Assembly (NCBI GenBank): GCA_026066175.1
Contig: GCA_026066175.1_4721.1
Reading direction: 5' to 3' (one strand)
DNA length: 64,000 bases
Source of the DNA: a phage
The notes beneath the pieces were generated by a model. It saw only the letters and a program-made list of their open reading frames with translations, was not told where the DNA came from and ran no database searches. Both the position numbers and the translations under genes were made by a program. This document shows positions 1 to 64,000 of the stretch, one piece after another (the first letter of the stretch is position 1; every line of letters begins with the position of its first letter).

Positions 1-31
1 TCGCTTCGTCGAGGTAGGGGAGGATAACACT

Positions 32-1786
32 TTATGCCGCTACATACCCAGGCCAACGTTCTCTTGGCCAGTTTGTTGCGCCCTGTCCAACGTTGTCCTT
101 ACCAGAAGTTACATTACTTACGTCCCAACCACTAAGATCCTGGTTAAATGCGGTGTTGTTGCGCATCATGAGGTCGATCCTACGTAACGATTGGGTATTC
201 CAGCCGGAAATGTCTTGGTTGAATGCCGCGTTGTAAGCAAACATGTTAACAACGTCTTGTAATTTTGAAGTGTTCCAGCCGCTTATATCGCTATTGAACT
301 GCATGTTCGAGAACATACTGCTAGCGTTGACAAGACTACCTGTTTTCCAGTTAACCAGCTTGTCCCCATCAAGTGCAACGCAGCTACTGAACATGTAACT
401 CATGTCGTTAACTTTGGATACATCCCATTTATCTAACCCGTTACCAACGAACTCGTAACAAGCTTGGAACATCCAGCTCATATCGGTAACCTGGCTCACA
501 TTCCATTTGCTAAAGTCGAGGTTGAGTTTTGCGCATCCGGAGAAGGTTTTATACATACTGGTGATACGACTAACATCCCATTCTTGAATGTTAGGATCAT
601 TAAGTATAGATAAGAATTTGAACAATTCGTCTAACGACGTCCATTTCTCTGGGATACGGTTTGGTACGGTACGGAGTGATGAAAGGTTACTGATTGACGG
701 AGAGCGGAACATACCGTTATCCCAATTTACGATTTCTGTAATGTTGGACCCACGGATCGTTTGGCGTCCGTTACCATTATACACAGACCCTGTTGCAGTT
801 ATTGTATATTCGTTTGTATCAGCATACGTATATTCAGCCTGTGTAGGCCACTCACCTATTACATCCCTATTCCCGTCGCCCCAATCAATGGAAATATCTA
901 TCCAGCCATCAAGATCTAGGGTAACGGTCCCGCCATTGGTCTTCAGGACGTATTTACCTGCATTGTCGGTATAATAACAAACAATCATCGCACCGTACAG
1001 GTTACCAATTTGCCAATCATCCTTTTGAGTTACCGCGATATGTGCTGTGCCACGTTGTAGGAAAAGAACCGTACGGTTCTCGTCAGTCTGTAATGTGGTT
1101 AATGCTTGAGCCTTATCATCGTCGGTAATTTCACCAGCTTCCACTAAAGCACTTAACATTCTTTCGAAGTAATCGATGGGTAATTGGCGTCCTACAGACA
1201 TATCAACTGATGGAACAGCGAGATCATCCAATGCGGCGGCAGTTGCAAGCACTAATGATCCATTGGTGGTGTCTGTTTCTTGGAGGTAATGCAGTCCCGT
1301 AATCTGGTACGCTTGAATGATTGTAATCAGATCCAGCGTATCGTTAATGACCTGTACTTGTAAATGTCCAGACCAAACATAGCTGCTTTCAGCAATCGGT
1401 AATTCGACCGACTGAATACCCGATGTTTCAAAACTGATCTTCTTATTAAGATCGGCTTCCAGGAAATCAACCGCGAGGTCGAAATTTATACCGTACTTTT
1501 CAGCGATGGAATCTATGATGTTCCTGAAAGCAACATCGGTACTTACGATGAATCGTAAAGGGATTCCTGTGAACGCATTAGCAATATCTCGACGAACATA
1601 CGTAAGTGATTGTTCGAAGAAATAGGGACTGTTATCTCCAGGTTTGATGGTTACCTGACACATTTCAGGATGTTCAACTGGGATGAACGATTCAAATTTA
1701 ACATCGGATTCCTTCAACGAAAGCATGTTCTTCCGGTTTACCAGCGCCAGAAGATCGGCTTTCCATCCAGGATAAACAGTAGACAT
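32..1786 (-). CDS. Fibre / receptor-binding-like protein with C-terminal DUF285-type repeats
   Basis: C-terminal tandem repeats of the form FNQDISGWNTS / WDVSKVNDMSYMF typical of DUF285 repeats; N-terminal ~150 aa paralogous to the N-termini of 45949-47403 and 5434-6300; start moved to MSTVYPGW (GGAGTG 5 nt upstream). Confidence 0.55.
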   Translation of the reverse strand: MSTVYPGWKADLLALVNRKNMLSLKESDVKFESFIPVEHPEMCQVTIKPGDNSPYFFEQSLTYVRRDIANAFTGIPLRFIVSTDVAFRNIIDSIAEKYGINFDLAVDFLEADLNKKISFETSGIQSVELPIAESSYVWSGHLQVQVINDTLDLITIIQAYQITGLHYLQETDTTNGSLVLATAAALDDLAVPSVDMSVGRQLPIDYFERMLSALVEAGEITDDDKAQALTTLQTDENRTVLFLQRGTAHIAVTQKDDWQIGNLYGAMIVCYYTDNAGKYVLKTNGGTVTLDLDGWIDISIDWGDGNRDVIGEWPTQAEYTYADTNEYTITATGSVYNGNGRQTIRGSNITEIVNWDNGMFRSPSISNLSSLRTVPNRIPEKWTSLDELFKFLSILNDPNIQEWDVSRITSMYKTFSGCAKLNLDFSKWNVSQVTDMSWMFQACYEFVGNGLDKWDVSKVNDMSYMFSSCVALDGDKLVNWKTGSLVNASSMFSNMQFNSDISGWNTSKLQDVVNMFAYNAAFNQDISGWNTQSLRRIDLMMRNNTAFNQDLSGWDVSNVTSGKDNVGQGATNWPRERWPGYVAA

Positions 1787-1824
1787 AAGCACTCCAATCA
1801 TGGGGCGGTAACCGCCCCCATCAG

Positions 1825-4800
1825 TTAAATTGTCGGTTTCACGTCGCGTAATAGGGCAATATAATAGCCTAATCCTCGGAGGATCTCCCCACTCCAGAAA
1901 CCAAAATACATTCCGTCTCTGCCGAGATTAGCACTATCTGGTGCAGGACTCCACCCACCATTCATTGCGTCATCAACGGTGTAATGATTGATGTAGTTTT
2001 CAGCGATCTCGTTATAAACGTTAACAGCAACAGGATAGCCTTTATCGTTGGGATGTCCGTACAACATCGCTAACGACGCACCCGCTAGCCATAATCCTGC
2101 CATGTGACCAGTAAAGTCATTCGGGATAAACGCAGGCGGTTTCTCCATTGGAAAATCCGTTGGTGATTGATAAGCATTTTCCTGCTGGAACGTATATAAG
2201 AAATCGATCCAATGACTGATGTAATGGGTTAACTTCTCAGGGACAGTTAATTTACGATCGATCAATCCCGCGTAAAGCCGTACCGCTGAAAAGAAAGCCC
2301 GCGGCTGATAACCAGACCATGCTGTTTGATCGCCGAAGTGGTACATCGTAAAATCATTGACCTTTGATCCGCTTGGCGCATCCCAACGATCCCACACGTA
2401 CGCACTCGCACCCGGCCCTAAAACACCGAACTTCTGATAGTACCATTGCTGTGAGTCATACCAGAAATCCACAACATTCTGAATCATGAGGTCACGACGT
2501 TCAGCCGAAACGTCCATATCCAGGAAGACCCACGGATGCTGGTAACCCGGATAAGGCTGACCGCGCCAGCTGTCGAAAGTCGGTGCGTTAGGGATATAGT
2601 TGTTAGAAAACGGAATAATACCTGGGGTATAAGGTAGTGGATCAAGACGTTGGTTAACGATCGTGCAGTCACCAACACGTAATGTTCCCTCCGCTTCAAA
2701 GGTTGCTTTTAATGTAAACAACATGGTATATCCGTCATCCGTGGCGTAAGTTGATGGCGGATTGTTGATAGCGTAGAGCTTAAATACCCCTTCAGCGATA
2801 TCGCTATCATCTGGCAAGAACAGAATTTCAGTTGAGCCATCACCCCACACAGGTGCAGAAGGTTTAGGGTCAGTATCAGCATGGTTCGGTTGATACCCTG
2901 AGAGCGTCCATCCAGTAGCCGAAAGCGTCAATGTATTTCTTGCTGTGGTGGCCGGTAGCATCTGCCACCATCGCCAACCATTTGCATCTTCTACACGAAC
3001 GTTGTAGTCAATCGACGCGAAATAACTGACCTGCCTTACGATCTGTTTTGCCGTTGGATTGAATTCAAATTGCCCGCCTGCCGCAGTAAGCTGCGCTTTT
3101 AAGAACAGTCCGTCACAGGAATCTTCAACAGCGTCGCTGAACTCCGTGGTGATTGCCACGTCATCCTTCCAACCGACTTTATCCGCCGATATCAATACAG
3201 AACCTGTAACAGCATCACCGGTTGGCGTTGAAGCTTCATCAACCGCATCAGCAGGAATCAACGCGCCTATTTTGAAATCCCATTCTTTCGGTTCAACGCT
3301 GGAAGGTAATACCAGCTTGTACGTTTTGGCTTTCGCTTCGGTTTTGTCCAAAGAAAGCGATAGTGAGATCTCAACCGGAATTGCAACGCCCGCTACATCT
3401 TTACCTCCGCAGGTTACACGAAGAATTGAATCGCGATTGACGCGGAACGGAATGGCCTGCTGTTCAAGGTAAATCTGTGCCGAAGATGCTTGAATCACGA
3501 TCCAACCGTCAACATCACGTGTGATCGTGAACGGTGCTTTCGATGGATAGGTATACGTGTAAGCGATACCGTCGGTGTCGTAACGATCGGTTCCTTTTAC
3601 CTGGCGGAAGAACTTGTCATTCGCATCAATGCGGGTATATTCCTCAATCGTAAACAAAGATGCCTTATACGCTTTCTGATAGCGCTCCTGCTGCGTTAAA
3701 CGGTATAAGGTGTAGGCTGCTTCACAAAACCACTGTTCAGCGTCTGATGCGTTTCCCATGTAGTCTCTGGTGACCGGTACCTGGATTGGTCGGTTATGCT
3801 GACACTCATTCGTTTTAATGAGATATCCACCATATTCAACAGGTACACGGGGTGCCCATGCAACCAAATAAGAACCGGTAACGGATTTATCTTTGAGTAC
3901 GATAGTCCCTACCTCGTCATCCGCACACGCCTCAAGATCTTCACCGTCCGCTGTTACGTAACGTTTTGTTCGCAACGCCAATTTCTCAATGGGGAATACA
4001 GTACCTTTTGTATTCCAGTCAATCGTCCCATTTTCATTCGTCTTGAACACATCCGCATTTAGATTTTGCCATCCAAGCTTACCCTCATAGACCTGAACAA
4101 CAAGATCCATGTATTCCCCGAACGTTGGTGAACCGTGAGGGATCTTACCGATTCCGTTGGTAAACACAACCGCGGTATCATGGAAACCACCATGTGTTGG
4201 GTAATCGTCTTTCGCAAGCGGGTAATGAGCCAACACCGGCTGTTTCCCATTAACAATCCAGTTTGCTATCCAACGTGTTGGGGTATCCGGTGGTTCAAGT
4301 CCTGCATAGAACGCTTTTACGTACGCGTCGAACGATGATTCCGCTAACGTAAGAAAATGGGCTTTAAGCTGGGTATCGTCGGTCGTATGACTGAAAATGC
4401 TTGCACCCAGGATCAACAACGATTGTCCTTCCGTTGTCGCGTCGCCATCCGGTTGTGCTTCCTGACGCGTTGCTGCGATAAAGTGACGGTTATTCACCAA
4501 CACACCGCTTTCATTCAAGACGTAATGATCGGTTTCAGGATCGGTAAACGTTCCTGTATTTCGCGTTAAGAAGCGAGCGTGGCCGTAACCAACGAAATTC
4601 ACCGGAGACGCTGTGATCATCCATTTACCGATAAGTTGTGCGACGTCCTTATAACGTTCCGACGCCGCGATCTGTTTTACGTACCAGTCTTGTCGATTGA
4701 ACGTCCAAAGCAGGAAGTAATACGTCTTATTGATCTCCATTACCGGAAACGTGGGCGTCAACGGTTCCAACGTTAAATAGTTACTCCAGTCAATCTGACC

Positions 4801-5421
4801 ACCAACAACCGACGGGGTGATTTCAAGCAGTTGGCACCATTCGTAACGTTTCGGTTTCGCATCGTAGGTAACTGGCAATGACTGTTTATACGTTCCGACA
4901 CGGTTCAGGTTGTACTTCTTCCTGGCCGATCCTAAATCAACGTAAATGCTAGAACTCGAACTCGCTCCGTATGTACCTAAACCACCCAACGTTGAACGGT
5001 ACAATGAAATAAACAACGTATCTTCCCAGTAGGGATTATCCTCGGTAGGTTCTAACGCAATCTGAGCGGATATCGAGTTCCATGTACCGAGTTGATACGT
5101 TGCGTCGAGAGATTCATCCGTGAAGTACGACTCTGGTAAGCTGAGTTGATACCTTTCGTTAATTAATGCTAACGCGGCACGACCCGTAATATCTTCATTA
5201 CCAGTTTCTTTCTTTACGATCGCGCCGAATGGAAACAACGTTGCAAATGAACGTTTTGGTTTATTTACGGTTACCGTTCCTGTGTAGCTTCCTGTTCCCG
5301 TGAGTTGTTGGCCATCAACTGTTGCGGTAACGTTGATAGTCGCATCTGGAACGTTCGTTTTGTTGAGCGTGTTTAGTTGCTCGATCAATTCGTGTTTATC
5401 GTCGGGTAGAAATGTTGCCAT
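1825..5421 (-). CDS. Large (1198 aa) putative virion structural protein, tail fibre/tailspike-like
   Basis: Very long ORF lying between two fibre-domain paralogs; Trp/Tyr/Gly-rich C-terminal region; no catalytic motif recognised. Confidence 0.35.
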   Translation of the reverse strand: MATFLPDDKHELIEQLNTLNKTNVPDATINVTATVDGQQLTGTGSYTGTVTVNKPKRSFATLFPFGAIVKKETGNEDITGRAALALINERYQLSLPESYFTDESLDATYQLGTWNSISAQIALEPTEDNPYWEDTLFISLYRSTLGGLGTYGASSSSSIYVDLGSARKKYNLNRVGTYKQSLPVTYDAKPKRYEWCQLLEITPSVVGGQIDWSNYLTLEPLTPTFPVMEINKTYYFLLWTFNRQDWYVKQIAASERYKDVAQLIGKWMITASPVNFVGYGHARFLTRNTGTFTDPETDHYVLNESGVLVNNRHFIAATRQEAQPDGDATTEGQSLLILGASIFSHTTDDTQLKAHFLTLAESSFDAYVKAFYAGLEPPDTPTRWIANWIVNGKQPVLAHYPLAKDDYPTHGGFHDTAVVFTNGIGKIPHGSPTFGEYMDLVVQVYEGKLGWQNLNADVFKTNENGTIDWNTKGTVFPIEKLALRTKRYVTADGEDLEACADDEVGTIVLKDKSVTGSYLVAWAPRVPVEYGGYLIKTNECQHNRPIQVPVTRDYMGNASDAEQWFCEAAYTLYRLTQQERYQKAYKASLFTIEEYTRIDANDKFFRQVKGTDRYDTDGIAYTYTYPSKAPFTITRDVDGWIVIQASSAQIYLEQQAIPFRVNRDSILRVTCGGKDVAGVAIPVEISLSLSLDKTEAKAKTYKLVLPSSVEPKEWDFKIGALIPADAVDEASTPTGDAVTGSVLISADKVGWKDDVAITTEFSDAVEDSCDGLFLKAQLTAAGGQFEFNPTAKQIVRQVSYFASIDYNVRVEDANGWRWWQMLPATTARNTLTLSATGWTLSGYQPNHADTDPKPSAPVWGDGSTEILFLPDDSDIAEGVFKLYAINNPPSTYATDDGYTMLFTLKATFEAEGTLRVGDCTIVNQRLDPLPYTPGIIPFSNNYIPNAPTFDSWRGQPYPGYQHPWVFLDMDVSAERRDLMIQNVVDFWYDSQQWYYQKFGVLGPGASAYVWDRWDAPSGSKVNDFTMYHFGDQTAWSGYQPRAFFSAVRLYAGLIDRKLTVPEKLTHYISHWIDFLYTFQQENAYQSPTDFPMEKPPAFIPNDFTGHMAGLWLAGASLAMLYGHPNDKGYPVAVNVYNEIAENYINHYTVDDAMNGGWSPAPDSANLGRDGMYFGFWSGEILRGLGYYIALLRDVKPTI

Positions 5422-5433
5422 TTATACACCCCT

Positions 5434-6300
5434 TTAATCGTAACTAAAATAAAGCTGGCTGCTAATTCCGCTATCTGGATGCGGTTTTAACACGAGTACG
5501 GATTCACCAAACGATGGTTTTACGGGTGCTGAGGGACCGCTCGTGATACCGTTATAAACGACGGTAGCGTTCGTGACAAGTTCCCACGCAAGGGTATAAT
5601 CCATAGACGACAATGCCGTTGCTAAACAGTAAGCTGCACGTCCTGTCGGTGATGTTCCAGCCGCGAGCCGACGTATCGCACCTTGTATAGGCACATCAAG
5701 TAATATCCCGTAGGTACTTAACGCGTGAATACCGGATTGCGCTTGATCTTCAGGGTAGTACGATGTTAACGGTGTTTTCACCATAAACAACTCGGTGAGG
5801 TTATTGCTCTGTGCTTTCTTCGCAACGAATTGGAAAGTCCCATACCACGATTCTGAGGCGTTGGCACGAACAGCAATTGAAACCGTCTTCTCTTGGGTTT
5901 CGAATACGATCGATTGGGTTAACGTATCCTGATCGAATATTGCTAAATCAATCACTAATCCGTATTTTTGAAACAGCTGGCTTAAACAATCCGCGACGGT
6001 GGTTGCGTTAGCGACGATAACATAAGGTTGATGATGAATGAACAGTTTACTGATATCGCGTCGTTGGAGATAAATGGAGACAGGATCGTCGGAATAATAC
6101 CGTGATTGTGGCGCGGGATTAATGGACAAGCGTATACGTCCAGAGTTACCGTACCAGTCAGGCGTTATCGTGATATCCGATAAGGTTAGCGGTTGGTGTA
6201 TATCTTGGTTTAATCGAGAGAGTACATCCTCTTGCCATGTTCGTTCTGGGTACATTTTTTGACCTCGTAACTTATAAATATAACGGAGGACTGAATTCAT
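5434..6300 (-). CDS. Protein carrying the fibre N-terminal-like domain only
   Basis: Segment ITITPDWYGNSGRIRLSINP...YLQRRDISKLF...LFQKYGLVIDLAIFD aligns with TIKPGDNSPYFFEQSLTYVRRDIANAF...IAEKYGINFDLAVDF of 32-1786. Confidence 0.45.
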   Translation of the reverse strand: MNSVLRYIYKLRGQKMYPERTWQEDVLSRLNQDIHQPLTLSDITITPDWYGNSGRIRLSINPAPQSRYYSDDPVSIYLQRRDISKLFIHHQPYVIVANATTVADCLSQLFQKYGLVIDLAIFDQDTLTQSIVFETQEKTVSIAVRANASESWYGTFQFVAKKAQSNNLTELFMVKTPLTSYYPEDQAQSGIHALSTYGILLDVPIQGAIRRLAAGTSPTGRAAYCLATALSSMDYTLAWELVTNATVVYNGITSGPSAPVKPSFGESVLVLKPHPDSGISSQLYFSYD

Positions 6301-6309
6301 ACCATGGGA

Positions 6310-6371
6310 GAGGCGAAAAAAAAACGAAAAAATAGGAAAACGGTGTTCATCCTTTTTAGGGGATGAACACC
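6310..6371 (-). terminator. Intrinsic terminator
   Basis: 11-bp stem GGTGTTCATCC / GGATGAACACC followed on the minus strand by a long U-rich tract. Confidence 0.65.
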
Positions 6372-6382
6372 GGATAACAAAA

Positions 6383-6961
6383 TTAATGAGGAATGAGAGA
6401 ACTTAATTCGCTTTCTTCGATAACGAAGGTTTCGTTTTGGTTATCGAGATTCGTCAGCAAGACTTGTCCGACCGTAAAACAATCACCGCCTTTCTTCGGT
6501 ACCCAAACCGGTTCGTTGGTTACCGAATCAGGATACCATTTAAAGCGGTTGGTGTCCAGGAAGAACGCTGCTTTGTTTTCATTATCGGTAGAACGATAAC
6601 TGATCAATGCAGGCCACTCAATCCATGTCTTGGTGCACGGCACATGCAGGGGATACCACGCACGCCAATACTTACCAGGACGTTTTGGATCCTCCCAGTA
6701 TTCTGCCGTTAGCACGGCATCTTTATACTGTTTCTGCATCAGCATCTCAAGAACAGGTTCGTTGCCGAGCGGTAAACGCACCAATTCTCTTTCGACGTAC
6801 GCGGTATCGTCAAAAACGTCTCGATGTAAGTGGGTGGATACCCCAACAGGGGGTTTCGCGATCGTTGGTTTACGTTTCTGCTCTTTACGACGTGTATACA
6901 GAAACAATCCGATCGCTACTGCCACGAGTAAAACAAACAACACTACATTAATCCAATTCAT
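6383..6961 (-). CDS. Membrane-anchored hypothetical protein
   Basis: N-terminal hydrophobic helix VVLFVLLVAVAIGLFLY followed by basic RRKEQKRK; strong intrinsic terminator immediately downstream. Confidence 0.5.
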   Translation of the reverse strand: MNWINVVLFVLLVAVAIGLFLYTRRKEQKRKPTIAKPPVGVSTHLHRDVFDDTAYVERELVRLPLGNEPVLEMLMQKQYKDAVLTAEYWEDPKRPGKYWRAWYPLHVPCTKTWIEWPALISYRSTDNENKAAFFLDTNRFKWYPDSVTNEPVWVPKKGGDCFTVGQVLLTNLDNQNETFVIEESELSSLIPH

Positions 6962-7653
6962 TCGTCAACGTCTCCTTCTGCAAACAGGGTCAATTTGATT
7001 TCTGGATCATAGAACATGGTGATCACACCATCTTGTTCTGCTGAACGCTGCGCTGTCCATATTAACTGTTCATCCCGAATATCAAATTTATACCGTTCGT
7101 CGGTAACCACCGCTTCTGCATCGACGTAATGATAAATGGCACCTTCAGGATTCTCAATCCAGCCACGTACCATCAAACGGTCTTTCTGCTTACGTGTGAA
7201 GAATCGATACGGATCTTCACATGTTTGCCAAACATCACCGCTTTCGCTTACCAGTTCGTCATACACCTTCGAAAGCTCGTCAGGCACTGGAATCAGAATG
7301 TTATCCTGATAACTTGACCAGAAGCGACGTACGTCTTGTAATAGATCATCGCCCTGAAGTTCGATGGTTTCAGTATCATTGCCCTTTACAATTTCAATGC
7401 GGTCATGATAAACCCGAACCCAACCGTCATGCCAGTTATTACCATCAATCCGAAAAAGCAACGTATGAAAAACAACAACGTCGATATCGTCGAATGAGTC
7501 AAGTAACGCTTTAGCTGCTAACAACGGCGAATAATTCTTCGATTGCGTTGCTTTATGGATCTCTTCTTTGATGTACAGCTTTCCATGGATTGGGTGTTCT
7601 ATAACAAAACCACAGGAAAGCATGATGCTTCCTTGATAACGTGCTTCTTGCAT
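6958..7653 (-). CDS. Hypothetical protein
   Basis: 231-aa ORF in the minus-strand gene array; stop overlaps the start of the next gene. Confidence 0.45.
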   Translation of the reverse strand: MQEARYQGSIMLSCGFVIEHPIHGKLYIKEEIHKATQSKNYSPLLAAKALLDSFDDIDVVVFHTLLFRIDGNNWHDGWVRVYHDRIEIVKGNDTETIELQGDDLLQDVRRFWSSYQDNILIPVPDELSKVYDELVSESGDVWQTCEDPYRFFTRKQKDRLMVRGWIENPEGAIYHYVDAEAVVTDERYKFDIRDEQLIWTAQRSAEQDGVITMFYDPEIKLTLFAEGDVDE

Positions 7654-7738
7654 TTCTATTCCTCAAAATAATGATTGTCTTTTTACGTGACACGATTACA
7701 GTTTTATCAGTTCACAGGTTACTGATTTTCGGTAAGAA

Positions 7739-8269
7739 TTAATTTTGGCCTATCACCTTTTCTACCGCTTCAAGAATAGCGTCGTTTAGTCGTTGCCCAC
7801 GTTCCTCCATTGTTCCACCATCGCGATGTTTGTAGTTAACCGAGCAGATATCCCAAGCCCAGTAAGGCATCTCCGATGACTTGTCATCTCTGGTAGGATC
7901 GTTCAATCTGCTAGCACTAATCTGCCAGATGAAATCGGCGGGTTGTTGCCGTAAGCATTCACCTATAGCGTCTATATAAGACAACCCTTCGGTCGTCATA
8001 GCGACGATGACGTGCGGGTGTTTATTAACAACCTTCGTGATTGGTTTCCCATTAACAACCACTATACGGGTTACGTTATCGTGCCCTTCGCACGACCACA
8101 TCGGTGCGATACCAGGCGCATCCAATAATGCCTGACAGGCGGGTAAAATACGCGGTTCGACTACACCTGCTTCGATAGCAGCCCGTGCGCGCTCTTTAAA
8201 ACGCATCAGTTGTTCTTCAGTGATAACAAAAGAAAACATGGTTACTCCTTTCTGGTTCTTCCCCTCCAC
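7739..8269 (-). CDS. Hypothetical protein
   Basis: 176-aa ORF; no motif recognised. Confidence 0.45.
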   Translation of the reverse strand: MEGKNQKGVTMFSFVITEEQLMRFKERARAAIEAGVVEPRILPACQALLDAPGIAPMWSCEGHDNVTRIVVVNGKPITKVVNKHPHVIVAMTTEGLSYIDAIGECLRQQPADFIWQISASRLNDPTRDDKSSEMPYWAWDICSVNYKHRDGGTMEERGQRLNDAILEAVEKVIGQN

Positions 8270-8311
8270 AGCCTCAGGAAGAGAAGAACCATTTGTTACG
8301 TTGACGGATGA

Positions 8312-8569
8312 TCAAAATCCACTGATTGGATTGTTCAACGCTTTATCGCGGATTTTAATTGCCGCCAACATCGCTTTCTGATACGAATCGTAGGTATCGA
8401 CAGAAACCGTTAAATCGACCAATTTCTCTAACACAGATTCAGTCGCTTTTACGCGAACGCGAAACTTGGTAATGACATTATCTTTGTTACGGTAAACTGT
8501 GATGTGATGCAACGGCTGAACTTTAGTTTTATTAGTTTTAACGGATTTAGTTACTTTGATCGTTTTCAT
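8312..8569 (-). CDS. Hypothetical small protein
   Basis: Start moved to MKTIKVTK (AGGAAACCGCC upstream); the longer ORF-track start would translate through the terminator hairpin at 8624-8641. Confidence 0.4.
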   Translation of the reverse strand: MKTIKVTKSVKTNKTKVQPLHHITVYRNKDNVITKFRVRVKATESVLEKLVDLTVSVDTYDSYQKAMLAAIKIRDKALNNPISGF

Positions 8570-8623
8570 GGCGGTTTCCTTTTTAACTAGGATGATTGCA
8601 TATACAGGGTTTAACGGCATAAA

Positions 8624-8641
8624 CCCTCCCCGGAGGGAGGG
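8624..8641 (-). terminator. GC-rich stem-loop with TTTATGCC tail
   Basis: CCCTCCC / GGGAGGG stem; minus-strand tail TTTATGCCG. Confidence 0.5.
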
Positions 8642-8658
8642 CATACGAACAGTTCGAT

Positions 8659-9153
8659 TTACGTATGTCGGCGTTTGCCAAAGAAAATGTGATTATCTAC
8701 CACGGTGATGTTGGTAGCATGCTTTTTGAAATGTTTGGGGCGAAGGTGTTTCGCGTTGAAGAATACGGCTCCTTTAGTTGGATCAGCTTTTCGATAGGCG
8801 GGCATATCGTTACGTAAGACAGCAACTTTACGCGCGATTGCTCTTGCACGGTCGAAAGCGACTTTATCGGTAATGACGATCCTTTTACGTTTTGTCCAGG
8901 GGAATTGACCTCTTTGCAGAACCACATCTCTGACGTTCGTAGGGAATCGGGAATCCATCGAACGGTTATGTATTAAAAACGCCACGGAGTATTGTCCTTT
9001 CAACGATTCGCCTCTGGCCTCCATATACACGGCACAGGCGACGATCTCTTTCCGACAATCTATTCTAGGCCCTGCGTTCACCGATGCTTGACTGAACGGT
9101 GTGATAAGTAACATAACAAGCCCTAAAACCAACGTGTGTAAAATACCTTGCAT
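8659..9153 (-). CDS. Secreted cell-wall hydrolase, SleB / Hydrolase_2-like
   Basis: Signal-peptide-like N-terminus MQGILHTLVLGLVMLLITPFSQASV; motifs YMEARGES, HNR..RFPT, RGQFPW match the SleB-type hydrolase pattern; GAGGT upstream of the internal Met. Confidence 0.55.
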   Translation of the reverse strand: MQGILHTLVLGLVMLLITPFSQASVNAGPRIDCRKEIVACAVYMEARGESLKGQYSVAFLIHNRSMDSRFPTNVRDVVLQRGQFPWTKRKRIVITDKVAFDRARAIARKVAVLRNDMPAYRKADPTKGAVFFNAKHLRPKHFKKHATNITVVDNHIFFGKRRHT

Positions 9154-9398
9154 CTTAATAACCTCACGATAAGGTGCTGTCCACTGGCGTTTTCTTGTTG
9201 TCAACGCGTGCTGTTAATCAGCGGGCAGCAGGTTAGCGTCAGATGTTTGCCCGACATCCACGACAGAAATAAACGGTACTGAAAATACGGTCTCCTCTGG
9301 TTTGGCAATAAACATAACGTTGGATAACAGAACCCATTTCCCGCATCCAACGCGGTAAAGGTGTACATCGTTTGAATTCATATAGTTTCTCAAAGATG

Positions 9399-9701
9399 TT
9401 AACCTCTACCGTCGAGCCACAGGTTATATTTCTCACGGGTAGTCGGATCACGATAGATACGACGATACCTTAATTCCGGTAATAACCCGGTTCGTACCAA
9501 CTCATCCGTTATCTTCCGACGTCGTTCTACGCCATCATGAATACGACGTAACTCACGGAAGTTAAGCGGTGTTTGTTTCATCAGAATTCCCATTACAACC
9601 GGGCGATGATCGATTTCGTACAGTGACAATACTCCACGTATTTCGTCTAACACGCGTTCTCGATCGATCAATATACGGTCGTGGTATTTTAACTGTTCCA
9701 T
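9399..9701 (-). CDS. Hypothetical protein
   Basis: ORF in array; start tentatively placed at MEQLKYHD. Confidence 0.3.
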   Translation of the reverse strand: MEQLKYHDRILIDRERVLDEIRGVLSLYEIDHRPVVMGILMKQTPLNFRELRRIHDGVERRRKITDELVRTGLLPELRYRRIYRDPTTREKYNLWLDGRG

Positions 9702-10066
9702 AACGACCACTCTTGTTCTACACGTCGACATACCGGTAATAAACACCACCAACATAAGGCGCTAAACGATAACAGCGCGAGAATAGCTGTGATTCCATTC
9801 AGGTGTCCGCTGATTTGCCATGAAGTAAACATGAATAGAACATAACCTAAACCATACCCGATGAACCGTTTGATGTTATATACCGATTGTACACAGATGT
9901 ACAGCAACGGGATTTGCCCAACAATAGAAATAACGGATCGTACCACAAAGTTAATACGCGCTGACGTATCAATGAAATCCATTGTAACCGCATTAATACC
10001 AATCAACGTAAGTGTGATACCGAGAAAGATTTTTATATACGTGCTGAATTTAGTTGCTTTTTGCAT
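9689..10066 (-). CDS. Multi-pass membrane protein
   Basis: Several hydrophobic segments (IFLGITLTLIGINAV, ILALLSFSALCWWCLL). Confidence 0.4.
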   Translation of the reverse strand: MQKATKFSTYIKIFLGITLTLIGINAVTMDFIDTSARINFVVRSVISIVGQIPLLYICVQSVYNIKRFIGYGLGYVLFMFTSWQISGHLNGITAILALLSFSALCWWCLLPVCRRVEQEWSLWNS

Positions 10067-10277
10067 TGTGCTTATTCCTACCTACATTCCTCAACAATGT
10101 AACGATAACGAATACCGCTATCATCAAGAAGATGAACCATAACCCAACGTTGATTCGGGCTGCAGGTTCATCGACGAGAAAGAACATCCATCCGCAGAAC
10201 CCGATGACAATCCATACCAACACCATCCCGGTTAATCCACGTAACAGCAGATGTCCCATAATCCCTCCTGATTTCAT
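10050..10277 (-). CDS. Small membrane protein (holin-like by size and topology only)
   Basis: 75 aa with two hydrophobic stretches (VLVWIVIGFCGWMFFLV, LWFIFLMIAVFVIVTLL) and a basic C-terminus. Confidence 0.4.
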   Translation of the reverse strand: MKSGGIMGHLLLRGLTGMVLVWIVIGFCGWMFFLVDEPAARINVGLWFIFLMIAVFVIVTLLRNVGRNKHNAKSN

Positions 10278-10444
10278 TTATCCTGATACAACGATAACTC
10301 CAGTCGTAGAAATACCGCTAACGCAATAGACAGTAACGCTACGCGTACCCACATCCCACCTTGAACGCTGTTATACAGCATAAAGACCAGAGCGATGCCG
10401 CCCATATGCAGGCGGCACTTATCGAAAAGTGTTGGTTTATACAT
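10274..10444 (-). CDS. Small membrane protein (ORF absent from the supplied track)
   Basis: Hand translation: MYKPTLFDKCRLHMGGIALVFMLYNSVQGGMWVRVALLSIALAVFLRLELSLYQDK; stop overlaps the start of 10050-10277 (ATGA). Confidence 0.3.
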   Translation of the reverse strand: MYKPTLFDKCRLHMGGIALVFMLYNSVQGGMWVRVALLSIALAVFLRLELSLYQDK

Positions 10445-10664
10445 AGGAAATTAATCGTCGTGTGATTTTTACTTTACCTTTACCTGGGCCTTTCTTGCGA
10501 CGATTCAACAGACGGATGCGGTATCCGGTTACGGTATCCCCATCGTAATCAGCGCGTAACGATAACGAGAGAGCACGATGTTCCCGATCAACGCCCGGGT
10601 TGTTATAGAAACGATTGAAACTTAAAAGATGATTACTTGGAATCATTGTGTTATCCTTACTCAA
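10437..10664 (-). CDS. Small basic protein with KKGPGKGK motif
   Basis: C-terminus RLLNRRKKGPGKGKVKI resembles three small ORFs at 30600-31193. Confidence 0.35.
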   Translation of the reverse strand: MSKDNTMIPSNHLLSFNRFYNNPGVDREHRALSLSLRADYDGDTVTGYRIRLLNRRKKGPGKGKVKITRRLISYV

Positions 10665-11024
10665 TTATCGGCCCAGGTCGAGGTATTCAGCACCAACCAC
10701 GGTATTAGTGGTAGGATCAACCAATACGCGAACACGCGCGTAAGTACGATACCCTGGATTGAACACTTCGAAATCCGCAACACGCAGTTTCACTTTAGGG
10801 TCGGTTGGACTTTTCACACCTGGCAGTTCTTTCGGTTCACCGAAGTCTACGCCCATTTCTTCAAGGTCATTTGACGTAAACTCATTCATGGCCATATAGA
10901 CACGTGAGGCTGTATTGAATACATCACGGCTGTAGAGGAAATCGGTTTGGTTAGCATGTACAGAACCAATAAAACCACCGAACAGAATAGCAACAGCAAC
11001 AAACAGTTTTGTTAACGTTTTCAT
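10665..11024 (-). CDS. Secreted hypothetical protein
   Basis: Signal-peptide-like N-terminus MKTLTKLFVAVAILFGGFIGSVHA. Confidence 0.5.
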   Translation of the reverse strand: MKTLTKLFVAVAILFGGFIGSVHANQTDFLYSRDVFNTASRVYMAMNEFTSNDLEEMGVDFGEPKELPGVKSPTDPKVKLRVADFEVFNPGYRTYARVRVLVDPTTNTVVGAEYLDLGR

Positions 11025-11062
11025 GAGCGTTTCCTTAATAACTTAAATAGAACAATATCGTA

Positions 11063-11485
11063 TTAACGTACAGCTGCTACACCGCGTGAGCATGCCTGGA
11101 TACCATCGGTGTTCACGATGATGGTTTCGTTAAACGCGCGAATACGTGCACGACGGGCTTCTTTAAGGCTGGCGATAGCGCTAGCAACTTCGTTAACGTT
11201 AGCGAGACTTACGACCGGAATCAGACGAGCGTCAGGGCTGCAGATGTTCAAGCCTTGATAAATACGTCCGTTAATTCCTAAGGTATCAGACATCGGATAA
11301 TGCGCGCGGCATTGATTTTGGCCCATCACCACAAATGAACGATCGGAGAGACCAATTTGGTAACGACCGTCTTCACTGTAGGTGTAGCAATTGTGTCCAC
11401 GAAGCATCCAGTTTGCTTGTGCTTGAACGCTTACGAAAGCCAGAGATGCAACGATAGCCAGTACGATGTTTTTGATCAGTTTCAT
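11063..11485 (-). CDS. Secreted hypothetical protein
   Basis: Signal-peptide-like N-terminus MKLIKNIVLAIVASLAFVSVQA; AAGGAA upstream of the start. Confidence 0.5.
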   Translation of the reverse strand: MKLIKNIVLAIVASLAFVSVQAQANWMLRGHNCYTYSEDGRYQIGLSDRSFVVMGQNQCRAHYPMSDTLGINGRIYQGLNICSPDARLIPVVSLANVNEVASAIASLKEARRARIRAFNETIIVNTDGIQACSRGVAAVR

Positions 11486-11569
11486 GATAAGATTCCTTAT
11501 TAAAGATTAAAATGAATATTGAGAAATAAGAGATTGATAAGGCCCTCATCACGAGGGCCTCCGTAACCA

Positions 11570-11878
11570 TTAATTTGCCGAGAAGAAATGCATTATAGCA
11601 TCTACCGGCTGCGGGTTGCTTTCAAATTTGTCGTTAGTAAACACGACGCGCTGTCGTAGGACGTGTGCGGCTATGATATCGCTTTTATCTCCGGCAAGCG
11701 AAACGAAACTCATCGTCCCAGCAGGGATCGCGATTTCGAACGTTGATGTACGACCTTTAGCTTTCTTGATGCTCTGTAAGGTGCTGTTGAGCGTTTCCGT
11801 TTTCTGACCGATCAGAAGACCGGTAACAAAACGATTTTCGATTTTACCAGCAACGTTCATCTTGAATGAAGTTGACAT
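11570..11878 (-). CDS. Hypothetical protein
   Basis: 102-aa ORF followed by the stem-loop at 11541-11559. Confidence 0.45.
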   Translation of the reverse strand: MSTSFKMNVAGKIENRFVTGLLIGQKTETLNSTLQSIKKAKGRTSTFEIAIPAGTMSFVSLAGDKSDIIAAHVLRQRVVFTNDKFESNPQPVDAIMHFFSAN

Positions 11879-11928
11879 AATTACATCCTCTTAATACGGA
11901 TTGATTTTAGATTGATAACAACATAACA

Positions 11929-11947
11929 GCCCTCCGAAGTGGAGGGC
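11929..11947 (-). terminator. Stem-loop terminator
   Basis: GCCCTCC GAAGT GGAGGGC with a U-rich minus-strand tail. Confidence 0.45.
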
Positions 11948-11955
11948 CTGGTTAA

Positions 11956-12267
11956 TTACTTGTAGAAATGACGTAAAACCGTTGCGATAGGGAACAACCC
12001 TGTAACGGTGTTATCACCCGCGAACATCATGTTCGAACCGTTAACCGTGATGAAACGGATATCGGTTGCTGAACCATCGATGGCGACAAATCGCATCGAG
12101 TTAGGTGGAAGATCTTCAACAACATCCTCCAGGTATTCACGGTTTTCAAACGCTTCTTTAACACGACGCATGAAACGAATCAAGGTTCCTTCAGCATCAG
12201 CTTCCAAATGGCCTAAGGTTTCACGATTGTTACGAATAGCGAATACAGTCATCTTAAACATATTCAT
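11956..12267 (-). CDS. Hypothetical protein
   Basis: 103-aa ORF; preceded by promoter-like motif copy 1 and AAGAGGA. Confidence 0.5.
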   Translation of the reverse strand: MNMFKMTVFAIRNNRETLGHLEADAEGTLIRFMRRVKEAFENREYLEDVVEDLPPNSMRFVAIDGSATDIRFITVNGSNMMFAGDNTVTGLFPIATVLRHFYK

Positions 12268-12338
12268 CCTAGCATCCTCTTGTGTTGGATTGATTTCTAA
12301 ACATCTAGGTGAAGCATATTACTGCTTTGCTTCACCTT

Positions 12339-12370
12339 GGTAATATAGCCGTGAAAATTATTGTATTAGC
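12339..12370 (-). promoter_or_regulatory. Promoter-like motif, copy 1 (GCTAATACAATAATTTTCACGGCTATATTACC on the minus strand)
   Basis: Shares a near-identical core TTTCACGGCTATATTAC with the copy at 43614-43645; lies ~70 nt upstream of the minus-strand start at 12267. Confidence 0.45.
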
Positions 12371-12373
12371 TTA

Positions 12374-13327
12374 TCACGCCTTCGTTAAATAAGGTCGGAT
12401 CTCATTAATACGTTTAATCACAACGTCAGGGAAAAGTTTAATGATCTCATCTGGCGGTGCCTCGTCTTTCGTCCAACGATAACGTTCAACCTTTTCAATC
12501 CGTGGACTCCCTCCTACGTCAGCGATACGAAAGATGCTGGCAATACCCAAATCAAAACTTACACTGTAGATATCTTCTACGCCTCCTTTATCAGCAAGCA
12601 TTTTCGCAAAATGTTCGGTATCAGGAAGAATCGCCAAATTGCGTATACACCACACATTGTCACCCATCTCCTCAAGTTTCGGGTACGTCAACGTATGTCC
12701 GTGTTGCGTTAACCAGCGGTGGTTTTCAAGATAAAAGTCTTTATCTCCCGGACGATAACCCAATATCACTCTTGTATAGAAAAGATTAGGGGTATCCAGC
12801 AGTTCTCGAATTGTCGGTCCGGTGTGCTCCCAGAGACAAATCCGATTACGGTCTATGTCGTAATCGGCGTCATTGCTCACTTCCCAACTTATCGTAAGTT
12901 CGTCGATAACATTCCAGCCAAATACACAATCACAGCCGAGTAGGTTGACGATGGTTGAAATATCATGCTTGTCGAATATGCCAGGATTACGCGGAGGTTC
13001 CATTATGCGTAGCGGCTCCCACAGCTCGGCATAATCGTAAAGCAAATGACGACATAAGCTTTTTGTTAACGGCGTTTGTTCGCGGAACAGTGGAAGAATC
13101 ACTCTATCCAATAACGGACGCAGTGGGTGATTATCCGGTGGTAGCGGGGCAATTAACCGACCTCCCTCTTTAGAGCCGTCAAGACCGAACCCGTAACGCT
13201 CTGAAAGGAGCGCAATCAACACTTTTGCTATGCGATTACGTACTACGCGGTGGACATCATCGGTGTAGCCGAATGTCGGTTTATTACCGCAAACGAAGGT
13301 GAAGTATCTAGGCGTTAGCTTAACCAT
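12374..13327 (-). CDS. Hypothetical protein
   Basis: 317-aa ORF; no motif recognised. Confidence 0.5.
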   Translation of the reverse strand: MVKLTPRYFTFVCGNKPTFGYTDDVHRVVRNRIAKVLIALLSERYGFGLDGSKEGGRLIAPLPPDNHPLRPLLDRVILPLFREQTPLTKSLCRHLLYDYAELWEPLRIMEPPRNPGIFDKHDISTIVNLLGCDCVFGWNVIDELTISWEVSNDADYDIDRNRICLWEHTGPTIRELLDTPNLFYTRVILGYRPGDKDFYLENHRWLTQHGHTLTYPKLEEMGDNVWCIRNLAILPDTEHFAKMLADKGGVEDIYSVSFDLGIASIFRIADVGGSPRIEKVERYRWTKDEAPPDEIIKLFPDVVIKRINEIRPYLTKA

Positions 13328-13337
13328 CTTCTTTCCT

Positions 13338-13784
13338 TTAATCTAAATAGTAGATGATAGAAAGGTCTTTTCCATCAAATACGATATCCGTACAATCATG
13401 GAGCGTTGGCAAGACCATTTTTGCCGCGATTGGAACATACGCTTGTAATTCCATGAAGTTGTTCATACGGAACGCACGGCGTACCATCAACGGGGTTAAC
13501 GTAAAGGTTACGCTGACATTACCGTTTTGTGTTAAATGCATGATCGCATGACCGTGATCGCACCAGCAATGGTTCTCAATCCATCCAGTATAAACAAGAA
13601 CGTTTTTATTCTCGTCGTAATAAGCAATACCTGGTTGCTTTAGACGACTGGTGAATCGAGAAGCCTGCTCGTAGCCTGCGCGTAACATACGGGCGACCAA
13701 ACGGGTGTTGTTATCCATTCGGTTTTGTTCGTTGGTTTTCGTGGTGTTGAAAAGTTCGATACGTTCTGCTTTTGTAATTTGCAT
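13338..13784 (-). CDS. Hypothetical protein
   Basis: 148-aa ORF. Confidence 0.45.
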   Translation of the reverse strand: MQITKAERIELFNTTKTNEQNRMDNNTRLVARMLRAGYEQASRFTSRLKQPGIAYYDENKNVLVYTGWIENHCWCDHGHAIMHLTQNGNVSVTFTLTPLMVRRAFRMNNFMELQAYVPIAAKMVLPTLHDCTDIVFDGKDLSIIYYLD

Positions 13785-13786
13785 GA

Positions 13787-14203
13787 TTACTGTCCTAAGA
13801 AATTGCGGTTGAATAAAGGAATGCCTGAGCCACTAAAGATACGGGTGGTGGAATGTCCTTGATGTTCGGTTGATTCGTAATACTCGATAGGCCGTGATAC
13901 GGGTTTAGGGAGACGATCTAATGCTCGCAACACACCGAGCTTGATCAAATTGCTTTCGAACGGGTAGGGTTGTATCGTTAGCGAACAGAACACTCTCGTT
14001 CTATGCAGATGAATAAGCCGTTGTTGGAGCTTCGATAACCGTTTGTATTTAATCAGGAAACCGATAACATGGCTCTCTGGATGATCGTGGTGGTAGCGTG
14101 CGTTATCAAAGTAAGCGTGCTCTCCTCTTGCAATGAGATACTTTATTGCTTGCATGAATGAATAGCGCCGCAATTCACCGTCGGCTAACATCACACGAAT
14201 CAT
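13787..14203 (-). CDS. Hypothetical protein
   Basis: 138-aa ORF. Confidence 0.4.
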   Translation of the reverse strand: MIRVMLADGELRRYSFMQAIKYLIARGEHAYFDNARYHHDHPESHVIGFLIKYKRLSKLQQRLIHLHRTRVFCSLTIQPYPFESNLIKLGVLRALDRLPKPVSRPIEYYESTEHQGHSTTRIFSGSGIPLFNRNFLGQ

Positions 14204-14610
14204 GGCTTCGCATCCATGACAGGTCCGAACATCCAGAACGCAAGCTGCTGATACACTTGCTCAACGACAGCGGCTTCGGTTTGTTCGTTCATCACTCTCC
14301 CTTTTGTTTGTCTGATTCCAGGTGGTATATCGCCAGGATGGACATAACTTGTCGGAAATTGCCAGAGCAGACATTTACCTAACGTGGGTAAATAAACTTC
14401 GTCGAACTGGAAGGCTTTTGGATTCCAATGAAGCAACTGGTCCGATTCGACGTTCAGCGCTTTCTTACGTTTGCTTGGTGGGTTACCAAAATACTGAACG
14501 ATTTCCGACGCCAGAATCTGTTCAACAAAACGTTTTGCTTCTGCGTCATCGATGGGTGGTAAACGATGCGACAGATTCATCCTTCGCTGCTCTGTGTCGA
14601 TTCTCCGCAT
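14200..14610 (-). CDS. Hypothetical protein
   Basis: 136-aa ORF; ATGA overlap with the downstream gene. Confidence 0.4.
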   Translation of the reverse strand: MRRIDTEQRRMNLSHRLPPIDDAEAKRFVEQILASEIVQYFGNPPSKRKKALNVESDQLLHWNPKAFQFDEVYLPTLGKCLLWQFPTSYVHPGDIPPGIRQTKGRVMNEQTEAAVVEQVYQQLAFWMFGPVMDAKP

Positions 14611-14803
14611 GTTTTTTTACCAACTCACGAGCATCGAGCTTACCGTTGTGTCCAACCTGTCGATGTAATATCTGTCCCTGGAACAAAACGCAAAGTTCTT
14701 GAGGCGCGGTACTTTCCATACGTCCGTAAGCAACGATCACCGAGCGCCGACGGTCGATAACCTCGCGGATGAACCGCGGCTCAGTAATACTCACCACTAT
14801 CAT
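14546..14803 (-). CDS. Hypothetical small protein (uncertain)
   Basis: 85-aa ORF filling the gap 14611-14847, overlapping the neighbour in a different frame. Confidence 0.25.
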   Translation of the reverse strand: MIVVSITEPRFIREVIDRRRSVIVAYGRMESTAPQELCVLFQGQILHRQVGHNGKLDARELVKKHAENRHRAAKDESVASFTTHR

Positions 14804-14847
14804 TTAAAGCCCTCTTTATCTTTTTCCATTTCTCTTTACATAGCCAC

Positions 14848-15573
14848 TTAAGACGTTGCCATCTTATATTCCAGAGATTTCTTCGATAGACCATGAATAA
14901 TACCTTCTGGGGTTAACAGTAGACAATCTGGATTCTGTGTTTTGGAACGGTCGTCATGGCTGTTCAATGAAAACAGCAACGCAGAAATCCCCTTTGTTCT
15001 ATTTAACGTTGCAGCAATAACGTCGTATTGCCTTAACGCTTCTGACACGGTACGATGCGGAACCACACGCGACTGCTTAAAGCTGGCTAACCGCCACGTC
15101 TCGAACAGGCAACGCAGTTTAAACACATCCGTCGGAACAGCATTGGCCCCCTCTTCGATAACCTTAACACGATCAGCCTCAGGATATCCGACGGCAACAG
15201 CTCCAAAGTGACGCACGCCATCATGGAAAGCATCGACGGACGTTTCCGCATACTTACACACGGTACCAGAAACCACCATGACCTTCGCTAACCCACGGTA
15301 ATTGATGGTTAACGGAATACGGAATACACGGAACGCATGTTCTGGTGTTAATGCGGTATCATTGACCTTTGTTGCAGTCAGTTTACCGCGTTCATAACGC
15401 GCCTCGAACGTAAGCCCATCGTAAACAGGATTGATAACAACGCCCCCAGGGGAGGCGTTAGCGTTGAGATGGGTGTTAAGCCAATCCGATACTTCCTGTT
15501 TGGTGGTCACGATTAACATAAAACGGTCCTCCATTTCTGTTCCTTTATTGTTGAACGGTTTCTTCCAAACCAT
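14848..15573 (-). CDS. Hypothetical protein
   Basis: 241-aa ORF; the true start may be an internal Met. Confidence 0.45.
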   Translation of the reverse strand: MVWKKPFNNKGTEMEDRFMLIVTTKQEVSDWLNTHLNANASPGGVVINPVYDGLTFEARYERGKLTATKVNDTALTPEHAFRVFRIPLTINYRGLAKVMVVSGTVCKYAETSVDAFHDGVRHFGAVAVGYPEADRVKVIEEGANAVPTDVFKLRCLFETWRLASFKQSRVVPHRTVSEALRQYDVIAATLNRTKGISALLFSLNSHDDRSKTQNPDCLLLTPEGIIHGLSKKSLEYKMATS

Positions 15574-16195
15574 CTTTCTGTTTTGTTAATTCTGATTGCT
15601 TGCGATACACCGTCCACGAGTCGTATAACCCGGTAAACGTCAAATGACGGGCATTTAAGTTCACGGTGAATTCCGTCACGTTGACGAAATCCGAACGAAG
15701 CATCCGATGAAAGTTATCATCTCCGGTACAGCCTCCGTTTCCTTCGCCCTGATAAATCAGAAGCTGATGCGGTTGAATCCGCGTTGCAACCAATGTGGCT
15801 TGTGGTTCGTTGTAAGGCGGCCACGACAATAAAATGACATCGTATTGCGAAAGGTCGACGTTCGTGTAGTCAGCCTGCTGAATGTCCTCAATAAACGGAT
15901 GGGGATGTATTGTCGTATCGTAAGCGGTAACGTCCTCAACACCAAGTTTACGCAGTACGTGAGTCAGGTAACCTGTCCCACAACCCAGGTCAGCAACACG
16001 CCGTCCGTAACAGATGTTCGCTAACTGAAGCGCGGTTTCCATGGTTAACAGCGACCATCCAACGTGTTGGGTGTATTCTTCACGTGTGTCCCATTGTTGT
16101 TGAAATGACATCGGTTCGATGATACCGGCAAGCCGTGGATAGGGCAACGGCATCTTGTTTTCACCCTGAGTGAGTAACGCAATAACATCGTTCAT
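15545..16195 (-). CDS. SAM-dependent methyltransferase (class I)
   Basis: Motif I VADLGCGTGYLT; substrate not determinable from sequence. Confidence 0.6.
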   Translation of the reverse strand: MNDVIALLTQGENKMPLPYPRLAGIIEPMSFQQQWDTREEYTQHVGWSLLTMETALQLANICYGRRVADLGCGTGYLTHVLRKLGVEDVTAYDTTIHPHPFIEDIQQADYTNVDLSQYDVILLSWPPYNEPQATLVATRIQPHQLLIYQGEGNGGCTGDDNFHRMLRSDFVNVTEFTVNLNARHLTFTGLYDSWTVYRKQSELTKQKDGLEETVQQ

Positions 16196-16220
16196 TTCTT
16201 TTCCTTCTTATCGGCATAAA

Positions 16221-16239
16221 CCCTCCCATACCGGGAGGG
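16221..16239 (-). terminator. GC-rich stem-loop with TTTATGCC tail
   Basis: CCCTCCC / GGGAGGG; minus-strand tail TTTATGCCG. Confidence 0.5.
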
Positions 16240-16244
16240 TACAA

Positions 16245-16688
16245 TCATTCATTATCAATAACCCTGAGATTCGGTGCACCAAGTTCTCTTTTGGCTATCG
16301 CACTAAGTAACCGTTCTTCAACGAAACAGGTTTCTTTGCTGCCATCGATTGTACGCATATCACCTCGGAAATTGTTAAGAACCATGAACAGTTCGCAACC
16401 TTCGATCGGGATAGCGATATCGTAATTAACCTGGGATGCTGTGAAGCGAATACCTACCACGATACCAGGAACGTAGATGACGGGTGCGGTCGGTATCTGG
16501 GCGGCTTCATTATCTGGATCTGCCTCCATTATAAGCTCAACCCGGTCACCAATATGGAATTGCGAGTACCCGTTCACTTCGCGTAAATAAGCAGATTGCT
16601 GCATATTGACAAACTTCTCTTTGCTTGAGTCGCAAGGTAAATCCAGGACTTCTTCCAACGTTAAGAATTTGCGATCGAACCAACTCAT
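16245..16688 (-). CDS. Hypothetical protein
   Basis: 147-aa ORF. Confidence 0.45.
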   Translation of the reverse strand: MSWFDRKFLTLEEVLDLPCDSSKEKFVNMQQSAYLREVNGYSQFHIGDRVELIMEADPDNEAAQIPTAPVIYVPGIVVGIRFTASQVNYDIAIPIEGCELFMVLNNFRGDMRTIDGSKETCFVEERLLSAIAKRELGAPNLRVIDNE

Positions 16689-16689
16689 C

Positions 16690-17229
16690 TTAAGCTCCTT
16701 TATGTTTTGTTTTGATTGATGATGTTAACCAGGATGATCTTACCGTAAAGCCTTCGGATTCATAGAACGCTTGGGCTTCAGCGTTATCGGCACGAACATC
16801 CAAACCGATGGCGTGCCCACCGCAATGGTACGCGACGTTACGGGCTTCGTTCATCAAGGCATGACCAATTCCGCGTCCGCGATACTCTTGCTTTACGATA
16901 ATCGACGTCACGTCATGAATACCCATATGGCTCTCGGTGCTCACTTCCAGGAGTCCTACCGGTATTGAGGCAATAGCATCGATCATGACAATCAACATCG
17001 CGCCAGCTGGGAGACGGTCTTCCAATTCCAGGGAAGCGTACTCGTCTTTTAAACCAGGGATACGTTCTGGTAGGAAGGTATCTATCCAGGCTTCTGATTC
17101 CGCATCATCGAGAATGCGATACAGTTCACGAATCCGCTGTTTATGTGGATAGAGGTGTGGGTCAGCCGCCGTTGAAGCGATAATGCAATGAAACGGTCGT
17201 TCATTGATCACCAATGATTTAATACTCAC
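16690..17229 (-). CDS. GNAT-family N-acetyltransferase
   Basis: Acetyl-CoA-binding motif A: VKQEYRGRGIGHALMNEA. Confidence 0.6.
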   Translation of the reverse strand: MSIKSLVINERPFHCIIASTAADPHLYPHKQRIRELYRILDDAESEAWIDTFLPERIPGLKDEYASLELEDRLPAGAMLIVMIDAIASIPVGLLEVSTESHMGIHDVTSIIVKQEYRGRGIGHALMNEARNVAYHCGGHAIGLDVRADNAEAQAFYESEGFTVRSSWLTSSIKTKHKGA

Positions 17230-17735
17230 GCTAAGTTTTCCTCGTTTTCTAAGAGTCGATTACGATGACGTTTATACATTTGATGTAACGCTGTGATCTG
17301 ATAAAATTTCTTATAGCGTCTTTCAATCCGCTTCTGCACCTCTTTCCATGGGAGTTTATCGTATTGACGATAACGATGGATTTCATTTAACATGCGGAGT
17401 CGATCAGGGTCTGTGTTCTGTATCGTCCTGAGTTTGATACGCTGGTAACCGCGTTGTAACCCCGATTCAGAATACGTCACACCGAATTCATCTTGAATTA
17501 AGGTGATGATCTCCCGCCAACGTCGTTTCTCACCGTCGCGCAAATGCACGACCCGCGATAAAATATCGTTACGATTACGATGACTCAGCTTGATATTAAG
17601 CATTGAAGCGATCGCGCTTATCCCTCTCTGACTCCGTCCTAACGCTTCACCGATCTCCTTTGATGTCATGACGCCAGCGTTTCGGCGTATGAATGCGATT
17701 TCGGTTGTTGTATATTCACGGTTACCCACGATCAT
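17226..17735 (-). CDS. HTH/Myb-like DNA-binding protein, paralog 1 of 6
   Basis: YTTTEIAFIRRNAGVMTSKEIGEALGRSQRGI plus C-terminal W..I..I..EFG..Y shared with the five neighbours. Confidence 0.5.
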   Translation of the reverse strand: MIVGNREYTTTEIAFIRRNAGVMTSKEIGEALGRSQRGISAIASMLNIKLSHRNRNDILSRVVHLRDGEKRRWREIITLIQDEFGVTYSESGLQRGYQRIKLRTIQNTDPDRLRMLNEIHRYRQYDKLPWKEVQKRIERRYKKFYQITALHQMYKRHRNRLLENEENLA

Positions 17736-18190
17736 ATCACCTGATAATAATGAAGACGTTGACGTAACGTAATCGGTTTATATTGCTTTCCAAATTCCTT
17801 GTTAATAATAGAAACCGTTTCCTTCCACGTGGGTCCTTGTTCACGTAGTGTTTTCGCCCGCGTTAGCAGCCGCGTGCGTTCTGTGGTGTCATAGCGACGC
17901 AGTCCTAAACGTCTTGCTGTTGCCGCTACGCTGTCACGCGAACGGTTGAGTTGTAGAGCGATCTCTTTAAACGACAACGTTCTTATGTTTTCACTGATAA
18001 AAGCGATCTCATCTTTGGTGTACGGTTTGTTCGTACGAACGGAGGGGAATAACGCAAGTTTATTCTTTATAGCGCTTCTTGAACGATTTAGCTGTTTAGC
18101 GATTATCGCGGTTGATGGACGTGGTATCTGTTCAGCAAGACGCTCCAGGCGCTCAAACTCTTCTTTCGTCCAACGGCGCTTCTGTCCCAT
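17732..18190 (-). CDS. HTH/Myb-like DNA-binding protein, paralog 2 of 6
   Basis: WTKEEFERL...IAKQLNRSRSAI; YTKDEIAFI...KEIALQLNRSRDSV; WKETVSIINKEFGKQY. Confidence 0.5.
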   Translation of the reverse strand: MGQKRRWTKEEFERLERLAEQIPRPSTAIIAKQLNRSRSAIKNKLALFPSVRTNKPYTKDEIAFISENIRTLSFKEIALQLNRSRDSVAATARRLGLRRYDTTERTRLLTRAKTLREQGPTWKETVSIINKEFGKQYKPITLRQRLHYYQVI

Positions 18191-18662
18191 TGGCTACACT
18201 CTCCTTCTTCTTGTTAAGAAACCATCGTTGATAAACAGCATGCTTACTGTAATGTGTACCGAACACCGTGTTCACATGGTCCGCGATCACGCTCCAACGA
18301 TAGCCCTGACGGTGTTGTTCGTCAATGTAGTCCAACAATGTCTGACGGAACGTCTCTGATGTTCGATAGATTTTATTCCGCATAGCAAACAATCGAACGG
18401 TGTCGTACGGTCGATTAAGATCAATAGCGATTTCCTTTAACGTTTTGTGTTTGACGTTATCCCTTAAGTAGTTCAGCTCTCGAGTTGTAAACGGTATGCG
18501 TGTTTGTCGTCGCTGTAACGTCAATCGTCGGATACGGCTTTCGACACTATAGCGAGAGCGTTTTAAACGTTCCGCAATCTCTCTTATTGGCGTTGTGGTT
18601 TCTGTATACAGAAAAACTAACAACGTTATTTCATCGGGTTTCCAGGGCCTAATTTCCTTCAT
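18153..18662 (-). CDS. HTH/Myb-like DNA-binding protein, paralog 3 of 6
   Basis: WKPDEITLL...EIAERLKRSRYSV; FTTRELNYL...KEIAIDLNRPYDTV; WSVIADHVNTVFGTHY. Confidence 0.5.
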   Translation of the reverse strand: MKEIRPWKPDEITLLVFLYTETTTPIREIAERLKRSRYSVESRIRRLTLQRRQTRIPFTTRELNYLRDNVKHKTLKEIAIDLNRPYDTVRLFAMRNKIYRTSETFRQTLLDYIDEQHRQGYRWSVIADHVNTVFGTHYSKHAVYQRWFLNKKKESVANGTEAPLDERRV

Positions 18663-19107
18663 TGATTACTTCCCCTTCTTCCTTATTTCTCTTCTCGTGA
18701 TACCACCAACGCTGACGAACCGCTTGTTCACTCCAATCAGAGTTGAAATGTTCGTTCGCTGTGTTGGTAATTTGGTGCCAACTGTCGCCTTCTTTTAACC
18801 TTTTGTTCACAAAAGCTAAGAATGCATGCGTGTATTCTCCACAAGAGCGTCGTATGCCATGTCGGTACGCAATAGCTCTTAAACTGTTTGGATCGCGACC
18901 TAAATCTCTCGCAATCGCTTTATACGTTTTTCGAGCAATGTTTGCTCTGATATACGCTATTTCATGTGATTTGAAATATTGATACGCGCGCCGTCTTGGA
19001 ACACCCAGTCGATGTAGTCGTGCTTGAACGGCCCCGTACGTCGTCTCCATGATTTCCGCGATTTCATGAATCTTTAATCGCGGTTGCCGAAAATACAGTT
19101 TCAACAA
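18649..19107 (-). CDS. HTH/Myb-like DNA-binding protein, paralog 4 of 6
   Basis: IHEIAEIMETTYGAV; FKSHEIAYIRANIARKTYKAIARDLGRDPNSL; WHQITNTANEHF. Confidence 0.45.
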   Translation of the reverse strand: MLKLYFRQPRLKIHEIAEIMETTYGAVQARLHRLGVPRRRAYQYFKSHEIAYIRANIARKTYKAIARDLGRDPNSLRAIAYRHGIRRSCGEYTHAFLAFVNKRLKEGDSWHQITNTANEHFNSDWSEQAVRQRWWYHEKRNKEEGEVINEGN

Positions 19108-19151
19108 CTGCTTATCGGACTTATGATTCCATCGTCATATCGTTGGTCTCA

Positions 19152-19634
19152 TTAATAAATAACCCTGTTCCTACGCGTCTTTAAAACATGTGTGTAATAG
19201 AGGCTATGTACGCCGCTTAAGGTGTAATGTGTGCCAAACTCCTGATTGATGATGTTCTTTATCTTCTCCCATGTTAGTGCGTCCTTTCGAAGATCCTCTA
19301 CGCGATGATAAATCATTTCTCGACGGGATGCTTTGCAGGCTACAATACCGTAACGGTAACATAGTTTGTGGATTGAGTTCACGCTACGATTAAACGCCCG
19401 TGCGGCTTCGGCTAGGCTATGTGTTTTCACGTATTGTGCGATACGTGCCCGTTCGTCGAAGCTGCTGGTATGATGGCGTTGCTTTAGTTTCCACCGTTTT
19501 CGATTACGATTGAGGCGTCCTTGGACCGAACCTTCCGTCCGACCCAAGCGCGACGCAATTTCCAACATCGGGACGCCATCTTGATACAGCGTGATCAACA
19601 CAGCATCCTCTTCAGGTGTCCAGTCCTTGACCAT
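19152..19634 (-). CDS. HTH/Myb-like DNA-binding protein, paralog 5 of 6
   Basis: WTPEEDAVLITLYQDGVPMLEIASRLGRTEGSVQGRLNRNRKRW is a clear Myb/SANT-like repeat; WEKIKNIINQEFGTHY. Confidence 0.55.
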   Translation of the reverse strand: MVKDWTPEEDAVLITLYQDGVPMLEIASRLGRTEGSVQGRLNRNRKRWKLKQRHHTSSFDERARIAQYVKTHSLAEAARAFNRSVNSIHKLCYRYGIVACKASRREMIYHRVEDLRKDALTWEKIKNIINQEFGTHYTLSGVHSLYYTHVLKTRRNRVIY

Positions 19635-19644
19635 CGTACCTACC

Positions 19645-20103
19645 TCATCTTGCGTGATAACTTAAAAGACGCCCAAGCGAGGCGGGCGTATAGCGTGCTT
19701 TGAATTCTTTGTTGATTTGCTTGGTGAGGTCCTTCCACGCGAGCTTATCTCGAAGTTGATTAACCCGATTGCAAACCGCTAATCGTTTTAGTTTGTTAAT
19801 CATGATACCGTTACGATGACAATAACAACGTACCGAATGAACGCTCCGTCCGAGTTCTTCTGCGATCTCCGCTAACGTATGCGTTTCAGCAAGCTGGACT
19901 AGACGTCGTTTCTCCTCTTGACTGTAACTTGGCATTCGTGTAGGCAAAGAACGTTCTTTACGTCGCAAACGTAAGTAACGCGCTCGTACACTCTTCGGTG
20001 AACGGTTCATGCTTTGCGCGACTTCTGCATAACTCGCATTGGGGAGTGTTTTAAGAATCCGCAGCAACGTTGCATCTTCTGCTGGTGTCCAATGTCTACC
20101 CAT
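19645..20103 (-). CDS. HTH/Myb-like DNA-binding protein, paralog 6 of 6
   Basis: WTPAEDATLLRIL...EVAQSMNRSPKSVRARYLRL; LAEIAEELGRSVHSV; WKDLTKQINKEF. Confidence 0.55.
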   Translation of the reverse strand: MGRHWTPAEDATLLRILKTLPNASYAEVAQSMNRSPKSVRARYLRLRRKERSLPTRMPSYSQEEKRRLVQLAETHTLAEIAEELGRSVHSVRCYCHRNGIMINKLKRLAVCNRVNQLRDKLAWKDLTKQINKEFKARYTPASLGRLLSYHAR

Positions 20104-20107
20104 GTTC

Positions 20108-23230
<3,123 letters not shown>

Positions 23231-23256
23231 GTTGGGAGGGACACAGGCGAATCACC

Positions 23257-23889
23257 TTACGATTTCACAACACATTCGACTTCGTCGTTCATGTACGCGT
23301 CGTATAAAGACAAGACTTCTTTCATTTTGATTTCAGGTAACGCAACGGAACGTATCGCTTTCAAGATGTTCCGCGTTTGATGATGTTTTGCTGTGGCCTC
23401 ACGTGCTTTACAGAACCGACGGATACAGGTATTAACTTTACCGCCTTCAGCACGTTCGAGAGCAACATGCAGCTTCAAATCAAGCAATACATCGGTAAGT
23501 TCCTGAGTAGCCGGATCGTTACGAATGAGTCGTACGGTATGTTCATCAGGATTCAGCATCGTGAGGAACTGAAGTTTTATGTGCTCTGGTACCGGTTTCG
23601 TGTTCGCCATGATGGCATCAAGCTGTTCTTTAACGTCCAACTCGTTGAACACATAACGTTCGACGTGTACAACATGTGCTTTTCCTGATTCACCGTAAAT
23701 CGCCATCGCACGATAATCATCAAACAACACGACGTACATCAGATCTTGTTCTGGTCCTAGGGTACCATCGATGAGTTTCGGGGCATGTTTCTTGAAGAAA
23801 CCGTAACGAACAGCTTCATCCGGCTGGAGCGTCCACGCATTAACAGGCTGTTTTACGAGTTCCATGTAACACCTCATCAAGATCATCAC
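23257..23889 (-). CDS. Hypothetical protein
   Basis: 210-aa ORF. Confidence 0.45.
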   Translation of the reverse strand: MMILMRCYMELVKQPVNAWTLQPDEAVRYGFFKKHAPKLIDGTLGPEQDLMYVVLFDDYRAMAIYGESGKAHVVHVERYVFNELDVKEQLDAIMANTKPVPEHIKLQFLTMLNPDEHTVRLIRNDPATQELTDVLLDLKLHVALERAEGGKVNTCIRRFCKAREATAKHHQTRNILKAIRSVALPEIKMKEVLSLYDAYMNDEVECVVKS

Positions 23890-24154
23890 TTACACCAGAC
23901 GGCACAACCACACCGGTACGAATCACTGCCGCGATTTCCTGCATCGCTTTGCCTTTCAACGCAAAGGTTTCGTATACAACAGCACGTCGGGTTGTTAGGC
24001 CCACAAACTTACAGACGACCATGTTGTCTTCTGAAAGATACGCGGTTTCCAACTCACCGTGCAGCAGTTCTTTTTCTCGAGTATCAATGCCGATTAAGGC
24101 AATTTGATAGGCAGATAGTTTCCAATAACGCATATTCATCCTACTTGTAAACAA
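23840..24154 (-). CDS. Hypothetical protein
   Basis: 104-aa ORF. Confidence 0.3.
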   Translation of the reverse strand: MFTSRMNMRYWKLSAYQIALIGIDTREKELLHGELETAYLSEDNMVVCKFVGLTTRRAVVYETFALKGKAMQEIAAVIRTGVVVPSGVSDDLDEVLHGTRKTAC

Positions 24155-24966
24155 TCAAATATTCCGAAACCGAGTTCCTCGTTTCTACTTTAGCCGAGAT
24201 CATTCTCCTTACCGTAATCGGATGAAATTCTGATGCGGTACTATAGATTTCTTCAACCAATGGGCACGTACTATTACTGATTACGGTAGGGATACCCGAC
24301 TTACGAAGTTTGTCGGCCGTTTCTGCAAGGTATCGGTGGTCATCCAACGTGAATCCTTCCTTGGTATAACCTGTAAAAGAGGCTGTGGTCGAAATAGGGA
24401 TATACGGCGGGTCGCAATATACGACATCGCCCGATCTCACGTTTTCGAGGTGTCGTCTAAACCCACCACTTACAATTTCCACCCCCCCCCCCCTCGACGG
24501 TGGTACGAAGATGGTTAGCAGCCGTCCGTAATTCGTATTTCGGACAATAGATCGTCTTGTATCGTCCGTGCGCAACGTTAAATAATCCGTTTTGGTTATA
24601 GCGACACAAACCATTGAATCCGTAACGGTTCAGGTATATGAAACACACCGCACGTTCCCAAGGATCGTTGCTTTGATTAAAACGATCGCGTACCTCGTAA
24701 TAACGTTTAACGTCTTCCGGTGAAATTTGGAATAAACGTTCAACATCCTCAATGAATTGTTTCGGACATGTCACCAACGCTCTCCAAACATTAAGGATAT
24801 CCTCGTTAGCATCCCCAATGGAATAACTAGGATATTTCAGTGAAAGCGTCACCGCGCCAGAGCCGACGAACGGTTCAACCAAGCGTTTTCCATCCGGCAA
24901 CACATTCCTAATTTCAGGGATAAGTTTGGTTTTGTTACCCAACCATTTAAGAAACGTTTTATTCAT
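24141..24966 (-). pseudogene. dam: Dam-family N6-adenine DNA methyltransferase, split by a frameshift in a 12-nt homopolymer
   Basis: N-terminal ORF (24457-24966) has FLKWLGNK...LVEPFVGSGAV; C-terminal ORF (24141-24614) has VVYCDPPY; the two frames meet in the run of 12 C on the plus strand (12 G in coding sense) at 24482-24493; one fewer G gives ...RTTVEGGGVEIVSGGF... in frame. Confidence 0.75.
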
Positions 24967-25387
24967 CGAGAGACCCCTGCGACCCGATGAACTCGATGCT
25001 TATTTCCGTTCGAATCGGGTTGATAAGAATTTCACGTACACGCTCCAACCATTCGGGATTATCCGTCAGAACAACATCGGCGTATTTCAACGGTGTATGT
25101 TCGAACGTATCGGTTGTGCTTACCATCAATACACCGTTAAGTTCTACGTACAGCGGTATACGTCCACGAATACGTTGCCATGTGTCATGGGTCAGATCTT
25201 CGCATTCAAGCGCAATCGCGATGATGGGGCTGATGTTAAGTGGGAAGCTAGGATGCAACGTGCGGCGAAATGTCACCCAGTTCTCAACATGAGAAACCGC
25301 AAGTTCTATCGAACAACATTTTGGTGGTATCTGAATATGAATTTGTTGGACAAGTTTATTGGGGTTTTGTACAGACTTATCGGCCAT
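24959..25387 (-). CDS. Hypothetical protein
   Basis: 142-aa ORF. Confidence 0.45.
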   Translation of the reverse strand: MADKSVQNPNKLVQQIHIQIPPKCCSIELAVSHVENWVTFRRTLHPSFPLNISPIIAIALECEDLTHDTWQRIRGRIPLYVELNGVLMVSTTDTFEHTPLKYADVVLTDNPEWLERVREILINPIRTEISIEFIGSQGSLDE

Positions 25388-26356
25388 TTACTTTTTCCTG
25401 AAAATCAGCGTCGGTAATCCATTTCTTACAGCGTAGTATAACACCAATAAGTTAATCTTACCGGCCGATACCGTCAGGGTCTTCTTACGACGCGGTAAAC
25501 TGATCGGGATCTCGGTGGCGATTTCGCTGACGTTATGGAACGATTGAGCGTATCGACGCAGTGACGCTTCACCGAGGATCGGTAAGAAGAGATCTTCAGT
25601 AAAGGTACTATCGCAAATATACTGGATGTTAATAAGCGGGGGATTAAACTCATCCAGGAAATCGAAGAGTTCATCAACGATTTTCAACAGGTTCGCGGGT
25701 AATGGAACTTCACGAACATATTTCTGATTCCCTTTCTCAAGTAGAATCATCGTCATGCAGTAATCCTGGATGATATCAACAACGTCTTGCTGGGTGGTTG
25801 CCGCATTTAACAACGTGCAGGCTTCCGACCAGGAGAGTTGTCGGCGTGTCTCGTAGTAAGACGGTTGTAATACCGCGTAGAACTCACGGAGTAAACGACC
25901 AACATCACCACGGGTACGTATCGCTAACTCAACAGCATAACCTGTCTTTTCAGCATCGCTCAGAATGTCGTTACGCCACAAAACGTAATCGTCAAGCATG
26001 CTGCGGTATTTCTCGGTCCAATCAGATGAAAGATAATAACCGATTTCTTCAATAAGGACATTTACCTTACCGCCCAATGCCTCGCGACGAGGATCGACCG
26101 AAGGCTCGAATGTAAACGGTAATTTAGGTATGCCGAAACCATCAGCCACGATAACGTCGCTAAGGAAGGTCCCTAATGGCGACCAAGGACCCAGAAGATC
26201 CTGATACAGCATGGGGTGCATGCTATTAATCAAGGTGAATCGATCATCAAAGAAACGAATGCTTGGGTGCTCGGCGAGCGCAAGTTCCGCGTAGACTTTC
26301 TCAAGCTGTATTTTTATTGCGTCCCGTGTTTTATCGATAGGGCCTATAGAAGCCAT
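25388..26356 (-). CDS. Hypothetical protein
   Basis: 322-aa ORF. Confidence 0.5.
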   Translation of the reverse strand: MASIGPIDKTRDAIKIQLEKVYAELALAEHPSIRFFDDRFTLINSMHPMLYQDLLGPWSPLGTFLSDVIVADGFGIPKLPFTFEPSVDPRREALGGKVNVLIEEIGYYLSSDWTEKYRSMLDDYVLWRNDILSDAEKTGYAVELAIRTRGDVGRLLREFYAVLQPSYYETRRQLSWSEACTLLNAATTQQDVVDIIQDYCMTMILLEKGNQKYVREVPLPANLLKIVDELFDFLDEFNPPLINIQYICDSTFTEDLFLPILGEASLRRYAQSFHNVSEIATEIPISLPRRKKTLTVSAGKINLLVLYYAVRNGLPTLIFRKK

Positions 26357-26370
26357 GTCGTATATCCTCG

Positions 26371-26637
26371 TTAAAATGTGCCCATGATAGACAGGGCAAC
26401 GTGATCTTTACTCGCACGTGCTTGTAAGGACATATCCAGATTGCCTTTCTTAACACGCCAACGTGCGATCAGTTCTGGCTGCTCGACGGAATATAACCCT
26501 TCCCGGTGTTTATTCAACCATTTCGCGATCGGATGCAATTTATCGGGATCGACGACACCCAATTCCAATCCGCCTGCCGTCAGTGGTTTAGAATAAAAGT
26601 CAAGCGCGTTCCGTAAAAAGTCATCCTCGATACTCAT
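26371..26637 (-). CDS. Hypothetical protein
   Basis: 88-aa ORF. Confidence 0.4.
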   Translation of the reverse strand: MSIEDDFLRNALDFYSKPLTAGGLELGVVDPDKLHPIAKWLNKHREGLYSVEQPELIARWRVKKGNLDMSLQARASKDHVALSIMGTF

Positions 26638-26750
26638 CGCAGCATACCTACCATGCCGATAACCGCAAACAGTACGCCAACAGCGCTATACGCCAGCAGG
26701 ACTTTTGCAGCCCACGATTTTATTTCTACGTACTCTTCATTATTTACCAT
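26634..26750 (-). CDS. Very small membrane peptide (ORF absent from the supplied track)
   Basis: Hand translation: MVNNEEYVEIKSWAAKVLLAYSAVGVLFAVIGMVGMLR; stop overlaps the start of 26371-26637 (ATGA). Confidence 0.25.
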   Translation of the reverse strand: MVNNEEYVEIKSWAAKVLLAYSAVGVLFAVIGMVGMLR

Positions 26751-26826
26751 ATTTCACCCCGTTAGGTTATTGTCTGATCTCATACCTTTACCGAAGCGCA
26801 TCCCCGCCATTAAGACGGGGTGTTTA

Positions 26827-27201
26827 TTACCAGAGACGATTACCTTCCTCGTCCCACCAAGCAATCGCTTGCGTCGACTCAAATGAGTGAGGACGTAATG
26901 CCATGCCTTTGCGGTCAACGACTAACCGTAATTCGGTACCGAACCATTCAATCGAGATAAACAAACCCTTCCGAATGATGGCCTGGTAACCCGATAACCG
27001 TTCAAAGAGCCGTTGAAAGATCGTATCGTGTTCACACGACGTTAACGCTTCTGAATAACGCTGCAGGGATCTTGCATCAACAGGTAACCGTGTTTTACAG
27101 TTCCACCACAATACCGCGTACATCAATGCCGCATTACGCAAACGTAACGATTGAACCGGTGTGAGTTGTCGTCCTTCAACATCATCAATAATAACATACA
27201 T
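26827..27201 (-). CDS. Hypothetical protein
   Basis: 124-aa ORF. Confidence 0.4.
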   Translation of the reverse strand: MYVIIDDVEGRQLTPVQSLRLRNAALMYAVLWWNCKTRLPVDARSLQRYSEALTSCEHDTIFQRLFERLSGYQAIIRKGLFISIEWFGTELRLVVDRKGMALRPHSFESTQAIAWWDEEGNRLW

Positions 27202-27433
27202 TGCGTTTTATTCCGCGCTTGTTTCCTTAACATGGACACATTCCGCATCGATAATCACGCCGGTAGAACGATTCGTCTCGTTGGAGGAATCAAATCCGCT
27301 ATTAAACAACATCGCGAACGTGTTGTTATCCATACGAGCAAAGGTCTCCGCAATACGATCGGGATGAAAATCGGTGCGGTTGATGGTCGATTTCACAAGA
27401 ACTCCTATAAACAAATTAGTAATGGTGTTGAAA

Positions 27434-27913
27434 TTAAAGCAGGATCTGCGGGCAGCAGCAAGATTCGTAACCGCCTTCATACGGTAGTGTATTGCTGGTG
27501 TCAGGCCAAACAAGTTGAATACCCGCAACCTTCCCATAACGGACAACAGCGGTTGTTGCGTATTCTTGATTGAATGCGTCGATATCTTCGATTTCACGTA
27601 CATCCAAACGAAGGGTTTCACCAGTACCTTTCAGGGTCAGGTTACCATCAAAAGCACCTAATGGAACGGTCTTTGTTTTGACCATGAAATTACCCAGTTT
27701 GTTAATCGCGTTACCTAACGCCGGACAATAACCAGATACGAAGATTTCCGGCATTCCGTGTTCGGTTAACCCAACGGTATACATAAAGCCAGGCTCGTCG
27801 CTTCCTTCATCAGGAGCGACACCGATAATAGCCCAATGCTTTTTCTCGATTTGTTCTTCAACGAGATCATTCAGTTTGGAGAAATTATTATTAAGTTTAG
27901 CAACATTACTCAT
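27434..27913 (-). CDS. Hypothetical protein
   Basis: 159-aa ORF. Confidence 0.45.
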   Translation of the reverse strand: MSNVAKLNNNFSKLNDLVEEQIEKKHWAIIGVAPDEGSDEPGFMYTVGLTEHGMPEIFVSGYCPALGNAINKLGNFMVKTKTVPLGAFDGNLTLKGTGETLRLDVREIEDIDAFNQEYATTAVVRYGKVAGIQLVWPDTSNTLPYEGGYESCCCPQILL

Positions 27914-28193
27914 GTTCTCTTTCCTTTAATGCGTTTTCTAACCAACGGACGTAGCTTTCACGATAGATGTGAATATGTCTTTTCCCGTCCCGGAAGTTAG
28001 GGTCAATGAGGTGAACAGCGGCGGACGTAGACGCCACCGCGTGCTGAAGATGTTTTCGCGTTAATCGTCCAAGTTTTACCCAACGTCTGATGTAACGTGC
28101 ATCTGTTGCTAAGCATGTTCGCTCATCAACGAAAGGCACCAGGACTTGGACGATGCTGCCGTAATACACCATCGAACTATTGAACATCTGCAC
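27906..28193 (-). CDS. Hypothetical protein
   Basis: 95-aa ORF. Confidence 0.35.
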   Translation of the reverse strand: MQMFNSSMVYYGSIVQVLVPFVDERTCLATDARYIRRWVKLGRLTRKHLQHAVASTSAAVHLIDPNFRDGKRHIHIYRESYVRWLENALKEREHE

Positions 28194-28217
28194 CTCCGTG
28201 CAAATGGATGGAGCTGA

Positions 28218-28517
28218 TTAGTGAAGAATTACTGTTTGTGACCCGTTCTCGTATTCGGCCTGCAACTCGTCGTAACGACGATTGACAACTTTGATTGCGT
28301 TATCGATCTCCGACGTATCTGACGCAACCGATCGTCTCGCTTCCAATCGGTCTAACAACGCATCGCGCATACCTTCTGCGGCGGCGAGCTCACAGGTTGC
28401 CTGGTGTCGATCGTCTGAAAAGATGAAGAATGATTTGTTTTCTTCATCGGCCAGGAAGTAGTTACGAATCTCAGCCAATCGTTCCTCTGAGATTGGTCCA
28501 CGGTTATTTTCGCTCAT
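28218..28517 (-). CDS. Small acidic helical protein
   Basis: 99-aa ORF in the AT-richer stretch. Confidence 0.4.
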   Translation of the reverse strand: MSENNRGPISEERLAEIRNYFLADEENKSFFIFSDDRHQATCELAAAEGMRDALLDRLEARRSVASDTSEIDNAIKVVNRRYDELQAEYENGSQTVILH

Positions 28518-28529
28518 CTTGTATCCCTC

Positions 28530-28850
28530 TTAAAGTTTTAATGTATTTACGCCGTTTATAAGGGCATTGATTTCATCATCGATATTACTCACTCGTTCGA
28601 TAATCTTCTCCACTTGAATGATAGATTTCTTGTAAATACTCGCTGTCGCCGCAAGACCTTGTCCGTAAACACTCGAAATGTATATTCGAAGTTCTTTTAG
28701 GCGATCGAGCAACGACTGTGCTAGTTCTAAATATAACAATGTTTCGTTTGTTGGAATCGCTGTATTGAAAACACGTAACTTATGTTCTAACAACGATGTT
28801 GCGGCTTCAAGTTGGTAGGTGTATCTACGGTAAGCTTTAGGGTCAATCAT
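28530..28850 (-). CDS. Small helical protein
   Basis: 106-aa ORF in the AT-richer stretch. Confidence 0.4.
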   Translation of the reverse strand: MIDPKAYRRYTYQLEAATSLLEHKLRVFNTAIPTNETLLYLELAQSLLDRLKELRIYISSVYGQGLAATASIYKKSIIQVEKIIERVSNIDDEINALINGVNTLKL

Positions 28851-28857
28851 AACGACT

Positions 28858-29253
28858 TTATTTGTCAGGGTCTGGAAAATAGTAAAATCGCCAATGTAAC
28901 ATGGTAATTGCGTTTCTTATTCGATGTGCCTGAACACGGCGTCCAAGGAAGGACTTGTAGCATGAATCGCGATCCATAAACAACTCATGATTCGCTTTCA
29001 TCAGAATCACGATGTCCCTTAGATACGAATGGCAACACTCGATAAATGGGTCCGTATCGTACGTATATTTCCTCGCACTACCTATCCCCAACTCTCTATT
29101 TAACTCGCGACTGTTTATCATCAGCTTCGCATAACCGATAAGCCGAACGAAGTCCCGTAAATTGCGACGAAAGCAAAAATGTCGCCAGGTTCTTAGTACG
29201 TTATGTGACGGACCGGCGAGCGTCTGAGCCTCCGTATTAGAGTTAGTCATCAT
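28858..29253 (-). CDS. Hypothetical protein
   Basis: 131-aa ORF. Confidence 0.35.
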   Translation of the reverse strand: MMTNSNTEAQTLAGPSHNVLRTWRHFCFRRNLRDFVRLIGYAKLMINSRELNRELGIGSARKYTYDTDPFIECCHSYLRDIVILMKANHELFMDRDSCYKSFLGRRVQAHRIRNAITMLHWRFYYFPDPDK

Positions 29254-29875
29254 TGATACCTTCTATTAGTTGTACAGCAACTTCTTTTTCGGTGTTATAA
29301 AAGAACTTGCGGTGGAACTGAACAAGAAGCTTTTCAAATTTACATTGGACGATCTTTTTGCGTTCGATATGACCCAGGGAGAGCAAAGCACCCATGCAAC
29401 GTACAGCTTGCTCAAGAACTTGTTTTGCGGTATCGTGATCGTCTGGCAACGGTAAATCATTATCGTCCTGAGCGATAAGCCGTTTAATGATATTATCGAT
29501 ACGTACGCCATCACCATCGATGAACGCCGTTTTCTCCCATTTTTCGATTCGTTGGCGTGCCTCTTCCTGTATGAGTTGACGATATTCGGTTAACTCTTTT
29601 ATCTGGGTTTCTAAATCGTTTACGATTTGTTGGACGGACTGAAATTCACTTTTATTTTTATACCACCAATCGTTATGCGATGAAATCTTTTTAGCTTGTA
29701 ATACCACGCCACGACATACGTTAACCAAATGGTCACCATCCGGTAGCTCGGTACCGAAATGACGTTTGTGTTGATAACGCATCACACGTAGTAAACGTTT
29801 AGCCAGGAAACTTTGTTTATCGAGTTTCTTCTTCAGTTGTGTATATTTCTCTTCTCTTATTTCCATTAATTCCAT
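29243..29875 (-). CDS. Coiled-coil-like hypothetical protein
   Basis: 210-aa Lys/Glu/Gln-rich ORF. Confidence 0.4.
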   Translation of the reverse strand: MELMEIREEKYTQLKKKLDKQSFLAKRLLRVMRYQHKRHFGTELPDGDHLVNVCRGVVLQAKKISSHNDWWYKNKSEFQSVQQIVNDLETQIKELTEYRQLIQEEARQRIEKWEKTAFIDGDGVRIDNIIKRLIAQDDNDLPLPDDHDTAKQVLEQAVRCMGALLSLGHIERKKIVQCKFEKLLVQFHRKFFYNTEKEVAVQLIEGINDD

Positions 29876-30264
29876 GATGTTGTACCTCGTTCAGCGATCA
29901 GGAGAGTCTTGGTTACGCTTTTTGCTAACACACCGCAGTTACGATATATGCGCCTAAGGGACGATTTCAATTCGCAATAACGACTAAAATAAACTTTCAA
30001 GTCGTCTCTTGTTACCTCATCAGTATGTATTTTCGTAGAAACGCCGAGATCGATAAACTCTTTTCTTAATTGAGATAGTTCGTCAAGAAGGCGATGATAA
30101 CTTAGAGAGATAATAGATTTATCGGATAGTGGCTCGCCAGTTATCTGGCTCTGACGCTCATCGAAGTATTGTAAGTGCCATTCGATTCGCTTATGCAATT
30201 TATCGAGTAAACCAATAAAAGTATTATAGTTGGTAACGGCCAGGTTAACTTGGCTAGTTAACAT
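29866..30264 (-). CDS. Hypothetical protein
   Basis: 132-aa ORF. Confidence 0.4.
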   Translation of the reverse strand: MLTSQVNLAVTNYNTFIGLLDKLHKRIEWHLQYFDERQSQITGEPLSDKSIISLSYHRLLDELSQLRKEFIDLGVSTKIHTDEVTRDDLKVYFSRYCELKSSLRRIYRNCGVLAKSVTKTLLIAERGTTSWN

Positions 30265-30596
30265 TTCACATTCTCCGTTATTTGCTTTAAACAGTTACGT
30301 ATACTTTTCAATCGATGGTTAAATTCAGAACGATAGCACTTTCGTACATCCCGTCCTGCTCGCGCTTTGTTTGCCTGATGAAGCTGTTCATTCACCTGGG
30401 ATGCTATACGTAAACGCTGTAATAATGACCTCAGCCGAACAACAACCAACGGCTGTTCTTTCACTTTCTCGAGTTTAAGTAGATAGTCAATATGAAACTT
30501 TATTCCGATGATCTGATTCCTATTTTTGCGGTACTGGCGAATATGCCAACATCGACGGAAATAGGCGATGCTAAACATGGGGTAGATTCTCTTCAA
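30258..30596 (-). CDS. Basic hypothetical protein
   Basis: 112-aa Arg/Lys-rich ORF. Confidence 0.35.
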   Translation of the reverse strand: MKRIYPMFSIAYFRRCWHIRQYRKNRNQIIGIKFHIDYLLKLEKVKEQPLVVVRLRSLLQRLRIASQVNEQLHQANKARAGRDVRKCYRSEFNHRLKSIRNCLKQITENVKC

Positions 30597-30599
30597 ATG

Positions 30600-30797
30600 C
30601 TACCTCCGATAATACTTCGGATTAGGTGCTTTATGGTACTTATAAATACCTATTTTCTTCTGTTTGTCTTTACCAGGTCCTCGCTTAACGCGTTTGTTGA
30701 AAACACGATCCAAATATCGAGTAGCTATAAATCTGGACAAATACACCGGATCGATATAATCCATGGTACCTGCTTCTGTTTCTTCGAGACACTGCAT
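30600..30797 (-). CDS. Small basic protein with KRGPGKDK motif
   Basis: RVFNKRVKRGPGKDKQKK; member of a four-copy small-protein family. Confidence 0.3.
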   Translation of the reverse strand: MQCLEETEAGTMDYIDPVYLSRFIATRYLDRVFNKRVKRGPGKDKQKKIGIYKYHKAPNPKYYRR

Positions 30798-30823
30798 CCG
30801 TAACTCCTCTTTCCTCTAAGAAA

Positions 30824-31027
30824 TCAATCCAACATAAGCCACGACATCGCTTTCACGAGATAATCCAATGCAACGTCCATGATTCTTCGTTCCGACGTTT
30901 GTGTGATGCGTGCCGTAAATCGCTTTCCTTTATTACAACCCTTCTTGTATTTCCCTTTGATATAACGAACACCAATCGTGTCACGAATAACAAGTTCGGC
31001 TACGTCGTAGGGCGATATCTTAGTCAC
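30824..31027 (-). CDS. Small basic protein with KKGCNKGK motif
   Basis: RYIKGKYKKGCNKGKRF. Confidence 0.3.
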   Translation of the reverse strand: MTKISPYDVAELVIRDTIGVRYIKGKYKKGCNKGKRFTARITQTSERRIMDVALDYLVKAMSWLMLD

Positions 31028-31037
31028 CGTGTTTACC

Positions 31038-31193
31038 TCAAGTAGAGAAGGTTATCGGCTTTATTTCTACCTGTCCGTACATCCAGGTGTATCTCGATTT
31101 TCCTTTACGAGGACCTTTCTTAAATTTGGTGCTTATCGAAATACGATAACAGTACGACCAGGTCGCACGATTTATAGTGATCTTGTCCGCCAT
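31038..31193 (-). CDS. Small basic protein with KKGPRKGK motif (ORF absent from the supplied track)
   Basis: Hand translation: MADKITINRATWSYCYRISISTKFKKGPRKGKSRYTWMYGQVEIKPITFST; GAGGG upstream. Confidence 0.25.
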   Translation of the reverse strand: MADKITINRATWSYCYRISISTKFKKGPRKGKSRYTWMYGQVEIKPITFST

Positions 31194-31202
31194 GCCTTAC
31201 CC

Positions 31203-31496
31203 TCAGTGCAATTGTTTCTTAAACCCAGCATTAAGGAGCTGGGTTCTTTCATCGATAGTATCCAACGTGGTCAATAACAACCTGCGTTGTTCTTTCGTCA
31301 ACATCTCTCCTTTAAGACGCTGTTCTATTTCTATCTTCAGTAGCATCGGCATCGTTTGCGATAGCACGCTATCCGCTTCTATCTCGTAATTATCTTCCGG
31401 CGTGGGTAATACATCACTAACACCGACAAGATAATGGCCGATAACGGTTCGTCGTCTTTCCATTGCCTCCAGCAGTTCGCTGCTCACTTCATCCAC
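31203..31496 (-). CDS. Hypothetical protein
   Basis: 97-aa ORF with a GTG start preceded by AAAGGAGGA. Confidence 0.4.
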   Translation of the reverse strand: MDEVSSELLEAMERRRTVIGHYLVGVSDVLPTPEDNYEIEADSVLSQTMPMLLKIEIEQRLKGEMLTKEQRRLLLTTLDTIDERTQLLNAGFKKQLH

Positions 31497-31539
31497 GATT
31501 ATCCTCCTTTAAGGGCGAGGTACCTCGCCCTTAAGATCT

Positions 31540-32559
31540 TTATACCGCTACTTGTGCTTTAATAGCAGGGTGTGATTGATATCCGACGAACACAAAGTCT
31601 TCGTAACGGTAATCCGTGATACTCTCCGGTTTCCGCACAATTTTCAGTTTCGGTAGTGGATACGGCTCACGACTAAGTTGTTCTTTAACCTGTTCGAAGT
31701 GGTTATGGTAGATGTGACAATCTCCACCTGTCCACACAAACTCCCCAACGTCCATGTTCAGCTGTTGCGCAAGCATGTGTGTTAACAACGAATAGGAAGC
31801 AATGTTAAAGGGCGTCCCGAGCAGCGCGTCCTGGCTACGACAAGTCAGCATACACGACAGTGCGCGCGTAGGTACGTTATGCGCATTCAACCAGAGTTCG
31901 GTTTCGCTCTGTTTAACATCGTCGGTAACCCATCGTGCTCTTAGCGCATCGTTGCGGTGGACGTAATAAACACGTTCATCGATAGTGAGTTCATGGGTGT
32001 AGAACTGATAGAAACTGTGGCATGCAGGAAGCGCCATATCGTCTAAATTGCCTACGTTCCATGCGCTAACGATAATCCGTCGAGAATCAGGATCTTCTTT
32101 GAGTTGACGCATCACGTTTGCAATTTGGTCATGGTGTTTAACATACAAGAGATGTTTAACCATACCGTCGTTAACAATACCGCAATACTCATAACCGCGT
32201 TGCATCAAAGTACGGGTACGTTCGGTGTCGTGCGGAACAACAACTTTGTAGTCGATCCATTCACGCCATTGTCTACCGTAAATCGGCCCTAGGTTCCCTT
32301 CTTTATCAGCCCACTCATTCCAAATACGTACGCCGTTATCCTGAAGATACGCGACGTTCGTATCACCGTTAAGGAACCAGAGTAGTTCGTGAACAACGCT
32401 CTTAAGGTGAATCTTCTTGGTGGTGACCAACGGAAACCCTTTCTTTAAGTCAAAATGCATTTGACGTCCGAATACCGAACGTGTGCCGGTACCGGTACGA
32501 TCAGCTTTATCGCGACCGCTATCCATGATGTCTTGTAAGAGATCTAAGTACTGTTTCAT
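31540..32559 (-). CDS. thyA: Thymidylate synthase (ThyA family) with two insertions
   Basis: Collinear with E. coli ThyA from MKQYL..DRTGTGT..FPLVTTK..HELLWFL to [14 protein letters not shown], the catalytic Cys in [21 protein letters not shown] and C-terminal REP.PLPKL; ~40-aa and ~30-aa insertions give 339 aa versus 264. Confidence 0.85.
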
Positions 32560-32768
32560 TTCAATCCTCTAAACGCTTTAGGTAGTTCCTGAAGTTTGTC
32601 ACGATATTTAGAATCGCTTAACGTGTAACAACAACCACGTAACACGTTGTATGCGTAATCAGCTTGTAAACCACGAACCATCGGATCCGACGATAGATTC
32701 AATGGTACATCATCAAAAATCCACACTTCAACGTTCTTCTTGTGTTCCTTCGTTAACATCGTTTTCAC
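32556..32768 (-). CDS. Hypothetical small protein
   Basis: 70-aa ORF, ATGA-coupled to thyA. Confidence 0.35.
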
Positions 32769-32828
32769 CTCACGATAAAGTAAATAGGATTTGTCGAGAC
32801 GCCCTATTCTTTTATCGTTGGTTTTCCA

Positions 32829-33692
32829 TTAGTAATAATATCTGATACGTTCGGGTTTTGCTAAAACACTCTGTTCGAATGGCCTTACATGTACGCAAAC
32901 ATCGACAGAATAATAGATACTACCATCGCCACACCATCGCATTACCACACATCCCTTTCTTGTACGAATATGGTAAAACGTCCACTGTGTTTGCCAGTTA
33001 TCGTCTGTGGATTCTTCCGTTCTTTCTTCCGCATCAAGAATCTTTTCACCGACAATATCGCTTAAATCACCATCGATATCGCTGAGATATACCGTCTCGC
33101 AACACTCACGGCTGTGGTACATTTCTACCACGTTATCGTCTTCGCGATGAAAAAGGATAGCTTTACAGTATTCCAGCTGTTCCTCGGTTATTTCTGACGC
33201 GTTAAGTAATTCGTCGTTATCAGTCACCATCCAGATATTTTTGATTACATGCCCGTCGAGCTCCTCCATTGTAAATACCTCGATATTCGGACGAACGGGT
33301 TCAGGTTGAACAATCGGAATACGAACACAACCAATTAAGGCCATCCGTCCTTTCTTTGGTCTAACCGCAAGGTAAGGTGATTTTCTTGGGTGGTTATGCA
33401 GACGTATTTCTAATTCGTCGAATTTAATCCCGTATATACCTAAGAAACGATCGAACAACCGATGAAACTCATCTGTTGCTTCTTCCAACGTTATGGCGTC
33501 TACCGTGAGTTTATGTCCCCTGAACACTCTGGTTAAATCGATAACGTCCAGTGTCTTGAAATATATTTCCGTAAGGGGATGATTTGTATTTTCCAGGTAC
33601 GTAATGGTTCTTTGAACCCAGATTTTAGGCGCAGCGCCTTTAAAACGTTTCAGGTATTTAAAGCGATAACGGGTATGATCTGATGTTATCAT
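32829..33692 (-). CDS. Hypothetical protein
   Basis: Start moved to MITSDHTRY (GAGAGGAGG upstream); the longer ORF would read through the terminator hairpin. Confidence 0.45.
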   Translation of the reverse strand: MITSDHTRYRFKYLKRFKGAAPKIWVQRTITYLENTNHPLTEIYFKTLDVIDLTRVFRGHKLTVDAITLEEATDEFHRLFDRFLGIYGIKFDELEIRLHNHPRKSPYLAVRPKKGRMALIGCVRIPIVQPEPVRPNIEVFTMEELDGHVIKNIWMVTDNDELLNASEITEEQLEYCKAILFHREDDNVVEMYHSRECCETVYLSDIDGDLSDIVGEKILDAEERTEESTDDNWQTQWTFYHIRTRKGCVVMRWCGDGSIYYSVDVCVHVRPFEQSVLAKPERIRYYY

Positions 33693-33766
33693 TTTAGCCT
33701 CCTCTCTTAGCTTCAGAGAATTCTCAAAATCCGTTAGTTTTGATAGACCGAGTAAGACGGCATAAA

Positions 33767-33787
33767 AGCCTCCCTCCATGGGAGGCT
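33767..33787 (-). terminator. GC-rich stem-loop with TTTTATGCC tail
   Basis: AGCCTCCC / GGGAGGCT; minus-strand tail TTTTATGCCG. Confidence 0.5.
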
Positions 33788-33800
33788 TTATTACGATAAT

Positions 33801-34349
33801 TTACATTACGCGGACAGCGAATTCAAGGACGTATACGTCATCGGCGTCCATTGGGTTTGTGGTCGAATAACCAATGAAACAATACCCCATCGCTGAAACG
33901 AAATCTTCGAGTTTATCAATGCTATTTGCGAGAATGCGATCATCGATGCTCAAACGGCATTTACGCGTTATTTTGTTACCGCGCGGTACGGCGGATAACA
34001 AACACATGAAATGCGTGATGCGGTTGTTATGGATAAACTGCGAATAGACATCAGAAGGATTGAGACTCCCCATAACGTCCTGAATGTGTGCACGACGTCC
34101 AGGTGATACATATTCCGAGTATGCGAATGTCGCTACCGTACGACGATCTTCAGTGAAATACGTATTACCTTCAGGGTGGTAGCTCTCCACGGTTCCATCT
34201 TCGCGGGCGACGGTTACGATAGGTGCACCGTATTCGTCACGGCTGAAATCAACTTTGCATTTATCCGTGAGTGGTAGTATCGTGCACGGCTTCGCGGTGT
34301 TCTCATCCGGGAGATCATAACCACTCATCATTTTCAAGAACATAGACAT
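33801..34349 (-). CDS. Hypothetical protein, paralog A of a local three-gene family
   Basis: N-terminus MSMFLKMMSGYDLPDENTAKP..TVATFAYS resembles 34436-34975; C-terminal KITRKCRLSIDDRI resembles 35051-35362. Confidence 0.45.
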   Translation of the reverse strand: MSMFLKMMSGYDLPDENTAKPCTILPLTDKCKVDFSRDEYGAPIVTVAREDGTVESYHPEGNTYFTEDRRTVATFAYSEYVSPGRRAHIQDVMGSLNPSDVYSQFIHNNRITHFMCLLSAVPRGNKITRKCRLSIDDRILANSIDKLEDFVSAMGYCFIGYSTTNPMDADDVYVLEFAVRVM

Positions 34350-34401
34350 AATAGAACCTCATGGTAATAGAAGATAGAGTTAATAGATACTACAACAGAT
34401 T

Positions 34402-34425
34402 GAGGGGGTATTATCCCACCCCCTC
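34402..34425 (-). terminator. Stem-loop
   Basis: GAGGGGGT / ACCCCCTC. Confidence 0.4.
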
Positions 34426-34435
34426 GCAGGGATTA

Positions 34436-34975
34436 TTACTTCTTATAAGGCGTGACTCTAAAGACACCCTCATTCTGATCATAAACAACCACGAACTGTC
34501 CGGCGAATAGATGACGGAGTAATGAGTCGATATTGTTTATAAATTGACTGTCATTTATCTGTACAAAATCGATTACGCGATCTCGCTTCAAACTACGATC
34601 GATTAAGCGTATTTCAAGCAACGCCATGATAAGTTTATCGTTAAGATATCCGCCTGCCTCCAAGGCTTTTCCATAACTGACGTTTTTGATATCAGCACGC
34701 ATACGCTCGACGTCTACCATGGGGAAACCGCAAGAATACGCATATGTTGCGACAGTGTTACCGTTATCCATCACGTAGACGTTACCGCCGGGATAATCGA
34801 TAAAACGTTGGGTTTTGTCACCATGAACAGCGATTTCTAACGTCGGTTTACCCATCGAATTGCGGTTGAATTCGATGGTCGTCAAGCGATCCGGCACCAC
34901 ATGCAGTGTAAACGGTTTCGAGTTGTTTTGATCGCTGGTATCGCAGTTGCCCATCATTTTTACAATAACACTCAT
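34436..34975 (-). CDS. Hypothetical protein, paralog B
   Basis: MSVIVKMMGNCDTSDQNNSKP..TVATYAYS. Confidence 0.45.
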   Translation of the reverse strand: MSVIVKMMGNCDTSDQNNSKPFTLHVVPDRLTTIEFNRNSMGKPTLEIAVHGDKTQRFIDYPGGNVYVMDNGNTVATYAYSCGFPMVDVERMRADIKNVSYGKALEAGGYLNDKLIMALLEIRLIDRSLKRDRVIDFVQINDSQFINNIDSLLRHLFAGQFVVVYDQNEGVFRVTPYKK

Positions 34976-35050
34976 GTTTAACTCCTTAGTAGTCCTAGTA
35001 GTAGTTAATGAGGGAGTTCACCTCATCAGATAACCTATACTGGTAAGATC

Positions 35051-35362
35051 TTACCGAAACGTTACGTGAAATGAAACAATGTAACCTTCTGGTTTGTCAG
35101 CCTTATATCGAGTACAGAAATAACCAAACTTCGTTAGGAATTCACACAACGCATCGGCCTGATATAACGGTATACGGTCGTCATCGAGTAACGAGCATTG
35201 ATGTGTAATCTTCTCCGAAGGATCGACACGACACAAATAAAGAAGGAATCCTACTATAGCCTGATTACTCGTAAAGTTGTCGAACTCGTCTTTGGCTTTA
35301 AACTCTTTAATGGACGTTAGCGTTTTCGTCAATCGCTCACGATCAAGCATGTTAACCTCCAT
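35051..35362 (-). CDS. Hypothetical protein, paralog C (C-terminal domain only)
   Basis: KITHQCSLLDDDRI...GYFCTRY resembles the C-terminus of 33801-34349. Confidence 0.4.
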   Translation of the reverse strand: MEVNMLDRERLTKTLTSIKEFKAKDEFDNFTSNQAIVGFLLYLCRVDPSEKITHQCSLLDDDRIPLYQADALCEFLTKFGYFCTRYKADKPEGYIVSFHVTFR

Positions 35363-35414
35363 ACAAACATAACCCTCCTCCTTCCCTTACGGGTTGGAGG
35401 AGGGGATTATGCTG

Positions 35415-35729
35415 TTATTCTGTTTTAGGTGACGAACCGTTCTTCTTGAAGTCGGATTCGTATTTCACATTAGAATCGAGAACCTCACGAACGGTTTTAT
35501 CTGTACAACCGCGGGCGATATACGCGTTCAAATCGTCACGCAATTTACGCATCGTTGTTTTATCCACATCAGAAACATCTGACTTGGTAAGACGGAATGC
35601 AATCGCATCACGAATTTTATTCAACGTTGCTGGATTATTACGCTGCTCTGCAAATACCGCTTTGATGAAGGTACCGCTGTCTTTCGAAGCAACGGCAGCA
35701 TCAAGAATCTCAATATGCTTTTCAGACAT
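35415..35729 (-). CDS. Hypothetical protein
   Basis: 104-aa ORF. Confidence 0.4.
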   Translation of the reverse strand: MSEKHIEILDAAVASKDSGTFIKAVFAEQRNNPATLNKIRDAIAFRLTKSDVSDVDKTTMRKLRDDLNAYIARGCTDKTVREVLDSNVKYESDFKKNGSSPKTE

Positions 35730-35780
35730 TTTCTTTCCTTTAATAAACGATCATCGTCATATTCATTGCGCAGGATACCG

Positions 35781-37094
35781 TCACTTAGACACCGCCATGC
35801 TTCGCGCTAACGCAACGTCGTACGCATCCATGATTGCGTCGCCGATAGCAGTATGACGAATCAACGGAATACCTACGTCTGGATACTCTTTGGTACCCAT
35901 GATCGATACCGGTTTGTCCTGATAGGCTGCGATCATCGAACGAATGTCCTGAACCTGGTTGTATCGGCAGATGGGTTTAAAGCCTGCTTTACGGAACCAA
36001 TACTCTAATTGAGGCCAATCGGTTTCACCGCGGGCAAGATAATAGAAGGTATCTTTACCGTAGTATTCTGTCATTTTGTCACGAATATTGTTAACGAACG
36101 CATTGACTTCAGCAATGGCTTCTTTATAGCCCATTACCTTACCATGCTGGAAACAATAATCACGTGCTTCTTTCGGTGCTTTGGTTTGCCACCACTCTAC
36201 CGTTGATTCGCTGATACGACCACCGTCAGCGATTTGACCGTGCACGTCAGGGAAGACATCAATACGCGGACCGTTAACGATGGATTCTGGATTAGCCAGA
36301 TCGAAGAACACGATACCGATTTCTAACAACACCCCGTTCTTTTCCAGACTAAGGTTCTCAACATCCAAACAGAATGCAGGCTTCTCTACCGCTAATGGCT
36401 CGAATGAATGGTTGCTGGTATCCGACTCAGCTTCGAGTTCGGTGGCGTCCAGATCGGTATCCGCAGGTTTCAGTTCTAATACAGCATTATCAAGCCCGGT
36501 TAACGAAAAATAGTCTTCGAAGAAATCGGGTACCGTCATGCCATGCAAATCGATACCACAATCTTCCATCCATTGTTTAAACTGGCACTCATCGACATCG
36601 ATCGCTAAACGGCATGGTCCGTAACGATTATCCAATGACGCATCAATCCAGAAGAAAGTGCGTATAAGTAAGTAAGGATTATGCTCCGCGATGATTTCTT
36701 GGCTAGCGTGAGCATCATACACCATTACCTGTATTATTTCCTTACGTGTGTTATACGGATCAACCATCAATCGCCGCACGACTTCTCCCAGGTATTCCAG
36801 CGCACGTGTGTACACGGTAGATCCAACTTGTCCGTACGCGCTTATACCCGTCAATAGTTCCTTATAAGACGCGTCTGAAAGCGAAGACGATAGCACACGC
36901 GCCAGCTCGGCATTGTATATACTGCATGATTTCTTCGGGGCGATAGCATCATGTAACGCTTTAATAAACGCTGGTCCATCAATATCAAACAACCATCCTT
37001 GGCGTCGGTGGGCGGTATATCGTAATAACGCACCGATAGCTGCCTGGGGTGGTGTATATTCTTTTTCGTTAATTTCAAACAGTAGTTCGCTCAT
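35781..37094 (-). CDS. Two-domain protein with C-terminal DnaQ-like 3'-5' exonuclease (DEDDh)
   Basis: Exo I FCLDVENLS (D.E), Exo III RHTAIGDAIMDAYD (H...D); ~200-aa N-terminal domain of unknown function. Confidence 0.55.
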   Translation of the reverse strand: MSELLFEINEKEYTPPQAAIGALLRYTAHRRQGWLFDIDGPAFIKALHDAIAPKKSCSIYNAELARVLSSSLSDASYKELLTGISAYGQVGSTVYTRALEYLGEVVRRLMVDPYNTRKEIIQVMVYDAHASQEIIAEHNPYLLIRTFFWIDASLDNRYGPCRLAIDVDECQFKQWMEDCGIDLHGMTVPDFFEDYFSLTGLDNAVLELKPADTDLDATELEAESDTSNHSFEPLAVEKPAFCLDVENLSLEKNGVLLEIGIVFFDLANPESIVNGPRIDVFPDVHGQIADGGRISESTVEWWQTKAPKEARDYCFQHGKVMGYKEAIAEVNAFVNNIRDKMTEYYGKDTFYYLARGETDWPQLEYWFRKAGFKPICRYNQVQDIRSMIAAYQDKPVSIMGTKEYPDVGIPLIRHTAIGDAIMDAYDVALARSMAVSK

Positions 37095-37110
37095 TTTAAC
37101 ACCTTTTTTG

Positions 37111-37446
37111 TTATTCTGGTTTATCTGCTGACAGACCGAGACCCGCCAGTATTACGTAGTCGTACCACGCTTTTACTTTTGCTTTCGCGTCATCTAAACT
37201 GAATTCGGTGACGTAAGGAAATTCGCCGTTGACTTGGAAAGGCAGCTCGCAGGTGTAGCCGGTATGATCCTTCCAACCTTTCCATTCGATAATCAGAAGA
37301 CCAAAAACAGTCTCAGCGGTAACATGATTGTAGCGGCACGCTTCGTTTGGCGGATATTCTTCCGACCAGGTAATCTCCTGCTGTGCTAAAAGCTGTTGTA
37401 CGACCGCTAACGGTTGTTCCTCATTAAGTTCGATACTATCGATCAT
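37111..37446 (-). CDS. Hypothetical protein
   Basis: 111-aa ORF. Confidence 0.4.
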   Translation of the reverse strand: MIDSIELNEEQPLAVVQQLLAQQEITWSEEYPPNEACRYNHVTAETVFGLLIIEWKGWKDHTGYTCELPFQVNGEFPYVTEFSLDDAKAKVKAWYDYVILAGLGLSADKPE

Positions 37447-38039
37447 CGGATACCCTCTTTCTCTTTATCGTAATCACTGCAAACATTAACGAATGCCGTA
37501 TTGCTGGATAGCACACTTACCATCTTACGGATTGCATCCAGCGGTTCAAGTTTAGGATCAATTAACGCACCGGTCAACACGCTGATTGCTCGTGCGATCT
37601 CAGCCAAATTAACATTTGGGTCTTTGTCGTCAATAATGAGCAAACTCTTTGCTGACTTCCGGCGACGCTTGACGATCAACAAGAACGTAATCAGGTTCTC
37701 ACGCCACGCATCAGAATCCAGATTACGTATCAGGGTTAATGCCCGACGTTCTTCTGCCCAGGATGGTTTCTCACGGATCACCGGCATGTAAGCTAATTGT
37801 TCGGCAAGTCCTTTCAGACTGACGCGGTTGGTCCCACCAGGATGTTCGCTGATCCTCAACATCTCGGTTAATATACGCACATATGCGGTTGTTGTTGATA
37901 CGCCACGTAGCGGCAAGAACAAATTATGTCCTGGAACACCATCATGGCTCAACGGTGCGATATAAGTCATGAACCAGCGAATATCATCGTCGGTTTGTTC
38001 TCCAACGACGAATGTAAACGCCTCACGTAAAACACTCAC
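37443..38039 (-). CDS. Hypothetical protein
   Basis: 198-aa ORF. Confidence 0.45.
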   Translation of the reverse strand: MSVLREAFTFVVGEQTDDDIRWFMTYIAPLSHDGVPGHNLFLPLRGVSTTTAYVRILTEMLRISEHPGGTNRVSLKGLAEQLAYMPVIREKPSWAEERRALTLIRNLDSDAWRENLITFLLIVKRRRKSAKSLLIIDDKDPNVNLAEIARAISVLTGALIDPKLEPLDAIRKMVSVLSSNTAFVNVCSDYDKEKEGIR

Positions 38040-38325
38040 GATGAAATCTCCTTAACGCTTCTTGTATACGTAATCTCTTCGGTAGGTACAGACGTTTGTA
38101 CAAATCGATTAACAGATAACGCAACACTGACGCGACCACCAGGTACTCACCCTCGGATTCGGAATAGCGGATCATGTTAATCGGGTAATTCAAATAAGAA
38201 TAAGAAAAGAGATCATCGTTAGTAAGGCGATGATCCTCAAGATACTGACGAAATATGTTTGCTAAGGCATCGTACTCCATTCCGTAGTAACGCAACGACA
38301 CCTGTCTTGCAGACAGTCGTTTCAT
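38023..38325 (-). CDS. Hypothetical protein
   Basis: 100-aa ORF. Confidence 0.4.
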   Translation of the reverse strand: MKRLSARQVSLRYYGMEYDALANIFRQYLEDHRLTNDDLFSYSYLNYPINMIRYSESEGEYLVVASVLRYLLIDLYKRLYLPKRLRIQEALRRFHRECFT

Positions 38326-39164
38326 GCTGGGTTACCTTTTAGTTTTTCGCGTATCGCTTCAACAACGCTTGAAGGATCAGTAATAATGGCCGCGATAAGA
38401 TAATCGATAGGTATGTCAAGAATGATTTTCTTCAATTGAAAGGTCGTATCTTTACGACGTACACCGTAAAACACACCATCCTTAAACACGACTTCGTATG
38501 AAATTGGGAGCTGGCTAATGATGGTATTGGCGTAATCCCCTAACCACATCGACCCCGCCATCAAGTGCGCACAAATTGCATGACTGATACGCACATCCTT
38601 GTTCTTCTGGCTGACATCTTTGATTTTAGCCATGGCGACCAGAAGTTCACCAACCTTATTCAGCATGTCGTCGTATACCCCGAAGAACTTAATCAACTGC
38701 CGCGTCCCTAACGACATATACGTCTCTCGAGGTAACACACAACACACCTGTGGTAACGTACCGACACCATAGACGCAACTGTGGGGTGATAACGGAAGCA
38801 GGTCAGCAACCGCATTTTTGATGTTGTTGTAAGCCGTGATATCGTTGAAGGGTGAAAGGCCTTTTGTCATTGGCTTATCGATCGCTACATCGAACTCGGC
38901 AAACGTCCATGCGGCTTTACGAAGTTGCCCCTTTTGGTAGGGCGGGGCCAATACCGCAACAACACGAAGACGGTACTCATGGGTATCACGCAATGTGAGT
39001 TGAATGCCTTCATCATCCCCTTTACGTACAAGCAGATAACGACTTGCGCATCCATCACACACCACCGTGGGTTCATGTTGACCGTACGCGGCGAGGATCG
39101 GTTTACTAAGATCTTTATCGCAGTGTTTACAATGATGATCTTGTTCCTGATAACAGATTTTCAC
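38322..39164 (-). CDS. Hypothetical protein with N-terminal zinc-ribbon-like motif
   Basis: CKHCDK...VVCDGCASRY. Confidence 0.45.
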   Translation of the reverse strand: MKICYQEQDHHCKHCDKDLSKPILAAYGQHEPTVVCDGCASRYLLVRKGDDEGIQLTLRDTHEYRLRVVAVLAPPYQKGQLRKAAWTFAEFDVAIDKPMTKGLSPFNDITAYNNIKNAVADLLPLSPHSCVYGVGTLPQVCCVLPRETYMSLGTRQLIKFFGVYDDMLNKVGELLVAMAKIKDVSQKNKDVRISHAICAHLMAGSMWLGDYANTIISQLPISYEVVFKDGVFYGVRRKDTTFQLKKIILDIPIDYLIAAIITDPSSVVEAIREKLKGNPA

Positions 39165-39178
39165 GATTAACCCCTCTG

Positions 39179-40135
39179 TTAATGTAAAACGCGATTTGCC
39201 GGAGCTACAACGGCGTTATCCATAGACAGATTCGTTGCTTTACGATCAGGACTGAATCGACGCGCATTTTCTTCGTGATGGTTAGCAGGGTTATCTTGTC
39301 CCATCAGTTCCTCTGCCTCACTGAACGAGAGTTCTCGAAAGCCTTTCGGATACAAGAACAACGGCTCATCAACATCCAACCCTTCGACAAATCCATGCGA
39401 TAACCAGACACTACCATCTACACTGTAAAGAATCGGTTCGATATCATAATCCAGAACGTACTGATACCAGTAGTTAAACAACTGGGCAATCCAACGGTTA
39501 CGCAGTAAGTAATCAATGACAATCGCGCTACGTACGCTGTGACACCAGCCGATTTTACCGTCAACTCTCTGCAGCAAGGTGCCGTCATTTGCTTGCCGGA
39601 TAACCGCATTAAACAGCCACACGAGATCGGTTGCGAAACTTGCCGCGTCTCGGATGTCGGGGATGTAACGCATGGGTATCGTCAGATGAGAACGGTATTT
39701 AGCCAATGCTTCTTCACCGTTGTCCCCTTCAACACAGAGAATACCATTCGCCGATAGATGACCTTGATTCAACGACTGGGCGATGTAAAGCTCGCCAATC
39801 TCGTTAACATGTTCGACTGTCCCTAGGGTTAACTCGGACATAAAACGGTCGAGATCAATAGGCATCGTCGTGCTCGCAATAAACGGATTCATAGGTCGGT
39901 TTTTATCCGAGAAAACGATCGACCAAACAGCTGCACATTTCTCATCGGTTGGCACAAACGAAACATGCCATTCCTTACGTTTATTCACCACGGACACTTT
40001 CGATGCTTTCCAGCAATGCGTACAAACATAACCGGTGTCTTGTAATGGCGTATCCGAAAACACATCGTAACGAATCGATGCAATTGCGATATCATGCCCG
40101 CAGTGAGGGCAGGTGGTATCAATAAGCGTTTTCAT
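39179..40135 (-). CDS. Hypothetical protein with N-terminal zinc-ribbon-like motif
   Basis: Start moved to MKTLIDTTCPHCGH...VCTHCWK. Confidence 0.45.
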   Translation of the reverse strand: MKTLIDTTCPHCGHDIAIASIRYDVFSDTPLQDTGYVCTHCWKASKVSVVNKRKEWHVSFVPTDEKCAAVWSIVFSDKNRPMNPFIASTTMPIDLDRFMSELTLGTVEHVNEIGELYIAQSLNQGHLSANGILCVEGDNGEEALAKYRSHLTIPMRYIPDIRDAASFATDLVWLFNAVIRQANDGTLLQRVDGKIGWCHSVRSAIVIDYLLRNRWIAQLFNYWYQYVLDYDIEPILYSVDGSVWLSHGFVEGLDVDEPLFLYPKGFRELSFSEAEELMGQDNPANHHEENARRFSPDRKATNLSMDNAVVAPANRVLH

Positions 40136-40139
40136 TTTG

Positions 40140-40366
40140 TTAAATTCCTTTTGATAAAAATACGTGGATGTCTGTAAGCTGTTCTTCGGGGATATCATCA
40201 GCTGCTGTTAGAACCTTGGGACCATGTTCGTTGAGGTAGGCTTCCCGCTGAAGCTGATGGAATCGATTGGCTTCTTGGAACTCGGTGTCCGTCATGTAAA
40301 CCAACTTGTACTTCGAACGTTTATTCGGATTATATCTCTTATTACGTTTCTTTGGTTTCTTCGCCA
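40140..40366 (-). CDS. Small basic protein
   Basis: Start moved to MAKKPKKRNKRYNP (GAGG upstream); the longer ORF would read through the hairpin at 40380-40407. Confidence 0.4.
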
Positions 40367-40379
40367 TAATAGCCTCGTG

Positions 40380-40407
40380 AAGGTGGATGGCGCGTACCAT
40401 CCACCTT
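40380..40407 (-). terminator. Stem-loop
   Basis: 11-bp stem AAGGTGGATGG / CCATCCACCTT. Confidence 0.4.
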
Positions 40408-40415
40408 CCTCCATG

Positions 40416-40946
40416 TTAAAGTGCGTTCAATTCTTCAGGTGTACGTACGGTACGGGTGTTAGGATCAACCATTGCCGGTGTGCCAGCAGGACATTTGCGA
40501 ACATCGATCCGCATCTCAGGTTCGATCGGACGAATACGGTATGTTTTACCGTCATCGGTTAATACCGAAATCGTCAACGCCTGGTTCAGTTCATTAACGA
40601 AGTTCACCAAACGTTGTTGACCTCCTTTCGCCCAGAAGTTAAGATCGGTTTCTCCATTGAAATAGCTGATCCCTTCAGCGGTGCCAATCGTGATCTTAAC
40701 GATGCCAGGATAATCACGAAGAAGAGGTGCTTGATAACCTTCGTCCTCTGTATCCAGTTTTACCCACGCACCACCTGTGGACAAGCAATTAACTTCTAAC
40801 GCGGTTGGTGCACTAACCTCCGCTGATGACCAGGTATACATGGTACCTAGTTTTGCGTGTCCGGTTTCCAGTTCGCTGTAATCCCAAGCCTGTGCTGACG
40901 CGGTAATAAAGAAAGCAGCAAGAAACAACTTTTTCATTCTTTTCAA
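40416..40946 (-). CDS. Secreted hypothetical protein
   Basis: Signal-peptide-like MKKLFLAAFFITASAQA. Confidence 0.5.
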   Translation of the reverse strand: MKRMKKLFLAAFFITASAQAWDYSELETGHAKLGTMYTWSSAEVSAPTALEVNCLSTGGAWVKLDTEDEGYQAPLLRDYPGIVKITIGTAEGISYFNGETDLNFWAKGGQQRLVNFVNELNQALTISVLTDDGKTYRIRPIEPEMRIDVRKCPAGTPAMVDPNTRTVRTPEELNAL

Positions 40947-40991
40947 TTCCTATTAGAGTGACCGATTATAGTGGTCGAGATTGCTAATAAC

Positions 40992-41426
40992 TTAATTCTG
41001 GTATTGTTTTCGTAATGCGCGATTACGTTTGCGTTCTTGGTTTTTAACGGTACCAAGAAACAGCTTCAATTCTGACGGTTTAAGCGTACCCTCACGTACC
41101 GCACCGTTTTGTTCGATGTGGTACGTCCAATGATCAACTTCCGCGGTTAAGACTAACGTGGTAGGTTGTTCGTCAGGTAGCGCACGCGGCGAGAAAATAA
41201 ACAACAACTCAAAAGGCGTTTCTCGGCTAATAACAGGACGGATGCTCACATCGAGACCCTCCCATCGCTGGGGTTTAAGCATACCGCCAGCAGCACTGAT
41301 CGTTTCCGAACGTTGATCTACAAACTCAGCGAGTTCCCGATCGTCATTAAAGTAGATCTCATGCAAGATATCCGTGTCGATATAAAACCCGCGTTTAAAA
41401 TCGTGACGAACAATTGAATTCTTCAT
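40992..41426 (-). CDS. Hypothetical protein
   Basis: 144-aa ORF. Confidence 0.45.
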   Translation of the reverse strand: MKNSIVRHDFKRGFYIDTDILHEIYFNDDRELAEFVDQRSETISAAGGMLKPQRWEGLDVSIRPVISRETPFELLFIFSPRALPDEQPTTLVLTAEVDHWTYHIEQNGAVREGTLKPSELKLFLGTVKNQERKRNRALRKQYQN

Positions 41427-41478
41427 TTTAACGCCTTTTGTTGTTTGCTATCATGTCCTATACGAACATGAAAAATCG

Positions 41479-41754
41479 TTAATCTTTACCGTTGAACGTA
41501 ACGCCACGGCCGGTTACCGACGAAGGAACCTTGAGATAATAGAAGTAAATGTAATTGTCGCGATGGCTAAAATGGTTTTTGCAAGCATAGTACTCTCCAG
41601 CTCCAATGAATGATTTAATACGTGTAATTTGAGGGTGTCGTGCAAGCAACGCACGTATCACGATTTCCATCTGATGGTCATTCAAACCCGGTCGTGCGTC
41701 GACGTGGAAATGAAGGTCCTTGAGGAACCGTTTCCAGGGATCAGGCTTTGACAT
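41479..41754 (-). CDS. Hypothetical protein
   Basis: Start moved to MSKPDPWK (AAGGAGGTGACG upstream). Confidence 0.4.
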   Translation of the reverse strand: MSKPDPWKRFLKDLHFHVDARPGLNDHQMEIVIRALLARHPQITRIKSFIGAGEYYACKNHFSHRDNYIYFYYLKVPSSVTGRGVTFNGKD

Positions 41755-41794
41755 CGTCACCTCCTTTAATAAGTAGCAGGAATGCGGCATAGAA

Positions 41795-41812
41795 CCCTCC
41801 CCGGAGGGAGGG
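41795..41812 (-). terminator. GC-rich stem-loop with TTCTATGCC tail
   Basis: CCCTCCC / GGGAGGG. Confidence 0.5.
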
Positions 41813-41821
41813 TATGTAATG

Positions 41822-42379
41822 TTATTCCATCCAGACTTCTTCGTCGTAATGGTTCTCTATTGCGTTGCGCCAGAAGCGAACGGTATCCAAACTGATCGGC
41901 GTATAGAAATGTTGATCAACACCGACGTTGAGTCCGTTTGCTTTCGCTAACATACAACGATGGATATGTCCAAACAGATTGAAATACCCTGGGTTTCTTT
42001 CACTGGGTTTATGGCATAACCAATAAGACTCGTCGTTATTGATCGGCAATACCAACGGATGTTCATAAACCGCAGCAAATCCCATATCAAGGAGCTTGTC
42101 GCGGAAAGCATCAAAACTCAACCCGCTCGCCTTGCAGGCGTCCTCGTCCCAATTCCCGAGTACTAACTGAACCTGGATATCAGAACGAATGGCTTCAATG
42201 AACTCGAACTTGCCCCAATCGCCCAGATGCCACAACACGCTGTTCTTAGGGAGATTGTTGATGGCTTTCAGCATGTGTTGGTTCATGTCAGCCACGCTTG
42301 CAAACGGACGACGTGAATACACCCGGGTGCGTTCGCTGTCAAAATGCGTATCTGAAGTAAAGAAGATAGATGGGATCAT
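41822..42379 (-). CDS. Calcineurin-like metallophosphoesterase
   Basis: FFTSDTHFD (D.H), WHLGDWGK (GD), LVLGNWDED (GN.D), LFGHIHR (GH.H). Confidence 0.6.
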   Translation of the reverse strand: MIPSIFFTSDTHFDSERTRVYSRRPFASVADMNQHMLKAINNLPKNSVLWHLGDWGKFEFIEAIRSDIQVQLVLGNWDEDACKASGLSFDAFRDKLLDMGFAAVYEHPLVLPINNDESYWLCHKPSERNPGYFNLFGHIHRCMLAKANGLNVGVDQHFYTPISLDTVRFWRNAIENHYDEEVWME

Positions 42380-42858
42380 CGATCTAATTGCTCCAGAAAT
42401 GCACGCCCTGATTTACTTGCACGCAAATGTTGTTCTGCGGAAGTCAGCAGCACGTCGGTTGGCGTATAGGCTACACTGCCTTTCCACTCCGTCTTCAGCT
42501 TACCCTCTTCGATGCTGAACTGAATCAGTTGTTGGGTGCCAAAATTAAGCGTGTTGGTTGCTGCGCTGAATACACCACCCATCATGCTGTAACCAAAGAC
42601 TTTCGCATCTTCTGCATAGAAGTCGTTGTCGATCAATTTGTTCTGTAGTTCCAGCTGATCGGACGGCAGCAGTCCACCATCAAAGACACTTAGAATACCG
42701 GCTAAGCGATAAATACTCACCTTTCCTGAAACACCCACCACGTAATTGCCGTATGGTGTTTCCTCAAGCTTCGCGACGACGGTGCGATCATCGGAGGTTT
42801 TCATTGAAACCTCAATGCCATCATCGATTTCCGTTAATGTTAAATCAACAATACTCAT
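42376..42858 (-). CDS. Hypothetical protein
   Basis: 160-aa ORF, ATGA-coupled to the phosphoesterase gene. Confidence 0.45.
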   Translation of the reverse strand: MSIVDLTLTEIDDGIEVSMKTSDDRTVVAKLEETPYGNYVVGVSGKVSIYRLAGILSVFDGGLLPSDQLELQNKLIDNDFYAEDAKVFGYSMMGGVFSAATNTLNFGTQQLIQFSIEEGKLKTEWKGSVAYTPTDVLLTSAEQHLRASKSGRAFLEQLDR

Positions 42859-42879
42859 TTGTTTTCTCCGCGTTCATGT

Positions 42880-43566
42880 TTAACACATGATTTCACCATG
42901 TTTCTTTTCAACATACGTATAAACATCATCCAAATAAGCGATGAGTTTATCACGATTCGCACAAAGCGATTTGATCGTTGCAATCTCTTTCGTATAAAGC
43001 TGCTGGCCCAGGGCTGGATAAGTAATCCAAGCATAACCATCAGGTGCGAACTTAGAGATAAGGTAATCGGCGGTTTCCTGTAATGCGAACTCCTTGCTCA
43101 TCTGGCCGTAGCGGTGTTCGATAGCACGAATACCAAAACGTTCACTATCAAGACGACCCATATCCGCCAAACGAAGAACCTGAGAAGCCACAGAACTACG
43201 TGGACCGGAATACGAAGCACGATGTTCAGCAATGAGTACGCGTATCTCCTCGATATCTTCCGGTGTGAAAATATGTTGCTCATTACGAAGTAAGATAATC
43301 GACGCGCGAATACCGCCAATAAGGTGGTGGTATGTTCTGTTCTCATGACAAGCGATATCATGCATGAACGCTGCGGTTAACAGACGACGGCGTTCAACCG
43401 GTCGAATGATACCAACCACATCAGCAAGTTCATTTGCCAGTTCGACAACAGCAAGGACATGTTCTTCTTGATGGGCAAGATCGTTCTTTTTAATGTTATC
43501 AATAACTTCAGTGCGTGTTTCCTGAGATAAGAAATTTAAGCAGTCTAACGAAAATAAAGATTTCAT
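42880..43566 (-). CDS. Putative HD-domain phosphohydrolase
   Basis: AAFMHDIACHE with His residues upstream; weak call. Preceded by promoter-like motif copy 2 and AAGAGG. Confidence 0.4.
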   Translation of the reverse strand: MKSLFSLDCLNFLSQETRTEVIDNIKKNDLAHQEEHVLAVVELANELADVVGIIRPVERRRLLTAAFMHDIACHENRTYHHLIGGIRASIILLRNEQHIFTPEDIEEIRVLIAEHRASYSGPRSSVASQVLRLADMGRLDSERFGIRAIEHRYGQMSKEFALQETADYLISKFAPDGYAWITYPALGQQLYTKEIATIKSLCANRDKLIAYLDDVYTYVEKKHGEIMC

Positions 43567-43613
43567 CGTACGTACCTCTTTGACTGTATTAATAAATCGT
43601 GTTTACTCACGTA

Positions 43614-43645
43614 AGTAATATAGCCGTGAAAGGATTTGTATTGGC
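43614..43645 (-). promoter_or_regulatory. Promoter-like motif, copy 2
   Basis: GCCAATACAAATCCTTTCACGGCTATATTACT on the minus strand, ~48 nt upstream of start 43566. Confidence 0.45.
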
Positions 43646-43709
43646 ACGTTCGACGTTCATCGTATTTTATGGATTGTCGAATGACGTCATTTTAAGGGAC
43701 ATCCCCGGC

Positions 43710-43745
43710 CTCCTCCCCAGGAAAGGTGTGGGGAGGAGTTTTTAC
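43710..43745 (+). terminator. Plus-oriented terminator-like hairpin with T5 tail, ~30 nt before the SNF2 helicase start
   Basis: CTCCTCCCC / GGGGAGGAG followed by TTTTTAC. Confidence 0.5.
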
Positions 43746-43772
43746 CAGACTTTTATTAATTCGAGTGCGAGT

Positions 43773-45854
43773 ATGTTAGATAGAATAAATCGCCTAATGA
43801 ACCGGATAACGGTTAAAAATCAAAGCAACAATACCGTGCATGTTGGGGGTATCGATGCCTGGCGTCTTTCGGACGATATCCAGCGAATCTGGGGTACCTC
43901 TCGGTTTATGAAATATATGTTTCGTAACTTCTCTTCCAGCGGTCTTAGCATTCACAACTTCTATCTGCCTGATTTCGTTTATATTCTTGAAACGATCATT
44001 GATGCAAAGAACACCCGCAGCAACAAGCGGATGCTAAAACGCCTTGTTGAAGTCTTGTTAGAAGAAACCTGGCTGCAAAATACCACCATCGAACAGCCAG
44101 CCATTCTTGATAAAGCGCGCATGAAGAAAATGATGACGCTTTCTTTGTTCGATTATCAAGATGAGTATCTCGACATTTATAACCGCAACGTTCCGAAATA
44201 TCGATTAAAAGGCCATGTGTGTGCGATGGGTGCCGGGGCGGGTAAAACAATTACCGCGTTGGCGTTAAGCGCTGCCTTGGGTGTTGACGTCTTCGTGGCA
44301 TGCTGTCCTAAGAACACCATGCGTTCGGCATGGCAATCAGATTTACATAAAGCGCTTGTGGATCCTGCAACCGAATCCGCATTCTGGTCTGATGTGATGC
44401 CCCCAACCCAGTTACAGAAAAGCGATAAATATTACTTCCTGCATTACGAGCAGATGGGATTGTTAAACGAGATCATGCTCAAGCATAAACGCACAGCAAA
44501 ACGTGTGTTGATCGTTGTCGATGAAAGCCATAACTTCAACGATAAGAACAGTCAACGTTCTCAGCGTTTGGTTGATCTGGTACAGACGATGCGTCAAACC
44601 ATGAATGCGGACATACATGTCTTATTTATGTCGGGTACGCCTGTTAAACAGATGGGTTCTGAAATGATCCCATGTTTAGGTTGCATTGACCCGATGTTCC
44701 AAGGCCAGGTGGTTGATAGCTTCAAGTCGATTTACGGTTTAACCAGCAGTCGTGCTAATGATATCTTAAGGCATCGTCTTGGATTCATGATGCATGTCGT
44801 ACCCAAAGAAGCTTACCGTAAGACACGGCCTGAGGTTCAGGACGTATACGTGAAACTGCCTAACGGTAGTGATTACACCATCTCAAGTATCCGTGACGAT
44901 ATGGCGGTGTTTGTGCGTGACCGTGCAAAATACTACAAAGATAACTGGGGGCATTACCGGAAGATTTTCGATGATGCGCTGGATTTCTATCGTCGGACCA
45001 TACGGACGGAAGGTGAGCGTAAAGAACTGTCTCGTTATGAATCCATCGTCGCCCGCTTTCAGAAAGGTTACGATCCTGTCAGGGATAAAGAAGACGCCAT
45101 GTTCTGCAACGTGTTCGAGAAACGAGCGATCATGCCGATTCTTCCTCCCGATTTACGGATTGCGTTCAAAGACGCCAAAAGCGTCATCAAGTACGTCGGA
45201 TTGAAGATTCAAGGGGAAGCCTTGGCAAGGGTTCTTGGCGCAGCGCGCATTCAATGCCACGTTGATATGGTCGAGTATATCGATTTTGAAGGGTATATCA
45301 ACAATGCTGAAGCCAAAGTGCTGATCTTCACGTCATACGTTCAGGTAGTTGAACGCGTTGATAACCTGCTTCGCGATGCGGGCTTCTTACCAGAACCGAT
45401 CTACGGGAAGACCAACAAGAACATTAACCAGATCCTCGCGCGATTACGCGATGATCCTGACAGCGGTCCCGCTATCGCAACCTTTGATAGTTTAGCGGAA
45501 GGGGTTCCTATGTTAATGTGTAACGTCGGCCTTTTCTTAAATAACCCCTGGCGTTCCTCCGATGAGATCCAAGCCATCAGTCGTCTCGACCGTGTTGGTC
45601 AAACCCAACCTGTTCGTATCTATCGTTTCATGCTGGATACTGGCAGCGAAGGTAACGTTTCAACACGAAGCCAAGAGATCATGGAGTTAAGTCGTCAGCT
45701 GGTTGAAGAAATCACAGGTGTTAAATACAATGTGAATAAACAAGCCGACGTTAACCTACAAGAAACGCTGGCTATGGAAGGGTACGATAGATACTTGACG
45801 ATTAATACCCCTGGGTTTGAAATCAAACCGCGTTCCACGTTCTTAGAATGGTAA
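43773..45854 (+). CDS. SNF2-family (SF2) helicase/ATPase
   Basis: Motif I CAMGAGAGKT, motif II VVDESHNF, motif III MSGTPVKQ; start placed at ATG 43773 (MLDRINRL) because the track ORF begins with GTG at 43599 and would translate through a terminator-like hairpin. Confidence 0.7.
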   Translation: MLDRINRLMNRITVKNQSNNTVHVGGIDAWRLSDDIQRIWGTSRFMKYMFRNFSSSGLSIHNFYLPDFVYILETIIDAKNTRSNKRMLKRLVEVLLEETWLQNTTIEQPAILDKARMKKMMTLSLFDYQDEYLDIYNRNVPKYRLKGHVCAMGAGAGKTITALALSAALGVDVFVACCPKNTMRSAWQSDLHKALVDPATESAFWSDVMPPTQLQKSDKYYFLHYEQMGLLNEIMLKHKRTAKRVLIVVDESHNFNDKNSQRSQRLVDLVQTMRQTMNADIHVLFMSGTPVKQMGSEMIPCLGCIDPMFQGQVVDSFKSIYGLTSSRANDILRHRLGFMMHVVPKEAYRKTRPEVQDVYVKLPNGSDYTISSIRDDMAVFVRDRAKYYKDNWGHYRKIFDDALDFYRRTIRTEGERKELSRYESIVARFQKGYDPVRDKEDAMFCNVFEKRAIMPILPPDLRIAFKDAKSVIKYVGLKIQGEALARVLGAARIQCHVDMVEYIDFEGYINNAEAKVLIFTSYVQVVERVDNLLRDAGFLPEPIYGKTNKNINQILARLRDDPDSGPAIATFDSLAEGVPMLMCNVGLFLNNPWRSSDEIQAISRLDRVGQTQPVRIYRFMLDTGSEGNVSTRSQEIMELSRQLVEEITGVKYNVNKQADVNLQETLAMEGYDRYLTINTPGFEIKPRSTFLEW

Positions 45855-45861
45855 TTAAGAA

Positions 45862-45890
45862 GCTCTGCCCGAAGGCAGAGCTTTATGCCG
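45862..45890 (+). terminator. Terminator after the SNF2 helicase gene
   Basis: GCTCTGCC CGAA GGCAGAGC followed by TTTATGCCGG. Confidence 0.6.
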
Positions 45891-45948
45891 GATTTACCAC
45901 GAAATCGTATGACGCGATATGCGTCTTTAATTAAAGGAAAAGCGCGAA

Positions 45949-47403
45949 ATGAAAATCAAACAAAGCTGGAAAGACGAATTACTTGCATTAGTTAACAGCA
46001 AAAACAGTTTACAACTGACATTAGACGACGTAAAGTTTGAATTAACCGAACCGGTAAGCGAAGTGCCCGGAACGGTCGTTGTTACAATCAAACCGAACGA
46101 TAATAGTCGCTACTTTAACGAGCAGTCTCTGACCTACGTCCGTCGAGACATTGCTAAAAACTTCACCGGGATTCCGTTACGGGTTATCGTTAAGCAAGAT
46201 ACCGCTGTAAGGGATATCATCAATACGATTGCTGAACGTTACGGATTGGTATTTGACACAACCGTCGACTTCCTCGAATCAGAGCTGAATAAACAAATTA
46301 CTTTCGCAGACACCGGTATTAAAGACGTTACTGTTCCGGTTGCAAACACGTCTTATGTTTGGGCTGGTAATCTTCAGTTCAATATTGCGAACGATACGTT
46401 AAGCTTGATTACTATCATCAAGAAAACCAATCTTACGAATCTGGTTTATCTGGATGGTGTTGAAGCTGACACATCGGGGTCGTTACTGTTAGCCACCACA
46501 GCACTTGTTAACGATAGCGTAAATAAGCCGATGGTTGAAAACGAAGATATCGTCGATGAATTCTACAACGTTCTTAATGCTCTAGCCAAATATGGTGACA
46601 TAACTGGCGATGAATTAAATGCCGCCTTACATGCGTACGATGAAGCAGAAAACAGGAATAAAACCACGGTAATAACTCTTGGTGATATCCAGTGTGTTGC
46701 AACAGAAAAAGACGATTGGGAAATTGGACGTTTACGCGGTCAGATGGTTCTCGCGCTCAAATCCGACAAACAACCTGAGCGCGAGAACACGTTAAGGTTG
46801 TTTACGAATGGCGGTGACGTCTCACTAACGTTAAACACAATGAAAGATATCAGTATCGATTGGGGTGATGGGAATAAAGTAACGTTGGATGCTGAAGAAA
46901 GATACGCGCACCACACATACGCCGACAATAACCAGTACCAAATCGAAATTGTGTCTCGTACGGACCCAGATGTGCTGCGACCAAATTATATTTCTGGGAG
47001 TGAGATAACCGAAGTAATTCACTGGGCTACTACTTCAACAATAGCTCTGAATTTTGTTGGATGCGATAATTTAGCGACTGTTCCAGATGAGATCCCAACT
47101 TCGTGGACAACGTTGGACAGCATGTTTGAAAGTTGTACGAATTTGAATGATCCGTCTATCTCTAACTGGAATACAAGTAACATCACATCAATGAATGGTA
47201 TGTTCGGCGGATGCACTAAATTTAACCAACCTTTAGCTGCCTGGGATGTCAGCTCAGTAACTGACATTGGTGGTATGTTTGTCGGATGTGACAGTTTTAA
47301 CCAAGATTTAAGTGGGTGGCGATTACCGTCAGGAGTAAACCACACCAATTACGATGATGGTGCTTTCTCGTGGCAGACGGAACATAAACCGACATTCCAG
47401 TAA
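45949..47403 (+). CDS. Fibre / receptor-binding-like protein with C-terminal DUF285-type repeats (paralog of 32-1786)
   Basis: N-terminal ~150 aa aligns closely with 32-1786; C-terminal ITSMNGMFGGCTKFNQPLAAWDVSSVTDIGGMFVGCDSFNQDLSGW repeats. Confidence 0.6.
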   Translation: MKIKQSWKDELLALVNSKNSLQLTLDDVKFELTEPVSEVPGTVVVTIKPNDNSRYFNEQSLTYVRRDIAKNFTGIPLRVIVKQDTAVRDIINTIAERYGLVFDTTVDFLESELNKQITFADTGIKDVTVPVANTSYVWAGNLQFNIANDTLSLITIIKKTNLTNLVYLDGVEADTSGSLLLATTALVNDSVNKPMVENEDIVDEFYNVLNALAKYGDITGDELNAALHAYDEAENRNKTTVITLGDIQCVATEKDDWEIGRLRGQMVLALKSDKQPERENTLRLFTNGGDVSLTLNTMKDISIDWGDGNKVTLDAEERYAHHTYADNNQYQIEIVSRTDPDVLRPNYISGSEITEVIHWATTSTIALNFVGCDNLATVPDEIPTSWTTLDSMFESCTNLNDPSISNWNTSNITSMNGMFGGCTKFNQPLAAWDVSSVTDIGGMFVGCDSFNQDLSGWRLPSGVNHTNYDDGAFSWQTEHKPTFQ

Positions 47404-47422
47404 AAAAAAATAGTTAGCATAA

Positions 47423-47456
47423 CTTCCTCCCTACCCATAACGGGCGGGGAGGAAGG
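47423..47456. terminator. Probable bidirectional terminator between convergent genes
   Basis: CTTCCTCCC / GGGAGGAAG; GTTTATG on the plus strand and a T9 run on the minus strand. Confidence 0.55.
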
Positions 47457-47472
47457 TTTATGTGGTTATGAC

Positions 47473-47811
47473 TTAGAACCAGAGTTCTTTCATGAAGTAG
47501 GCTTCCATATCGTAAATAAGCCACTCATCTGGGATTTCTAAAGGATCGTCTTCGGTTAAGGTGAGCATGTGCAGGGCGAACGCACGCTTAATATCTTCCA
47601 ACAGCTTATCATCACCGTAACCTTCGGGTAGTTTACGGTCAACCAGCTGGGTTTGTTTATAGACATCGCGGAACGCTTCAGGATTATGTTTATCCATCGG
47701 GAATTGTTCAGCAGCCTGAACCATCGAAAGCGTCCAGCTTACAACATTGTAACGCTCACCGTTAATTTCACTGAACTTATCATCGATTAAACAGATTTGT
47801 TGTATATTCAT
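47473..47811 (-). CDS. Hypothetical protein
   Basis: 112-aa ORF. Confidence 0.4.
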   Translation of the reverse strand: MNIQQICLIDDKFSEINGERYNVVSWTLSMVQAAEQFPMDKHNPEAFRDVYKQTQLVDRKLPEGYGDDKLLEDIKRAFALHMLTLTEDDPLEIPDEWLIYDMEAYFMKELWF

Positions 47812-48701
47812 ACATTTTCTCCATTCTTATCTTGGCCGCAATCACACTCTTCGGTGTCTTTCTTACTTAAACGTAAGACACCGAGTGCGGCATGCTTGAG
47901 TTCTTGCAAAGCGCTTTTCAGCTGACCTTCTTCATCGAAATCAAAATACTTCTCGTTGTAGCTTAATGCTGGAATCATATTTACGAGAGGTTCGATGGCA
48001 GGCATCAGCATCTCAATCACAACCTTAGGATCAACGAAACGTTCGAACCCTTCAGGAAGTTTACTGGTGATAACTTTGTCGTTCTTGATGAAGAATTTAT
48101 TCTTGAACAGATCGTCAAGGATAGCATTCTCTTCATCGGTACGTTCAGCGTAAGGCCGATCGATCATCTGTACGAAAACACCGTTAAGGGCTTCAGGCAT
48201 TGCGGGGTTCTCACGAAGGTTAAACCCTGCTGGGATTTCGATATCGATCTTCGCCCAGTCGATAACCTGATGGTCTCGCGTATAGATGACGTCAACCTCC
48301 CACGCCAAGCCATCGGTACCTTCTACGGTATAACGTGTTTTAGCTTGACCTTCTGGTGCCATACGCTCGATAGCATCGAACATCTCGACCGGAATTTCCA
48401 CTTCGCTTTCCATGGCATCCCCTGGACCGCGATAAACCTTCGTGGTCATGAAGTACTTCGGTTCTTCGTTGTCGATCTGGATTGCTCGAGCACGTACCTG
48501 GCCTTTAACACCACCCACCGACGTGTTATCGTACAACCACTGGTGTTGCACCATGTGTTCAATTTTCGTGGCGTTCTGACGTAGGATATCTACACCGTCT
48601 TCAGCCAGTTTACCAAAGAAGACCAGCTCACGTTCCTGCTGTGTCTCTCCGCTCAACATCATTAAATTGGCGATTTGTCTCACGCCTTTTACTTTCGACA
48701 T
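47808..48701 (-). CDS. Hypothetical protein
   Basis: 297-aa ORF. Confidence 0.5.
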   Translation of the reverse strand: MSKVKGVRQIANLMMLSGETQQERELVFFGKLAEDGVDILRQNATKIEHMVQHQWLYDNTSVGGVKGQVRARAIQIDNEEPKYFMTTKVYRGPGDAMESEVEIPVEMFDAIERMAPEGQAKTRYTVEGTDGLAWEVDVIYTRDHQVIDWAKIDIEIPAGFNLRENPAMPEALNGVFVQMIDRPYAERTDEENAILDDLFKNKFFIKNDKVITSKLPEGFERFVDPKVVIEMLMPAIEPLVNMIPALSYNEKYFDFDEEGQLKSALQELKHAALGVLRLSKKDTEECDCGQDKNGENV

Positions 48702-48749
48702 ACATGCTCCGGTTACAAGGGCTTCATCGGAAGCCCTTCTGCTTTAATA

Positions 48750-51011
48750 TTACAATTCGAAATCTTCATCGATAACGCGTTGGGTTAGCACCTTGTCGCT
48801 GAAGAACTCCACCTTACGTTGATGGTATTTCCGATGTGCTTCAATCGACGTACACACCAGATACCAGAACGTGGGTGTCATACCCTCGAACTTCCCTTTC
48901 AGCTGACGTAGTCGACCTAACACCTGAATGTTACCAGTTCTCGACCCCATCGCTAACGTCATGAACGTCATCACCAAGTCAGGAAGATCGATTCCTGTAC
49001 CAGCCGATTTTACCGTTGTCACACTGATATCATTATCCAGTAACACCATGAAATCTTCTTCAGCGGTATAAGGACCTATCTCCAACTCAGGGATACGTTC
49101 ACTTAAGTAATGCGATAACGACTTGCACATATCAACGGTTGCACAATACACCAACATCTTCATGCCTTCCTGATATTGGTTCATGAAACCTTTGATAATA
49201 ACCGTATAGATAAAGTTGAAATAGGCGAGTTTGAGTTGCTTATTCTTCATGATAGACTGTTCGAATACCGTGTGAGAATAAGAACCTCCAAAGCCTTTGT
49301 ATCGGACTTTATCCGTACTGCGTAGTCGATACGTCACCGCATTTACCGCGATGTATTTCTTGTATTCACATTTCGCATAACGTGCTTCTTTCGGATACAT
49401 CAAATACAGCATCCGCTCGATGAACGGATCGTCAGACACCGCCGTTGCCGACAGATAAATGATTTCCGGAATATTCGCGTAACACTTCACTTTGAACAAG
49501 AAATGCAGAGCTTCGTGACATTCATCGTGGATTAACAATCCAATGCCTGTTTTCTCCCAGAACTCGACTGGATGGAAAACATAAGGTGCGACACAGTTGT
49601 TCTTTTCATAATCGGTTATATAACGCTGAAACATGTTCAGTGAGAATAACGCAATTTTGAAATCCAACTCACCTTGTTCTACCAACGTCTGAAATTCCAA
49701 CATGCTGTAACGAGGAATGTCGGGATGCGGTGGGTCAGACTGGGCTGTACCACGTATCTCGATAACATCACCTGGTTCCATACCGAAGAAACTTAGCAGT
49801 GAGCTACGCCATCCAGGCATGTACCTCGGTGACAGAATGATGCCCGTCCGTACACCACGTCGGAAGGTGATCTCCTGCGACATTGCGGTGTTGTGCGTGA
49901 CGATATGGTCTTTAATAACATAAAGGCTTTCGTCGTTGTCCACCGTGATGCAACGTGCCTTCGCTTTCACCGTCGGCACGATGCCGCCAATCGCTAAACC
50001 AGGAAGCGTGTTAACGGGAAGATCATCTGGAATCTCAATGCCGTCAGGAATAAGCTTAAGCAAATCGGAATGGTAAATTAATGTCTCCATCGTGTAACTA
50101 TTGATGGGGCATTTATACGCGATTCCCCCTAACCGATAAGCCAACTCCCAGACCTCGGTCATTATCTGCGAATCGGTGGTTCTGACCGCAAGGTGAGCCC
50201 ACCCTTCTTCAACACGCAGCACGCAACGATCTTTGATGAGTTCTCTGAAACGATCAAGACCCACGAGTTCTTTCGGTTCGTAAAGTCGGATTCTTACCGG
50301 ACGAGATCGTGACGATCTGTCATTAAGACGTTCCATGATTTCACTCGTGCTGAGCACCTTGTCAGGATCCGTGCATTGCCAGAGATGATCACCACACGCT
50401 TCAACCATTCGTCCATCTTCAAAGAAGACAGCGTAAAGCTGAATATCGTCATGATCAAAGATAGCAGTTACGTTCGTCGGTAAACCATCCGCGCCGATGA
50501 CCTCATCACCCACCTGGAGCTCACCAATCGGCTTCCAACCGCTTGGAACCTTAACGGGTGTATGGAGAGCCAATGCTTTCCCAGACCCCGTGCCTGCGGT
50601 GTTTAGGCTCATTCTGAAAGGGGTATCCTTACCCCCATCCATGTACTCCAACCATTCTTGCTGATCTTCACGCCACGGAAACTTCCAGTTCTTCACAAAC
50701 TCCACTTCCTTACCTGGAACCGGATCGTGGTAAACGATTTCCAACCACTCCTTTCGAATTCCTCGAGAAAAGATAAAATCCAAAAACGACTTCAGCTGTT
50801 CACGAAGTAAGTAGACCTCGCTATAATCGCTTCTTGCTGCGGCGTAGGTGTTGATGGTATCGGTGACCATTCTCCGTGTACGAGGGTCGCGTCGTTTCCG
50901 TAGATGCAAACAACGGTCTCGAAGGTAATGGCCAATCAAATGGGCAAATCGAAGTCCGTATCCGCTCAGCTTCATGCCATGCGAGAAGACGTCGATACGA
51001 GCTAACTTCAT
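48750..51011 (-). CDS. SF2 (DExH) helicase carrying an intein-like insertion in motif I
   Basis: Host motifs NTAGTGSGK | T (AGTGSGKT after excision), LLIHDECHEA, YLSATA, SAGTGIDLPDLV; about 229 aa inserted between K and T. Confidence 0.65.
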   Translation of the reverse strand: MKLARIDVFSHGMKLSGYGLRFAHLIGHYLRDRCLHLRKRRDPRTRRMVTDTINTYAAARSDYSEVYLLREQLKSFLDFIFSRGIRKEWLEIVYHDPVPGKEVEFVKNWKFPWREDQQEWLEYMDGGKDTPFRMSLNTAGTGSGKALALHTPVKVPSGWKPIGELQVGDEVIGADGLPTNVTAIFDHDDIQLYAVFFEDGRMVEACGDHLWQCTDPDKVLSTSEIMERLNDRSSRSRPVRIRLYEPKELVGLDRFRELIKDRCVLRVEEGWAHLAVRTTDSQIMTEVWELAYRLGGIAYKCPINSYTMETLIYHSDLLKLIPDGIEIPDDLPVNTLPGLAIGGIVPTVKAKARCITVDNDESLYVIKDHIVTHNTAMSQEITFRRGVRTGIILSPRYMPGWRSSLLSFFGMEPGDVIEIRGTAQSDPPHPDIPRYSMLEFQTLVEQGELDFKIALFSLNMFQRYITDYEKNNCVAPYVFHPVEFWEKTGIGLLIHDECHEALHFLFKVKCYANIPEIIYLSATAVSDDPFIERMLYLMYPKEARYAKCEYKKYIAVNAVTYRLRSTDKVRYKGFGGSYSHTVFEQSIMKNKQLKLAYFNFIYTVIIKGFMNQYQEGMKMLVYCATVDMCKSLSHYLSERIPELEIGPYTAEEDFMVLLDNDISVTTVKSAGTGIDLPDLVMTFMTLAMGSRTGNIQVLGRLRQLKGKFEGMTPTFWYLVCTSIEAHRKYHQRKVEFFSDKVLTQRVIDEDFEL
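49890..50576 (-). mobile_element. Intein-like element inside helicase motif I (protein residues ~146-374)
   Basis: Begins ALALHTPVKVPSGWKPIGELQVGDEV and ends CITVDNDESLYVIKDHIVTHN followed by Thr; removing it restores AGTGSGKT. Confidence 0.55.
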
Positions 51012-53047
51012 AACGTGATTACATCCTCCGGTTTAGGTTCTTTACGCGGTAGAAGCATGTAGTCGATCGGATGATCTGGCTTCATGGTTGGGATATAACT
51101 GTTCGGGTTTTGGAACGCATCCAGTTGCTCTTGGTGAGCGAACTTCATACTCAAGGAGCGCATGTTCATGTTCTTCTTGAAGGTACTGAAATAACGAGTC
51201 GTTCCCTGTTTCGGCATGCGGTAATCTTTCGTGTGTGGTGAACGAATCATACTCGCGTAGAGAATAACGTCCAGATGCGATAGATTCATTCGTAAACGTT
51301 GCGCACACAGACGATGCCAATAATACAGTACGTTGGCTACTTCTTCTGGTGTCGCTTCATCTTCCGAAAGGAATCCTGCACTGAACGAACCTTTCCCGAA
51401 TTTGAATTCACGTTCGATTTCTTTTGCGTATTCCATCATGTTTTTATGGATGAGTGGCATCTGGAATAGCGTCCGTGAATTGTCCCAATGTTTCAAGTCG
51501 AAGATCACAATCCCGTCTGCTGTTACTTCCCAGCTATGGCGTTTGAGATAACGGATAAACGCTTTGCTTGGTACAACAGGACGTCCACAGAAATCGAAAT
51601 TGACTTTGAGTTTACGATAGCTCTCATCTTTCCTGTCGTAAATCTCCATATCGCAAAGCGTCATGTTGAACAGACGTTGCGGGATAAGCGAACTGATCTC
51701 TTCCGCTTCAGCTACATCGTACAACATGTTCGCCAGACCGAGTTTCATCTTAATCAGCACGTGTTTGCCTTTCAGCTCACGGGCTAATTTGATGTCGTTC
51801 ATGTTCTGGCTGTAACGAAGGATATGTTGATATTCCGGCGGGATTGGTGACGTAGACACGGTGGACGAACCATCGTGATGTTTGGTCGAAAGAATGTTCT
51901 GGGTAACCTGTTGTGAACCTGTACGTGCTGAGCAGTCTCCGATGTTGTCGGTCAATGCAAAGTTATGGCTTAATTCACCATAGCACGTTGCACAGACACC
52001 AGCAGGATCAGAATGATGACAGTAACAAACGGAACGCATGTTCACAATGGTACCGATCAATTCTTTCATGTGAGGCTGTATCGACAACAGCGAACCATCT
52101 TCACGTAAGATGAATCGACCGTGGAAACCTTTAAGATCGGTTTCATCACGTATCGGCATCGGAATGGTTTCTCTGCTTCCACAATCACCAGGATGCAGAC
52201 GTTGTACAACCGCCGTTGCGATTTGCAGCTCACGTCCGAAATATTCTGACTTCTTAATCTGCTCCTTGTTGAACAACAAAGATTTTGCCGCAGAGCGACT
52301 TTCTTTTAAGCTGTCCGGAAGCGAGATCAAGCCTGCTGCATACGAGCGCATCACTGGGTCACGGAAGATCTCCGAGTTGATATCGGTTAAGAAACCACGC
52401 ATCCCAATACACTGCAATACCTGTCCGATTGACACGTGTTCGGTTCTTACCGCACGTGCGATCGGGTTGGCATGCAATGTTTTATCGGTACTTAAAACTT
52501 TTGTTAGTTTCTTGTATGCGCTCTCAATACCTTCGCGGGTGGGTTCCGCTTCAGCGATGATTTTCTTCACTTCGGGATGTACGGTAATCTGATAAAAATC
52601 ATCCGCACAGATGGTCGTTACGTATTCCTCCAACGCATACGTAAAGAAGTTATAAACGTGGTTAAACATATCGAACAACGCTTTCCAGAGAACCTCACGA
52701 TTCTCTTGCGGATACGCATACATGCATTGACGATAGGCTGCGCTTTGTAATGCAACGGAAGAACCTGCCGTAAACTTGCGTTTATCCACCAGGTTCTCTT
52801 TCGTTAACGGTGTCTCAGGATACATGCGATGTAAAGACCAATGCATGTAGCTAAAGAAAATGCGTCGCGCACGCAATTCATGAACACCATCGTCCATCTC
52901 GATATACACACGGTCATTAGGCTGTGCCCACTCGAACACCTCATCAACCGGCCAATGCATAAGCTCTCGCGCCCGTACACGGCGTTTCGTGGTGATCGTC
53001 TGTACTGTATTCATTATTTTTACTTTCCGATTAAGTGGTTTTATCAT
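51008..53047 (-). CDS. Large hypothetical protein with a Cys cluster
   Basis: 679-aa ORF, ATGA-coupled to the helicase gene; CYCHHSDPAGVCATCYG; no family recognised. Confidence 0.5.
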   Translation of the reverse strand: MIKPLNRKVKIMNTVQTITTKRRVRARELMHWPVDEVFEWAQPNDRVYIEMDDGVHELRARRIFFSYMHWSLHRMYPETPLTKENLVDKRKFTAGSSVALQSAAYRQCMYAYPQENREVLWKALFDMFNHVYNFFTYALEEYVTTICADDFYQITVHPEVKKIIAEAEPTREGIESAYKKLTKVLSTDKTLHANPIARAVRTEHVSIGQVLQCIGMRGFLTDINSEIFRDPVMRSYAAGLISLPDSLKESRSAAKSLLFNKEQIKKSEYFGRELQIATAVVQRLHPGDCGSRETIPMPIRDETDLKGFHGRFILREDGSLLSIQPHMKELIGTIVNMRSVCYCHHSDPAGVCATCYGELSHNFALTDNIGDCSARTGSQQVTQNILSTKHHDGSSTVSTSPIPPEYQHILRYSQNMNDIKLARELKGKHVLIKMKLGLANMLYDVAEAEEISSLIPQRLFNMTLCDMEIYDRKDESYRKLKVNFDFCGRPVVPSKAFIRYLKRHSWEVTADGIVIFDLKHWDNSRTLFQMPLIHKNMMEYAKEIEREFKFGKGSFSAGFLSEDEATPEEVANVLYYWHRLCAQRLRMNLSHLDVILYASMIRSPHTKDYRMPKQGTTRYFSTFKKNMNMRSLSMKFAHQEQLDAFQNPNSYIPTMKPDHPIDYMLLPRKEPKPEDVITL

Positions 53048-53122
53048 ACAGTGTATTCATTCCGTTGGAATTTACTCCGGGAGTCCCTTCCCTTAGGTTA
53101 TATAGGTGTTAATATATCTCGG

Positions 53123-53608
53123 TTATCCTGCTTTCTTCTGAAGGCTATAAGGATCCATCGCATCGGAGCGGTCGGCAACGATGGTAAGAATGAAGCCTTT
53201 TATCTGTCTCACTTCGGTAACCCGGAGTCCCCTATCGTTACGATAAACATTTTCTTCGCCGACCAGTTTTGGTCGAATAACATAAACCCCATCAACGAAC
53301 GGAAACGTTGAATACGGATAAATACCAATACGAATAATATTCGGATGATCACCTCGAGGGTCACGTCCAAACACATCAACTCTACCGTAAATCGTGCCGT
53401 CCGCACCTTCCACTTCAATAAGGTCGTTGCGAATATCCTGAAACAGTTGTTCTAAGGTCTCTACGGGATATGTATAAGCGACGCCTAATGCAACATCCTC
53501 AATGGTCTTAACGCTAAATCCGTTAAGCCAAATAATCCGATCATCTGTCCATGTTTCTTCATACGCTGTTAATCCGTCGCCGTATATGTTGGCGTGTGCT
53601 ATCTCCAT
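53123..53608 (-). CDS. Hypothetical protein
   Basis: 161-aa ORF. Confidence 0.45.
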   Translation of the reverse strand: MEIAHANIYGDGLTAYEETWTDDRIIWLNGFSVKTIEDVALGVAYTYPVETLEQLFQDIRNDLIEVEGADGTIYGRVDVFGRDPRGDHPNIIRIGIYPYSTFPFVDGVYVIRPKLVGEENVYRNDRGLRVTEVRQIKGFILTIVADRSDAMDPYSLQKKAG

Positions 53609-53720
53609 AATCTCATTTCCTCTTCTCTGTTAGGATAAATGACATGCTGGATAACGTTGCCTTTGCATATATTGCTTTATTTCCGTCAGAAATAACGGAA
53701 AATAAAAACAACGGCATAAA

Positions 53721-53752
53721 CCCCTCCCACCTCCACATGGGAGAGGGAGGGT
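53721..53752 (-). terminator. GC-rich stem-loop with TTTATGCC tail
   Basis: CCCTCCCACCTCC / GGGAGAGGGAGGG (imperfect); minus-strand tail GTTTATGCCG. Confidence 0.45.
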
Positions 53753-53757
53753 GTATG

Positions 53758-54120
53758 TTATTCTACATTATCTTCTACGGCTTCGGATTCATCCGCTTCT
53801 GCGAAGCTTTCCTGAACCGCAGTGGTATCCCAGTTCGCTGCGTAATCAGCCATGGCTTCGCGCAGCGCTTCTTCACCCGCATCACCAGCCAGGTCAAGTA
53901 CAACCAACCCTTGTGCGACGTTCTGCGCTACGGTATCGATAACCGTTGCATCCTCTTCAAAGCTACGTACCGGTTCAATGGTACCAACATCAACAGCGTA
54001 GTTCGTGGTTGCGGTAAGGACAGCAACCTGTAATGCGTTGCTGTCTTCGTCATGAAGTGCTGCTTCAATACCGATTGGACGGGCCAGTTCTTGCAGTGTC
54101 AATTTACGAATTAAGTTCAT
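53758..54120 (-). CDS. Highly acidic small protein
   Basis: 120 aa, Asp/Glu-rich throughout (e.g. EADESEAVEDNVE at the C-terminus). Confidence 0.45.
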   Translation of the reverse strand: MNLIRKLTLQELARPIGIEAALHDEDSNALQVAVLTATTNYAVDVGTIEPVRSFEEDATVIDTVAQNVAQGLVVLDLAGDAGEEALREAMADYAANWDTTAVQESFAEADESEAVEDNVE

Positions 54121-54143
54121 TATGTCTTTTCCTCAGGTGAATG

Positions 54144-54494
54144 TTAGCAATCGTTTAAAACTTTTTCGATACGATGGTTGACAAGCTCATTGAACGACTC
54201 TTCTGCTTGTTCGATAATTTCATCAACGTCAATATCTAATCGTTGGGGTTGGATGACGTGCTCTTTCATGGTTTCCAGCCAGTATTCGGCTTTAATCATG
54301 ACGTTAACAACATGTTCAACCTGACTGCGTAGGTCGATAATCTGGCAATCAGGATTATTAATATCGATGACGTGTCCGTGGTGGTTGATAAACCCAAGCT
54401 TATTCGATGCTTTTACGGCATCGCGAGTAAGTTCTTGCAGGATTAACGCATTTACGTAATTCACTGCGACGGAACGATTTTCTTTATCACTCAT
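54144..54494 (-). CDS. Hypothetical protein
   Basis: Start moved to MSDKENRS (AAGAGGA upstream). Confidence 0.4.
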   Translation of the reverse strand: MSDKENRSVAVNYVNALILQELTRDAVKASNKLGFINHHGHVIDINNPDCQIIDLRSQVEHVVNVMIKAEYWLETMKEHVIQPQRLDIDVDEIIEQAEESFNELVNHRIEKVLNDC

Positions 54495-54612
54495 ACCAGG
54501 GATCCTCTTTAAGTGTTCACATTCTAGTGTTAAGCAGTTAAAATAAACCGTTCCTTTAATCAGCATAAGCATCCTCCTCCCACCGCACGGGCAGGAGGAG
54601 GCGTAATATGCG

Positions 54613-55023
54613 TCAGAAAGGAAGACGATCTTTATATTCTAACAACGTATCTTCGAAGCAGGCTGCTAGCTCAGACTGCAATTCGATTCGACCTTGTTCA
54701 CCAAACAACTCCAACAGCATCAATCCACGCGCTGTTTTCGTTGCGACCTCTTCACAAATACAAAGGTCGTGTGCAACGTCATCACCAACATCCTTACGTA
54801 ACTGTGCTGCAATGGGCTTAAGATTGCCGTCCTCGTCGTATTCGTCACGAAACGCATCATAAGCCGCATCAATGTTCGCCGTCCGCGTCAATCCTTCGGA
54901 ATCTCGCCAGTCTCGATAGAGTCCAAGCAGACGATTGTGATTCTTCGTCTTGACGTTAGGTGCTGGAAGATTGCGCAATAGATGCGGAGTAATCAATGCA
55001 ATCACGCTGTCTGAATGATCCAT
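54613..55023 (-). CDS. Hypothetical protein
   Basis: Start moved to MDHSDSVIAL (GAGGT upstream). Confidence 0.4.
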   Translation of the reverse strand: MDHSDSVIALITPHLLRNLPAPNVKTKNHNRLLGLYRDWRDSEGLTRTANIDAAYDAFRDEYDEDGNLKPIAAQLRKDVGDDVAHDLCICEEVATKTARGLMLLELFGEQGRIELQSELAACFEDTLLEYKDRLPF

Positions 55024-55033
55024 ATCTACCTCG

Positions 55034-57202
55034 TTAGCTTTCGCAATCATCCGCATCGATGATCTGACCACCAGCAACATTCAACTGGTGATACAATATC
55101 CTCAACGCACGGTTACCCCCAATGGGATACTTCTCGAAGTTGGTCGCAATCGGAATCGCAGAGGGTTTGTCGGTTGCATAGATGCTTTCCGTGATGCTAT
55201 CCACCTGTTTCGGGTTGTTCGCGTAATCCATGAATACGCTTGCGAACCATCCACCGGCGAAGGCGGTGACTTCGCGATGTTCAGATTCACCACAATAACG
55301 TGTTGGTTGCTCTTTACCAGGAGAACTGTACTTATCACTGTTGCTGAGTTTCGACGGCAAACCATGTGCTTGCAGTTTAGGAATACCTACCGCAGACCAA
55401 TCGTTTGCTGTCTTCTCCAACATCATGATGTACGTATCACCAATCGCAATATCGTTCTTGGTGGTTCGCCATTGACCAGAACGACCACGATAGCGTACAG
55501 GGCCTTTCTTCAACGGGAACTCTCGAATCAGGTTCTCCATACGCTCCGAGCCTGCTGCGATACTGTCTGTCGGGATATAGACTTCTGTACCATGGCGTTG
55601 TACGTAACGTAGATGGTCCCATTTATCGTCATCTGTGATACAATGTTTCTCAACAACCTGCTCCACAAACTCAGGACTAACGATATAGTAGTAACGCATC
55701 AATGTGTTCCATGCGGTTTCCAGATCGCCTGCATCCATTACCGGTTTCAGTTCACGCATGATCTGGTCGCCAACACCATTGATATACGGTGCGTTAACAC
55801 GACTTAAACTCATCCTTTTAATTACCGTGCTGTCGTCGAACATAAAGTCCGCAACATTCCCCCATTGGTCTACGGGCATCTCGTCATCTTCCATGATATC
55901 CGTTACGACGAATTTATCACCCGCCATACCGGTAAATTTAAATCCGATACCAGGGACCACATCGTAGGTATACGTGATGGTCACACGCCAGTCATCAAGA
56001 TTCTCCTTACGATAATCACGGGTCGGCAACACATGACGTAGCTGACCGTTCGGATTGCGAATGTCAATACCATGCTCAGCATCAGCGAGGTTCAACCACC
56101 ACATCACCGTCTGATGATGTCTGATGGGTGTACCAGCACGTTCACGTTCGTATTTACGCACCGCATCCTGAATACGGGTATACAGCAGACCGATGGCGTT
56201 TTCATATTTCAGGAATTGACGATACGGAGGACGCATCTTCTCTTCCATCATAATCGCACGCTCGCGGGCTTGACATCCAGAACGACGATGTCGATCGCTG
56301 ACAACATCGATATCCGTTACACGCGCATTCGGCTCAGCGTAAGTGAGATCATCGTAAACATAATCCACACGCTGAAGATTGCACGTCATCATGTCAACGA
56401 CGCTGAGGATAGGATCGATTTCGCGTGTTGCTGCAAGTAACCCATCTTTACGAATACGCTCACCGTTCTCGGGTATTGCTTGATATACCTCGTCATCACC
56501 GTAGAGATTGATTGGGTATCGCGATTTACCTGATGTAATTGTTCGCTTCTCAATACCGGTACTGGTGAAATGCTTCAATACACCACGACGAGCAACACCA
56601 CCATCTTCAATACACTGGTAGAAGCTACCGAAACACACCTTGCAATCGCGACCGTAACCCCACTCGCGTGTTTCTTGATTGATCGCTGGGCTTTCCATCA
56701 AACGAGAATATCGCGGTACAATCTGGCCTCGACGAAGGGAATGGAACAAGTTGGTTGGTCGAAAACGGAAACCGTACTGCTGATGCATGATGTGATGCTC
56801 AGGCACTTCAAGCAAGCGTAGCTCGTGACGGTTACCATCCTCTTGGTTTTCATACAGCACGTAATGCATCGTGTTTGTTTTGATGCTGTTTGCTGTATGT
56901 CCTGGTTGAAACCGCGGAATGATATCTATGATGCGAGATTCAACTGGAAACTCTACTGACCAAGTGTTCTGTCCGTACTGGTATTCAATCCCCGTCGTTA
57001 ATCGGGACGGCTTCGCATCTTTGATAACCAACGCTTGGCTAAGATGTCCACCAAACATCGCAGCGCGCTGTGCTGAGTTATAATGCAATAGCCCGTTAAG
57101 TCCAGTCCCTACACCCGTATACTCCTGTTTAATGGGAATGATTTTACCTTCAGCGATTGCCTGCTTCACAGATTCATAAAGAGGTTTTTCTTTATAATGC
57201 AT
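55034..57202 (-). CDS. Large hypothetical protein
   Basis: Start moved to MHYKEKPLYE (AGGAAG upstream); no family recognised. Confidence 0.5.
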   Translation of the reverse strand: MHYKEKPLYESVKQAIAEGKIIPIKQEYTGVGTGLNGLLHYNSAQRAAMFGGHLSQALVIKDAKPSRLTTGIEYQYGQNTWSVEFPVESRIIDIIPRFQPGHTANSIKTNTMHYVLYENQEDGNRHELRLLEVPEHHIMHQQYGFRFRPTNLFHSLRRGQIVPRYSRLMESPAINQETREWGYGRDCKVCFGSFYQCIEDGGVARRGVLKHFTSTGIEKRTITSGKSRYPINLYGDDEVYQAIPENGERIRKDGLLAATREIDPILSVVDMMTCNLQRVDYVYDDLTYAEPNARVTDIDVVSDRHRRSGCQARERAIMMEEKMRPPYRQFLKYENAIGLLYTRIQDAVRKYERERAGTPIRHHQTVMWWLNLADAEHGIDIRNPNGQLRHVLPTRDYRKENLDDWRVTITYTYDVVPGIGFKFTGMAGDKFVVTDIMEDDEMPVDQWGNVADFMFDDSTVIKRMSLSRVNAPYINGVGDQIMRELKPVMDAGDLETAWNTLMRYYYIVSPEFVEQVVEKHCITDDDKWDHLRYVQRHGTEVYIPTDSIAAGSERMENLIREFPLKKGPVRYRGRSGQWRTTKNDIAIGDTYIMMLEKTANDWSAVGIPKLQAHGLPSKLSNSDKYSSPGKEQPTRYCGESEHREVTAFAGGWFASVFMDYANNPKQVDSITESIYATDKPSAIPIATNFEKYPIGGNRALRILYHQLNVAGGQIIDADDCES

Positions 57203-57233
57203 AGGACTTCCTATTATCGAATTGAGGTACGTC

Positions 57234-57587
57234 ATGTCTAATACGCCCCTGAACGACTTTCTTAAGACAAACCCCGATGACCTCATCCACAACCTTGATT
57301 TCAGGAACGTTGTTGAGATGCATCTGGAATATTTCAAAAATGCCGGTTTGGTTTCTACGATAGACATACCACCCGAACGCGCCTACGAATTCGATGGTAA
57401 CTTTTATGGATTATGTCGGGTTATGCTTGGCGAAGGCAGTGAACCTATGCACTGGGTTACCCTAAGAATCAACGGTTATCGTGATCCTACGGAATACACC
57501 GCCGATGTCCTAACGATGAAGATTGTCGATTCAAGCGCCATCAACACGTTAAAACAGCAATATCGCACAATCCACTACAGCGCTTAA
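57234..57587 (+). CDS. Hypothetical protein
   Basis: Start at MSNTPLNDFL with GAGGT upstream; followed by a plus-oriented terminator hairpin. Confidence 0.45.
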   Translation: MSNTPLNDFLKTNPDDLIHNLDFRNVVEMHLEYFKNAGLVSTIDIPPERAYEFDGNFYGLCRVMLGEGSEPMHWVTLRINGYRDPTEYTADVLTMKIVDSSAINTLKQQYRTIHYSA

Positions 57588-57592
57588 GATAA

Positions 57593-57630
57593 CCCTCCCA
57601 CGGCGTAAAGCGGCGGGAGGGCATTTATGC
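57593..57630 (+). terminator. Terminator after plus-strand gene 57234-57587
   Basis: CCCTCCC...GGGAGGG followed by CATTTATGCCG. Confidence 0.5.
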
Positions 57631-57653
57631 CGTCGTTCGATGCTTTTAGCGCA

Positions 57654-58934
57654 TCAGAAGCGATTTACAGGACGACCTGTCCACGCGTTCAGGATAGTGT
57701 TACGTTCCATCTCAGCGCGACGACGCAGCCCGTTCGGCGTCTGCGGTGCTGGTGGCATCCCCCATCCTGCAGGTTGCGCACCCATGCCTGGCCAAGCCCC
57801 AGTATTGAACATCGTACCGTTACGTTCCGCTACACGGTTCATCAGCATATCGAACGTACTATTACCTCCTGGTTGGTTAGCACCTCCTTCCCACGGATTA
57901 GGTTGAACCGGCGCGGTCTTACCTAACAGGTTATCGATGACATTACCTGATGCAGTAGGACGTGGTTGCATACCTTCATGTGCGGCGGCTGATGGATTTG
58001 GCTTAACCGTAGGTTGCGGTCGACTGTTGAGCGTTACACCCATGTTGTATTTCGCTGGAGGAATCTGTCCGCGATGCTGATTAATCGGTTCAAAGTCCTC
58101 AACCCAGGTAACGTCGCAATACCCATTCTCTTTACCGTCGTACTTATCACCAAACAGTTTGATGAGGTTATTCAACGGTTCCATCAGCTTAGCGAAGCTG
58201 TGGATAAGGCAATCGAAATACGGTGCATGCGGATCGCTTGACCCAGCGTTATACGTTTCACTGACTTCGCTTGCGTGCGGGATAACATACTCAACCAGGT
58301 TTCTCAGCATGTTAAGATCTTTCTTGGAGATCTCAACACCACACCAGTACGTTTTCTTATCTTTCGTGCTGATGTGTTCTTCTTCCATGAACGGGAAAGT
58401 AACAACGGCAACACGGGTCATCTTCTTACCCATGTAGGTTGCACCAGTACGACGAAGATAGATTTTAGACAGCGTATACGGTGTATCACGTTTCAGCCAA
58501 ACGGTAACCAGTTTACCCAGGGTCGTTAACGTCTTATCGCTGGCGTCCGCAAGGATGTTGAAGAACTCTTTCTGCTTCGGACCGAAACGTTTTGCTTCTT
58601 TCGGGTTGATCGCGGTTTCAACCATCCAAATCAGCATGGAGCACAGCGTAGCGTTAAAACGGACAACCATCGCACGACGCAGGAACTGCAGCACTTCCGA
58701 TTCGCCGTTCATCACGTCTTCACTTAACGGATGGAACAGCACACGTTCGGCAAGATGGCTTCCTGTACGCACTTCGGTAACCGGCATCAGCAACGGCATG
58801 CTTTCCACGGTAGCGGCAACTGCAACAACCTTACCATCACCATCTGTAAAGCGGTACTCTAACTCATGAGCATCGTTTTCAAAATAGTTAACGCTTTGTA
58901 GCGCTTTACGATAAGCTTCAATAAGCTTCGACAT
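57654..58934 (-). CDS. Hypothetical protein with Gly/Pro/Asn-rich C-terminal region
   Basis: 426-aa ORF; low-complexity C-terminal third. Confidence 0.5.
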   Translation of the reverse strand: MSKLIEAYRKALQSVNYFENDAHELEYRFTDGDGKVVAVAATVESMPLLMPVTEVRTGSHLAERVLFHPLSEDVMNGESEVLQFLRRAMVVRFNATLCSMLIWMVETAINPKEAKRFGPKQKEFFNILADASDKTLTTLGKLVTVWLKRDTPYTLSKIYLRRTGATYMGKKMTRVAVVTFPFMEEEHISTKDKKTYWCGVEISKKDLNMLRNLVEYVIPHASEVSETYNAGSSDPHAPYFDCLIHSFAKLMEPLNNLIKLFGDKYDGKENGYCDVTWVEDFEPINQHRGQIPPAKYNMGVTLNSRPQPTVKPNPSAAAHEGMQPRPTASGNVIDNLLGKTAPVQPNPWEGGANQPGGNSTFDMLMNRVAERNGTMFNTGAWPGMGAQPAGWGMPPAPQTPNGLRRRAEMERNTILNAWTGRPVNRF

Positions 58935-58962
58935 ATTGTATTTCCTTTTCTTTTACGACAAT

Positions 58963-58983
58963 GGTCCCCCATGACAGGGGACC
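58963..58983 (-). terminator. Stem-loop
   Basis: GGTCCCC CATGACA GGGGACC. Confidence 0.4.
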
Positions 58984-58989
58984 TATGGA

Positions 58990-60576
58990 TTAGAAGTTGC
59001 CTTTGGTGGTTACAGCATCAACCAGGTTGAACAAATCGATGCTCAGCTTATACACTTCCTGCTGGCTACGGTTAAGCAGCGGGCTATAAGCAGAAGGGTT
59101 GATGTTCGGCATGGTGTATGGAATCGGGGCAGAGCCATCAACGCTGATCTTGAACTGGCTATCCAGGAACAGGTTAATTGCGCCACTTACCATAACCGCA
59201 TTCGGGTTGTTCCCTAACATCGACGGTAAGATGTTGATGATCATATCGGAACGCATCTGCTCAGCAGCACGGTTACAGTCGTAGCCTTTAATGAACGGTA
59301 CCGCATCGGTAACCGCAACCGCCCACTGGCCTGGCATGATGCCCAGCTCTGGGTGACCGTGGTTGTCTGCAATGAAACGGAACGATTCCAGCATGCGATA
59401 CGTCATCGCCGCAGGCATCATGGACGCCAGCGAGGAGCAATAGATCGTTGGATAATCGATCACATCCCAGCTTTGGCTATCCGTTGGCATCCAACCGAAT
59501 TCGGTGGTTGCTGATGTACCGCGACGGGCTTCCACATACGGGAACAGCGTCAGGACATCACGGATATGTTCACCGAAATGCCGTTTCATTTCACCCCAGC
59601 TCAGGCTACCGTTAAACGAAAAGCCCTCATCACGCATGATCTCATTGAACATCGTGTGCGCAACCAGCGGTTGTTCACGGACGTATTGAGAAGCCTCAAC
59701 GTAAACATCCTCGTTGTTGGCCTCGCCGGGATGAGAACCTAGCTCGAAGGTCTGACGAACGGTACCCACGCTATCGAACGCTTTCTTCAGATAGATGGTT
59801 GGGATATTTGTATCGATGCTGGCGGGTTTTACCTTCTCTGTTGCAAAACACAGCGCAGCATCCATACCACGAACAACCGGTTCCTGTTGTGGTCGGTATG
59901 TTGAGTGGTTCACGACGTCCGCATACATCGGGTCGAACTGTTGCATCACGTTCTGCATCGAAGGATCCATGAACTGATTGTCCATACCACCATTACCGAG
60001 CCAACGTGCAGTCGATGCGTAGGTCAGCGTATCCTGCACACGGGTACTGAACTGAACGTCGTTGTTCATTGGGTCATACGCCCCGGTAAGCAGATGGATA
60101 GCATCTTGAGGAGCTGCACGTACAACCTGTTTACCGAACATATCAACGGTGGTTGTTTCCAGCACGATAATGACGTTGGTGAAGAAGAACTGCAATTCGT
60201 TCGGTAGATCTTGTACGCGGGTTGTGTATGCATCCAACGGAACAGAATAATCGGTGTATCCAGACACGTAATGAACACGTTTGCTTCCTGGAGCTAACGC
60301 AACCGATTCTTCTGCTGCCATCATGAAATGGAAACGACGGGTACCCCAACCATTAGCAATCTCTGAAACCCCTTCCGGCTGTGCGGTTTGCTCTAACATC
60401 CCGGCAGCCAGTTTATTGATCGCTGATGGTGTTGTCGCGGTGCCGAATCGCGTTGTGTTAATAAACTCTTCCAGGCTATGCATGCTGTCAGCGTGGAACT
60501 GAATTGGACGACGGTGCACATTGTTGTATGGTGCGGTTTCAACCATCAGGATTTCACGAACATTCATCGATACCAT
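58990..60576 (-). CDS. Hypothetical protein
   Basis: 528-aa ORF. Confidence 0.5.
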   Translation of the reverse strand: MVSMNVREILMVETAPYNNVHRRPIQFHADSMHSLEEFINTTRFGTATTPSAINKLAAGMLEQTAQPEGVSEIANGWGTRRFHFMMAAEESVALAPGSKRVHYVSGYTDYSVPLDAYTTRVQDLPNELQFFFTNVIIVLETTTVDMFGKQVVRAAPQDAIHLLTGAYDPMNNDVQFSTRVQDTLTYASTARWLGNGGMDNQFMDPSMQNVMQQFDPMYADVVNHSTYRPQQEPVVRGMDAALCFATEKVKPASIDTNIPTIYLKKAFDSVGTVRQTFELGSHPGEANNEDVYVEASQYVREQPLVAHTMFNEIMRDEGFSFNGSLSWGEMKRHFGEHIRDVLTLFPYVEARRGTSATTEFGWMPTDSQSWDVIDYPTIYCSSLASMMPAAMTYRMLESFRFIADNHGHPELGIMPGQWAVAVTDAVPFIKGYDCNRAAEQMRSDMIINILPSMLGNNPNAVMVSGAINLFLDSQFKISVDGSAPIPYTMPNINPSAYSPLLNRSQQEVYKLSIDLFNLVDAVTTKGNF

Positions 60577-60577
60577 T

Positions 60578-62164
60578 TTATTTTTTTCCTCTTAAATTTA
60601 CTACATGTTCATTTAATCGAACAACTAATTGCACAAGCTGCTGACGGATATCTGCTGGGCAAAGCATCAATCCTTTACGATCAGCGGGGACTTTCTCAAG
60701 GATTTCAGGGCCTGCTGCTGAAACATCCCAATCCCATTCACAAAACGCATCGGCTACCATGTTAATACCGACAACCGGTAAAGTTGTACGTTCATCTTCA
60801 TACATGGCATGCGGATACAATTTATTGACGGTAATAATCTCCTGTGGTTTTAATTGGTGGATAATCTGATAAACATCATCACGTTTAACCTGGATGCCTA
60901 CGGTTAATGCGGCCAGTTGAGGGAAACCCCAATGGTCTAACAAGCATGCCGCAATCGCTAACGCTTTTGCCTGATGCACGGCTTCAATCGGTGCCAGACT
61001 TCTCGCCGGAAGATGGCTGTCCAACAACCATTGCGCCAGTGCTCGGCATCCGCGATTGATCGGTTTTAACTCAACGGTATCATCATGCTTCGCGTAGGTG
61101 TATCCGTCGTAACGTTTTGCGATACGCGCATACATGTCTTCAACCTTACCGTACGGTGCGGTTTCATCAACGTCGTGTAACACCCGTTCCATCTGGGTAA
61201 GATAAGCGATATCAAGAATGAGTACACGTGGTGAACGTTTATCTTTCACCATCAGCGCATCAATCACACCTTGGCTATCTTCATCTTGCGCATTCCCTCG
61301 CGGAGTTTTCTCACGTATGGGTCCGCTGAAACGACGTTCCGTACAGAGGTTATTCACATAACTGAAAATCAGCGTCACCAGATGCGTACAACTGACCAAC
61401 ACCCCATCTTTAACGACGGGCTGCACGGCTTGGTCCAAATCACGTACCGCAAGGCGTCTGACGATGGCTTGCGAACGCAACCAACCCGGCACTTTTTCTG
61501 TTGACATGTAATCCACGGTCATCGACAACGTGATCTTTTTATCGCCTGTCTGTGCACGGATATAGTCTTCCAGTCGGTCATAAGCTGCGATATCATGAAT
61601 GCGTGTTTTATACATCAGCGACATCGCCACTTCTTCTTTACGTACTGTCCCGTACGTTTTCCCCGCATCAATCAGGAACTCAGCCCAGATAGGCACCATC
61701 AAACGAACGTAAATCGCTAACGCGGTTAACTCAACATAATCGTTTCGTAAATAGGTTTTCTCTGGGATATCATCCTCGCCTAATGTCGTTTTCATATCCG
61801 GCGGTAATTTTACCCAACCTGGGGTATTACACAACGCCAGAATCTCTTCGTATACAACAGGTTTGTAGATTTCACCAACAGCGCGGCTCAGCTCCTCCAT
61901 TTGTTGTTGTGGCGCAATGTAATTATCCATCGCTTCACGTGCTTTAACGAACCCTTCAAAGATATCATCGGTTCGACGTGGGTTCTTTTGCTCTATCCAG
62001 GCAAGATACTTGTTAATCTCTCGCATCTGATTGCTGGCCATATCCCCATCGATCTTGATATACCCTTGGCCTGAAAATTCCACGGTACGTCCATCACGAT
62101 GTTTGATAAGATAATGGTCTAGCTTTTCTTTGCCTTGCGTCGTAATGACGGGCACAATGTGCAT
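60578..62164 (-). CDS. Hypothetical protein
   Basis: 528-aa ORF; preceded by promoter-like motif copy 3 and AAGAGG. Confidence 0.5.
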   Translation of the reverse strand: MHIVPVITTQGKEKLDHYLIKHRDGRTVEFSGQGYIKIDGDMASNQMREINKYLAWIEQKNPRRTDDIFEGFVKAREAMDNYIAPQQQMEELSRAVGEIYKPVVYEEILALCNTPGWVKLPPDMKTTLGEDDIPEKTYLRNDYVELTALAIYVRLMVPIWAEFLIDAGKTYGTVRKEEVAMSLMYKTRIHDIAAYDRLEDYIRAQTGDKKITLSMTVDYMSTEKVPGWLRSQAIVRRLAVRDLDQAVQPVVKDGVLVSCTHLVTLIFSYVNNLCTERRFSGPIREKTPRGNAQDEDSQGVIDALMVKDKRSPRVLILDIAYLTQMERVLHDVDETAPYGKVEDMYARIAKRYDGYTYAKHDDTVELKPINRGCRALAQWLLDSHLPARSLAPIEAVHQAKALAIAACLLDHWGFPQLAALTVGIQVKRDDVYQIIHQLKPQEIITVNKLYPHAMYEDERTTLPVVGINMVADAFCEWDWDVSAAGPEILEKVPADRKGLMLCPADIRQQLVQLVVRLNEHVVNLRGKK

Positions 62165-62218
62165 AACAACCTCTTTTCGCGGTTCCCTGTTAAACGTTTT
62201 CTATAACGCCATCAAGGA

Positions 62219-62250
62219 GGTAATATAAGCGTGAATAATTTTGGATTCCT
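62219..62250 (-). promoter_or_regulatory. Promoter-like motif, copy 3 (degenerate)
   Basis: AGGAATCCAAAATTATTCACGCTTATATTACC on the minus strand, ~55 nt upstream of start 62164. Confidence 0.35.
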
Positions 62251-62366
62251 GCTGAGTCATCGCTCAGCATGCAAGGCATCCCGCCGAAGCGAGACACCTT
62301 GCACTAACGGAAAATACTCGCGTTACCTTCTGAATCGAAGACCCAGAATGCGATACTAAAGCATCA

Positions 62367-63155
62367 TTAGAATGCTAAGCCATCAAAGGCGATTGACGGA
62401 TCATCATCGTCATTTGCGCTAGGCGCGTCCCAACGCGTGTCAGGGGCTGCTGGAGCCGAACTTGAGGCATTAGAGTTACCGTTGTACTGGCCGTTACCAG
62501 CATTACGGTTACCGCCACCGTTGTTATTGTTACGATTGTAGCTGTTGTTACCATTACTTACGCTACGGCTTTCACCGTCAAAGTTGGTTGCGAGGATGCT
62601 TGGTAACACCGCACGATGAATACGTACGAATTCCAGCGCACAAAGCGGAGAAACAACACCGATCTGCAAAGGTTGTCCAGACTCATCAACCAAAGCGTGG
62701 AAACGCGGTGGTTTGAACACGAATTGGATGTTCGGTTTTTGGTATGCGGTTACCGCGATGTACACCGAACCATCGTCATTCTTACCGACCCACGTTGTGC
62801 TCTCGGTAATCTGCTTTTTCTTACCTGGGTTATTGCGATCATCGATAACCTTTTCGTTCTTCATCGCAAAGCGTTGACCAGGTTTACCCTTAGCAACCTG
62901 CTCAAGGATCGCCAGTAGGTTATAGAACGCGTATGAACTCATACGTGCCCAAATGCTTTCAGCACGACCCTGTTGGTCTTTACGTCCTGTATAAACCGTA
63001 ATACGTGGTTGATTTTTAGCGACGCTAATTTTCAATGATGGAATTGAATTACCGCCCTCAACCTTCTCGTCCGCCCACAGTTTCCAGTTGTTGTCGTCAT
63101 AAGCCGTAGGAATGATATTTCCTTGTGGTTTACTGCCCGAATTCCAATTGCTCAT
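62367..63155 (-). CDS. SSB-like protein (globular N-domain, Asn/Gly-rich linker, acidic C-terminal tip)
   Basis: Linker NGNNSYNRNNNNGGGNRNAGNGQYNGNSNASSS and C-terminal ANDDDDPSIAFDGLAF; architecture-only inference, no OB-fold motif recognised. Confidence 0.3.
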   Translation of the reverse strand: MSNWNSGSKPQGNIIPTAYDDNNWKLWADEKVEGGNSIPSLKISVAKNQPRITVYTGRKDQQGRAESIWARMSSYAFYNLLAILEQVAKGKPGQRFAMKNEKVIDDRNNPGKKKQITESTTWVGKNDDGSVYIAVTAYQKPNIQFVFKPPRFHALVDESGQPLQIGVVSPLCALEFVRIHRAVLPSILATNFDGESRSVSNGNNSYNRNNNNGGGNRNAGNGQYNGNSNASSSAPAAPDTRWDAPSANDDDDPSIAFDGLAF

Positions 63156-63229
63156 TTTCAGCCTCGTTACGTAGTGTGAATCAATTTCTGACTTCAGATG
63201 ATAGTCAATATTAGTTAAAAATTACAGCC

Positions 63230-63931
63230 TCAACGAAACATGTCCAACAGAAAACGTTTCGCAAACGGGTCTCGTAATTGGTTAACGCCGAAGCGGGTAC
63301 GGTCTTCCGTGGTTAACGGATTCCATTGACTTTGTTTCGCAAGGTCTAATAACATCCTTTTTACTTTCACCGGTCCGCTATTGAACTGTACCGCTTGGTC
63401 ACCGAACGTACCCAGGGTCATTTTCGTAAAGGGGAGGTTCGCAACCTCTGGACGATCACCCCCCGTCAGTTTGGTTGACCATTGATGTTTTCGTTTCAAA
63501 GTTCCGGTATGGCTCTCTACCAAAATAAGTTCACCAAAACCGGTTCTTGCTAACAGGTCAGAAACATAATGGGTGGTGATATACGACGTCTTGGTTATCG
63601 TGGGTAATTTACAATCCATTGATTCGATATTCGGAAACTTCTCTACCGACGATAGCAACCCATGATAAAGTGCTGCAAGCCCTTTTTGTTTTTCGGTATG
63701 CGGCTCCTTGTGTATGGCGTGCGGATAAACACGCTTGATCGATGCGTAGGTTGGCGCATAAATCCGTAAACGAATATGCGGGATAACTTCGTTAGCCAGT
63801 TGCCGTAATTGCGACAATTCGTTTTGGAAATCACCAGCAATCATTGACACCGGTAATCGGTGCTGCTCAACATCCTCGTAGCTTTCAACGAAGTTACGTG
63901 CTAACGTACGCAGGTTAAAAAGCCAATCCAT
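63230..63931 (-). CDS. Hypothetical protein
   Basis: 233-aa ORF. Confidence 0.45.
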   Translation of the reverse strand: MDWLFNLRTLARNFVESYEDVEQHRLPVSMIAGDFQNELSQLRQLANEVIPHIRLRIYAPTYASIKRVYPHAIHKEPHTEKQKGLAALYHGLLSSVEKFPNIESMDCKLPTITKTSYITTHYVSDLLARTGFGELILVESHTGTLKRKHQWSTKLTGGDRPEVANLPFTKMTLGTFGDQAVQFNSGPVKVKRMLLDLAKQSQWNPLTTEDRTRFGVNQLRDPFAKRFLLDMFR

Positions 63932-64000
63932 CGGCGTCTCCGGCTGTTGCTGTATTGCCGTGAGTGTTACCGACGTCCCTACCGATAACGGATAATCACC

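Follow-up and report, generated by a model that had tools for sequence, protein, structure and literature searches.

A ChmC (Imp6) orthologue of a Goslar-like jumbo phage with a predicted Whirly/PUR-type core and a putatively SSB-like tail

The closest described relatives of the gene analyzed here are Goslar gp176, PhiKZ gp67, and PhiPA3 gp61, which were named Chimallin C (ChmC) by Enustun et al. 2024 (NAR, PMC11077065), and PhiKZ gp67 is also known as Imp6 (bioRxiv 10.1101/2024.03.27.586873). ChmC was reported to be a Whirly-fold homotetramer (a tetramer by SEC-MALS), and the PhiPA3 protein bound ssRNA with a Kd of 58 nM and ssDNA with a Kd of 184 nM, that is, with a preference for RNA (PMC11077065). 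The protein binds phage mRNAs in eCLIP and forms RNA condensates that need its C-terminal 50-70 residues, comprising an N/G-rich and then an S/D/E-rich region, the former of which was required for condensates in the PhiPA3 orthologue (PMC11077065). [quoted passage not shown] Published work on the orthologues further describes an abundant early protein localized to the phage nucleus and its shell, whose N/G-rich disordered tail is needed for productive infection, and no transposon insertion is tolerated in PhiKZ orf67. Proximity labelling with the nuclear recombinase UvsX picked up ChmC (PMC11077065), and Imp6/ChmC binds the import factor Imp1/PicA directly (bioRxiv 10.1101/2024.03.27.586873).

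The other system relevant to this locus is the bacterial homotetrameric SSB, exemplified by the E. coli protein, which combines an OB fold (PF00436) with a disordered linker and the SSB-Ct DDDIPF. E. coli SSB phase-separates through its linker and tip. Its sequence ends ...QSAPAAPSNEPPMDFDDDIPF (checked against PDB 1eqq/4mz9), and DDDIPF is the conserved SSB-Ct hexapeptide that binds the partner proteins of bacterial SSB (PMC5872125).

Identity of the gene and its genomic setting

We analyzed a stretch of phage DNA of 64,000 nucleotides (the window), in which the initial annotation had marked the interval 62367-63155 without naming a strand. This interval is exactly an ATG-to-stop open reading frame, located on the minus strand, and its features are as follows.

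62367..63155, minus: chmC (imp6) CDS, 262 aa plus stop, an ATG-to-stop ORF orthologous to Goslar gp176, PhiKZ gp67, and PhiPA3 gp61
63099..63155, minus: residues 1-19, low-confidence N-terminal segment (AF2 pLDDT <50 for residues 1-15)
62589..63098, minus: residues ~20-189, predicted Whirly/PUR-type core of two beta-sheet-plus-helix repeats
62469..62588, minus: residues 190-229, Asn/Gly-rich linker, disordered and bearing Tyr and Arg "stickers" (from pLDDT ~30 and N+G content)
62412..62468, minus: residues 230-248, Ser/Ala/Pro-rich segment ASSSAPAAPDTRWDAPSAN, containing SAPAAP (from the sequence)
62370..62411, minus: residues 249-262, acidic tip DDDDPSIAFDGLAF (from family tip statistics)
63160..63165, minus: Shine-Dalgarno-like GAGGCT, read from the sequence, with GAGG 6 nt upstream of the chmC ATG

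Searching phage genomes by tblastn, we found that the encoded protein shares 99.2% amino acid identity (260/262 residues) with gp176 of Escherichia phage Goslar (HOV27_gp176), which is annotated as a "hypothetical protein" in its record, and ~32% identity (E = 3e-11) with proteins of PhiKZ-like jumbo phages. It was also matched by PHROG 3284, a group of unknown function (E = 1e-35), and matches of the family member P0064 link the family to PHIKZ067 and PhiPA3 061. A Pfam search retrieved no family at E <= 10, PDB searches by sequence and by profile returned nothing meaningful, and the NCBIfam search yielded solely a spurious low-complexity match. The window ORF is the same protein as ChmC/Imp6 of Chimalliviridae (Goslar gp176, PhiKZ gp67, PhiPA3 gp61, and 201phi2-1 gp123), since gene order, predicted Whirly-like fold, and the N/G-rich and acidic tail all agree with those of Goslar ChmC, and nothing speaks against this identity. 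The gene is thus already known: it is ChmC, a characterized essential RNA-binding protein of nucleus-forming jumbo phages. The joint explanation that we favor, with a probability of about 0.93, is that this ORF is the ChmC (Chimallin C/Imp6) of a Goslar-like nucleus-forming jumbo phage (Chimalliviridae), that its core is of the Whirly/PUR type, and that its tail would work in an SSB-like manner. Homotetramer formation, ssRNA binding, condensates, and mRNA export were reported for PhiPA3 gp61 and Goslar gp176, the proteins on which all of the biochemistry was performed, and would by homology apply to this 2-residue variant.

Both substitutions relative to Goslar gp176, S235P and V255I, are located in the tail, and the gene itself shows 8.7% nucleotide divergence. 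At the DNA level, the window and Goslar are 87.8% identical over 6 kb, with gene order conserved, and this comparison indicated that the window belongs to a Goslar relative, not to Goslar itself. Most of the nucleotide differences in chmC (65/69) fall at third codon positions. Over the whole gene, 66 synonymous and 2 non-synonymous codon changes were counted, the core accounting for 51 and 0 of them and the tail for 15 and 2; purifying selection on the gene is strong, and the disordered tail is subject to it as well. Artificial recoding was considered on account of the 87.8% DNA versus 99.2% protein identity and was rejected, since protein identity among the neighboring genes varies between 86% and 99.6% and small indels occur in the intergenic regions, a pattern of natural divergence. 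A third close relative, P0001 (263 aa), resides on a 241-kb contig labelled Salmonella enterica serovar Schwarzengrund. The relatives P0005 and P0006 carry the JGI name "uncharacterized membrane protein YgcG", probably a mis-annotation due to their Gly-rich tails.

The genes adjoining chmC are given below.

60578..62164, minus: downstream neighbor, 528 aa, Goslar gp175-like and homologous to PhiKZ gp68 (BLASTP match to the gene of OMKO1, a PhiKZ-type phage, that adjoins its chmC, E = 4e-34)
58990..60576, minus: next neighbor, Goslar gp174-like, 528 aa, homologue of PhiKZ gp69, the nuclear import factor Imp1/PicA (BLASTP E = 1e-14)
63230..63931, minus: upstream neighbor, Goslar gp177-like and PhiKZ gp66-like (BLASTP E = 2e-21), running off the window end (Goslar gp177 has 265 aa)

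[quoted passage not shown] Goslar and all cultured ChmC-bearing phages checked, Bacillus phage AgentSmith among them, possess the nuclear shell protein ChmA, and the region homologous to the ChmA locus (Goslar 171-173 kb) lies beyond the window. Compared with the 99.2% for ChmC, identity to Goslar was 99.6% for the gp175-like protein and 86% for the PicA-like gp174. The cargo-selecting PicA/Imp1-like importer (58990-60576, minus) thus appears to change far more rapidly than ChmC, to which it binds.

The intergenic regions flanking chmC (62165-62366 and 63156-63229) are 92-95% identical to those of Goslar, above the identity at third codon positions of the adjacent genes, and this conservation suggested the presence of conserved promoter or regulatory elements. 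The Shine-Dalgarno-like GAGGCT sits in the 74-nt region upstream of the gene, which is 94.6% identical to its Goslar counterpart. Nucleus-forming jumbo phages use their own RNA polymerases, and scanning the chmC strand for sigma-70 promoters and intrinsic terminators revealed nothing above shuffle expectation. Farther along, an RNA polymerase beta-like ORF (55034-57367, minus) encodes 777 aa versus 722 aa for the annotated Goslar gp171, a difference that stems either from the choice of start codon or from a genuine extension at the N-terminus. Neither Rfam families (at the gathering threshold) nor tRNA genes were detected in the whole window (1-64000), and the two annotated group I introns of Goslar are outside the region homologous to it.

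Predicted fold of the core

The structure of the window protein was predicted with AlphaFold2 from an 8-sequence alignment. Residues ~20-189 form a confident globular core (pLDDT ~90), in which the first repeat consists of strands 40-46, 49-59, and 65-71 followed by helix 74-89, and the second repeat of strands 95-105, 113-125, 131-137, and 143-146 followed by helix 165-187. The top structural relatives of this core are ssDNA-binding Whirly proteins, followed by PUR-alpha, the PC4-like BPSL1147, YdbC, and a phage T5 PC4-like protein, and no OB fold occurs among them. When the N-domain was compared, profile against profile, with the OB domain of E. coli SSB, the probability was 0.1%. In the model, the fold of the core is thus of the Whirly/PUR type and not an OB fold, contrary to the OB fold for which the initial annotation had proposed structure prediction as a check. 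Judged by what that annotation had named as refuting it, the OB-fold idea fails, ssDNA binding being nonetheless reported for the orthologue.

The predicted core shares with the Whirly/PUR-alpha/MRP1-MRP2/PC4 fold class (plant PBF-2 p24 and StWhy2; T. brucei MRP1/2) the Whirly arrangement of two antiparallel sheets packed against helices. At the sequence level, it showed no profile match to the Whirly (PF08536), PUR, or MRP Pfam families at E <= 10. Since the fold matched and the sequence profiles did not, the ChmC core is a fold-level analogue or a very remote homologue, not a member of the Whirly family by sequence. K42, R51, and R71 of the window protein align with the RNA-binding residues R35, R44, and R63 of PhiPA3 ChmC, which were mutated in the published "Rmut", and the positions of the PhiPA3 "Kmut" are not conserved in this alignment.

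Tandem Whirly modules, two per chain, were seen in the relatives P0019, P0057, P0101, P0103, and P0112 and at L009:43-1455 (Erwinia phage pEa_SNUABM_54, 470 aa), with chain lengths of 404-470 aa. These proteins keep the linker and a ...D-x-D-I-P-F tip, and they include the tails most similar to that of E. coli SSB.

The C-terminal tail and the tip of the ChmC family

Residues 190-262 were predicted to be disordered (pLDDT ~30) and fall into an Asn/Gly-rich segment (200-229), a Ser/Ala/Pro-rich segment (230-248), and the acidic tip (249-262), the protein ending in ...NDDDDPSIAFDGLAF, exactly as the initial annotation had quoted. Its three-part layout of globular N-domain, Asn/Gly/Ser-rich linker, and acidic tip with terminal Phe is therefore borne out by pLDDT and composition. 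So is the unusual richness of the linker in Asn and Gly, which for this genome goes well beyond chance: the best 35-aa segment of ChmC contains 60% N+G versus 34% for the next best among the 76 putative genes of the window, where the background is 4.8% N and 5.7% G. An acidic stretch of 15 C-terminal residues ending in an aromatic one is found solely in ChmC, both within the window and in the whole Goslar genome. The linker stickers are Y206, R208, R217, and Y224, with one YNR motif. A G/N-flanked "YNR" unit (e.g., GGGYNRNNGGG) occurs in 21/154 family tails, and looser aromatic-x-basic units in 53/154; the YNR unit is seen at residues 205-209 of the window protein (62529-62543), in P0004-P0008, and in PhiPA3 gp61. 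This recurrence looks like a Tyr/Arg sticker pattern within N/G spacers.

Next to that of E. coli SSB, the whole 66-aa tail of the window protein scored z = 4.9 (0/1000 shuffles), and the SAPAAP of residues 230-248 is also present in the E. coli tail in this shuffle-controlled alignment. The last 15 residues, however, scored z = 0.3 against the E. coli tip, which is not significant, and are at most weakly SSB-like, and thus the tip of the Goslar clade has diverged. The tip DDDDPSIAFDGLAF keeps an acidic run and the terminal Phe but has no Pro at -2, and it may represent a diverged or extended form of the family motif (F-D-G-L-A-F versus the consensus F-D-D-D-[IL]-P-F).

The family was collected with a profile built from the N-domain alone, to keep low-complexity sequence from steering the search, and 1.84 billion representative proteins were searched. 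Of these, 1187 were recovered as members at E <= 1e-3, and 936 reached E <= 1e-10. Among the best 157 (mutually <50% identical), 156 possess a tail of 23-110 residues, with an N+G content between 3% and 67%. Tip statistics were derived from 154 non-redundant representatives, less than 50% identical to each other, and the residue counts (of 154) by position from the C-terminus are as follows.

Position -1: F 96, W 20, M 20 (F/W/M 136)
Position -2: P 122
Position -3: I 68, L 40, F 24
Position -4: D 116
Position -5: D 102
Position -6: D 77
Position -7: F 34, the commonest residue

The family consensus is x-F-D-D-D-[I/L/F]-P-[F/W/M]. Endings of the form [DE][DE]-hydrophobic-P-hydrophobic were found in 94 representatives, exactly DDDIPF in 17, and DFDDDIPF in 4. 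The tips of six cultured phages agree with this pattern.

PhiPA3: ...GFDDEIPNF
PhiKZ-type (OMKO1): ...AFDEDMPSF
Ralstonia RP12: ...SSDDIPW
Burkholderia FLC9: ...GSEDLPF
Erwinia pEa_SNUABM_54: ...AFDTDIPF
Bacillus AgentSmith: ...SFDTDVPM

In composition-preserving shuffles, 86/154 tips exceeded z = 3 against the E. coli SSB tip. The tail of P0101 (...PAAPAAPSVTEPPLDFDTDIPF) reached z = 12.4 against the E. coli SSB tail, with a match over ~24 residues, and was recognized by the NCBIfam SSB model PRK09010 (E = 6e-6, model positions 98-177). These comparisons indicated, at the level of sequence, that the family tip is a position-specific motif of the SSB-Ct type. The likeness to the acidic tip of SSBs that had been noticed in the initial annotation therefore stands for the whole tail (z = 4.9) and, far more strongly than in this one sequence, for the family consensus, but not for the last 15 residues of the window protein itself.

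Compared with E. coli SSB, the ChmC orthologue is likewise a tetrameric binder of single-stranded nucleic acid, and ChmC likewise has a low-complexity Gly-rich linker and a tail that supports condensate formation; the family tip consensus is alike, and some family tails are near-identical to the SSB tail. ChmC possesses the full organizational logic of a bacterial SSB, i.e., a tetrameric core that binds single-stranded nucleic acid, a low-complexity linker, and an acidic tip with a hydrophobic end, on a Whirly core. The two differ in that the ChmC core is predicted to be Whirly/PUR instead of OB, that the orthologue prefers RNA, that the ChmC linker is Asn-rich while the SSB linker is Gln/Pro-rich, and that the tip of the Goslar clade is degenerate (…FDGLAF), the SSB-Ct likeness being one of sequence.

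Possible roles of the tail

The ChmC tail may work as that of bacterial SSB does. The flexible sticker-and-spacer linker would supply multivalency, and the acidic tip with its hydrophobic end would dock on a partner protein or fold back on the basic nucleic-acid-binding surface. Docking of the tail on its own core was not seen in the monomer AF2 model (tail pLDDT ~30), a monomer model being uninformative for a tetramer. The position-specific conservation of the tip favors a short linear motif, for docking or for autoinhibition, over a generic "electronegative cluster". We tentatively consider it possible that ChmC is an evolutionary chimera, in which a Whirly tetramer is joined to a linker and an SSB-Ct tip like those of bacterial-type SSBs and the tip is a working dock into the SSB network, binding either host enzymes that recognize SSB or phage factors of replication, recombination, transcription, or import; such a chimera might also be the ssDNA-binding protein of the phage nucleus.

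Three rival readings were weighed. The initial annotation had put forward an SSB, a recombination mediator, or something else. The class of single-stranded nucleic-acid-binding proteins was right, as the PhiPA3 affinities for ssRNA (58 nM) and ssDNA (184 nM) attest (PMC11077065), whereas ChmC is established as a factor that binds mRNAs and serves their export at the phage nucleus and that also binds Imp1, which does not fit a recombination mediator or a replication SSB. The earlier interpretation was hence partly supported, being wrong for fold and established function and right for class and tail. A conventional phage SSB, in which an OB-fold domain for ssDNA binding is followed by a linker and an acidic tip and which acts at the replication fork, would account for the tail architecture, the acidic tip, and the ssDNA binding of the orthologue (PMC11077065), but its OB fold is refuted by the predicted Whirly/PUR core, and we regard it as extremely improbable. 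It is rather unlikely, too, that the tail is a generic phase-separation or solubility module, made of an N/G-rich region and an "electronegative cluster", whose tip lacks a specific partner and resembles SSB through compositional convergence. This is the interpretation given in the ChmC paper itself, in which condensates were lost on tail deletion (PMC11077065), and it agrees with the wide variation of linker length (23-110 aa) and N+G content (3-67%) over the family. Against it, conservation of the tip is position-specific (Pro at -2 in 122/154, an aromatic residue or Met at -1, I/L/F at -3) and is kept while the linker varies, and 86/154 tips retain z > 3 in shuffles that preserve composition.

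The remaining reading holds that ChmC is a dual-purpose, non-OB analogue of SSB, serving as an mRNA chaperone and as an ssDNA coat in the phage nucleus, with the tip recruiting SSB-interacting host or phage enzymes of replication, recombination, or repair. In its favor, the family-wide tip equals the SSB-Ct motif, and the P0101 tail matches SSB in the alignment (z = 12.4 over ~24 residues) and in PRK09010 (E = 6e-6). The protein is a very abundant homotetramer that binds ssDNA at 184 nM, it was found by UvsX proximity labelling, and its knockdown gives smaller nuclei with less DNA. Whirly proteins that bind ssDNA are the top structural relatives of the core, and the phage T5 PC4-like protein "implicated in recombination-dependent DNA replication" belongs to this class of folds too. 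Besides, none of the annotated Goslar CDSs is called an SSB, and when E. coli SSB, as the full-length protein and as its OB domain, was compared by phmmer with the 1040 Goslar ORFs of at least 50 aa, nothing matched at E <= 10; this absence of a canonical SSB is a weak negative, as T4 gp32-type and T7 gp2.5-type SSBs and remote OB folds are outside such a search. On the other side, the phenotype is accounted for, with no need of an SSB role, by the preference for RNA, the eCLIP of mRNAs, and the nuclear retention of mRNAs in FISH, and the Goslar tip itself has diverged from DDDIPF. Furthermore, tail-less ChmC still supports nucleus growth, and the tail is therefore not needed for bulk DNA replication. 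We judged a dual-purpose protein of this kind to be unlikely.

Nucleus-forming jumbo phages depend on ChmC to get their mRNAs out of a compartment walled by protein, and the gene itself adds nothing new to this. The added value is the family-wide SSB-Ct-type tip, which narrows a vague "acidic, disordered tail" down to a specific, inexpensive, and directly testable lead on which proteins bind the peptide. SSB has 0 occurrences in the ChmC paper (PMC11077065), and we found no report combining ChmC or the "phage nucleus" with SSB in this sense in the searchable literature, subscription journals not being covered; within that scope, the SSB-Ct likeness of the ChmC tail appears to be a small new lead. 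Should the tip be bound by SSB partners of the host or by replication or import proteins of the phage, mRNA handling, protein import, and DNA metabolism would be linked at the phage nucleus, and such binding could also explain how these phages manage without a recognizable SSB. Another strongly acidic C-terminus (...EADESEAVEDNVE), without a terminal aromatic residue, was observed in the window in a 120-aa ORF at 53758-54120 (minus), equivalent to Goslar 152320-152682.
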